Shown: piece after piece, positions 1 through 64,000 of the stretch
Layout: each line of letters starts with the position of its first letter
Position numbering within the stretch: the first letter of the stretch is position 1
Source of the DNA: Dimorphilus gyrociliatus
Taxonomy: Eukaryota > Animalia > Annelida
Length of the DNA stretch: 64,000 nt
NCBI GenBank assembly: GCA_904063045.1
Contig: CAJFCJ010000009.1
Coordinates: forward strand, 848,942 to 912,941
Direction of reading: 5' to 3'
Made by a program: the position numbers and the translations under genes
The notes under the pieces: model-generated
Told to the model about the DNA's origin: nothing
What the model saw: only the letters and a program-made list of their open reading frames with translations
The model's database searches: none

Positions 1-1756
1 AGAACTTTTTGTTCATTTAATTTAACTCCTCCTTGTCGAATGATTCTGTCAGCGTCCTCTATTTTGTTGAAGAAAAACTAGTTATTTCTATTTTAAAAAG
101 AAATTACAATATTTACTATTTCTTTTAAAGCATTTTGCGGCCATACAAATATCAGACAACTTCATTCCATTCTCAAATTGAATTTGTGTTGTAGAAGCAT
201 TCTTAAATAGATTCTGTAATTCAGTACCATCTAAGTCTCCTATCATTTTAGCAACGTCTTCATTTTTGCCAAAGAGAATTGCAGAATATTTTTCTGCTAT
301 CTCTACTCCCACCTCTAATAATTTTAATATTATAAGAAACACATTAAAAGACAAATGATCTTCATTTACCTCCGTGAACTAATTTCACTACCTCTACTGC
401 AAGTTTTTTCTGAGCCATTCGTTCGGATGGATTTTCCTATGTTTTAAAATAGTAACAAACAAGATAAATATGAAGTATTAACCCGGATTGTAAAATGTAC
501 TAACAAGATGTAAATTTATAAGTTTCTTTATGGAATCTATAGGTAAAAAAGTAAATAATGATAACATTCTTTCCATATCATCGTCAGGGAGGTTGATAAA
601 AAACTTCAAAAATAGTAAAAATAACTTTAAAGAGCAATATCATTATTTTTCCTTATTAATTACAAACTTGATATAACTCGTATGCGGAGGTTTGAATGCC
701 GTCTAACCATACTGAATTTCCAGCACTCTTTCCCAATTTGGCGCCACTCGAATCTGTAATTAGTGGGACAGTTAATCCAAAAACAGTATCTTTTTTAACT
801 CTTTGGATGAACTCGTATCCAGAAACGATATTTCCAGTTTGATCATTTCCTCCAATTTGAATATAGCAATTATATTTGTTCATTAAATGAAACCAATCGT
901 AAGACTGGAATATTTGATAAGTGAACTCGCATAGACTGAGACCTTGCTCTCCCTTTAATCGAGTTTGGACTCTATGGAAAACATACTATAGTTACTTAAG
1001 ATTGTTAATAATATCATAAAATATAACGGACGTTTCTCTACTCAGGAGAGGACCCATTCTAAAATGCCTTCCGTATGTTGACAAAAATTCTACCAGATTT
1101 ATTTGGGAATACCAATCTTCATTATTGAGAATACTGAAATAATAGAGGGGTTTATATTAAAATGAAAATGTATCGCTTAACATACGTAAAAGATCCGGGA
1201 TTATCTTTTTGAAACATATCATCGAAATTCTTTTGTATTTTTTCAATTATCATTCTTATTGAGGACACATTTTCTCTTATATGAATTTTATCAATAGGAT
1301 TTCTTTCACTATTTTTTCCACTAGGGTCACCTATTTGTGCTGTAGCACCACCAATCTGTAAATAAATTATTGTTTGTCAGATGTTCATTGTTGTAATTTT
1401 AAGGATATTAACGAGGACAACAGCATTATGTCCAGCTCTTTGACAATGTAAGAGTGCAATTAACGGTAACAAATTCCCTATATGTAGACTACTTGCAGTT
1501 GGATCTATACCGAGATAGAAACACTGAGGGGATGAAAGTTTGGCCTCTAACTCATTCCTCCTGTAAGAGCATTATAGAAACGATTATTAGGGATTTTTTT
1601 GGTTACTTATTAGAGAGTCTTTACAAAGTATTAGGAAATATATTTTGCAGAATCCCTCTCTCTTGTAGATTTGATGTGTTTAAGCTGTACTGTCCATACT
1701 GTCTGGTGAGTTGGTTGTAATATTTAAAAACTTGCCTCCCGGTACGAATGAATGAC
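1..1756 (-). CDS. YARS2: Mitochondrial tyrosyl-tRNA synthetase; multi-exon, 3' end runs off the window, first coding exon not resolved
   Basis: Manual minus-strand translation gives [19 protein letters not shown] (HIGH motif, ~1470-1530), [11 protein letters not shown] and KLGKS (KMSKS motif, ORF 656-883), and an S4-like C-terminus [19 protein letters not shown] at ~1-60. GT-AG introns keep the frame. Confidence 0.93.
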
Positions 1757-2200
1757 CTGTGAGCGATAACAGACAATAATTAGGGGAAAAGTACTTATTT
1801 TTCACTTTTGAAATTATGTTTCTTCCTAATGCATAATTTTTCAAATTGTATATTTTTTTAGAAGTTTTTTTATTTCAAGAAAGAACAACAAAATGAAGTT
1901 AAATAGTAGAAACGTAACAAAAAAAACTAAAATTAAGAAACTAACATTGTTTAATGAAAACTGGGGGGAAAAGATTCCAGAAGAGCCAGAATAACAATAA
2001 CATCCATTTCCCAATTGGATTAAAACTTCTAATTAGTTGTTTTATGTCAAATATATCGTTTCACAAAAGTTATTTGAAGTTTCACTTAATTGGCGATTGA
2101 CAAACTAAATACCAGTTTTGGCCGTACCAAAAACAATTACTTCCGTTTTCTGCTACGCGTCATCATATATAGTTTGTGAAATGATGAAAGATTATTGAAA

Positions 2201-5119
2201 ATGTGGTCGTTGTTCACAAGAGATCCTTTGAAAGAGTTTGCCTATGAAGTTGAACAGGAGCTTCCTGGTATAGAAAATCGAAGCGATTGGCAGTTTTGCC
2301 TGGGAAAACATAAGGTGCGTAATATCTTTATTTTAGAGTATTAAACGACATCTTTCGAATATTTTTAGACGACAGGAAGTCCAGTGACAATACTAAAATT
2401 TCCAATAGCCGAACGAAATGAGGCGCAAAAGAAGCGGGCCAAAAACTATTTTAAAACTCTTAAAACCATGAAACACCCTAATATTCTAACGTATATTGAT
2501 GGTATAGAGGTTTGTGTTTTCTTGAAAATTTCCTCTGCATTGTTTTAAAAACAATCTCTTATTATAGACTGAAAAAGAGATGCTTTTAGTAACTGAATAT
2601 TCCACACCTTTAAAAGTGTACCTTCAAGACGAAATTGAACGTGGACCTAGAAGAGAAATGGCAATATCCTGGGGATTACACCAGATATCTGTATGTACAC
2701 ATACTCGATCTTGATTGTTTTAAATACGTGATTTAACGATGAACAGAAAGGACTCTCATTTCTCAACAAAGATTGTAATCTTGTACACAATAACATATGT
2801 ATCTCATCAGTATTTGTTACTGAAAATGGGGAATGGAAACTAGCTGGATTCGAATATATTTACTCAGCAAAAGAAAACGTTGACTATGGTCCAAGGTTGT
2901 CAAGCTTAGCTGCGTACGAGCCTCCAGAAGGATTTTCAGGAGTAAGACCTCCGAAAGCCAAACTGTATGTAATTGAAATTATAGATGTTCGTTAATATTA
3001 CGAATATTTTTAACATCTTCCAGGGCTATTGATAGCTGGGGTTTGGGATGCCTAATTTGGGAATGTTATAATACACCCATAACCAGATCTAACCAGTTGA
3101 AAGATACTCATGAGGTTTGTCTATCCTTTGAAGACAATACAATATCGAATTATCCTCAATGTACAGTAATGAAAATTTGTCTTATTTTTAGATTCCTAAG
3201 TCATTGTTACCAGTTTATATAGAGCTGCTAAGCACAAACGTAAAAATCAGGCCCACATCATTAAAATTTATTGAATTGTGTAGAAAAAATAGATGTTACA
3301 TGGATAATAAGTTTGTGGATTGCATGCTCTTTTTGGAAGAAATTCAAGTAAGTATTTTTCAAGAGAATTAGTCATGAATTATTTTATCTTTCACTGTACT
3401 AATATACTCTTTCTTATTCTATTAAGATTAAAGAAGAGTTGGAAAAGAATAATTTCTTTTCAAGCCTCTCATCAGTTATAGATTCTTTTCCAAAAAGAGC
3501 CTGTACGAAAAGAATCTTACCTCAACTGCTGAACGCTTTTGATTTTAGTAATATAGGCTCTGCTATATTACCTCCTCTATTCAAAATAGGAGGATTATTA
3601 GAGACAGAGGATTATCAGAAATATATTGTTCCATGTATTGTCAAGCTGTTTTCATCCACAGGTTTATTTCATCTTATACCTTGAATATTTGTTTTGTTAA
3701 AAGTTTTTTATTATTTACAGATAGAGCAACTCGAGTGAAACTATTACAGGAAATGGAGACATTTTGCCAACACTTATCAGCTGATATAGTTAACTCAAAA
3801 ATCTTTCCTAATGTTGTTAATGGTTTTGTAGATACAAATCCAGTTGTTAGGGAAAATACTATCAAAGCAATGATTCATTTATCTCCTAAACTTAACTATA
3901 AAAACCTTAATGAAGAGCTCATGAAACATTTTGCTCGCTTGCAAAGTAAGGATGACCAGGGTGGTATTCGTACTAATACAACAGTCTGTCTTGGAAAAAT
4001 TGCTTGTCATCTTGATCCGAGAAATCGACAAAAGATTCTAATTTCTGCTTATACAAGAGCATTAAAAGATCCATTTCCTCCAGCAAGGCAAGCTGGAGTT
4101 TTGGCCATAGCTGCAAGTCATCATTTATTTACTCTAGCTGAAAGTGCTCATCGTTTACTTCCCTGTCTATCGCCTTTAACTTTAGACCTTGATAAAAATG
4201 TAAGAGACCAAGCTTTCCGCGCCATGAAATGTTTTCTAGGCAAATTGGAAAAAGTATCCGAGGATCCAGATTCTATAACAGAAATGGAAAAAGACGTCAA
4301 TGTTGGAGGTGTTACTAGAGGTTCTTCTGCTGCTGCTTCTTGGGCCGGTTGGGCTGTCAGTGGAATGTCCACATTAACACATAAACTTTATAAAAACAAT
4401 AAAGATCGAACTCCTCCGAAGAAGACGACGGTTAATAAACCCAAGTCACCAGAGGCCTCTAGACAACCTGACAACACTTCTGAAACCAGAACTGAAACTA
4501 CGACACCAGAGAATGTAAGCGATGATGAAAGCGAGTGTGGATGGGATAAGGTAGAAAATTGGGGAAATATGAATGACAGTACAGAGGACACTGAAAATAC
4601 TAACTCAAAGGACGGATGGGACGATGAAGAATGGGGAGATATGGATGAAACTGCTAATGATGGTAACGATTCTTTCGTAGAAACAGAGGGAAATCATAAT
4701 ACAGTTTCTTCATATAACTGGGGACAAGACGTTAATAATGATGATTTCTTCAACTCCCTTGTCTCCAAAGATAAAGTCAGTTACTTTATGCTTTAGTATA
4801 TATCAAAGAAACTAATCTGTATAATATTTTAGCCAAAAAAGACCTTATCAAAGTCAACTCCAGCAACTAATACAGAGAAAACTTCATGGGAAAGCAACTC
4901 TTGGGATACCGAGAATTGGGACCCAATTGAAGAACCTCGTAAGTTGAATTGAACTGAATAAGATTTGAAACTCGACTAAATATTTTCCTAATAGCTGCAG
5001 ATGACCATAAAAAGAAAATGATAGAAAAACAAGCCGAGAGGAAGAGGCAGATTGAACAAAAAAGAGCAGCTAGGCAGGCATCCGGTGCAATGAAATTGGG
5101 CAGCAAAAAATTGACATAG
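2201..5119 (+). CDS. SCYL1: N-terminal kinase-like protein SCY1-like 1 (pseudokinase plus HEAT repeats); multi-exon
   Basis: Starts MWSLFTRDPLKEF. HEAT region contains DDQGGIRTNTTVCLGKIA and ALKDPFPPARQAGV. An acidic tail is followed by the C-terminal COPI-binding-like MKLGSKKLT*. Introns are ~50-60 nt. Confidence 0.95.
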
Positions 5120-5159
5120 GATATATCATTTGTTTCTGATATAATTAAAAACTTCTGAT

Positions 5160-5411
5160 TTATTTCGAACTATTACAACGTTTTTCAAGCTCTTTTATCT
5201 TTTTATCTACTTCACACATAACTTGATCTTTATTGGCTCGAAAGAATATGTTTGATTCTTTTTTATATACTTTGGCGTCCTTCTTCAGAGTGCTCAACTC
5301 AAACCTTAAAACCTATGGAAAGTGGTACATACTTTGTAATACAAATGGTATTTTAAAAAGTTTAATGACCTTAGTATCTTCCAAATCCCTTGCCTCTTCT
5401 ACTTTTTCCAT
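5160..5411 (-). CDS. ASDURF-like small prefoldin-beta-type protein (64 aa, 2 exons; intron 5313-5369)
   Basis: Spliced translation MEKVEEARDLEDTK|VLRFELSTLKKDAKVYKKESNIFFRANKDQVMCEVDKKIKELEKRCNSSK* resembles human ASDURF as I recall it ([26 protein letters not shown]...ELKK). Not in the ORF track. Confidence 0.7.
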
Positions 5412-5859
5412 AGCGTTTTTCTGAAATTTCCACTGTATCCGAAATTTTTTCCTCTGGTTTAGCTTCAAGCTCAAAGACTTCTTTATTTAATAGCTTCGTC
5501 TGATCTTGCAGAATGCGAATTATATCTATCGATAAAAAATACTTATTATCATTAAATAACCGTTAAAGAAAAAAATATATACAATCCCTGGAATCCTTTT
5601 TTTGATCAATTAATTTAGATAGCCGTAGTGCAGTTTGTTCTGGAGGTTCTATTTGGTCTCCAGTAGTGTTAAAGTAATTTTTGCGAAATTCTTCGTCTTC
5701 GTTCCTCTGTAGTCGTTGATAGAATTATGGGTCAATAAGTTAGTTATCTCTAAAATCTCTTACATTTTGTATTTCTTTAATCTCTATCAACAGACGAGAT
5801 ATTTTTTGCATATAATATTCCCTTTCCGTTGCAGCTTCAATTTGTACTTCAGTAGACAT
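5371..5859 (-). CDS. Uncharacterised coiled-coil protein (124 aa, 3 exons; introns 5707-5763 and 5526-5582); overlaps the ASDURF-like ORF by 41 nt
   Basis: Two 57-nt GT-AG introns join an open frame, MSTEVQIEAATEREYYMQKISRLLIEIKEIQN|RNEDEEFRKNY...|YIIRILQDQTKLLNKEVFELEAK...GKGFGRY*. No family recognised. Confidence 0.7.
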
Positions 5860-6422
5860 AACAGTGAAAATTAATGTCAACCTTAACTGGAATAAATAAG
5901 TACATTCAATATTTGGAGAGGCGTTAGCAGTAATCTTTTTTAAGTCACGTTCGCTTTGAACAATCTCTCATTTCAACAAGATCATTAAAATCGAAAACAA
6001 GAATGTAATTTTTTCAAACTCAGGCTCAGAAATTAATATAAAGTAGTATATAAGCGATTGTTGAATGGATAAAATACCATCTTCAGATATATAACAGATC
6101 ACATAGAAGTTTAAGAAATTAATTACAGACCTTTTAAGTCCGTTACGAAACTTCCTTTGCATTACGGACTGGCTAAATTCCGCGTGTAATTATAGAGGGC
6201 TGTCGTGTTAGACTTAAATGTGTTAAGTGTGATTTTGATGTACTGAAAATCAACATTTTTTTGAAAATTACAATTTTTTTATTTTTTCAAAGCTTTTTTT
6301 AAGGGCACAAATTGCTAGAGCAATTCTCAGACAAAATACCCTAGGCAAAAGTTTAACTTATGTTGCAACAGGGTGTCCGACTTTATCTGCCACTAAATTA
6401 AACTAACAGGATTATAGTTATG

Positions 6423-8021
<1,599 letters not shown>

Positions 8022-8738
8022 AACTTCAGAGTGTAAGCCGACTTGTTTTCAGGTAGCCACTCTAACTAAAAATAGTCGAAGTAAATTTGAAAAAATAAAT
8101 GAATATCGATTTAATTGAAATTATTTATTCTTTATTATATGATGGACTTATTTAGCGAATAATAAATTTATGTTTGTAATAGACTTGTGAATTATCACCA
8201 GTTTTTACGAATCAACGGTTATTATATTGTCGCTCGCTGGCTCTTTAACATTTTTCAGAATGTCTGGGTAAGTTTTGACAAAATACAATTTTGAGTCATA
8301 GACGTTTGAAGCCTCTGTGTTTTTTTCCCTTCGTTTGTTATCTATATTGCATCTTTCCGAGTTGTTTTGGAGCAAAACAACATTTATGGAATCAAGCATT
8401 ATTTTCAAATTCATATATCTAATTCGTGCATTTGAAAAATTTTAAGCTGTAGTCTATAATCACATAGTGAAATGAAATTTGTAATATGAAATTATAAACA
8501 ATAAATTACTCTATTACGGGCCTATATAGCATCGTGCCTACCAGTATCAAAAACGGCCTATATATAATGATATAAATACACATAAACATTGTTTTTTTTG
8601 TCATTCATCTTGTTCATTTTATATTTATTCGATTACAAATCATGAGAAAGAGGCTGTTAGAAAGAAGATATTCATCTCCACTCCCAGATTTGTAGTATGT
8701 TGTTTCATGTAATATTAATAATGAACTAATGAAATTAG

Positions 8739-9230
8739 GAAATTTACGTCATTTCTTCAAGATATCTATTCCGCCATTTTTGTTTGTACTTATCAAAGCA
8801 AGGACTAGAGTTATCAATAGAACCAATTGGGTACAGCATTCATACAATAAAGAGGCTGTGGTTGATAAACTTGCACTTTATAATGACGCATGATTTAAGC
8901 CTGTAAATATAATATTCTATTTGTGCTGTCTTTTAGTTGCCTTCAGGCGGAAAACCTTCGTAATGTAAATCTTTTCTTGACTTATAATCACTTGAAATCT
9001 TTCGAGATCTATAATTTCAATTCCAAAATAAAGGAATCTCAGCTCATATTACTTTTGAAGGGTAACTATTTATACAAAATTTATAATTTAAGAACTCGCT
9101 AAGAAATTGTAGTTATAATTCATCCATAAGTTAAATTTACTGAAAAAATAATGTATTTCTATTCTAAAGTACTTATTGATTCTCCCCTTGCTTGCCCGTG
9201 TGTATTTACAATATTTCATACAATGTAATC
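8739..9230 (+). pseudogene. Possible degenerate leucine-rich-repeat coding remnant
   Basis: An ATG-less open frame at 8899-9102 carries two LxLxxNxL-type motifs (NLFLTYNHL, LLLKGNYL). An LRR-CT-like DSPLACPC lies at ~9178-9200. The pieces join only through atypical introns, one of 34 nt. Confidence 0.3.
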
Positions 9231-9650
9231 CAAGACTTTAAGCAAGCTTTAAATTAGTAACAGTAATGCCGTATATTGCAAACTAGAAAGGAAGGTTTCT
9301 TATTGTAAATATTTTGTTCATTAAGTTTGCTAAGGAATTTAGAAAAATGCAGGTAGCAAACTCAAGGAAACTACAGTTTAGTGGGAAAAAATGAACTGCT
9401 ACATATGATATGCGAAAATAAGTTCCTTCTATCTTCAAATATCGTTCGGTTCATGTTAAAGATTACTGGGCTTGAAAGTTTTAATTATTTGGTAGGCTAA
9501 TGTATCGATTTCATTTTGAAAATGGCCTCTAAAAGGATTAAGAATAGTCTTTTGTTGGTTTTTGACTGTTTATTACTTTCAAGATTTCGTTTTATTTTAT
9601 ATTTTAAAGTACCTTAATGTAAATTTTTTTTCAGTGCAAGTCCGGGACAA

Positions 9651-12600
9651 ATGGCAGAAGTTAGCTTGACTAGTCCGCCTGGAACCCACATAGAATTTAG
9701 TGATGGCTCAATGCCTTGTAAGCATTTTTTTTCTATAAAAAAGAATCATGTGCTTCATATTTTCATAACTGTAATTTTATCTGTTCTTGCTACACAATGA
9801 AATTCATATATATAGTATATTAATTTATGAAAAATTCATGTATATATTTTTAACATAAAAAATCTCAGTGGTTATGAAAACTGCAAGTGGAAGAATGTCT
9901 CCAGTCAGGACTATGACAATGAAGGAGTATGACCAGGTTTGTTTACAAAAGAAAATATTTGTTGCTTCTAGTATATTAGTTAAGAACGCCTGAGTGTTGT
10001 GTGTGACAGGCTAGTTGCAGCTGCCCCCGTGTTCATACTGCACGATTTTCACTCCATCTGATTTATTTGCACCAGGTATTTCTAGTTTTCAGTAACCTAT
10101 TGTTCGTTTCTTAACCAAATTTTTTTTATTTAACCATTTTTGGTGGATGATGTTTTTTACTATTGCCAATCAATAAACACACCCTTGTTGTAATAAGAGT
10201 AGTTTTGAAATCTACAATGATAATCTTCGCCTTATGAGTTAATGAAGTTCTTTTCATATATTTGTTTGGTAAATAGATTTCTTTGTATAAAAAGAGAATT
10301 TTTAGAGTGCAGAAAAATGGGTTTGATTTTTTTTAATATAATTTATGTTGTTTTCTCTTGTGTATGGGAATAGGCAAACTACTTTTATTCATTGCATGTA
10401 ATAACTTTTAGAATTTTTGTAATACGAACATTTTTTTAGTATTATGTTATTTTTTTTTAAACAGCAACTAGCTGAACTGAAAAAAGAAAATTTTAACTTA
10501 AAACTACGAATCTATTTTCTGGAGCAGAATAGTAAGAAAGGTGGCGTGCTAGATTCAGAGCGTGAGATTATTGACATCAAAGTTGAAAATGAAAGCTTAA
10601 AAAAAGAGATACAAGATAAAACAGAGATTTTAAAAAGAGCTAGCTCAGCAATTGATACTATTTCGGCACAACATCAAAATGAAATAACAGAAATCAAAGA
10701 AAAATTCTCACATGCTGAAAGAAAAGTTGAAGTTTTAGAAAGAGAAAATAGAAAATTAAATGGAGAGTTGAAAGATTCTTTAACGTCTTTAGATGATAAA
10801 GATAATCAACTTAAAGAATCCTTTAGAGAGATGAGTGACTTAAAGTCTATCTTGGTCACAAAAAGTGAATTTATTGAGAAACTTGAAGAGCAGCTACAAT
10901 CGAATGGTAATAATAACAATAAACTTGACGAAGCCAGTTTTAAATCAAAAATTGAAAAACGAAATACTATTATTCAAGAATTAACAAAGCAACTACGGGT
11001 TGACAAGAAGGAATTGGAGAAGAAGGAGAACGAAATCAAAGTAGTTTTTTGTTTCTTGTTTAATCATAATACTCTTAAACTATTTAAATGATTCTTTTGT
11101 TAGGAGTGTAATGAGAAAATAGAAGAGCTAAAGTCTAATTATGAGAATAAAGTCAATATGGGAGAGAGACGGGAACAAATTTTACAAGTACGTGTTTTGT
11201 TTAATGATTGCTGTGTTGAGAGTGTACACTTTAGTTTCTTATCTTTATTCTCAAAATACTTAAGCTTCCCAAAGAAAGAAAATACTGTTATATAAGCTCT
11301 ATAAAACCTGTTTACTTTTTTTGCTCAATAATTTCAGAGAAATTAAGTACAAAAGAACTTAATTTCTTGTTTGGCAGTCTTTAGATAAAATTAAGTTTTT
11401 TCCTGTTTTCTGTTTTCTTCACTAACAAATTTCTTTCCCCTGTTTTTGCATAAACTTAACAGACGGATGAATTAAATGGTAAACAGAACTTACTGGATGA
11501 TTCAAATAAAACAATCAGCTCGAGGGATCATCAGATTGAAGAGTTTAGTAAGAATTTAGTGCAAAAAAATCGTCAACTGGACAGCATTGATAACGACGGC
11601 CTTATAAGCAATCTACGCGAGGAGATCGAGAGCCTTCGCTCAGACTCGGAGAAACAACATGAAAATTATACAAAATCCGTTGAAGAATTGACAACTGAGT
11701 TGAAAGCGGTTAAGAATGAATTAGAGCAACGAGATGTAGATATCTGTAGGGCCAACGAAATCTTAGCTGAGACTGAGCAAGCTATGGATTGTCTTCGAAT
11801 TCAAACAACCAGAGCAGATAGAGAGAGGGTTAATGCTGAAGCCCAATTAGAACAATTAAGGAAAGAGCTTGACAGTTTAAGAGCAGAAAATGAAAATCAA
11901 TTAGCCGAACACGAGGCAATTGTTCAAAATTTAAAAGCCTCTTTACACCATAAGCAAAAAGAGTTTCAAGAGGATGATAACTACGTGAAGCAATTAGAAA
12001 ATGGAGAAAAATCAGTTAACTTGATTGAGAATTTAAAGAGGCAGCATTTAAAAGCAATAAATGAACTCCGACGGGCTAGCTTTGAGAAAGACGAAGAATC
12101 AAGACGACTTGTACACAAGTTAGAAGCCGAATTAGAAGAACTAAGAACTGAATTAAGCGACACTAGGACAGAAGTAAACAGAAAAGATTTGGAAATAGAA
12201 AAACTCGACAGAAGATCTAATTGGGTGGAAGAAAATAATCAAGAACAACTTGAAAAGCTTAGAGGTATTGTTAAGGAGAAAAACACACTTATTGACACGT
12301 TGGTTAAAGCTGCAGGAGAAAAAGAGGCAATATTAGATAGATTGAGAAAAGAGAGGGTAAATATGTAATTTATTTAATAGTTGTTTATTTTCTTGTTCAG
12401 CATATTTATTTTTTCCTTTTGCATTTGTATATTAAATACCAATTAAATTAACCGATAATCCTCTTGGTTCCTTATAGTATTGATCTGTTTACTTTGTTGC
12501 TTAGGTTGAAGGCATCGACAGTTTCGTTAGACGAGCTCAACAGTTATCTGAAAACTTAAAAACAGACCGTTTGGACGAAAGGTAAGTTTTAATTTTATTT

Positions 12601-15600
12601 TTGGCCATTTCATTTTACAAACATTGAATTTATACTAGATAAAAAGTGACCAAAGCTTATTAGACAATTAATATTTGTTAATTATTAAGGATACAAAGGC
12701 TGTAATTGCATAAATAATATAGGTAGCCATATGTCTCCGAGCAAAATTGGCACTTTTTTCCGACTTTGGGCATTGTTCACCATAGCGATAGTTTAAATGT
12801 GATGATAGAGAGTAGGGATAATCGGTGAAAAATCCATCGATTTTTTCATTTAAATATGCATCATATTCTCGCCGAATGTCATTTCCAAATAAGAAAGGGA
12901 CATGTTTGCTTTCAACTCGAAATGTATACACGTGCACCTTTAACTTCAAATCATGAGCTTCCTTAACTAGGCCAGTAGATTTAATTGTTCCATTCTTATA
13001 TCCTCCCCAATGAAAAATAAGATTTTTCCATAAACCAACGCCTTGTGCAAATTCCGCTGCTTCTCTAACAGTAGATGAGTCAAAATTTCGCCATGCTAAG
13101 TAAATGATGGGCATATCTGTTATTTTGTGTAAATTCTTGGCTGCTTCTTTATCGAAAGTTTGTATAAAGACTCGTTTACTTTTACTATCAAATCCATTAG
13201 TATAAAGTATATCCACTATCAATTGTTCGTAAGTCGTATTCTTTTCTTTAAATTGTGTTTTAAGTTGTTGTTTCTGCCATACTGGATATTTTAATTCAGG
13301 ATAGACACCAGTAGGTTTTTTTGAATTTTTCGCAACATTTAAAAATTCCTCCAGTGAACAGAGAGAATACTTAAAATTGTGAGACTGATCTCTATCAAGT
13401 CTGCTTTGTTTCACTTTCACCATTTTCAGTTCATCCCACGTAAAGTCTATAGAAAAGTAGTCTTCAGACATTGAAAATTCAGGCTCATCAAAGTCCATAT
13501 CGTGCTTTGTGATTCGATCTTTCAAGTCTTTTCTGGTACTAATATCAGTACTTGAATTCAATGAACAATCATGAGAACAGAATGGCACAAGATCTTTAGT
13601 GAGACATATATCACATTCAATAAAATCAGCTCCTTGGTTTATAGCTAATTCATATGCCGCAGTCGTATGTTCTGGCAATTCACCAGAGGCTCCTCTATGA
13701 GCAATTACCAAGGGCTTTTTAGAATCCAAATCAGAACTGCCCATTGAATTAATAATCGATAGTATAATTAATAAAAAACTACTTAGTACTCTCATCTTGA
13801 TGAAGGAATCGGTTGTCTGGATTCGTCTGCGTTAAGTAGCAAATAATGTAAATTAGGGTAAGCTGTTCAATACTTAAATTTTAGGGAAAGTTAGTGTTTT
13901 TATTTCGTATAAAAAAAACTTTCGCTAAATTTCAATTACCGTGGTACAAACGATCAAGTTATCGAGCTGCAGTTGTCAACTGTTTTTTTTTTTGGAGAAT
14001 GGAACAGTTAGCGATGATTACACACGATATCTGTAATGGGTAAAGCATTATTTCTAATTTTATATAATTAATATATTAACGATATGGCGTGGGTTATAAT
14101 AACTTAATTATATTGTATTCGACTATTATAGCATATCTAATCCCTATCCAGCTTTGTCAGTCTATAGGCGTATGTTTCCAATATAGGAAAAATGCAAATT
14201 TATCTTGTATATATTTATTTTTTTTTGAAAAACTTTTTATACGTATTAGAAATATGATAGTCCACAGTTAATATTAAATTTTTTACTTGTTTGAATTTCC
14301 GGATTCAGTTGAATTTTTCGAATGGCTATGGAAGGAAATAGTATAAAATATCTCTGATAACAAAAATAAACAAATGTTTGCTTTTTAATTTTGAAATTAT
14401 AATTTTATTCATACTTTCATATTTTAATTTTTTTAATGTATACCTATTTGGGGTGTCAGCAGAATAATGTAAATTACTCTTTCTTACTCCTAAATGTACG
14501 AAAGAGTGCGTTTCGCTAGTTGTAGCCTATGTAGAATTTATTTTTCTCCATCGAAATATTTTTATAGTTCGATTATCTTATCTATTTTATATAGATCGTG
14601 TTTATTAAAGATAATATATTTGTTTCATCTTAAACAGCCGTCTAGAGGCAGCTGTTGACGAATTAGCTTTCAATGCTAGTCGATTGAGTGAGAAGATAAA
14701 TTCAACGGGTCTTACTGGATTGTCCTATCTACCCTCTTTTAATGGTCTTCCTGACACTCCATTGAGGGACGCAGACCTACCAGAGAACGCTCGACACTTA
14801 CGAGACGAGTTTACTGAAAGGGAATTGGAGATTGAAAATTTGAAGAAAATGAAAAATCTCTCTTCTGAAGAGGACTTAAGACGAAAATCTACTTCAAAAA
14901 TTCCCAGACCAAACTCTGGGAAGAGGCGCCAGTCTGATTCAAGCTTAAAGGTACGTTGAATTAGGCGTGACTCTTACAGTAGATTTTATTCACCCATACA
15001 GCCTAACTCTATCATATTGTATTAAATCATGAATAATAAGAATTTTCTTAGTTCAAAAGGGTAGATAATCAATCGAACTGTCCATCTATGCAATACGCTT
15101 TTATTCACCTTGCGCATTATATTCTGACTCGTTATAGAATATTTAAAAAAAACGTATCAATTGTCGAAGCATAAAACATGTAGATTGAGAGACAAAAGTT
15201 ATTTATTTAATTATTTACTATGTTTGAATAGTATTAATTTTGTTTGTGTCTGCTTGATTTATAGTAAAAACTGTACGAGAGAATATTTAAACAAAGGAAG
15301 ATATTTTAAAGAAATTTTTATTTTTTTATTATTTATTTTTTTATGTAAAGATATAAAGAATCAATATTTTACTTATACGTATAAAAATTTACACTGGCTT
15401 GTCAGTTGATTGGTATAATCACGTGACTTAGGAAAAATGCGCTTCAGGTGAATTTTCTTTATTAAGATGTATAACTATTGTTACGATATTGAAAGCCATT
15501 AATTATACGTACGCAATTAAATCATTTCCTATTTGTAATTTGTTGCATTCAATATAATCCAATCAATCTATAATCCATAATCTGTCACCTTATAAAAAGG

Positions 15601-18600
15601 AAAACCCTAAACAAACAACAGTTTTGATTTCATTATTCTAAACCTTCCTGTATTCTAGCTTTTTAATGTAGGCAACGTAAACAGAATTAAAATATTCGAT
15701 AAGTTTTATTGATTATTGCCATTTTATGCTCCGATATGTTTTCTCAGGCTTCACGCGAAAATTTAGATGCTGGAAAGAATGACGACGCCCTTAATGAAAT
15801 CAAATACATTAAGGAGACAGCGGAAAAACTATCTTCAAAATTTTGCGAAATGATTCATCAAGATAGTGAAGGAGAAGTTGATTGCGTTGATATAACATCC
15901 AATAATGTTGTGGAATTCAAATATTCCATAGAGGACATAATCGATCGATTATCCATATTTCTTGGACGAATTGGAGGTATTGATTTTATTAACTATGATA
16001 ACTTATCTACTAAACTTTTTAGAGTACTCTTTTCAATTAAATACTTTCACGTCGGTTTATATACTTTTTTCCAAATTCTCTCTAACTCTCATAGATATGC
16101 ATATGCTTAGGCCTCTAGCTTATTTTTAACGACTTACCACGATGTATATTTTAGACATTATACGTACCTATTTTTATTTGCTTTAGTGGGTTTTAATTTC
16201 AAATTTACTGTTAAATATTATCTTCCAATAATTTGGTCTTTCAATTTGAAATAGCAATATTTCTAAAACTTGGTATCAAGCCAATTTTATATTTACTGTG
16301 GTATAAAAAATCAAAATATCATCCGTAGTCCACCAGTTTTTGAGTTATTCTACGCTAAAGATAAAATACTCAGCATCTGGTTCTAAATAAGCCTATTCCC
16401 GTATGGTAGTAAAACGAAAATTATATGGTATCATCCTAAGCAAATTTTAATGTAAAGAGAAATTTATTGCTTAAGAATCTTCATTATTTGTTTCATTCCT
16501 TATATATATTGGTGGTATATATCATGTAGCTGCAATAGTTTATGTTATTGATTTAGCCACTTTTAATCTGCTGAAATTTCTTCTAATAGGAACTTCAATT
16601 AGACGTAAAATACTTGAATTTAATTAATTATTTCCTTATCTACACAAATATATTTCCGTTTCATTTCAATAATTTCGCATTGGAAAATTCTTTACTCACT
16701 ATAAGTGTTATTCGTGTTACAAAATTTTTATATACTTAAATCATAAATGCTGTAATTGGAAAATATTTTGGATATCAAGTTAATTAAAAGCGTACTTTTT
16801 ATGTACTGTATATACTAAGTTCTGCTCTTTACTAGCTCCCCCATCTCCCCAATCCGCTCCCCAATTCAAAAAATCCAATTAAATTACAAAACATTTAATT
16901 TTTGTTTTGAAACTTTTTTTTATAATTAAAATATTTGTTTAATTGTTTTAATTAAACAATTAAAAAAAAAACAATTTTAGTTTGTAGAATTTTCGCTTGA
17001 AAAATATGCCGATCTTTTATACTGTATTGTAAAAACATATAGCTATGCTATATATATATAAGTATTTCAATCTTTAGCTGACAGCGAAAAATCGATTTTT
17101 TTTATCTTATCTAATTAATCATTGAAACGAGAAGCAACTGAAAAATGGAAATATTTCTAGCAAAAAGAATATTAGGAAGTCTTTTAAGTAGAGAGAAAGT
17201 TGTTTGTCATGATCCTGAGTGTCCTTTATCTCCTACTAATGAAACTGTTAACAATTTTACAGCCAATTCTGTACCACTCGATATCAATGAGGAATCTGAA
17301 GTTGTTAAGAGATTAAAGGCTAGAATTGATTCCTTGTATCTAGAAACAAGACAACAAAATGAAGAGATCAAGAAATTGGAGTCTCTGGCAGACCAAAGGT
17401 TAGATGAGTTAAACGAATTGATGGAAGATCTATCGAAGAAGGACGAAGAATTACAATCAGTAAAATGTCATCTCAGCTCGGTAGAAAGACCACGAGATGG
17501 ATCAGAATCAAGCAGACGCTTTATAGAAGATCATAGCCCTTTTAAAACTCTAAGAGAACCGTCCTTAGGATCCGAACCAAATGAAGGAGCATCTATACCT
17601 CCAGTAGATTTAGAAACAGCTCAAAAAATCTTCGAACTCAATCAAGATATTGAGCAGCTGCAAAAAGAATTGGACACTGCTAAAAAATCATCAGAAGAAT
17701 CAAAAGAAGAGCTAGAGAAAAACAGAGCTGAAAATGACAAATTTAGGGAAGAAATTGAGAGCCTCCACAATCAAATAGAAGATACAATGACACATTCAAA
17801 GGACATTAAGCAAGCTTTGGAAGAGAGAATAAGCATACTACAGAATGAATTGGAGACAAAGGATAGTGAGCTAGGAACTTTGGCCAGAGAAGCTAAAAGA
17901 TTAAGAGAAGAACTGGAAGAAAACAGATCTGAGGAAATCTTACAAGAATTGGACAGAGTGAAAGCGGAAAGAGATGAACTTATTCTAAGAAAAAGCTTAA
18001 ATACAACGCCAAAAATCACTCCACAAAATACGCCTCAATCAAGTCCCCTCCGATTGTCACCACATTCAACTTCATCTTCAAGAATTCGTCCATCATCTCC
18101 TGGTGGTAAGTTGACAAGAGTCGCTATTTATATTATCTAACAAGATATATTTTTGCACAATTAGCTTGTTTTAAGTTAGTAAAATTTATGCACACTTTTT
18201 AATTATAAGAATACATAGGTTCTTTCATTCAAAAAGAAAAAAAAAGAAAAGATAAAAGAGAAATACCGATTTCCTTTTCTTTTTAAATTCTTTTAATAGT
18301 TTTCTCGGTAATTAATCACTTAATCGATTATCACATCTTTTACAGTTGATTAAAAGAAAATAACCTTAGCTTTATCAGCAGCTAATTTATATTTCACCTA
18401 TTACTTTGTTGTAGAAATATCAGTTGTCAGTAGACTGATAAATATTATTTATTATTAATAATTAAATTTTACAACGAAAAACAAGCTTTTTATTTTATAT
18501 ATTTTTATTATCTTGTTTTTTTTTCTTCACATTTGTTCACTAACACTAAAAACAAATTATTTAAGCCCTGCTTTTTTGTTAGTTTATCACCTTGTTTTTT

Positions 18601-19753
18601 AAAGAACCGCTTTTCAGTTCACTTAAAACGCTTTCTTAACCGCAAATTTTCCACTTTTCTAACTTTCTCTTCTAGATAGTTTGGGCGTACCTTCTCCCAT
18701 GTCATTCAGCAGCGTCGACTACGTGCCTAAAGGATATTTTGGGGCATTGGCACAAAAAATGATAGTCGAACATGAAATGGATAAAATTCGCAAGGGTAAG
18801 AGAAACCGTGCGAATCGGAGATATGAAAATTTGGAATGATTGTTGTTCTAAATTTTTTGCACAGAAGCTTCCGCTTGATTTTGTTTATGATTAGTAAGCC
18901 TTTTTAACAATCGTTTTTGCTGTTTAATAACTTTTGATCAATTTTTCAACGTCAATTTTTTTTCATCAACCTTTGTCCCTATCAATTGTTCTATCAGCTA
19001 TACTCGATATAAAGTGTATTAATTGAATTTTTCTTCTTTTATTTAATAACATTGATAGATTACCGTTCAAAGGAGTTAGCTTCGCGCTATAGTATTGAAG
19101 ATCCAAGATGCCCACCAGGTAAGCCTATAGTTTATCTTCATATGATTTAATCACGAATATTAACATTAAAAAAAACAAAAAAGGCATGGTGGATGTTTTG
19201 CCTAGTATTTTATTTTACGATAAGAGACGGATAATTTAATAGAATTATTCATTTCTATGAATGAATAAAATCTTTTTTTTAATTGTCGTCAAATGAAACG
19301 GAACAAAATTTAAGCAAAAATTACAACTGCTACTATCACTATTATTAATATATAAATGACAAAAAAAGAAAGCACATGTTCCGATTTTGCTTACTATTAA
19401 AAAAAGATTTTGCATGTGCTGCTTGTTTTTTATTATTATTATTATTATTTTATTTATTATTCATGCATTTAATTATTGTTTTTATGCAAAAAAAAAACAA
19501 AAATATCATCATTTTTTTTAAAATCTAATAATTTAGAGGAAGAAAGTTTTGAAGCATCAGGTATAATGTCTTGTTGTTTAAAAATGATCCACATTTATCT
19601 GTCGTTTGGGCTTTTTTTTCTTAGTAGACTTCTTAGATATAAAAAAATTTCTTGTTAAGTTTATAATAGGCTACTGAGTTTCATAGAAAGTATGCTGTGG
19701 TGAAATATTAACAAAAAATGATTTACCAACGTAGTTGATTCTTTACATGTACA

Positions 19754-19788
<35 letters not shown>

Positions 19789-21448
19789 TTAGATATATTT
19801 ATATATGCATCTATTGTATATTTATGTACAGTATTTCTGTATATATAAATACGAATCTAAGCAACTATTTTTTCCAATTATACTCGTAAAAAATATAAAA
19901 TTATCTTATAAAATTTTACTTTCGTGTCATACAGTTGCATCGCCAGTCAGAATTGGCTCAGATTTACGTACACTCTACGCTCTGGGTAAATTAGATGATT
20001 TTGAATTACTTAAGAAACAAGTTGAAGAATGTAAGAGTCTTATATCTGGTATTACTATACGTTTGGATCAAAGATTGAAATGTTATGGCAGATTATCACC
20101 TTCAAATGTAAGTTTTCATATATTTTTTACTTAATTACCATGTTATCTGGTTATTTGTCTTTATATATATATATATAAATTATATATATATATATATAAT
20201 AAAACATATTCTTCTAAATATTTCTCTTAAATATTGTTCACCCAAAGTGAAAAAAAATGTACACCGTTAACACACTTTTTTTAGTTTCTTCTTTTGTTTT
20301 TCTATAATTTTTCTTTTAAAAAAAACTATCAATTGCAAATTTAATTTTCGCAAAATATTTTCTCACTATATTTTCATTGCATCATTTCATCACAGCGTTA
20401 TAAGGTAACAAAATCTGTTTCTGTTAATCTTTATTTACGCATTTTGCTTTTGAATTTGTATTGAACTAATATGGTCCTTTTATGAATTGTTTTTTGATGA
20501 AAATAGTATTTAATTTATTATAATTTTTTGTTTGAAAAAAAAATTACTAATCCCATTTTCCCATAATTTAAAAAAAGAGAAGAGAACTTGATGAATATTT
20601 ATTTAGATATACGAAAAGATTTTCTATTGTATACTTAAAAATATAGATTTCCAAGAACCTTGTAATGCTCATTGTGTCTAGATAATACCCACGATATATT
20701 TTTAATTACAAAAAGCATTTCCTTCTTAAAAGAGTAGAACATTGAAACAAAAAACTTTCGTTTTAATCGAATGTGAATGAATCTATATATCTATTGAAGT
20801 TTTATGATATAATGGATAACCCAATTTGTATGTTTTTGTTTGTTTTTCCTTTTTTTTTTGCATGATTGCTGATTATAGCATGTGTATATTACCACCTTTG
20901 AAGTGGTTGTTCAGAAATCAACAAATATTGATAATATATCTTCTATGCATATCTATCCACTCAATATATACTCTCTGCTAATTGACAAATTTCTCATCAT
21001 GTCTTGCATTTTTAAATTCAGAGTCCGGATTATTCTGTTCTAAGAGAAGTTAATATGAATGTTGTCAACGTCCAGCACATTATTCAAGAAGTTCAACGAA
21101 TCATTTCACTGTTCTGGGTTACTGAGGCAGGATCCGCAGACCCTTCTATTGAAAAGCGGCTACGCTTTAAAATAGGAGAACTAGAATGTCGTTTATCAGC
21201 GAGAGATGAGGAATATTTCAAATTAGTTAAGAAATTAAGAGAAACGAATGAGAGGAAAAGACGATTTCAGGAACAATTAATTGCCAAACGTGATTATTTA
21301 AAATAGCAAAGTTTATCTCTAATCTTTTTTTGTATTACTTTTAACAGTCGATGAAAACAATGCTATTCTTGGAAAAGCTCAAGGTAATCTTGAAAAGCGA
21401 GTTTCCAACGGTGATTACCAAGTACCTCACGAAACGATTGTTATATAG
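9651..21448 (+). CDS. Centrosomin/CDK5RAP2/myomegalin-family centrosomal coiled-coil protein (CM1 and CM2 domains); multi-exon with long introns
   Basis: CM1/gamma-TuNA motif MKEYDQ|QLAELKKENFNLKLRIYFLEQ, long coiled coils, and a CM2-like C-terminus (YALGKLDDFELLKKQV...ISLFW...AILGKAQGNLE). Splice phases are consistent across the exons at 9635, 9869, 10465, 11104, 11463, 12505, 14638, 15748, 17161, 18676, 19059, 19935, 21022 and ~21348. Confidence 0.88.
12668..13795 (-). CDS. Glycerophosphodiester phosphodiesterase (GlpQ/GDPD family); signal peptide and C-terminal hydrophobic anchor; intronless; nested in a centrosomin intron
   Basis: VIAHRGASG, FIECDI...SHD, YPELK and GFFTDYP motifs. N-terminal hydrophobic signal; C-terminal MATYIIYAITAFVSLII. 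Lies entirely inside host intron 12582-14637. Confidence 0.92.
   Translation of the reverse strand: MRVLSSFLLIILSIINSMGSSDLDSKKPLVIAHRGASGELPEHTTAAYELAINQGADFIECDICLTKDLVPFCSHDCSLNSSTDISTRKDLKDRITKHDMDFDEPEFSMSEDYFSIDFTWDELKMVKVKQSRLDRDQSHNFKYSLCSLEEFLNVAKNSKKPTGVYPELKYPVWQKQQLKTQFKEKNTTYEQLIVDILYTNGFDSKSKRVFIQTFDKEAAKNLHKITDMPIIYLAWRNFDSSTVREAAEFAQGVGLWKNLIFHWGGYKNGTIKSTGLVKEAHDLKLKVHVYTFRVESKHVPFLFGNDIRREYDAYLNEKIDGFFTDYPYSLSSHLNYRYGEQCPKSEKSANFARRHMATYIIYAITAFVSLIINKY
19758..19785. repeat. (TA)n microsatellite, ~14 units, intronic
   Basis: Directly visible TA run. Confidence 0.9.
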
Positions 21449-21741
21449 GATTAGAAGCTTTAAACGAAAATCAAAACCATTCAGTTTACCACCGTCCACC
21501 TACAATTTTTTCTAACGTGTGCTAAGACTGTGAAATTTCTTTGTTGCAGTTTTGTTATATGGTAGTAAATTTTTAACTTAAACAAAGTAGAAAACGCTAG
21601 AAAAGTCTCACTGTTGAAGAAGCGTTTATTTAATTTGTCGATAAAAGAGCAATAAACAAAAATAAAAATAATAAATTTACTCTTGAATTTCCAAAAGCGT
21701 ATATATATTTAGGAGAATGGGACTTCCAATTCAAAAATATT

Positions 21742-22339
21742 CTAACCTCCGTGCAAGGTAGATATAAACGATATTTTGTCTTTAGCTTCAACAACGTATT
21801 CCGATTGACCCTATACAAATAAATTAATTGGAACAAACTTTAAATATATAAAGTTTATATATATATTATAAATAACTTACATATAATTCCCAATCAGCGT
21901 CATTTATTAGCACAAGGATTCCTGGTCGTCTGAAAAAAAGAGTGGTTAAGAGAACTTCCGCTTTGTTTTATTTGAATTTTTCCTTATTCTTAGTTTTTAA
22001 ACGCTTACATAGTATCATCTTGAAGAAATAATTCAGGCTTATCTCGTAATAGATTATCTCTAATCCAAAGCAGCAAAGAGCCGATTGTCCCTATTTTTCA
22101 TAATTAAGATTAATTATTTGTTTCCGTGAGTCACTTGAAGACTTACACTTTTCGGTGTCTGGTAAATTTACTTCATGAGATTTTTTATTGTCAAACAGCA
22201 TTTCTGCGCCTCCGCTGTAAACAAAACCCATGCAACAGAACGATAATATAAGTAAATGTATAAAAATATATGAAACAAATCAAAAATTTAAAAACGAATA
22301 AAACAATATATTTCACCTGAATTCTAGTGTTATTAACAT
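21742..22339 (-). CDS. URM1: Ubiquitin-related modifier 1 (96 aa, 5 exons)
   Basis: Spliced translation MLITLEFSGGAEMLFDNKK...WTIGSLLLWIRDNLLRDKPELF...RPGILVLINDADWELY|GQSEY...FISTLHGG*, ending in the C-terminal GG. Not in the ORF track. Confidence 0.97.
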
Positions 22340-22562
22340 TTTTTGAGCTTAGATTATAATCTATTGTATTCCTCACAGGCTAATATAATTTAATAAAGTT
22401 TTTCCTATTATCTCTATATCGTATCGACTGCCATCGGATGATTTCGATACATCGAATAATAATATTTCGATATAAATATAAAGTTTGTGATCAGTATACA
22501 AGAGATATAGAAAGTTTAATTTTAAAGAAAATTTCAAAAGAAGGAAGTTTGTTTTTAGATAT

Positions 22563-23392
22563 TCATTTATTAGCTTTTACAATTGTTTCATCAATGATTC
22601 TCATTTGAGGTTTACTAGCTATATGTCCATAGATCGCTTGATAACCATTTAAATACTCAATTTTAACATTTTCGAAGCCAGCACTTTCTAAAGCATGCAT
22701 GTATTTGATAGGATCGAAGCTAGCATATTTCATTAAGCCTTTCTTTTTCGATAATTTTAATCGTTCTAAATTTAAAGTAGCTACAACATAAGAATTTGGC
22801 TTCAAAACTCTGTACAATTCGGTGCAGGCTAGAGGCATATCTTTCCAAAAGTAATAACAATTGACATGATAGATCCTGTCGAAGGTGTTTGGGGCGTATG
22901 GTAATTGTGTCACTGACCCATAAGTTATGTCAAGTTTCCCAGCATTTATATATTTTTTATAAAACAAATTTGCAGAGTTAACCATCGAAAGAGACAATTC
23001 GATCCCGTATATTTTACCTTTACCATCTAAAGAAATGTACAAGTTTTTATTATCAAAATTATATTATAATGAAATGTTAGGTATATAAGATGTAAATGAC
23101 TATAAAGCAAAAACAACCTTGAACTTTTTCCACTGCTTTGGATAAGCCTACTCCGGGCCCAAACCCAATTTCCAAAACAGTATGATCTTTCTCTATTTTG
23201 GATAGTTTAACTGCATTCTCTTCCAATGTTCTGTTCCTTCTCCTTAAGAAATAATGCTAGTTTTTCGTAAAGAAACTGATGAAAAATTATAACAAGAAAA
23301 TATTTTTAACATACACCAATAATTAAGCCGCTGAGCGAATTTCTGGGTTTTGCCAAGTTTCTAGCAACAAGTTCAATCAATCTTTCCTTCAT
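22563..23392 (-). CDS. Class I SAM-dependent methyltransferase (Methyltransf_11-like; resembles bacterial YdaC/UbiE-type); 3 exons
   Basis: Motif I VLEIGFGPG in exon 2, plus LPYAPNTFDRIYHVNCYYFW and LYRVLKP. ATG at 23392 (MKERLIELVARNLAKP). Confidence 0.85.
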
Positions 23393-24005
23393 TGTTGCAA
23401 ATCTTTCGGAGTTTAGTAAGAAAATCTCAACTTGATGAAAATTTTGAATTCGAAATTATTTCTGTTAAATATCTAATACGTATATAAAGAAGAAATCGCA
23501 GTGATCTATCTTAAATGTTTGCAAGAAATTATCTTGAATTAAAAAGCTTTGAAAAAACATTCTAGATGTTGTAACAGTGTCCCTAATTTAGATATCTATC
23601 GAACAATACATAAAGTAAAGTTATGTAGTTTTTAGCATTAAAGAATTACGGATGAAGTATTTTATTGAATAGTCCGTATTGATTATATTCCAAATTAAAT
23701 AACTTGTTATTTTTCAATATTGTGAAGCAAATATTTAATTTTTCTAAAACAAAAATTCAAACAAATATTTTATCAAGAAGTCTTATTTGAAAGTGTAAAT
23801 TAATCAATTTTTTTATTTTATTTAGAAATTAAGTATGAAAATATTTTGTATGTTCGTAAACATCATTTTTCTGCTCAGCTATTTTAACTTGAGTGAAATT
23901 AAAGTAGATAGAAACAGGAAACGGATCATCGAAGATTGACTCGTGTTAGAGCGAAATAGACTAGTTTATCATTTCAGTTAATATTATTTATAGCCCAAAT
24001 AAAAA

Positions 24006-24296
24006 ATGACTTATATTACGATCTGGGAAGAATTTGCCAAAGCGGCCGAAAGATTGTATTTAGCTGATCCGATGAAGGTATTTTTCACTATAATATGTTC
24101 TTCTTTTTGATGAAATCATTTTATTCGACAGTGCCGTTTCATTCTGAAGTATCGAAATTGTGACGGACAATTGAAAGTTAAAATCACGGACGATCAAGTA
24201 TGCCTGCAATATCGAACCGAACATGCTCAGGATGTTAAAAAAGTAGAAAAATTGACAAGTCAAATGATGCGACATATGGCCTCTAAGGAACGTTGA
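24006..24296 (+). CDS. SRP9: Signal recognition particle 9 kDa protein; 2 exons
   Basis: [24 protein letters not shown]|[41 protein letters not shown]...*. Not in the ORF track. Confidence 0.97.
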
Positions 24297-24468
24297 TAGT
24301 TGCTTGTATAGTTGTTAGCTTATGTTTATAAATAATAAAATAATTAATGTTTTTTTTCATTTATTTAAGTTATTTTAGTGCGTATCGCTCTATTTCTTTC
24401 CACAATTAATTCTCAACCAAATCATCTAGCATAATAAAATTCAGTTACATATGTACATTATTAAAGTC

Positions 24469-26522
24469 CTATTCTTCTCCTTTTTGTCCATTTACTTCAG
24501 TAGCGGGTGCAGGAGGTTTCCATTTTAGCTGATCCCTAGATGGTAATTCCGGATGCATAAATATGCAAGTAGTCTTTTGGGTACAACCAATTCCATACCG
24601 ACAAAGCTATAAAAAATTACATTACTCTTTATACCTAACACATTTATTTCAATAGATATTACCTTAGGATGAGTAAAAGGACAGTCCATTTTAGTGCATT
24701 TTGGATAAAATTTGCAAACATTAGTAGCCTTTGCTTTCGGATAATTCTTCGCGGCCGCAAAAGGTACAGCAACCTTCTTTGTATGCGTATATGGGCAATC
24801 GGATCTTGTACAGCTAGCATCAAACTTACAAGGAGGATGAGCATATAAGCATTTGTCGGCAAATTTACATTGAGGAAAATTTCGACAAGGTTGACTTGGA
24901 TGTGAGTAACCGCAATTCGGTTTGCTACAATTCGGCCAAAACTTACACTTTTCTTCACCTTTCGAATTTCTTTTATCTAAGCTAATATCTTCATCCGAAT
25001 CCGGATTTAGAGCTATTGTAACGGGTTTTGTAGGTGATGTATGCTTGTCATTTATACTTTGTGAATTAGCTGTTACGTCAATACTACTGTTCTCATTATC
25101 AGCTTCTTCATCGATTGGAGAACTGAAATCAACTTGAGAGTCCATTTGATCAGGATCTATGCCATCTAATGTGACAATAAAATTAGGAGAATTTGTTCGT
25201 CTCTTTTGTGCTTCTAATGCCTTAGCACGTAAAGTTTCTTCATCTGAATCTGAATCTTTGACTTCATCGTCGGCTCTATTTGTTTTAAGAGCACCGAGAA
25301 CAGCATCTCTTACTCGATTCTCTTCGACTTTTTTAACGTCCTGACTCTTGTTTAAGACTTTTCTTTTATCCCCGGTATTGGATGCTACCACTCGATAATT
25401 TTCTCGTTCCTCTTCTTCTTCCTCTCTTGATAAATATGTTGATCCCTTTCTTTTTCGAGGAGGAGACTTACTTCTCAAACTCTGGGGATTCTGTTTTTCC
25501 TGTTTTTTAGGAGGAGATACTTGATGATCAATAGGACTTCTCGATCGCCTCGATTTTGTATGTAGCTTTTTCTTTGCTGTCTCTACTGATTGGTTTGCGG
25601 CATTCATCGCTTTTAGCAATAGAGATTTATTCGCCTGTAGAGTTTGAGGTAACCTAGTTTTACGTATGACATCAACTTTACTTGCTATGGAAGGTTTTGA
25701 TGGATCATAATCTTCCTCGTCATCGGAATGACAAACAATAGATCCTATAATAGATCCAGGTTTATCTCTTGGTTTTTCAGTTTTTTCCGATAGTTTAACT
25801 TTTTCCACAGGTTTGGCTCTTTTTGCTTCCCTCTCCTTATAACGATCGTCCTCTTCCTCATCAAATCTATCATTATCAGCAGTTCTCAAACTTACAATGT
25901 CAGGATCTTCAACAGATCCGGCAGCTTTCTGGCCAATTTCATTTTCAGATTTTGAATTCTTGTGTACTCTCTCTTTTGCTCTTTCTTTTCTTTGCTTAAT
26001 ATTTTTGTGAGACTCTGTTGTAACTTTGGAAACCTCCTTGTTGGGAACTTTGTTTGGGGGTTTACTTTCTAAAATGCATTTATTAGAATGTTTCTTTCGT
26101 CATTAAGTTAATTGATACATACCTATTCCAGTTAATTGTAGCTTATTTAACTGTACATGCAACCTGAACAAATATTTTAAAATAAAATGTTTTATACTAT
26201 TTATTTTAATCTAGGCCTAACCAGTCAGTAAATTTTTCCGTATTATCACCCAAAAATAAGTTTAGGTCTTCAGTCATCTGTAATTTGGTCTTTTTATTCG
26301 CTACCATGACCATAATATAATCCGGCAATTCGTCATCAACATAGGCTCCTAAATCTACCAATTTCGCCTTTATCGCTGACTGTAGATAATTAACACGAGT
26401 TTGTAGAACGTAAAGGAAATAGTTGACCACTCAGAATACGTTATTATTTTATTAAAACCTAGTTTTATTGCAAAAACACAACATACCCTAATTTTCCCAC
26501 TAATTTCTGATCCTATTTCCAT
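24469..26522 (-). CDS. ZC3H14: Zinc finger CCCH domain-containing protein 14 (Nab2-like poly(A)-binding protein)
   Basis: N-terminal PWI-like MEIGSEISGKIR|SAIKAKLVDLGAYVDDELPDYIMVMVANKK; five C-terminal CCCH fingers. Confidence 0.95.
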
Positions 26523-27041
26523 TATTGACGGTTGTAGAAAATTTGTTTGAAATAGATAGATGAACGTTTTTCGTAGATCAAACGTAAATAATGGTATAGC
26601 TAACTACTACACACATTCACTGTCTATCTTATTGTGCGCATTTTCGTATTTTTTTTAAAAACTTTTTTTTTGCACTTTTCAAACATGACAAACAACAGAA
26701 AAAGTTAAGACAATAAACTGCATCTTTAACAGTTCATTATCAATTTATTTTAAAATATATTTTAGTAATATTTTGCTGTACTTACCGAGATTTTGCGGTT
26801 GTAGTGTTAAATAAAACTACAGCACCTAGAATAAAGTAATTTAAATTACGAATTAAATGTACAATTAGAGTATTAAGCAAAGTTTGTTCAAAGAAAAGCT
26901 TAAATTGTTTTCAAGTTTATTAATCAAAACTATAACAAAAATCTACTCCCAAGCATCAGTTGAAACAAGTTGAAAAACCACTGTTCACGTGAAAATTAAA
27001 GCGTACTATATACATAAAAAATGAAGTTTGAACATTGATTT

Positions 27042-29048
27042 TTAAACTATTTCCTCCTCCTTTAGGGTATTGCCTTCAAGTATGCGTTCAAAAGATAGAC
27101 GTTTTAGGTCAATAGTCTTGAATTCGCCATCAACAATAAGTTCCGTAACAGCATTTCCAATTGCTGGTGCGTGTTGTATACCATGACCTGAACTACCAGT
27201 TGCAAAGATCATATTTTTGTAAAATGGATGATTTCCTATTATGACATTTTGATCGAAATAATTATAATCATAGTACCCGGCCCATGCACTTTTGACCTAT
27301 AAAAAAATACATAACGTTAGCTATATTCAATCTACCAGTAGGGTTATAAGGTTAATACTTTTAAGCAATTGAAAGCAGGAACTCTATTTGCTAAGGCAGG
27401 CCATATTTTATGTTGAAAGTACTCGTAATCAACATCTAACGCTGATATATCAGGTTCCTCTTCCTGAACAGTGAAAAAATATATTGTTAGATACTCAAGT
27501 AAACATAAATATACAAAGTATATTTAGCAGTACCTCAGTTGGAGAAACGCCACAAATATAATGCCCAGATAAACCTTCTCGTCTTATATAAGTACCGGTA
27601 TAGTCGATTAACATCGGGAAGTTCAGGGAAGGACCATCTGGACAATGAACCGCGTAGACATAACGCTTGCTATTAATAAACAAAAAACTAAATCATGCAA
27701 TTCTTCTAAATTTTTAGTTTATACCGAGGTTCGACGGGAAGAGGGACAGATTGAATACCCTTTCCTTTTCCTATTCCCGCCATTGATGCAATTTCACCGG
27801 ACCAACATCCAGCGGCATTAACACAAGCAGCAAATTTAATTGGATGATGGTTTCCGTCTTCCAACTTAACCTAACAAATATTTATACGAAATTAAGTGAA
27901 AAATAAGGAACTTAGATAAGACTTATTTACGTCGACCATATCCAATTTCTTTTGATTCATAAACATACCCGATCCATCGGGTTTTGCCATTTGATGATCT
28001 TTAAATCTAAAACCTGTTACTTCACCTCTAACGTATTTTACTCCTAATGATACTGCTTTCGCTCTCATGGCCGCTAAAAGTAACCAAGGATCAAAGTATC
28101 CTTCATTTTCTAATCCTATTAATGAATAGATTAACCGTTTCTGACTAAAGTATAGCAATTATTTTTTAAAAGAAACTTACCAATCGATCCTATTAAAATA
28201 TCAGAAAAGTTCATGTATGGAAATTTTTCTTGTAATTGGCGTTTTGTTAAAATTTCTACCTTAGCTCCTAGTTCTCTGTTTCGAATAAGATAACAATATG
28301 TAATGCCTTTCTATTTGTATGTATATAAATTATATATATTAGTATATATGCGTAAAATTAACTTAATGCGATAAAAAGAAATACTAAAGTTTTACTTTTG
28401 AAGCCTTTGCTGCTTGAAAATGTTTTCAGCCGAGGTCTCACTTGTGGCAAGAAAGAGGTAACTGCATGGTTGAAATTGAATATCGGGTGGTTCTTCACCT
28501 AAAATGCTTAAGTGTTCTTTAATCTTTCTGAAGAATGTTGCTGAGAATTGGGATAGTTGTATATTTTCTGGTAAAGAAAATTGTTGTCTTAAACCTCCAA
28601 CTGAAAGACATGTGGATGCTCGACTATACTGAAATATAAAGGCTACGGTTGCAGAATATTTTTGAATCAAGAATCAATTACAAACTGTTGGATCTCTTTC
28701 AACAACTGTAACGTTCATACTATTTTGCACCCGGTTTTTCAAGAAATATGCAATAGATGATCCCACTATTCCGCCTCCTAAAATAACAATATCGCTTTCT
28801 TTTGGGCATATTTGATCATCTTCTTCAATGCTTTCTGTCCCACGTTCCTTGTTCTCAGCAAAATCTTTTAACAATATTTCTTTAACATTATAATCTCCTT
28901 CGCCTGCTCCAGGCATATATACTCCAGATGGAACTTTGTCTTTCGATGCAAATTGACTGCTCGCTGTTCCAAGCCATTTTTTCTTCAAACTGAAATTTTG
29001 ACATTGAATCCTCCGAGCGAAAATACGAGTTATTGACCAAAACATCAT
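27042..29048 (-). CDS. FOXRED1: FAD-dependent oxidoreductase domain-containing protein 1 (complex I assembly factor)
   Basis: DIVILGGGIVGSSIA (Rossmann fold), SVGGLRQQFSLPENIQLS, ENEGYFDPW and a mitochondrial-type N-terminus. Confidence 0.93.
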
Positions 29049-29809
29049 AAAAGTATTGACTAAATTTTGTGTCGTCGCATAAAAGTTGACAGAATAAGAA
29101 GAGATAGTGTTTTTATGTGTGATTGTCAAATTTTATATCGTTAGATAACGTTTGAAGCTTTTATCAAGCATCTATATATATATATATGCAAGTATCAATA
29201 TATCAAGCACTTTTTTATTTATACTATATCTGAAATAGATGTCCTTACGAGTACTTCAAACATTTTCGTATTTCAAAAAAGCAAAACATAAGTATTGTTT
29301 GTTCCTTAAAGAGAAGTTCTTCCCAATTTAACTTTTCTTTGATAAATTTCCATAAAAAAATATAATATCTAATGTAAATTAATTAACTATAGCATTTTTT
29401 TAAATTTTAATTAAATTTGCAATCAAGCTACTAATTAAAAGATTTAAAAGCCATAAAAAGACAAGAGAAGTTAAGAGAAACATTAAAAAAATTTGCTTTG
29501 ATTTATTTCAATACAAATTTAAAGATTTTTCATCAAATAAAACAATTGTAAAAAGAATTCACGTAATATATATATTATATAATGTAATTAATACATTATA
29601 ATATATAAATTAACGGATACAATAAAAAAAATATGCATTTATAAATAGATTCATTAAATACATAAATAGAAAGAACATATATGTTGAACATGTATTAATG
29701 TAGAAAAGTTCATGTAATATTCTTTTTTTTTTCTTTTTCTTTTTCTTTCCAAAATTTGAACACACAAAAAAATATTTCTCACAAAATCAAAAGCCATAGA
29801 TTTCCCATT

Positions 29810-31879
29810 TTATTTCCTATTATCGCAAGGTTTCAGATCCAAGTTATATTCAGCTTCGCATTGACGAATGTAATGATTCATTAGTTTTCTAACAGTACCA
29901 TAACTCTCTTTAATTTCGTCGTCTTTATCGAATTTAAGTAAATACTTTAATCGATGTTCAAACTTATAGAAACTTTCAGTTAAACAGATAATTTCCTTCG
30001 TTGACAGCTAATTTACATATTTTTATATTTAGTTAATTATCAAATACAGTATCTATAATATTAATATTATTATACACTTACCAGCTTTTTCGCAATGATC
30101 TTATTCAAAAAATCGCATAAGACATACGAATACGATGTCCATCTATTTGGATTTGGATGGTCAAATAGTCTTTTAAGAATTAAACTTCTATCAGCAACCT
30201 ATTTTTCAGAGAGAAATCTATAAATAATATAGAAACTTAATAGAATTTAATACAAACTTCATTCAAATGAGTGAAATATTTATTAAATATAAAAAAGAGA
30301 TCACTTAAATCGTGTGTCCAAAAGCTATCTTCATCGTTTTGCAGGAATACTTGAGCACAAGTTTTAAGTATTTTTAGAATAGTTTGCGAAGCGGGTAAAT
30401 TAATGATCCTTACTACGACAAACGTATCTAACAAGGATATTATATTCCTTGAAGAATCGCCGTAAGAATAGACTGAATGCTTTAATTCATTTAATTGATC
30501 TAAGACAACCTAAAAAAATTAAAAAAGAAAACAAAATTGAGTACTTTCTCTGGTGTTATTGTTTAAATGTTGAACAAAGTGAAAACAAAAAAAAACCTCT
30601 GCAATCTCGTATTCAATTCCCTTAACTTTAGCCTTTAATTCTTCGTCTTCAGCATCGATACTGTGTCCCAAAATCCAATTTAGAAAGTACACAAAATGTG
30701 ATTCGTTTCCTCTATTCGCCTTAATAAATTTAGCTCTATGCTGAACACATCTCTTCTTATCACTCGTTATTCCCTATATATAATTAGAAAACATAGTGTT
30801 ATTCAACGGTATTTGTATTAGTATATATACACTACTTAAATACTCACAATAAATTGACGTATATCCGGATCAATAGAGTCTAAATTTCTTTCCATATTCG
30901 TTTCGAAACCGAATAGACCCAAATATTTTAGCTTAGTATGTCTCTCAATAAATTTTCTTATATAAGGAAATAGAGTATGACTCCAACTTCCCGACATATT
31001 AATATAACTTAAATTCGGCCAATTAGCATAATTGACAAAATCATCAATTTTCCATTTATATTTCGTAAGGAAGCACTTTGGAATAGTACCAGTTTTAATA
31101 TCATCAATATCGTCCTCGTCTACTCGTCTACAGTAATTGTAGCCCAAAAATTGCTTGTCGTATGTAATACCGTCTTCTCTCGACATATCCAAATACTCAA
31201 GCGATTTAAGACGTAATAGAGCCAAATATGTACCATATACTTTTATATCAAGTGGAAATGAGCAATCTAACGAATTCAATTTCGGAAAAGCTTCAAGATG
31301 ACGTAGATCTGTTATTAAAGTTTCCGACATATTTAAATGCTCAACTCCGGGAAGCTCTCGTGAAATATATCTCAATTGTTCATCGACAAATCCGGTTCTT
31401 GAAATATCAAGATGTACAATGTTCTGAAAAGGTTTTAGGCATGTAACGCAAGCAATACTTCTAGCTTCTTCCTTGTATCTAATATCAGATACTCTGGATC
31501 CCTTTATAGATAGATGGGTTACAAGTGTCTCATCCAAAAAACAAATCCAATCTTTCAATAGGATATTTCTAGCAAATTCAATGGAAACTTTACTCAGGGC
31601 ATGACCCTTTAAAAACTCCATTGACGAATTCTTATAAACATTTCGACAATTTAGTTTAATCTCTTTGAAAAAGCAAATATCTTTATTAAATAATTTCAGT
31701 ATATTTTCAGGAATAAATAGCAAAGTATCATTCAAATCGAATAATAATCTTCCAGCCAATAGTGGTGATAATCTTTTATTCATCCATTCATTATATAATC
31801 TTTCGTCTTCAATATATAATTCTATATGTTTCATTAGAAACTCATACGTCAATACTTGTAATGTTTTGACTGTTTCCAT
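29810..31879 (-). CDS. Divergent ZYG11/ZER1-like leucine-rich-repeat protein
   Basis: N-terminal METVKTLQVLTYEFL (box-like), LRRs (IVHLDISRT, VEHLNMSET, LEYLDMS, LSYINMSG, LKYLGL), and helical C-terminal exons ending ...KPCDNRK* (stop 29810-29812). Start codon uncertain. Confidence 0.6.
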
Positions 31880-32043
31880 AAGTGTAAAATAATCTATCAT
31901 AGATTTAAAATTAATCATCTTTGTAAAAATAAAACTTTTCCTCCTCTCTTTATTTTTATACAGCGTTAACCCAATTTTCTTCCAAATGATCAACTTTCAC
32001 CAGTGTCTAGCCTATAAATAGAAACGGCGGTAAACTCTACAAG

Positions 32044-32098
32044 TTCTCTGTCTCTGTCTCTCTATCTCTATCTCTCTCGCTCTCTCTCTATCTCTATA
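32044..32098. repeat. Imperfect (TC)n/(TCTCTA)n simple repeat
   Basis: Visible run ttctctgtctctgtctctctatctctatctctctcgctctctctctatctct upstream of the LRR gene. Confidence 0.8.
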
Positions 32099-33018
32099 AG
32101 AAAATATAACATAATATTGTTCTACCTACCCTCTTTTCAAATAGCTATTCAGAACAAAAGACGTAGCTTCCTAAAGTATACTTGAATTACTTTTAGTTAA
32201 CTTTATACTCTCGAAGTTCCAGACGAGTCTAATGGTCTTGCAACATGTCAATGTCCTTGACATTGACGTACTCAATCTTTTAGACTACTACTCAAACTAA
32301 AGCAAATGCTTGTTTGTTTTTTTGGTGTACCATTATTGAAAAATTTATATTTTCGCTTTCAAAGTCTAATATTATAAGTTTCCAAGAAAAGATAAAAAAC
32401 AAAATGGAATAGTATGGTTTCTGTAGAACCTTACAAAAGTTCACGAGACGATTTCGCAATAGATGAGACGTTATTTTTTTTCCTCAACATAGAATGACGT
32501 GGAGTATAGTTCGACAATTCCATTAAACTAGAGTTAAAAAAAGCTTCAAAGTGTAGATGAATCAGTGAAAAACTACAGGGAAATTCCTTTTAGCTTCTAT
32601 TTGCTTAACCTTCGAGACCTACTTTTCAGACAAAAATTTAATGTTCAAAGAAGAAATATGATCAATTATCTTATATTATCAATTTAGGTCAATGACTTAT
32701 CATTAAAAGTTATCCTTGAATACGACAAAGGCGAACTTTAAGCACACGTGTAATAATAAATTTCAGATATTAATTAGTTTATTATAGAAAAAAATCCAAA
32801 ACTGATTAAACTTAAAGACTACTAACTAATGAAAATACACGGTACACACACAGTATATATGAATATGTAAGACAACAAATGTATAGCATATATATTAGAA
32901 ACAGTGAAAAGCTGGTTAAGCAGAATAACAAATTGATAATCGTACATCATTTAAAAAATAAGTTTTGTTTGTGCTGAGAAGTTAGCTTAAAAATGCTCTC
33001 TTTAATCTTGAAATGTTA

Positions 33019-33546
33019 TTAGGTGGGACAATTTATTAAGCTATTGATATTATACTTTGATAAACAGGCCTTCTCTATCAATTTAACTCGAAGAATCTGC
33101 TTCTCTCTTTCTAAATTGTCGATCCATTCTTTAAGCTGTTTATTTTGCTCGACAAGTTCTTCTAACGTCTATATATAGATAAAAAAAATAAGAATGACAA
33201 TGAATAAAGACTAGGCTTCAATAAAGTTGGTAGGATTTACATACCTTATTCGTATCCGATTCTTTTTCCTTCTTCTTTTTTCTGCATCTTTGTGCTGCAA
33301 GCCTGTTGCCTTCTCTACGCTTTTCTTTCTTTAATGGATGAATACCATACATAATAACAATGATGCAGTATTTTGAAACAATTTACTCACTTTTTCTTTA
33401 GTTGCGTAATAGCTAGGTAATATTGGATTAATTTCGAAATTTGTGTATTCTGGATCAACCTTTTCTTTTTCGTTTTGCCAAAGGCGAGATGAAGATCCAC
33501 TTGGATTTTTTGTCAAATCTACCGGAAAATTTTCCGTTCGACTCAT
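33019..33546 (-). CDS. Small bZIP transcription factor, ATF3/JDP2/Fos-like (129 aa, 3 exons: 33391-33546, 33245-33328, 33019-33168)
   Basis: Basic region KRREGNRLAAQRCRKKKKEK has the invariant N and R. Zipper LVEQNKQLKEWIDNLEREKQILRVKL. Both introns are phase-0 GT-AG. The ORF track shows only exon 1. Confidence 0.85.
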
Positions 33547-33554
33547 TGCGCAAT
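33545..33554. promoter_or_regulatory. Perfect C/EBP palindrome ATTGCGCAAT at the bZIP start; CARE/AARE-like TGATGCAAT at 33770-33778
   Basis: Exact matches to known consensus motifs. Function is inferred. Confidence 0.35.
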
Positions 33555-34023
33555 TCCATTTTAATCACAACTATAGTTAATTAGTATATTAATAATGAAT
33601 ATTTAAAGATGCATTATACTGAGAGGTGCTTTATTTACCTAAAAATTGACCCAAGGGGTCAGAAATTAGAAAGCTGTCTTAGACATGGGTGATGTTTACG
33701 CTTGCACAGTTTATCTTGAAATGAGCTAGAAAAACCAGAGGTCGCAGACAATGTCGCTGTAAAATTTTCTGATGCAATTGTTAATCACTGCTCCTCCACC
33801 GATAGGTGGCATCTTTTTTTATCTATCAGTATCGAAATTTTACTACTACTAATTAATAGCGCTTATATAATGATATATATTTCAGTATTATAGTAATAAC
33901 TTTTATTGTTCCAATTCGCAGACAATCGCGCGGCTTATCGAAATCAAAGACTACGTAGAATACTTGAAACTATTTTGATTTAGATAATTTTACTTTTTAT
34001 CGTTCATATTTAATATAAAAACC

Positions 34024-34799
34024 ATGTCAGCAGCTATTAATCATAAGCTATTGTTAAGACTAAAATCAACATGGCCCATTATTCACAAAATTTCGGAGGT
34101 CAATAGCTTAATTACAAATGTAAGCAATAGGAAAAATTTTAGTTTAATAGTCCCTCCAAAGTTTCTAAGCAATCCAGAAGACTTGAAACAATCAGTATTG
34201 GAGAAGAGTTTATTAAAAATTACACCGGTAGCTCAAATCCAAAAGCGTCTCAAAGGACGCAAAGGTATTGTGCAAAAAAAAAAATTAGACAAGCAGTCGG
34301 CAACTGAGGATGATGAAGATCCCGAGGACACAGATGACGAAGAAGATGATGAAGACAGCGACGATGAGAACGAATATTCCAGAATATTCTTTGAAGAAGA
34401 TAAAAGTTTACCAAATAATTTTCGCGAGATTATCAGTCAGCAGTCGTCCATGAGACTCGATTCGATTCTTAGTTCTGGTTTAAATACACCTAGAAGGTAT
34501 AGCAAATAGTTTTTCATGTTAAAAAAAGCGTCAACTTTACTCATTTGACTAAAATTCACAGCAAAGTCGACGATTATTTTTTAGGCAGTCAACTAAGATT
34601 AAATGGAGACCGGGTCTTAAAGAAATCTGCTCAAATGTCTGAAGGTGATTACGTAGATATTATATCTGATGTGAAGGATAAAGAAATGAGAGTGAAACGA
34701 GTAAGAGTAGTTAAGATCTTACACGAGAAAACCGCAAGTGGAAAGAGAAAAGTTGTACTAAGATGCTGGAGACAAAATGTTACAATTTCTCGATTTTAA
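34024..34799 (+). CDS. MTRES1: Mitochondrial transcription rescue factor 1 (C6orf203; S4-like RNA-binding); 2 exons
   Basis: Mitochondrial-type N-terminus, acidic tract, then SMRLDSILSSGL..R|SKVDDYF...LRLNG..VLKKSAQ..GD.VD and VVLRCW. Confidence 0.85.
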
Positions 34800-34944
34800 A
34801 AAAAAAAACAAAGCTGAGTTTTTATTTCAATTTGTCATTCATACACTGATTATGATGGTTTACTTGACCAAGGTAAAAGAACCTTTTCTCATGAGGGTTT
34901 TTTAGTTTTAAATAAAAGATAAAAAAACTGTTTAACAAATATAT

Positions 34945-36701
34945 TCATAACAGGCCTTTAAGTTCACTCATAAAACTATCGTAGACCTTATCTTTAGTAG
35001 GTCCAACAAGCGGTTTATCTGAAGATCCCAATAATGGATCATTTTGACCAGTTTTAATAACTCTTCCCCTATTATCTTTAACTTCTCGTCTAACTTTCAG
35101 AGCCATCGGTGTAAATCTAGTTACATCTCCCATAATATTCTTAATTTGTGGCTTAGCCTCGATCGTAGGACCACTCTGACTTCTTCTATTATCCAATTTT
35201 TGTTGTGGATTACGATTCATATTCTGTTGCTGAGCTGCTGGCCTGTTCATCAAATGAGGAGGGAGACCAGGCGGAGGTCCAGGTGGTAAACGAACTGTAG
35301 GTCCAGGTGGTCTGAACTGATGAGGCATTTGCGGTGGTGGATTTGGATGTCGAATATTCATGCCAGTTTGCGCTCTCATAAGAAAAGTGGGTAAACCTGG
35401 TGGCGGACCAGGAGGCAAAACCACCGGGGCAGGTTTTTGCTGGCTAAGATCTCTTACACCAGGAGGACCATCGTCTTCATAACTGTCCATTTGATTCGAT
35501 AACTCGTAAGCCGCTGACATGGTTAATCGAGTATCTTTTTCTTCACCATCTCCAGGATCATCGAATCGGATAACACGCTTTTTAGGTATAGCTAACAAAA
35601 TTTTTTGATTAATAATAGTTATTAAACTATGTAATTCTGCTTACGAGGTTGAAATGGGTCGTCTGAATCACTATCATCAGTATCAGATATGATAGGAGGA
35701 GTACCTGGAGGAGGACCTGGTGGTTTTCTCTTGGGCAAAGGAAACTTATTAGCGCTAAAATTAAAAAACAAAAAATTAATAACTTATATGCAGGAGTTCT
35801 TATATATGAATACAGGTACGTACGTTTCCGCTGATTTCTTCAAAATTCCAATCTTTGGTGGTGGTAACGAAGCTGTCATTGGAGGAAGAGGAATGCCACC
35901 TTAAAGAAAAAGCAGTATTTTTCAGTTTACAAATGGTTTTGTGTTCAGAGCAACTAACCTCCTATTTTATTCTCAGGTAGGGGAATTTGATCAATTGTAC
36001 ATCTTTTAGCCGTCTGTACTTGTTCTAAAAGTCAACGATAACAAATCTATTTAATTCTAAATAATGTACGAACGAAACAAGATTTACCATAATAGATTTG
36101 TTTTTCAACTTTGCGCCTTTCGTACTCGGATTCAGCTTTTCGTAATTCAAAATAATAATTTGGATTTTCTTTTTCCTATAGGAATATAATAATGATGTTC
36201 AATGATTAAAAAATGAAAATAAAATAGGTATTTTCATACTTACATACATTCCCATTACCCGTTTAAGAGTTTCTTTTAATTTTCTCCTTTTCTCTTTTAA
36301 AACTTTTTCATTTAATTTTGGAGCGTTTATAGGATCAAATTCTAAAATGATTAAACAGAATAAGATTTATATGGCTCTCTCTAAAAGTTAATTTTTACCC
36401 ATGTCGTCAACTCCGTCCAGTTCCTTAAAGATTTGAAGAGGATCTTTGCTTTTAAGGACAGCATGTCGTACAGTTTGCCTTTGCTTCTTATTCTGTATAG
36501 CAAAATTGTAATATATAGATATATAGTGGTTATCTATATTACTACCTTTCTTAGTTCTTTTTTCCTTGCTTCCTTACCTAGTAGATTAGACAATTTTAGT
36601 ATGAGGTTCTAATCGATAAAAAAAACTTAATACTAACGAGCTTGATCAGTGGGGTTCATGTACTTCCCACTCTTTGTTGTTTGCGTCGAACGTTTCCCCA
36701 T
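34945..36701 (-). CDS. WBP11: WW domain-binding protein 11 (splicing factor, Pro-rich)
   Basis: Starts MGKRSTQTTKSGKYMNPTDQAR; repeated PPGPPPG motifs; C-terminal TKDKVYDSFMSELKGLL. Confidence 0.95.
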
Positions 36702-37044
36702 CTTGTAAAATAGTGATTAGATATTTTTAATCCACTTTTTCTACAAAAAGTTAGGGTGTAAGCGTAGCATGCACGTATTTCAATTATTTTTTTCTACAGA
36801 GCAAAATGGCGGACGATCAACCAATAGCCATTCAGCTAAGTAATAACTGCTGCGCTGCCATGAATAACACTAGTTATGTCAGAAGATACTAAACTGGTTT
36901 GAAATTGTGGCAGATTGTATATCTATTATTCTGAGTTGTCACTTCTTAAAGTGTTTACTGGTTACGAAACACATTAATTTTGCTAGTATTGAATCTTTAC
37001 AACAAACCACTCGATTTGGTAGTGTTTTGTCAATAGAATAATAA

Positions 37045-38781
37045 ATGTTTGCAAAGCTAAAACAAAAAATAGTTGATGAAGGCGCTGAACTGTCTCCCGG
37101 GAATGGAGGACAAGGAGGAATAGGAGGACCAGGATATGCCATTCCAAAAGAAAATAGTCGTAATGATGTCGATTCTGATAGTAGTTCACAATCCAGCCCC
37201 CAAAGGAACACCAATAACACCCTAGGGAAAAAGGAGGGTTCCAGCGGAAGAAAAGCTCTAGAGATAAAAATAAGAGAATTAAATAAGGACAAAGAGGAGA
37301 GTAAAAGATCTATTATGATTTTGGAAGGCCGTTTGAAAGAAGCTGAAGCATATAGAGAAAGAATATTTAAAAGAGAAGAAGAACGAGAAGAACAGGAAGG
37401 TCTAGCAAGTCAAGAGCTAGCAAAAGTTAAACATTTACTCATTAATGCCCAAACTGAGAGAGATTCAGCTCTTAAAAAGTTGGATGACGAAAAAGAAATC
37501 TCAGCTACCAGAGGGTTAAAATTAGAAAATTTGCAAAAAGTTATAGAAAACAGTCGATCAACTAATCCTCCAGATGTGAATGCGCTGCATGAAGAGAAAG
37601 ATTCTTTAGTTAATGAAATACTTGAGTTAAAAAAAGAACATTCTTTTAAGATTGAACAATTGCATAAAACTGTAGAAAATTTGGAAGAAAAGTTGAAAAA
37701 TGAGGAAAAATCAAATGCTGAACTTAAGGATAAACTAGCAACAAGTGTAACTAATTCCAATTCTGAAAAGTCAAAAATAGAAATTACTAAGAGAGAATAC
37801 GAAAAGGAAATAACCTATTTAAAAAAAGAAATAACTGCCTTCAATAGCGAGAAAGTAAGCTTGATTTTATTTCCTATAACATCTGTTATAAACGCTCTGA
37901 CGTGGTATATATAATCGATTGTTTATACAGATAAATATACAAGCCGAAAAAGATAGAATTGAGAAAAATGCTGAAGACCTTAGTGAAAAATTTAATAAGC
38001 TTCAGGAAGAATTAAATCATGTAACAGCTCAATGGGTATGCCTTACGGAACAAAATTCTAAAAATTTGGATATAATTAATCAACTTCAACAAAAAATAGA
38101 TTCCCATGAGGGAGGCAAGTTTATTAATTTTGTACTGAATAATCTATATATCTTTCTATTTATATTTGGAAGTAAATTTATACAACTTATTACTATTTAT
38201 TAATTTTTGTAGAATTTAAGAAATCGAAACAATTTGAAGTTGATCTGAAGCAAGAGTTGGCAACTCAAACAGAGAGAAATGACAATTTATGTCAGGAAAT
38301 TATAAAATTGACAAAACAATTAGCATCTGTTGAAAGTAATTTAGCCGATAGGAGTAAAACTGTAAAATTACAGCAACAAAGACTAAATGAAATGAAAAAA
38401 ACTTTACAAAAAGAACTTCGGGTACAACCTTTACCGATGGACTCAACTCGTAGCTTTCCAACATTACCACAAATTCCAGCAACAATCGATGTCAATTTGA
38501 GCGACTTTATACCTCCTATACCAAAGGATAACGGTGTCACCTGTAGCAAATGTGATCATTTAAATTATGAATACTTACGCCATGTTGTTATAAAGTTTAT
38601 GCTGTCTAGAGAGTCCGAAGCTATCCATCTTATTAAAGCTGTTTCTGTCTTACTTCACCTTACAGCGGACGAACAAAAATTAATCAAGGACACTCTTGAA
38701 TATAAAATGTCTTGGTTTGGCAGTCCTCCCTCTCTTCCTAGCAAAGGTCAAAAGGCAAAAGTTGTACCGCGTACTTTTTAG
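37045..38781 (+). CDS. GOLGA1: Golgin-97 (GRIP-domain golgin)
   Basis: N-terminal MFAKLKQKI, coiled coils, and GRIP domain NYEYLRHVVIKFM...EAIHLIKAVSVLL...TLEYKMSWFGS. Confidence 0.92.
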
Positions 38782-39488
38782 TAAAGAAAGTATATACACT
38801 TTTTATAATTCAACTATAAATTTGAAGGGAGGACAAACAACAACCACAAAGACTTCAAATATTTCTAAATCATCACCATTCATCTAAATGTGACAAACTG
38901 CCTTAGAATATCACTCAAAAACTGTTTTAAATACTGATTTACCAGTTTCGGTTTATCATGCAAGATTACTATAGGAAATGTTAAGTATAAAGCTTATGAA
39001 AATGTTAAAATGACCAAGTAATCATAAAGCTGTTATTGTTTAACCAATTTAAATTAAAATTTGAATGATTATTTATCTATAAAAGAATACAAATTTTTTA
39101 CAAACAGAACAAATACTGTTATTAACTTTCAAACGTTTTAGCCATTTCCTATTTACAATAGCTTATAGCCTTCTTTGATTAATTAGCGAAAGAAATTACA
39201 GAATGGACGTTACTTTTAAAATTGCAATTGTTGTGACAAGCTGAAAAATTTCAATTTACATTTAACTATGAAGATATTATAAAATGTGACAAACTATTGT
39301 TAAAATTCTCTTGTATAACAATTTTAGTTTGTGTTTGTTAATGCTATTGAAATGATTTCAAGTAACTGGGAAATTTTAGGCGTTGATATTTATTGTATCT
39401 TGAAAAATTTGAATGATTTTTTATTGAAATGAGAAATAAAAATTTTTTACAAAAAGAAAAAAAACAAAGCACAAGTACTTTAATGAAT

Positions 39489-41319
39489 TCATTTTATATT
39501 TTGTGATTGTTTGCGCTGAAGAGCTTGTAGTCTCTTCCTCTCAATTTCATCTTTACTATATACGACTTTTTTAGGCGGAATGTTATCTGAATCGTTTAAC
39601 TCAGCCTGTCCAGGACGCTTCTGGTTTGATTGAGTTACCAGAACAGCCCGTGTAAATGTTCTCCCTTGACGAAAAGTTTTAGTTTTTGTTGTTGCCCTCA
39701 TAGGATCCAAAGGCTTCTTTGATAGATTAATATCCGCCGATACTTTCATTGTATTGCTATTTGTTAAAACAGGTTTAGCGATATTCAATGATACTGATGT
39801 TGAGGCGATGCAATCTTTCTTTGTTGCCTGATTTTGAAAGTTTTTAAATGTTCGAGTTGCTAGGACTGGAGGTTCTTTTTTTATTGTATCAGCAGATTTT
39901 AAAGGTTCGTAAGTATTTTGTACTATATCCGATGACATTTTCGAAAATGATGTTGTTGCTGTTGTTGTTGTTATAGCTGTTGAGCAAACTATATGATTGT
40001 TAAACCTCCTTGTTGTAGAATTAGTGTTTTGTTTATTAAAACAAACTGTTTTAGATGAGTTTGTAACAAAGTTTGAGTTAGATACGAATTTTCTCGTATT
40101 CTGGTTTGATAACGTTGTTATTGTTGTTGTTGATTCGGTTACCGGAATGGAGTTTGTACTGTTCAAAGTTTTGCCAGTGCTGGTTGATTCGTTAGTATCT
40201 TTAATGTTACGATTGTCTGACAAGCGAGTGTTATTGCTTGAGAATGATGGCTGAATCACTTTTGTCAAAGAGTTACCATTAGTTATAAATTGCTTGGTTG
40301 TAGTTGGTTTCACTGTTGTGGAGAGACTAGGGGTAGATGTGGAGCTAGTAGCCGATGATTGATTACCATGGTTCACCATAATTCTCGGTTTATCCACTAA
40401 TTTCACTGTAACTGCAGGTTTAATGTATTTGCTGGATGATGTACCATTAATAGCTGCCTTTGAGACAAATTTTCTTGTTACCGTCTGACTACTTACAAAC
40501 GGCTCTGACGCTTGTTCAGCTATAAAAATAAGTAACAATAAAAGTTACGTACTAAAGGCGATATATATATATATATATATATAATTGAATAATTTAAGAA
40601 AACAAACCCCTTTCTTCTTCAAATGATCTTGTCTTGTTAAATGTTATTTTCGATGGAGGACTACCAGGGCGATGTTCAAAGGATTGAACTCTCATAATAT
40701 TTCTACGAACTTTAGGTGCAGCTCCTAAAACTGTTAAGTCTTTATGGTCCTTGACCGTAGTTGGCTTTATAACTGATTTAGGTGTTCCCTCTTCAATAGG
40801 GGATAATATTGGAGATTTTAATGACATATCATTTTGGCACGGTGTGCTTGTAGCTTGTTGACATTTCGTTTGTTTACTTTCTTTATATATCTTTGGCGTT
40901 CGAAAGTTTTGAGAAATTAACATAAAAGAGTCGTCTTCATTCAATGTTGACGTTTCCATAGATTTATTTCTCTCTTCTATTTCATCCTTAAATAGAGTCT
41001 CTAATTGCTCCATTACGTGATCAGCCGATTTAATATCATTACCTGCTCTCGCTTTAGCCTCTTGAAGTCTGTTAAACAATATTGAATAATATCTAGATTA
41101 CATCTCCACAAGATAAACTTACTGAGCTTCTTCTTTCGAAATCAACATTTGAAAGTGACTATATCCTGATGCTTTATGCCCACGTTTTTGCTGGGTTTTT
41201 TTTATATCGATGGTATTATTATCATCCCAAACTACGTCAGGAGGTTTTTGAGTACATAGACTCGTTTCCATTTCGCCATAGCTTGCATTAAATGGATCGA
41301 CAACGTCCTCGTAGTCCAT
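39489..41319 (-). CDS. ETAA1-like protein (putative RPA-binding ATR activator); 3 exons
   Basis: N-terminal DVVWD motif (ETAA1 activation domain DIFWD), long S/T-rich disordered middle, C-terminal YSKDEIERKRLQALQRK (resembles the RPA32C-binding motif EEIQRKRQEALVRR). Confidence 0.6.
40561..40583. repeat. (AT)n microsatellite in intron 2 of the ETAA1-like gene
   Basis: Directly visible. Confidence 0.9.
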
Positions 41320-41844
41320 ATTTAAAGTTTTCAGCTGCTTCACTTATTATCACTCATTCAACAAAATATATAGCGTGAAAATTAGTATTCTCTGATAGAT
41401 TTTCTTCAGAAATAAGTTGATAGCTCCCATGAAAAATCATAGGCATTTGCATTCAATCTTGTTGTTTAACGAAAGTGGTGAATTCGTAATAAAAACGCTA
41501 TCTATAAAATATAAAAATTTGATCAAGTTGCTATGAGCACTACAATACTACTCCACTGTAACTGTTTTTCCGAAAACCCAGGTGGCGCTTTTATCGCTAA
41601 CCGCGACACTTGAAAATTCGAATGCTACAATATAAAGGGGGCCGATTGCCTTACTAAAGTTTTCTTTTAAAATAGTTCGAAAAAGGAAATATTAATTGCA
41701 TATAACATTTTATTCAAATTGCGGTTTTTACCTTATATTGTATTAATTTTAACAAATTGATCACATAGTTTTCATATTTTCAGTGAAAACAAATAAATAA
41801 TAATTTTTATGACCTTTGCTTGAATTTAAATTAAATTACACATC

Positions 41845-42837
41845 TCATTTATCTTCTAATTTCACTCTACTTCCTTCAATAAATGGCAGACCTGTTGGTG
41901 TTCTTTCTTGATAATAGTAATAATCTCTTCCGAAGAATACAAGCAATGTTCTCTCTTCTTCTATTATTCTTCTTTGAAAGAACATCCACGACATAACAGT
42001 ATATAAGATTGTACAAATGGGATTTATCAGGAGTACCTAAAGATATTTTCAATTAGATTTCTGTAAGTAATGAATTATCCAAAGATAAAAATACTAACTT
42101 GAGTACCAATACTCCAGTAAAACCAACCAACGTATGAAGGATGCCTAAACCAACTATAAACACCTGAGGTAACTAACTTGTGCTGATTTTCTTTATGGTG
42201 TCTAATATAATGGCTGAAATTTTTTCCTGCTGTGTACATAGCGTATTTTCTTAGAAATTCTCCTCCGATTACAAGAAGTAAACCAATCCATGAGACGAGG
42301 TACAGATTTTTTATCCAAGGGAAATAATAAGCTTCTACAGCAAATTCTATCCAACTGATGTAGGCAGCAATATGATACTGTACACTATGGTTAAGTAGAT
42401 AAGAGGATAAGCTTAGGTCGGAAGGATTTAGGAGAGCTGTGATGAAATACTCTGACCAGTGGAAGAAACTTAATATAACAAAATATCTAAAAAGAGGGTT
42501 TAATGTTGACTCTTCAAACCAAAGTCCTAAGCACACTCCAAAAATAACACCAAGATTTCCTCCTCTTACAGCAATCTGGGAATTAAAACATTTGAATGAC
42601 GTTTAGCTGAAATACTCCGTTTGAGTGATAATACAGTACCGAATAAGATTCCTCAGTATATTGGTAGAAAAAATATACATTTAAGACAATGGCAAACAAA
42701 ACCGATGATATGTACCAATGACTATTCACAAGCTCTTGTAAATATGAAAAGATTCGAAGGACAGTGGGTAAAATAAGAATAGATGAGCCTAATGCAAAAC
42801 TGTATAAGGAAATTGCGCCTTCTCGGGCCAGCGCCAT
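41845..42837 (-). CDS. ICMT: Protein-S-isoprenylcysteine O-methyltransferase; 3 exons
   Basis: FHWSEY, LNHSVQY, GEFLRK, LVTSGVYSWFRHPSYVGWFYWSIGTQ; last exon RIIEEERTLLVFFG...PTGLPFI. Confidence 0.96.
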
Positions 42838-42963
42838 TTTGATTGACTCTGTATTTTCAGGTTTGCCACCAAGTTTTTAAACACGGACAAAAAAGATTGA
42901 TTAATATTTTTTTTATACTTGCTATAAATTTGGAAAACTTTGCGACTTTTTTAATGAGAGTCA

Positions 42964-42997
42964 GCGCATGCGCAATTTCATAGTTGCCCCTAACAAC
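42964..42997. promoter_or_regulatory. Divergent ICMT/CFAP91 promoter: NRF1-type palindrome GCGCATGCGC (42964-42973) and RFX X-box-like GTTGCCCCTAACAAC (42983-42997)
   Basis: Motifs read directly, about 100-130 nt upstream of the CFAP91 ATG. A second NRF1-like ACGCATGCGC lies at 47618-47627, upstream of DAD1. Confidence 0.5.
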
Positions 42998-43094
42998 GCT
43001 TGACAACCCAAGTCCGTAGAATATTGACAAACGATCCTAAAGGAATCAGTACATTTTCTAATTTCTCTTGGATATGGAATAGCCAGGATAGAAA

Positions 43095-46000
43095 ATGGCA
43101 GCTCAAGCGCAAACATATCAAAAAACTGTCGTTAATGCTACGAGGGTGCATGATTATCTATACGGTAAGGATAGTATATTGACTTTCTGTTTCTATCATG
43201 ATTAAACTTTTTTTCATATTTCCAATCAGATCCGGTTCATACGTTAGCGGCAGAAAGGGATCATGCTAGAGCCACCTTCAAAGCTCATACAAGCACTGAC
43301 AGGATCAAACGAGTTCCTCACAGAGAGAATATGTTCAGCGAGCTTCGACATCATCCTCGATTTGAAGCTCGTTTAAATGTCACCGATCCTGTTCCAAAAA
43401 CTGTAAATCGTCAATGGAGAGGCTATGCTGATCAAGCTCGAGAGGCGTTAATTCGTTATAAGCAATTTAACTATGATCCATCCGTTAAAGTTCCACCGAA
43501 AGCTTATGAAAATCCGGACATGTCGAAAAATCGTTATAAATTTTTTAAACGGCCAAATATACCTTTTATGCGAAATGTACCTGATGTAGTATTATCTGGA
43601 ACCAGGGGTGGAGAGAGAGATGGCTTTTCAGGAGCGCAAGCTGACAATGACGAACAGGCTCAAAGAGCTCCTACTCCTAAGATTAGAAGTGTCTATGTCC
43701 AGACAATGTATCGTGACAGTCAGGCTCAAACTGACCCTTACTCTCCCGAATATGTAGTTAGACCCGGATCGCAACCCGAGCTATTGAGTTTGGCTACTCT
43801 TGCCTATGGTAGAGGGCTTCCTGCAGGATTGGCTGAGGTTGAAATGATTGAGAGAGCGAGAGCGAAGAGAGCTTGGGAAGCTACTCTACCTCCACTTCAC
43901 GACATGGACCAAATAGAGAAGAGAAGAAAAATGATGGATGAACAAGAGAGGAAGGAGTGGGCTCTTCGTGAGAGTGAAATCGAAAAGCTACAGGTGAGCA
44001 TTTTGTTAAATATCTTTCGTTAAATATTTCATTGTTCATAAATTTTACTCTTTAGGAAGAAAGATTAAATGTCCTGAAATCTCTATTGAAGAAGCGAGAA
44101 GAGAAACAACAACAGCTGCAAACACAACGTCTTGATAAATTATGGGGAAGAAAGCAGAGAGAGAAAGAAAAGCAATTTGAAAGAGATCGTTTAGATCATA
44201 TTAAGAACTTAAGAAAATTGGTAAAGAAAAGAGAAAATATTGAAAATAAGAAAGATCCTCGTGATATCACCAAAGATTACGCTGATTTTGGATCTTCTGC
44301 TTACGCTCCTTTAACTAGAATTGGTGTATTTCTTGACTCAGGGGCAGAACAATTTGTTGTTCAAAGTAGATATCTGGACACTTATGCTGGTCTTTTAGAA
44401 TTGGAGGCGTCTCTTCCTGACTGTGTAACAAGACCTAAAGTTAAGGCTCCCAAACCTCTAACTGTTACTAAAGATGGCTTTACTAAGAGAAAGTTTAGAC
44501 AAGAAAGAGAATTGGAGGAGATACACAAAATAATTAAATCGGAAAAGAGTAAGGAGGAAAGAGAACAAAAACCTTTGAGATTCTTACAGAAGATTGAGAA
44601 ACCTGCTCCAAGGCCACCAACACCTTCAGTCGAAGAAGCTGACGATGAGGAAGAGGAGAGAGAACTTGCTGTTATTGAGCTACAAAAGTTGTTAAGAGGA
44701 AGAGCAGTTCAGAATATGATGTTTGAAGGAAAAGAAAAGCGAATGGAGCTTATTAAAGAACTCCGCTCTACTCATGCTTTACAAGAAGCAGAACAGACTA
44801 TGAAGAAGCAAGAAAAACAAGCAACTCTCGCTCTTCAACGTCAAAGAAGATTACACGACCACCGGGAAGCTCTGGTCGATCAGGAACTCAATCAAATGGA
44901 AAGTTCCGCCCTTGGAGATATGTTAGACTTTTTATCAAAAGAACTTGTACGTCTTCAAGAAGAAAGAAGAATTCATGCCTTTGCTATGTTGGCTGAGAGA
45001 CAGAGAAGAATTAGAGAGGCTGAAGAGTCTGGTAGGAGACAACTTGAAGAACGTAGAAGAAGAGAACACGATGAAATTTTCAAACAAGCCGTCAAGGTTC
45101 ATCAAGATAGTGTTGATAGATATTTGGAAGACGTTATTTTAACTTCCATGGACTTTACTGCAGAACAACAAGCTAGAGATGAAATTAAGGTTTGCTCTTT
45201 AATTATTTTTTTTCTATAAACCATTAGTTTTTAACAACACCTTCCTTAATTATACAGGATATGGCCGAGAAGATAAATGATATCGCTTATGAAGCTGAAA
45301 AGTCTCGCGATAAACTACAGTCAGAAGAAATTGTATCTGAACTTGTTCACGGTTTTCTTATACCAGAAGTGCAAAAGGAAACCGTTAGAAAGCAATCTAA
45401 ATTACAAAATCGAAGATTCCTTCTTGCTGCTCATGGTCAAGTTCACAAAGAAGGAGAAGACTTTATTGACAAAGTGGGCGAGATTCAGAATGATGAGCTA
45501 GATTCCGATCAGTTAGATGCCGATCAGTTAGATGCCGATCAGCTAGATGCAAACGAGATGTCCTTCAGTACACCGACTTCTCAATGCTCTCAATCAGAAC
45601 CCAATTATTCCACGATGCATATGGATTTACCTGAAGACTTGCAAGAATTTGAAAGGCCAATCCTTTCGCCCTCATCCATGAATGCTGACCAAGACACAAA
45701 AGAAACACAGTCGGACAAGATAGAGGAGGGTGCCAAAACTCCAAGCAGGTCAGTTTCGGTAGCTAAGGATGTAGATAAGGATGCGCCGGATGCTAGTAGA
45801 GCATCCTCCGCTACAAAAATTGACAATAGGCCTCCTTCTGCCACTGAGGTAAAGAAAGATAGTCGACCACCCTCTGCCCAAAAAGCTGAGAGTAGACCCC
45901 CATCGACTGCAAAATCTGGTAGTCGGCCAACCTCTGCTCAAAAAATAAAAAGTAGAGGACCAACTCCACCTCAGCAAGAGGAAGAGAGAGTTTTTGGCAA

Positions 46001-46385
46001 AGTTACACCAACAGAATCATCAGCTGAAAGAGTACTTTCAAGAAAAAGTTCTGGAGTAAAATCACCAACAGAGCCATCTGAAAGAGTACCATCAAGAAAA
46101 GGTTCTGGAGTAAAATCACCAACAGAACCATCTGAAAGAGTACCATCAAGAAAAGGTTCTGGAGTAAAATCACCAACAGAACCATCTGAAAGAGTACCAT
46201 CAAGAAAAGGTTCTGGAGTAAAAACCCCAACAGAACCACTACCTGAAAAAGCACCCTCTAGAAAAAGTTCTGGAGTAAAAACGCCAACAAAACCTTCCAG
46301 TAGGCCAACTTCGGCATTATCTGGAAAAGAAGAAATTAAGGAAGACAACGTTCAAAAAGAAACAGAACAGAGTCCAGATAATTGA
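43095..46385 (+). CDS. CFAP91: Cilia- and flagella-associated protein 91 (MAATS1/AAT-1) with an extended low-complexity C-terminal tail
   Basis: RVHDYLYD|PVHTLAAERDH, VQTMYRDSQAQTDPYSPEY, PELLSLATLAYGRGLPAGLAEVEMIERAR, IQ-like IELQKLLRGRAVQNMMFEGKEKR. Confidence 0.93.
45492..45551 (+). repeat. Coding tandem repeat, 4 x 15 bp (DELDS/DQLDA)
   Basis: gatgagctagattcc gatcagttagatgcc gatcagttagatgcc gatcagctagatgca. Confidence 0.9.
46005..46290 (+). repeat. Coding tandem repeat, ~5 x 54 bp (18 aa, PTEPSERVPSRKGSGVKS)
   Basis: The anchor ctgaaagagt recurs at 46024, 46078, 46132 and 46186 (54-nt period), with a degenerate copy at ~46243. Confidence 0.93.
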
Positions 46386-47008
46386 TTAACGTTTATTTAA
46401 AAATTTAATTCTCTATTTTTTCCCGTTTTATGAAAAATAAACTTGATATAAGAACAGAAAGTATTAATTTGAATATTTCTTTTGCTTTTTTTTAATTGAA
46501 TTTAAGTTATTTCTCAATAATTAAAAATGATTCTTTTACTTTAAAAACAAAATACACTTAAACAGGCAAAGCAGCTATTCAAAATCACCAAGACATTCAA
46601 GATACTTTGACGAGGAAGAAATGAAGATTAATAATTTCAACAAAGAATGTAAAACAAGGAAGCAAGACTCAAGAATTAAAGTATATGGCAGTTTGAGTCG
46701 ACAAGTAAGATTCGCCGACCAAATGAACTCTGGTAATCATAAATAAATAAAATAAATAATCAACTTATTCTAATATGGACTATAAAAAAAAAACAGGAGT
46801 AGTATATCATTTAATAAGTATTCTAATTTGTATAACACTATTCGAATATCTGTGTATGTTGAATATAAACGAAATGAAGAAGGATTCTGTTTAATATATT
46901 AATTGGTAAAAGACAAAAGCAATGTACATTTTTTTTTGTATGATTTTTATTAACAAACTGTCGAATTCTTTTAAACAATTTCTCTAAATTCTATCATCCG
47001 ACAAAAAC

Positions 47009-47570
47009 TTATCCAATAAAGTTTACTACAACCAAATGAAGAATGACATGCGCAAAGATGAAGTCGGCAAAGGCTCTTTCGGGACTAATTCCAGCGAAGT
47101 CCGTTTTGTTATCTGGATTTACTTGTAACCTCAAGCATACTGAAATAAATAATTAAATTTAATGAGTGTATGCAATAAAATTGAAAAATCAGTAAATGGT
47201 TAAATGTTATTCAACTGTTTATAATATATATATAAAGAATCAACTTTTCACTGCATGATATCAACAAACGATTTAATTGTTGTCATTGCAGAAAATAGTG
47301 CAAAAATTCCAATGTTGATTCTTTAGACATTCATCTTGTGCATTAAATGAAAAACTAACCTCCCAAGACAAAACTTCCAACGGTTGAGATGAAACCGGAC
47401 AAGAAAGAGTTAAACGGAAAAGTGCCGACCAAGCAACAGTACACAAACTGGATGATCCCAGTCAATAGAATATACCCAAGGTAGACATCGATGATTTTCA
47501 ACTTTTTAGGAGTTGTTTGTGAATATTTCTCAAGAAATTTCTGGCAAACCGTAAAGACACTTTCAGGCAT
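47009..47570 (-). CDS. DAD1: Oligosaccharyltransferase subunit DAD1; 2 exons
   Basis: [12 protein letters not shown]...[24 protein letters not shown]|VCLRLQVNP...[26 protein letters not shown]. Confidence 0.97.
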
Positions 47571-47783
47571 TTTTCTTACGTGGCAAACGACTTTCCGGTA
47601 TCGAGTAAATTCAAGCAACGCATGCGCACAAAGACAAGGACCGCACTAAATAATAAGTTTTTTTTCGCGCTTCATTTGAAATTGTTTTAAAAACATATTT
47701 GGTCCTGTTTCTTGTCAATTAAAATAAAAACAACCTACTTTGCTTGGACAAACGCACAAACAATGTAAAATTCCCTTTGCCAT

Positions 47784-48597
47784 CTATGTCTTCTGTAGAT
47801 TTTCACAATTAAAATTTTTAGTAAATTCTGTAGAAACGTTTTGATTCTTCTTATAAAAGAAACGACCAAAATTAAAACTCGGAGAATTATCAACAATACG
47901 CGTTTTAGATTTCAAACCAAGACTAGAGGATAAAGAATTTCTCCGCCTGTTAGCTCCGTTGACCAATTGACCAGAATCAGATGGATCGCCTTGAACCTAT
48001 TAAAATATTTTATTAATTGTTACAACAGTAACTAAAAATTGTATAAATTACGTTATCTAATTGATAAGCGGAAGTTTTGTCACAAGATTTATTCTTGGAT
48101 TTGTTTTTAGTAAAAGATAATTTTTGAAAAAATACTTTCAAAGTTGATCTTCTCTCAACTTTATTATCAATCTCGTGAATTCCCTCTTGTATAGAGTATA
48201 AATCTTGGGATGCCGTCTTATTTACTAGAGCGTTCTTTTTCTTTTTCTTCCTTCTAATTATTAATTTAAATAATCTATTTGTAATACTATCTAAATCTTT
48301 TCTGTATGGATTTTTCCTTTTTTTAACAAAAGGTTTAGCAGTTTCAAATGATTTTATAGATTCCTTGAATTTTTCTAATGTCTCATCACTATCCGAAAAA
48401 TGAGAATCTTCATCTCTATCATCGGCATTCTTACATTCTTGTTCAACAATGTTAGAATCATTTGCATTAAATAACAAGTGAGAAATGTCCAACGATTGAG
48501 AAATATCCTTCTTGTCTTTTCCTCCCGACTGAAGGTGTCGAAAAGTAGAATTATTTACTTTGGAATTTGTTTTATTCATATAGAAGGAAAAATTCAT
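47784..48597 (-). CDS. Orphan basic/low-complexity protein (~250 aa, 2 exons; intron 47997-48051)
   Basis: ATG at 48597. A 55-nt phase-0 GT-AG intron joins ORF 48013-48597 to the frame of ORF 47784-47966. Contains NLS-like RRKKKKK. No family recognised. Confidence 0.6.
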
Positions 48598-48787
48598 TGT
48601 ATTGTTTAAAACAAACCTTAAGACGTTACTTAAAAATTTAAACTTTCAATGATTTTCGTATCGAAATGGGTTGTTTTTTATTGAAAAATTATCTTGTATA
48701 ATACAAAAAATATCGTAGATTATAAAAGCCTATTATATATCTTTTGAGCCTCTTTAAAATATATAATACAAGTGTTGTTTAATCGTT

Positions 48788-50185
48788 TCATTTCTTTCCT
48801 TGTTTAAAAAAACTTGATATACTTTTCATTCCCTTTTTATCAACTGCTTCCAATTTCTTTTGGGCTAGCGTTTTCTTTGTCATAGGCTATTCGTTAAATA
48901 TAAGAATAAAAATGAATAAATACTTAGAGTGATAAAAATATTTACTTTTTTAGCAGTGCTTTCAATTGTTTCCGTATAATCTTCATTCGGACCAGCGGAA
49001 GAGTTAGATTTTCTTTTCTAATAAGTTAAATATAAAAGAAGCTTTTTAAATCTAAAAGAAAGTCTTTTTAATATGGTTACTTTAGAATTTACTTGATTTT
49101 CAATTTTACGCATAACGACTTCTTTAATGCTAAAAAAAATGAGAATAATTTAGAATTATCTATTTAAATAAATTATTTAAAGAACATTCGTTTACCCTAA
49201 AATTTTCTTTAGCTTTTCTTCTACTTCATTTGGTAGATACTCACTAAACATACCACAAGAATAGGCCACAAGATCTGTAGTAGCTTTCTCTTCTTTTAAA
49301 GATTTTACGTAATTACTTGCACAAGCTGAGTATTCGACACTCTGTGGTCGATCCTTTAAATAATTTGATAACTTTTCAATCTAATAGAAAAATTTGATTA
49401 GAATATAAGTAATTGATTAGCTTATTATGAATATACTTTAAGTTTAAGCCAATCTAAACATTTTTCCTCCGAGTACTTTAAGACACAAGTGTCTCCGATA
49501 TCTATAAAGAAAACGAATTAATATATAATGGTAATTAATTCTTAGATCGATAACCTTTAACATCACAGATGGTTCTTAAGGATTCTATTACGTTCGGAGG
49601 AGACATAAAAACTTGTAGATTATCATATTCTTCATCACTAAGAATCTCTTCAATTTGCATATATTGCTAAGGAGGATTTAGCCGATTAGGTCAGTAATAG
49701 GTATGCTTTAAGCTTACCGAAGATTTTTTTAAAAGGTACGGAAGTATAATGAATCTTAAGTCAATTGGTGTTATTAAATACAACGAACCGTCTAAAATAA
49801 AATGCTAATGTTCTTATACAATTCAAAGTATTTACAAATTAAGGAACCTGATTGAACTTCATCATCAATAAACCACGATCTGTATTGCTCCTCAAATTTT
49901 AGGACTTCGTAAACAAGAATCTTATTCTTTTCAAACGATACATAAACCATGAAAGCTTCATCGCTACGAGGATGTCGTAATTGAATGAATTGTCGAGAGT
50001 CTTCAGATTGAACGGAATCTTTAATTTTATCTGAAAAATTGGTCGATAATGGAGGTTTCCTTTTTATTATTAACTGCTATAAAAAATCAATACTTATTTT
50101 TCAAAAGAATATTTATATCGTTAAACTTACTATCAACTATCATAAGAAATTTCTTCGACACATCTTGTGTTATATCAGAATCCAT
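48788..50185 (-). CDS. RNASEH2B: Ribonuclease H2 subunit B; multi-exon
   Basis: Manual splicing gives QLRHPRSDEAF, RSWFIDDEVQS|DGSLYLITPIDLRFIILPYL, KYSEEKCLDWLKLK, GMFSEYLP, and C-terminal PIP box QKKLEAVDKKGMKSISSFF. Confidence 0.92.
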
Positions 50186-50347
50186 TATTTTTATTAAGTC
50201 CAAACTGGCGCCAAACACAACTGGAAATAAACGGGTATCCCGGCTAATATGAAAAAAAATTCGCTTCAATTTTGTAGTGTCCAGTGATTCACTACTGAAG
50301 AAAGTCAGTAATTGTAATTGGTGTTAGAAACTACAACCGAACTGAAG

Positions 50348-50799
50348 ATGACAAAAACACTAAGTGAAAAGATTAGTTTTTGGTATTATTGGTATTTACT
50401 ACATACTGGTTTATATATGTTGGAATCTTGGGAGAGATCTATTTTCAGTATCCTTTGAAATTTTAAGCAAAATATAGCCAATTGTTCTCAATGTTTACCT
50501 ATTTGTATTTTAAGCAATTGTATTTTTAAAACAGTAAAATAGGTTTTGAAAATTTCTAGAGTTAAAATAAGAATTTATTATGAAATAATGATAAAATTCC
50601 TTAACTTGACATAGACACTGTTATAGTTGCCTTCATAGCTACAGCGACCTATACGGCATATTTATTCATGCCGGGTCACCTTTTAACGATATCCAAGTAA
50701 GATATTTAATTATTTCACTTCGTTTTAATAAAAATTTTCCCCCTCAGTTTCCTTATGTCGTACCTGTATGGCAATGATACAAGTAGAATAACGACTTGA
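50348..50799 (+). CDS. SPTSSA: Serine palmitoyltransferase small subunit (ssSPTa-like); 3 exons
   Basis: MTKTLSEKISFWYYWYLLHTGLYMLESWERSIF|NTVIVAFIATATYTAYLFMPGH...; introns 50448-50614 and 50697-50747. Not in the ORF track. Confidence 0.92.
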
Positions 50800-51012
50800 T
50801 GAAATTTTCTACAATTTTTGCTCAAAATGAATTAAAAACTCTTAAAAAAAGTTAATTAAAGTCGAACAAAACGTTCTTTTTAACATTCTGAAGAATGTCG
50901 ATGTTTGTAGGTAAAAGAATGGTGATTTATTATATATTTTTTTTACCTAAAACGAAAATTTTATTACACTACTAATATATAACGAAAACAACATATATTT
51001 ACAAGAGTTTGT

Positions 51013-51672
51013 TTATCTTTTATGTTTCTTTCCCGATATGGATGTTATGTCTCTTTTACTCAGCTTAGTTATACCACCCCTATGTCTTCCTACTTGACCA
51101 TCAAGAGCTCCAATATCATTTTTATCTTTCTTTGAGCGACGCTTTTTCATAGCTCCAGCACTAATAGAGCTTATTTTGTATCCTAAATTTTTTTCCGTCT
51201 CTTTTTTATTTTTTTCTTCTTGCTTTTCATGAAATTTTTTCTCCTTAAGTTCTTTTATGTTTAAACTTGGTCCTTTAGGAGGATCTGCACCTAATTTTAC
51301 TAGTTGACGAATTCTCGCATCTTTCCTTTTATCTTTATCAAATCCTTTTAAGGCGAAAGCATGAACTTCTCGACGAATATTGTTCAAGTTTATTTGAGGA
51401 TCGTCAGATGATAGGTCGTTTGAATTTCTACTAGTTTTTGTATTTTTATTTTTCTTTTTCGGTGGATCTCTGTAAACTATAACGTCTGTAGATGCCCATC
51501 CCTTTTTGCCTGCATTTTTATTTACGAGCTTCGCCGATTTCTCTATTTCTTCGACCTCATTTAAATGTTTTATCGTATCTTCACCCAGTCCTAAGTCTTT
51601 CTTGAACTGTTCAATTTGTTTTTGAGAAAACTTCTTTTTAACTTTCTTAACAATTTTCTTTTTCTTAGGCAT
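51013..51672 (-). CDS. C1orf131/DUF4602-like small-subunit processome factor; single exon
   Basis: NLNNIRREVHAF...LGADPPK...LDGQVGRHRGGITKLSKRDI resembles C1orf131. First suitable ATG is 51672 (MPKKKK). Confidence 0.75.
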   Translation of the reverse strand: MPKKKKIVKKVKKKFSQKQIEQFKKDLGLGEDTIKHLNEVEEIEKSAKLVNKNAGKKGWASTDVIVYRDPPKKKNKNTKTSRNSNDLSSDDPQINLNNIRREVHAFALKGFDKDKRKDARIRQLVKLGADPPKGPSLNIKELKEKKFHEKQEEKNKKETEKNLGYKISSISAGAMKKRRSKKDKNDIGALDGQVGRHRGGITKLSKRDITSISGKKHKR

Positions 51673-52153
51673 TTTTATGTTTATAAGCGAAGCATATCTA
51701 ATGAAATTAAATTCAAGCACGAGGGACGAACTAAAGAGCGAAACACTCAAGAACACGTTTGTTTATCAGCTCCGCGCTTAATGTTTACGTTTGACTGAAA
51801 AATTTTAGCATATTAAAATAGGCTTCAGTTTACTATAGTATATTCAAAGTTTATGCCAATTTCTTTTACAGTCTTCTTAACAAGGTTAAAATTTTAAGTT
51901 ATTCAGTGCTGCGCTATTATAGTGTGTTGTATTTCCGCTTTTATGTTCCAAGAAGATGAGTGCAAAAGAGGGCCAGTTAAAAGGTAATTCAAATACCAAG
52001 TTTAACACAGTGAAAGCATTCATTATGAAACTCAAATGGGAGTTTAATTTTTAATAAAAAAAATTTTTAGCCTTTTCCTCCTTTGAACATTAATGAATTG
52101 ATGACTCCATCAGTCACTGTGTTACTTGCTATATATTTTCGTAACGGCGTTTC

Positions 52154-52818
52154 ATGCGCGCCAGTGTGTTAGAAAGGGAAAAACGATCCGCAAATAATAA
52201 GGATCGAAGAGAAGAGAAGACAGAGAAGAGGCGGCATGGTTCAGACGAACCCTACGATCCCGAGGAAGAACCTGAACCGAAGAAAAAACATTCAGAAAAT
52301 AAAACCAGTGATGCATCTGTAAGCTAAAACAAATTATTATTAAAACTAATATTTGTATAATCATTTTTGTTATATTTGATTCTTGTAATGTATATTTTCG
52401 TCTCAGAAAAACAAACCAAACCATGGCAAATATTCTATTATTCTAAGTAAACCAGGCAAAAAAGAGCCTGTCTTAAAGAAAATGACTGTTGCTAACATGT
52501 TTAATGCTGATGTGAGTATAGTAAATTGCTTTTACAATCTCTTTTAGTTAATCTTGACATTCAGAGCTCGTCCGAGGAAGACGAAATGCCTCCTGAAGCA
52601 AGAATGAGGATGCGTAATATTGGAAAGTAAGAATTGTCTTTTGTGTAATCATAAAAATAACAGAAACCGTTCTTTCTTATTCTAGAGATACTCCAACAGC
52701 AGCAGGTCCAAATTCTTTTGGAAAAACGGGTATGGGATTTTGTAATAGGCAAAGAATAATAGAAAAGGAACTTGAAGCTCGTATGGAGGCTGTTTCTGGA
52801 GATAATGTTGGTAACTGA
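52154..52818 (+). CDS. PCNP: PEST proteolytic signal-containing nuclear protein; 4 exons
   Basis: EEDEMPPEARMRMRNIGK|DTPTAAGPNSFGKTGMGF matches the conserved PCNP C-terminus. Not in the ORF track on this strand. Confidence 0.92.
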
Positions 52819-53200
52819 GAGTGTTTTTTAATTGTTTGGTATCAATTTCAGCATATTTCTTGCGTTGTTGTTTGTGACTTTTCTTAAGCGGTCATAGATA
52901 TTTTTTGAAAGTGAATGGTTCTGTTAAATAGAATCTGATCAGAAAAAAGATCCTGACTGGTTACCTAATTTTTTCTAAATTCAGACTTGTATTGGCTGCT
53001 AGATGTCTAATAAATTAAAACTATTTTAAAAAATTAATTTTTCTGTATTAGCCTATATTAGTATATCTTTTATCTTTTTAAAACAAACTAATATTCACTA
53101 GTAGAAAATTACTTAAAATTTTCCAATTTTATTTTAAAATAACAAATGTATATTTTTGGATGAGCATAACTGTATCATTTCTTCTTTGAAATATTCTTTA

Positions 53201-55460
53201 TCACTCTCTACAGTTATCCTCATTAAAGACAGCAGATAATGAAAAAACTAATGAATAATGAACTTTTTCTAACGTGAATCGTCTTCCTACACCATTTTTC
53301 ATTCCTCCCACCCAATATGATGATTTTACTGATATAACATGAGATGCGACAGATGCTGTCTTGAAAGTGGTAAAGCCGATTAAATCACCCGCTCTTACAT
53401 CAACACATTCTTTAACGGAAACAAGCTGAACAGTATCTGGTTCCTTAGGGATAAACCTCTCAATTTCGTAAGCAAGATAAAAATTTCCCAATATCGTGTT
53501 GTTCCTTTACAAAAATAGAACTTTAAAAACATGTTGTTTATTAGAATTTATTACTTTTCATAATTTCCAACGATTGATAGCGGCCTCCAAATCTGAAAGC
53601 TAGTTTCATGGATATTAGAAAAGTATGCTTTAAACCCAACAAGTCTTCCGTTCCTCAAAAATCTTTGATCGTTAAGCACAATAGTTAAATTTTTTATCAC
53701 GTCTGAAGAATCTCCAGGGGTTTCATGATGACCGATTCGGCTTTCTCCAAGCCCTTGAAGGCCCGTTCCAGGGCAAAAACCGCACGACTTTCTGCAAAAA
53801 GCATGCATGTATTCCAAATTCTTATGGCATAGACCTTCGGATGCCCATACAGAGCACATATCTATTTTTGAATTGTCATCTTCGCATTTTACAACGTCAT
53901 TGGAAGGATTACATCCGGATAACGATTTCGTGCAATTTCTTGCCATAAACTTTGGATGTCTGACGCTTTCACCTTTCATATGCCAGTAATCGCACTTATA
54001 ATCGTTATCATATACATTTACGCAATTAAATTTTTCTTTATCACATCCCGAACAAGACTTAAAGCAGTTTTTTAACATAAAATGGGAGTTTCTTCCACAT
54101 AAACCAGCGCTGGCCCAATCGTCACACAATTTTTTTAGCTTTGTCTTATCTTCATATGTGTTTTGACACTTGGGCTGTTTTAGTTTACGGCACGAAGCAA
54201 GGCAATGTTCTAACATAAAGGAGGGGTTCTTTTGACATTCACCTTTATCAGCCAGCGTTTGACACTCAGCTGATAGATTAATAGCCTTAGGATCAAGAGT
54301 ATCTTTAACTGTGGAAGAACCACACTTAAAGCAACTCTTTCTGCAAAAAGCAAACATGTAAGTCGGCCTGATTTGGCATTCGCCAATAGCCGCAAGGAAT
54401 TCGCAAAGGTTATCTTTTTCAATATTTTCACACGGGAGCTCGACTTTTGAACATTTCCAACATGCTGCTCTACACTGAGGTATCATCCATTCAGGATGGC
54501 TAAGGCAGTTTCCCTCATTCATCCACATCTGACATTCAGCATCAGCGTTCTCTGATATGTAATGATTCGTGCATTCTATACAACTCCATTCTATTTCTAG
54601 ATATTTGCTGATCATTGGCTGAATGTGAACATTTTGATAGAAAGCTGAGCTTGAAAGTAGAAATAATTTTACAAGAAAATAAAAGTAACTTACATATTGA
54701 AACAAACCTAGTATTCATAATACAAGTATTTTGTTTGTCACAAGTTTTTCGAAAGAGATCTTGGGCATTGAATGCCCAAATTAAAGGTTTATCTATAGGA
54801 ATATCTTGAAAGCTTTCATGTTCTTTTACACAATATTTCCAATTTCTTCTACCATAAAAGGCCGATAAAGTAATTATTAAATGATTTTGAGGGCAACTAA
54901 TCTGTTGTTGTCTATCTTCACAAACAATAAGAGAATGTCTAATAGCTGAAATGGGAAAATTAATCAATTAGAAATGTACAAATAGATATAAATTATTACT
55001 TACGTTGACAGGAATAAGTTGTTTGAAAGTATGGCAAACATTCATTAAGTGTTGTTTGATTAATAAATTTTTGAAATAGAGTTGAATTTGTATCAATATT
55101 ACATCTTTCCTTGCCTTTGCAGTATTCGGTAAGAAATGAAAGAAATTCTATAGGATTAGCATCACATTCTACTTGAATTCTTCGCCTTCCCGTTGAAACA
55201 CAGAGTGTTTCATTATTATGACGTGAAAAAGTAGTATTCTCTATTTCTATTAGCGTCTCTGAAGGACATTTTAACTCTATCGATGAATTATAGCAAGACC
55301 AAGCGAAATATTTCAATTTATAATTTAAATCATTTGCTACAAATATACGAAATAATGTTTAGTTTTTTATAAAAAGTGAGCAAAAGCACTTACGTTCTCC
55401 GTAACAGTTGCTAACATAGAATAAAATAATAAAGATAGACACTATTGAAAACTTCGTCAT
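53201..55460 (-). CDS. Secreted protein: signal peptide, 2 x SUEL/Gal-lectin-like domains, 6 x ShKT domains, uncharacterised C-terminal domain
   Basis: Exon 1 MTKFSIVSIFIILFYVSNCYGE; SUEL-like C...SAFYGR...C...KYLEIEWSC; repeated C..W...G.C......M...C..SC..C; C-terminal GRLVGFKAYF...FQIWRP...VRAGDLIGF. Confidence 0.85.
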
Positions 55461-55895
55461 CTGCTTTAAGAGTAATGTATTCTTAAATTCAAATTTTCCT
55501 TCTGATATTTACTCTCAATAGCAAAATCAAATTATTGATTTGTAAGTATTTTAAGACAAACTTTAATAAACCAAAACATTTATATAATATAATAATAATA
55601 ATTGTAATAACTGATTTATGATTAAAATCTCCTTGTATTACTGATTTTTAACAGAGGACTATGTCGCTTTAGAGAAAGTTTCAGATGTATGTTTCGAATT
55701 TTGAGGATTCGAATAATTCGAAATGTTCACGAGAAAATAATAAACTAATAAAAACCATTAAATTATTTAATATTTCTAAAATCATTTCAGTAATTTAAAT
55801 TTTTATAAAAAAAATTAAAAATGTTCTGAAGATTCGAAAATAATATCTTTCATACCTCTGTTTCCGTTTCCGGTTACAGACGCCAAGTTACCGCA

Positions 55896-56746
55896 ATGGC
55901 TGCACCAGAATTTCCAGATATGCCTCAAAATCATACTATCTATGTAAATAACCTTAATGAGAAAATAAAAAAGGACGAGCTGAAACGATCCCTTTACGCG
56001 ATTTTCTCTCAGTTTGGACAAATATTGGATATTTTAGTTTCAAAGTCCCTCAAAATGCGAGGGCAAGCTTTCGTCGTCTTCAAAGAAATGACTAGTGCAG
56101 GAAGCGCCTTGAAATCAATGCAAGGTTTTCCTTTTTATGACAAGCCTATGAGGATTCAGTTCGCAAAAAAGGTATATTGCAATTTCTAGTAGTTCAACTA
56201 AGAGTAGTCTCGAGTTAAGGCTTGCACTAGTTTCTATTAAAAAATGTCTTTTAAGTTGTCAAAGTTATTTCAAAACAACTTCATTGTGCTCTATTATCAG
56301 GATATAAAACTTTTTTTTGCTATTATGGTATATTTTCTAAGAAATTTTCAATATATTTGTAGGACTCTGATGTTATTGCAAAAATGAAAGGAACATTTAT
56401 TGAAAGACCGAAGAAAAAGCCAATTGCAAAGAAAAAGAAGAAGACTAAAACTACTGGTGAATTTTCAGATATACCAGCTGGAGGTTCTACGCTTAACATG
56501 CCTGAACAACCACCACATCATATTTTGTTCTTGACAAATCTTCCTTCAGAAGTTACGGAAATGATGCTCTACGTACTGTTTAATCAATTTCCGGGATTCA
56601 GGGAAGTTCGCTTGGTTCCTGGAAGATCAGATATCGCCTTCGTAGAATTTGAAAATGAGGCTCAAGCTGGTACTGCTAAAGATTCTTTGCAAGGTTTCAA
56701 GATCACACCTTCTCATGCTATTAAAGTTTCTTTTGCTAAAAAGTAA
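55896..56746 (+). CDS. SNRPA: U1 snRNP protein A / U2B''-family (snf-like) two-RRM protein; 2 exons
   Basis: [47 protein letters not shown]; second [11 protein letters not shown]...IAFVEF. Loop 3 is U1A-like. Confidence 0.9.
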
Positions 56747-57104
56747 CTTTATTATCTTTATTTGAAGACAATTTTTTTACATAGCTGTTGTTGGACTATA
56801 TTTTCTGTGGCTTCGACAGAATAAATAGGTTATTCAAATTTAGAGATGACTGTTTTCTTTATGTTTTTTTTTAAACGAGAACCATTTTTGCATTCAAGGA
56901 AGTAATTCTCCAGGTTTGACGATTTTCTCAATTAAACTGAAATCTGTATTTAATACAACAATATATTATTTGAGAGTACATATACTTTTATTTTCTGTAA
57001 GTTTCACATTCTAAAAGTATTCAAAAAGCTACCAACTATAGATGGAGCTGTAATATTTTTTCGTTGAGTTCCTTATATCGTTCCATGTGATTTTATTGTG
57101 TATA

Positions 57105-58135
57105 ATGGAAGAGTCCAAAGAAAACAATCCTGTTGATTGTGAAGGAGCAAGTAGTTCATTGTAAGTTTATCGACTTATAATTTTATTCGACAGTACAATG
57201 CTACTTTATGATAGATCCTCTGGAGATATCAAGTCAATTAAGACTTATTCCATGAAACCCATAGCATATTTGCAATCAGTATTTAAGGAAAAAAATGGAA
57301 CACCTAGACAATCAAATACCTGCTCTGAATTTAGAGGAAAGATTACTATTGGGAAAGACTTATTTACAAATCCTGAACACAGCTTAGAGGGATTGTCCCA
57401 ATTTTCTCACATTTGGTAAAAATAGATCATTGAACACTATGTGTATCTGATTTAAATTGAATATTAATACTTAAAATATAAACAGGATTATTTTCATCTT
57501 TCATCAAAGTGGAAGCAACTTTACAAAGGCTAAAATTAAACCTCCTAGATTAAATAATAAGAAAGTTGGTGTATTCTCATGCCGCTCACCACACCGTCCA
57601 AATCCAGTAGGACTTACACTTGCAAAGCTAGAGTCAATCGAAGGTTTACGTTACACGTCCATTTTGCTAATGTGTGTTTTTAATTCAATATCTCTATTTA
57701 GACTCCACCATATATGTCTCAGGAATTGATATAATTGATGGTACACCTATTTTGGATGTTAAACCATATATTTCTGACTATGATTATCCAAAGATCGTTA
57801 ATGAGCTTGGTCTAGCCGATAAGAATTACGTGAATGAAGAAGCGCACACAGCTGAAGTTCACTCTGCCGACTGGATCGCCCAGGCAAATAATGAAAGCTT
57901 AACTGTTAGATTTACACTCAGAGCTCTAAATGATCTAGAAACTATACAGGTAGAAGAGTCAAATAATTTAAAAAAGGCAATTGTGGAAGTTCTAAGAAAT
58001 GACCCAAGATCTGTTTATAGGAGAAAACAATGCTGTGATAGATTATATTATTTTTCATTTAATCAAATTCATGTAACTTGTTGGTTTGACGATGATCAAG
58101 CCGAAGTCCTAAAGGTTAAGCAGGTCAGCAATTAA
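57105..58135 (+). CDS. TRMO: tRNA (adenine(37)-N6)-methyltransferase (TsaA/TrmO family)
   Basis: KNGTPRQ, SLEGLSQFSHIW, GVFSCRSPHRPNPVGLT, GIDIIDGTPILDVKPY, LRNDPRSVY. Confidence 0.93.
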
Positions 58136-58304
58136 CAAGATAAAATGATTGACGACCATTGCTTAATAAAGTTTTGTTTTTTTATTAAAATATCTATAAT
58201 TGGTTTTATGACTAATTTTGGATAAATTTTATATTTATTAGATTAATATATCCACCTTCAGTGAGATTTACACCAAATTTCATAAAGTCAAAGACAATTA
58301 CGTT

Positions 58305-59358
<1,054 letters not shown>

Positions 59359-59621
59359 TTCTATTTTTATTTAGTTTTTAAGTCTTCTGTTAATAATTTT
59401 GCTGTCTTTATCATTTACACAAATATTACATAAAACATCAAGATTCCCAAACCGGATGTTGAAGGTATAGCAAACGCCTGGCTAGTAATCCTCATACAAG
59501 GTGAGATAGACGAAAAAACGAGCGGAACGTAACATTCATAACCGGTTTATACTGTTGTCAAAACAACCGTAGCTTGTACAAAAAACTTTGAGAATAAATA
59601 TAATATTTAAGTTTAGTAATC

Positions 59622-62600
59622 ATGGCAGCCTCTATGCGAGGAATAAATCCAGAGCTGAAAAAATACTTGAAAGATCATCGCTTGACAGATATTTATGAGG
59701 TAATAGATAATCGCAAATTTTATCTAATAATAATTTTTTTAATTTAAAATCAACTTCTCTCTAGGCCTTGCTTACTGGATTAGCAGTTATGACCCCAAAA
59801 AATCCATACGAATTTCTTATATATAAGTTGAAACATCTTGATGAACTAATGAGTAAAGATAAAAGAGTTGAGATGAGATGGTTCGTTTGAAGTTTTTTTT
59901 TTAAATAAGAAACAATTAAGTCTAAAAGTGTCAAATTTATTCAATTTTTATAAGGGATATGTTTGTACCTGAGAGTAAGAAACCAAAAGAAAAGATAATA
60001 GCGGAGAGTAATCTCGATTATATATTTAATTTTGATGAAAATATTCAGGTAGCTTTATTCAATGGTTACGTTATATGTTCAAGCTTTTGAAAACTATCTT
60101 TCACAGCCAACAGAAGAGATGATTGAGAAGGCTTATGTTTATTATAATAGAAAGTTAAAGTCTATGAGTTATAAGTAAGAGTTTTAATAGTAAATTAATT
60201 AAGTATAATATATTTGTTACTCGTTTAACCCTCATTTAGCGCATGGATGCAATACATCTTAAGACAAAGGAGGAAACATGCTTTAGAAAGAGCTAATTGC
60301 GCAAAAGCGGATATTCATTATAAGCATAGAATTTTAAGAGTTCAATTAAAACAATGGATGGTAAGTTATTTTATCTTATCACTTATCAATAATTGTTCTA
60401 TTTTCCTGATTAAAATATTATTTCAGAATTGGGTTAAGTATAGAAAAGGAAGACAAAGAGGTAATAGAAGAAAAAAGATACCATATATACTGTATATAGT
60501 TTTTTTTTTAAAAAAAATACCACTAATTTGATTTTAAATGATTAAAAACAATTTCATAAATCTCTATAGCAGTTTTCCAGAACTAACAAAAATATTTATT
60601 AGGTGATATAGACACTTGAATATCACTGACTTATTGTATCAATATTATTATATTGTATTGGTGTATACAATTGAGATAGTTCTAAAAAATTCTTTAAATA
60701 TTTACATTCTCTTCAATTCTTTTTCTATCTTGTTTTTTTTTAATCATAGTTTTTCTTTTTAAAAAAAAAGATTAAACTATAAAATTAAATATTTATCTTT
60801 TTATTCTTCCTTGACCGGAGAGATAAAATAGAAATTAACAGTGTAATATACTTTAAGCACCATTAGCATGATGATTATATGACATCACTTATCAAATATT
60901 TGCATATTGTTGTATTGATTTGTTAAGAGGAAAAAGTGAGTTTAAAAATAACATTATAAAGAGAAAAACTTATCTTCTTCATTTTCTTTTTGATTTAAAA
61001 GATTGTTTATTTAAAATGAATAAATCATTATATTCCCTCTTTTTTATTCATTAAATTATAGTTGCATTCAATAAAATTGAACATATCTTCAATGTATCGG
61101 TGAGCAGAGTGATATTCGAAGCATGGCATCATGTAACACTAGAAGCTAAAACAACAAGAGAATATTTTGAGGTATTTTAAAATTAGATTAATTAATTATT
61201 TAAAAACGATTCTTAACATTTGTCTTATCTAATAAATTAATCAAAAATCTTGTTTGTTTGTTTTTAACTCTTTGTTTTTCCAAAATTTTTCAAACACAGA
61301 TAAAAATAAGGGTAAATTGTTTTTTTTTGTAGATTTATGCATGCTTGTTTTGTCTCTCACAAAACAGAGCTTTTTATGATTTTCACTCGATATTATGATT
61401 GGCTAATGTTTATATATATATCTACTTAAACAAAAACTAAAAGATCTGTTATTTATTTTAATTAATTCCTTTAGAGATTAGAAAGAGGTGAGAATATGGA
61501 CGATGAGTCAGAAATGTTTGGAAAATCTACTGGAGAGGCTAGAGATGATTTATCAATGTTACCTAGACATGTAGCAATAAAGGTATTATATATAAATATA
61601 ATAAAGAAAAAAACTTATTATTAATTTAAACAAATAGATATTATCGCATTTGGATTTATACGATCTAGCAAATTGCTCATGTGTATGTAGATCTTGGAAA
61701 GTAATTGCTCAATCTAGTCAATTATGGAGTAGGGTAAGTGAAAAAACACTTTGAAACTATCTCCAATACTGTATATCTCCTATTTCTGTTTCAGTTGGAT
61801 TTTTCAAAAATGCGCCATAGGTTTGTTTATTAATTAAAATAAAAGAAAATGTTAAAAATTCACTCATTAAATGAAATATTTTCTTTAAAAAAAAAATCTT
61901 TATCATTCATAACACTAATTGAGAAAATAAATGACAAAAAAACAGGCATGGTGTAGGTATTATTCCCTGGTAAGAAGGGCTTAAACTTTGTTGAATTACT
62001 AATACCACATTGTTATATTTGTAAGAATGTCACAGAAATAATCATTATTTGTTCAAATTATAATTTGATAGTGTAGGTGATTGGGTTTTTTTTTAGCTTT
62101 AATCAAATAAGAGAAAAAGAAAGAGAGAGAAAGAGGAAGAAAGAGAGATAAATTAATCAACTTTTTATAATTTAAAATACGTTCCAACAGGGTAACAGAT
62201 CTGACAACGACCAAATTACTTTACCGATGTAGGCCTTATCTGGTTCATTTAAATCTCAGAGGGTGCGATCTAATAACAAATAAAACTTTTTGGAGTGTAA
62301 GAGAATGCAGAAATTTACAAGACTTGAATTTATCCGATTGTTATGCAGTTAATGTGAGTATCATCCTTCTCTTGAATCTAATGCTTATAATCCTTAAATT
62401 TTACTTCATTAAACAAACATAGGACGAATCTATGAGAGTCATTACGGAAGGTTGTAAAATATTGCTGTACCTAAATCTATCATTTACGGAAATTTCTGAC
62501 GCTACTCTAAGATTATTGGGAAAGTTTGTTGATTTATTATTTTTTTAACAAACGCTATTGCAGTTTAATTCTTTTTTTCTCTTTAAAGGAACTCAATGAA

Positions 62601-63957
62601 TCTTCAATTTTTAAGTTTGGCTTATTGCCATAATTATACGGATAAAGGTTTGTCAATGTTGTCAAAAAGTCCTGGTGCCTTAAAACTAGCTTATTTAGAT
62701 ATTTCGGGTTGTATGCAAGTTTGTAATTTCTATTTTCTTTTAACCCGTTACAGTTTTACTGATAAATGTTATATTTATATATAGATAACACCCGACGGTT
62801 TTCGTTATTTGGCAGATGGTTGCTCAAATCTGCAAAGTATTATCTTAAATGATATGCCTACTTTATCGGACGAATGCCTTAATTCAATTGCTTCAAAATG
62901 TTCAAGAATAAGGAATTTTTCGGCATTGGGTGTTAATCAGCTAACTGACGAAGCATTTAAAGCTTTTTCACAAAAGAATAAAAGACTACAAAAGGTCAAA
63001 CTAAGCCAAAACCCAAAATTGACTGATGTAACTTTTAAACACTTGGCAAAGAACTGTACATTAGAAGTGAAATATTTATGCATAACTGATTGCTATACTT
63101 TAACGGATTCAGCTTTAAAATGGATTAGAGATTGTAAATATCTTACGGTACTAAATCTGGCAAACTGTGTTAGAATTTCCGATGCCGGTGTAAAAGCAAT
63201 AGTCGAATCTTCAGTTGGACCAAAATTAAAAGAACTAAATCTTACAAATTGCGTTAGAGTTGGAGACTTGGCTGTTATAGCTATTCATAAAAGGTGCCAA
63301 AGTTTGTCATATTTAAGTCTTTGTTACTGCGATCATATAGATCATGCTGGAATTGATTTGTTAGGCCTAATATACTCTCTAACTTCTCTTGATATTACTG
63401 GATGCCAGTGTACAGATCAGGAATTGTCAGCTTTGGGTCATAGTTCAAAGATAAGATATTTAACGTTATCTGAATGTGAACAAATAACTGATCTTGGTAT
63501 CCAAAAAGTTGCACAAATCTCAGCTTTAGAGTATTTGGACATTTCTCATTGCGATTTACTGACCGATTCGGGAATTAAGAATTTGGCCTTTTGCTGCAGA
63601 ATGCTAACAAACTTGAACATATCCGGCTGTAAAAAATTGACTGACCATTCTGTTCAGTATATATCTGGTGTATGTCATTATCTTCTGATACTAAGCTTGA
63701 ACGGACTATTGGGACTTTCGGATAAATCTCTAAAATTTATCAAAAGAGGGTGCAGGCGTTTACAAGTATTGAACATTTTCTATTGTTGTAATATGACAAA
63801 GTAAGTACAACTGTAAACTATTAAATTCATGAAGATATTCCTCGTCTCTTTACTATAATCTTTATTTATCAACAGACCAGCAGTTGCTAAAATGAAACGT
63901 TATGTGCCAACAGTTAACTTTAGCGATGAACTACCTCCTAGTACATTTTCGTATTAA
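59622..63957 (+). CDS. FBXL13: F-box/LRR protein 13 (nexin-dynein regulatory complex subunit DRC6); multi-exon
   Basis: N-terminal docking-like LKKYLKDHRLTDIYE|ALLTGLAVMTPKNPYEFL; F-box DDLSMLPRHVAIK|ILSHL...CRSWKVIAQSSQLWS; many cysteine-containing LRRs; stop at 63955-63957. Confidence 0.88.
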
Positions 63958-64000
63958 AACAATCTTATTGGTTATCTAAATTCGATCTCTTTTTATCTTT

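Follow-up and report, generated by a model that had tools for sequence, protein, structure and literature searches.

The locus studied here raises the question of whether a single mRNA of the annelid Dimorphilus gyrociliatus encodes two proteins, one of them a small prefoldin-like protein of the ASDURF type. The pairing of ASDURF with ASNSD1 is a textbook case of an animal mRNA that encodes two proteins, and the literature that we searched contained no description of the ASDURF arrangement in invertebrates. A sequence-only reading of the window (the whole stretch of 64,000 nucleotides that was analysed) had proposed a two-ORF unit, in which an orphan coiled-coil ORF of 124 amino acids (here ORF1) overlaps the start of a 64-amino-acid ORF resembling ASDURF (here ORF2). 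On balance, we consider it probable that this is a real two-protein locus, with one spliced transcript that encodes the orphan ORF1 together with an overlapping, minimal beta-prefoldin of the ASDURF type. The arrangement is known from a single species, D. gyrociliatus.

The coordinates given here are positions in the window, and the locus is read on the minus strand. Exon 1 (5764..5886) follows an AG acceptor at 5888-5887 and holds both ATGs of ORF1, the first at 5859 and the second, in frame, at 5811. Exon 2 (5583..5706) is 124 nt long and contains no ATG in any frame. ORF1 ends in exon 3 (5370..5525), where the first 14 codons of ORF2 are also found, and exon 4 (5140..5312) provides the other 50 codons of ORF2 and has a predicted 3' end near 5140. 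ORF1 (5371..5859) occupies exons 1 to 3, running from the ATG at 5859-5857 to the TAA at 5373-5371, and a single base, G 5370, separates its stop codon from the GT donor at 5369. ORF2 (5160..5411) opens in exon 3 with the ATG at 5411-5409, in the +1 frame relative to ORF1. Translated exon by exon, it comprises 14 codons up to 5370 and 50 codons in 5312-5163, followed by the TAA at 5162-5160, which is overlapped by an AATAAA at 5164-5159. Positions 5371..5411 (41 nt) are shared by the two frames. Reading of the minus strand and translation of the exons reproduced exactly what had been claimed from the letters, namely, a 124-amino-acid ORF that stops at a TAA one base before a donor, and an ATG in the +1 frame, 41 nt upstream of that stop, that opens a 64-amino-acid ORF crossing the last intron. 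As a separate observation, a single base separates the ORF1 stop from the last exon junction (5373-5369), and by the 50-nt rule termination there would not trigger exon-junction-dependent decay.

Three introns separate these exons (intron 1, 5707..5763; intron 2, 5526..5582; intron 3, 5313..5369). All are of the GT..AG type, each is exactly 57 nt long, as the sequence-only reading had stated, and all three are spliced out in RNA-derived contigs. We regard the equal lengths as unremarkable, because the median intron of the species is 66 bp according to the D. gyrociliatus genome paper and an adjacent intron on the plus strand is 56 nt long. The latter (4939-4994, GT..AG) belongs to a SCY1-like gene and is spliced in X2 and X4, two of the four public runs, X1 to X4, that were aligned on window positions 4850-6420.

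Three of these runs (X1, X2, and X3) are metatranscriptomes that contain sequence 90-99% identical to the locus. The library type of X4 is not recorded; the run must derive from RNA, because it yields a contig of 7,522 nt that is 100% identical to the window and lacks the introns of genes on both strands. This contig joins 5310|5368, 5525|5583, and 5706|5764 and so contains exons 1-4 in one assembled transcript. The removal of intron 3, on which the proposal of an intron-crossing ORF2 depended, is seen in X1 and X3 as well as in X4. The joint across intron 1 is present in X4, and so is the joint across intron 2; loose ends add the joining of exons 1 and 2 and of exons 2 and 3 in X3 and the joining of exons 2 and 3 in X2. 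The proposal that one mRNA holds both ORFs is borne out by the single spliced, fully identical X4 contig that carries all four exons, a contig being an assembly and not a single molecule. One spliced transcript, made up of a leader and exons 1-4, carries two overlapping reading frames. Both frames share the mature transcript, and the ORF2 start sits within the exon that ends ORF1. Independently of this question, the presence of such similar transcripts in marine and other metatranscriptomes indicates that close relatives or strains have been sampled in environmental RNA, possibly providing comparative data.

The same runs bear on the possibility that the locus encodes a single fusion protein. 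Such a protein could arise through a splice from 5763 to 5420, by which exon 1 would be joined to an internal tttcag acceptor and a product of 99 amino acids would result, or through a +1 frameshift at the ORF1 stop (UAC UAA G). Both variants are compatible with the reading frames, and 99 amino acids is near the 96 of human ASDURF. However, the 5763->5420 joint, which the sequence-only reading had offered as an alternative, is absent from all four runs, and the corresponding intron would measure 343 nt, compared to the median of 66 bp, and would end behind a purine-rich acceptor context. As for the frameshift, no signal for it is evident, and its product would exchange the prefoldin N-terminal helix for the basic, disordered tail of ORF1. 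We consider a fusion protein very improbable. Spliced-leader trans-splicing at the internal tttcag (5427-5421) was also considered as a candidate and rejected, since the D. gyrociliatus genome paper, which describes a very compact genome with short regulatory regions, finds neither operons nor spliced-leader trans-splicing; the transcript is therefore not cut up by a spliced leader.

The leader exon (6131..6170) ends at a GT donor (6130-6129) and is joined to the rest of the transcript in two ways. In X4, and also in X3 with one substitution nearby, it is spliced from 6131 to 5886, i.e., to exon 1, 27 nt upstream of the ORF1 ATG. In a single 151-nt contig from X2, it is spliced from 6131 to 5706, so that the leader is followed directly by exon 2. 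This contig matches the window without a difference over its 35 leader letters and departs from it 3 times within its 112 exon-2 letters; it comes from the metatranscriptome of a 97%-identical relative, and the joint of leader to exon 2 is not seen in X4. In a close relative, then, at least a fraction of the molecules lacks exon 1. The 5' end of the leader is placed only by prediction, based on a TATA-like TATAA at 6194-6190 and an Inr-like CCAGTCC at 6172-6166, and the X2 contig reaches 6165. Together, the TATA-like box at 6194 and the Inr-like element at 6172 suggest that the locus has a promoter of its own, about 230 nt past the stop codon of the upstream Rpt3-like gene. That gene has its stop at 6425-6423 and an AATAAA at 6283. 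An X4 unitig with a depth of 1133 extends unbroken over 6131-6425 on the minus strand, from the 3' end of the Rpt3-like gene to the leader donor at 6131, and transcripts may read through from Rpt3 into the locus.

Is the upstream frame a gene? ORF1 corresponds to the annotated D. gyrociliatus protein DgyrCDS7388 (CAD5118706.1), the full 124-residue sequence of which equals the three translated exons, and the assembly annotates exactly the interval from the ATG at 5859 to the TAA at 5371. The suggestion that it is an orphan agrees with all of our searches. When its last 50 residues were used in an exhaustive HMMER search, the only hits were the identical 124-amino-acid protein, which is ORF1 itself, and one bacterial cadherin-repeat protein, a match that we rejected as chance similarity to a repeated motif. 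A word search with the full-length protein and searches of Pfam, PDB sequences, and the ESM Atlas recovered no relatives; a match to the Med15 KIX domain (E 0.007) was attributed to chance. Scans of metagenome contigs with both proteins of the locus were blank. In the structure predicted by AlphaFold from the single sequence (pLDDT 66, pTM 0.27), residues 3-44 and 54-94 are helical and the basic tail is disordered. Fold searches with this model matched nothing more specific than generic single-helix coiled coils, with every Z below 6. We regard it as nearly established that ORF1 encodes a lineage-restricted protein, predicted to be a coiled coil that forms a helical hairpin.

A frame of this kind could also be something other than a gene. 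It is conceivable that ORF2 alone is functional and that ORF1 is a long overlapping uORF that throttles ASDURF output, the peptide itself having no function and having been annotated merely as the longest ORF. This would fit with the failure of every search to find a relative, the generic character of the fold matches, and the weak structural model. It would also fit with the tail of ORF1, where substitutions are mostly non-synonymous and the last 13 codons read like those of ORF2 off-frame. However, a frame of 124 codons that remains open across two splice junctions at 35% G+C is very unlikely to persist without selection, and only 1 of 20,000 shuffles of ORF1 was free of in-frame stops. Codon usage favours the ORF1 frame by 43.9 bits overall, a value to be compared with 51 +/- 14 for chunks of the same length taken from the window's clear coding ORFs, and the first 111 codons by themselves favour it by 37.8 bits. 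In addition, 8 of the 14 substitutions found in ORF1 in the close relatives sampled by X1-X3 are synonymous in its own frame, whereas reading in the two alternative frames gives 4 and 3, a statistically modest excess (binomial P 0.06). By these measures ORF1 looks like coding sequence, and we consider it unlikely that it acts solely as a regulatory uORF. Where the two frames overlap (41 nt), it is the ORF2 frame that codon usage favours, and X1-X3 list no substitution in this segment.

ORF2 is missing from the gene table of the assembly. Its length, below 100 amino acids, makes it a microprotein, and its translation contains the motif ELS.LKK..KVY...SNIFF.A that had been noticed from the letters. 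We take this hairpin motif to be common to human ASDURF and ORF2, and treat it as a lead. The resemblance to prefoldin and ASDURF put forward in the sequence-only reading was recovered, close to threshold, with the exon-4 part of the protein (50 of its 64 amino acids), which served as the query for Pfam and phmmer. This peptide matches the Pfam family PF21975 (ASNSD1-SEP) with 26.2 bits (E 9.1e-6) over positions 40-82 of the 96-position profile, and PF01920 (Prefoldin_2) with 26.1 bits (E 8.8e-6). These scores fall 1 bit and 1.5 bits below the curated cut-offs of 27 and 27.6, respectively, with a tie between the ASDURF model and the generic prefoldin model. The C terminus of ORF2 stops about 9 positions before the end of the ASDURF profile and about 21 before that of Prefoldin_2. 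With phmmer, the same peptide finds the archaeal prefoldin beta subunits 1fxk, 2zqm, and 2zdi (E 5e-4 to 1e-3), and the matches span the hairpin region. An AlphaFold model of the isolated 50-residue piece, computed without an alignment, shows a helix-turn-helix with no strands or beta hairpin, and we regard it as uninformative.

We must consider whether these matches could reflect a chance ORF or a decaying fragment of a prefoldin that has no function. Both Pfam scores are slightly below the curated cut-offs, and a word search with the exon-4 peptide gave zero candidates among small proteins of 27-87 amino acids, a range in which ASDURFs of about 96 amino acids are invisible. However, two independent libraries, Pfam and the PDB, agree on the same 41-44 residues. 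In the relatives, 5 of the 6 substitutions in the exon-4 part of ORF2 fall at third codon positions, and 4 of the 6 are synonymous (P 0.10). Furthermore, the start codon is in a strong context, and the intron is crossed with the frame intact. We give the notion of a nonfunctional ORF2 very little credence and take ORF2 to be a genuine microprotein of the beta-prefoldin type and most likely the worm's ASDURF, with the tie between the two Pfam models as a caveat. By homology, its place would be in the prefoldin-like part of the R2TP/PAQosome chaperone, where ASDURF assembles with URI1, UXT, PDRG1, PFDN2, and PFDN6.

We infer that both ORFs are translated, and the positions of the start codons suggest how ribosomes could reach the second. 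On the full mRNA, ATGs are encountered at 6162, 5859, 5811 (in the ORF1 frame), and 5411; on the mRNA that lacks exon 1, they are encountered at 6162 and 5411. The ATG in the leader (6160..6162) opens a uORF. On the full mRNA it has 11 codons, with a stop that ends at 5883, 21 nt before the ORF1 ATG, and on the exon-1-skipped mRNA it has 29 codons, with a stop that ends at 5649, about 180 nt upstream of 5411. This ATG is probably within about 10 nt of the predicted cap site and, if the cap is near 6170, is probably too close to it for efficient use. The context of the ORF1 ATG (G at -3, T at +4) includes a purine at -3 and so does not mark it as an obviously leaky start; the ATG at 5411 has G at both -3 and +4. 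Between 5811 and 5411, a distance of about 290 nt in the mRNA, there is no ATG in any frame. After the ORF1 start, a single ATG is observed, compared to 5.0 expected from dinucleotide shuffles (P 0.01); the scarcity has a P of 0.016 when codon order is shuffled and of 0.10 when synonymous codons are resampled.

Two routes to ORF2 could be envisaged. By the first, an isoform would join the leader to exon 2 and thereby lose exon 1 together with both ATGs of ORF1, so that 5411 would become the first ATG after the cap-proximal, 29-codon leader uORF. By the second, some ribosomes on the full mRNA would scan past the ATGs of ORF1 and initiate at 5411, aided by the ATG-free stretch from 5811 to 5411 and by the good context of the ATG at its end. 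Exon skipping and leaky scanning could coexist, and we do not rank them firmly.

These routes would be unnecessary if the locus produced two monocistronic mRNAs, with a second promoter in intron 2 or exon 3 giving rise to a short mRNA for ORF2 and the long mRNA serving ORF1 only. Contigs do not show where transcripts start, so that a start within exon 2 or exon 3 may escape them, and short regulatory regions in a very compact genome would make an internal promoter easier to accommodate. However, none of the contigs ends or branches there, and the joints between exons 2 and 3 and between exons 3 and 4 occur in the same records. Exon 3 provides just 114 nt upstream of the ATG at 5411, and the scarcity of ATGs across exons 2 and 3 would be unexplained if this sequence were never scanned toward ORF2. 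We therefore consider two separate mRNAs rather improbable, and continue to favor a shared transcript from which both proteins may be translated.

The gene with which ASDURF is classically paired does not appear at this locus. As the sequence-only reading had supposed, ASNSD1 has no counterpart nearby: it is neither on the transcript nor among the neighboring genes, and no Asn_synthase domain occurs in 10 large ORFs scanned elsewhere in the 64-kb window. The transcript ends just after ORF2 (AATAAA at 5164). Upstream lies the gene for the Rpt3-like proteasome ATPase; downstream is that for a convergent SCY1-like kinase, and TyrRS is a further neighbor. At 5117-5175, the 3' ends of the convergent genes overlap on the two strands, the SCY1-like gene on the plus strand having its stop at 5117-5119 and an ATTAAA at 5144, and X4 and X1 contain transcript contigs that extend over both the SCY1-like gene and the ORF2 locus.

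Comparison with known systems shows which features of this locus are familiar. Human ASDURF, also called ASNSD1-uORF (UniProt L0R819), is the twelfth subunit of the PAQosome. Like ORF2, with its match to PF21975, it is a small beta-prefoldin-like protein, and both are encoded by spliced ORFs on an mRNA that holds a second, unrelated ORF. The two differ in that human ASDURF has 96 amino acids in four exons and lies upstream of ASNSD1, whereas ORF2 has 64 amino acids in two exons and lies downstream of its partner. Placement upstream of ASNSD1 is the vertebrate arrangement and is not universal; ORF2 does not share it. ORF2 shares 41 nt with its partner, read in a different frame, and that partner, unlike ASNSD1, has no known relatives. 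In humans, the ASDURF and ASNSD1 reading frames are not known to overlap.

Lack of an ASNSD1 partner is not new in itself, because the ASDURF of Arabidopsis (At1g49245), whose membership in the prefoldin-like complex is supported by AP-MS, is encoded by a stand-alone gene. ORF2 resembles At1g49245 as a prefoldin-like subunit of the ASDURF type encoded without ASNSD1, and differs from it in sharing an mRNA with another ORF and in being known here from sequence. The archaeal prefoldin beta subunits (1fxk, 2zqm, and 2zdi) align with residues 5-45 of the exon-4 peptide over a segment that begins late in helix 1, includes the hairpin, and extends into helix 2, with 1fxk giving the lowest E value (5e-4). 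They have 107-117 amino acids and long coiled-coil arms, whereas the arms of ORF2 have only about 22 residues each.

Overlapping frames on one mRNA also have a precedent. MOCS2A and MOCS2B are encoded by an overlapping bicistronic gene in different frames, and the choice of first exon sets the first usable start; the two products are subunits of one enzyme and are widely conserved. The D. gyrociliatus locus is similar in having two overlapping frames on one gene and, possibly, in that exon use sets which ORF has the first usable start. It differs from MOCS2 in that ORF1 and ORF2 have no known link and in that ORF1 has no known relatives.

A broader interpretation would be that ASDURF has twice become part of an mRNA encoding two proteins, once in the vertebrate ASDURF-ASNSD1 pair and once, independently, here, where it is the downstream and overlapping cistron of a young, lineage-specific gene, with a splicing switch, the inclusion or omission of exon 1, that chooses the protein. 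We advance this tentatively, as a possibility that may well prove to be wrong. Should both ORFs be translated, two animal lineages that are far apart would each encode the same microprotein on a shared mRNA, but its partner would differ between them and the order of the two ORFs would be reversed. It would then become testable whether ASDURF tends toward co-encoding, e.g., for dosage control, or whether its repeated occurrence in such a position is an accident. An exon 1 that can be skipped and that holds all of the ORF1 starts would make this locus a compact and tractable case of splicing-controlled choice between overlapping frames. For D. gyrociliatus itself, annotation by the longest ORF chose the frame without relatives and hid the conserved one, and with ORF2 the gene set of this annelid, whose compact genome serves as a reference, gains a candidate for a PAQosome/prefoldin-like subunit that had been missing and unannotated.
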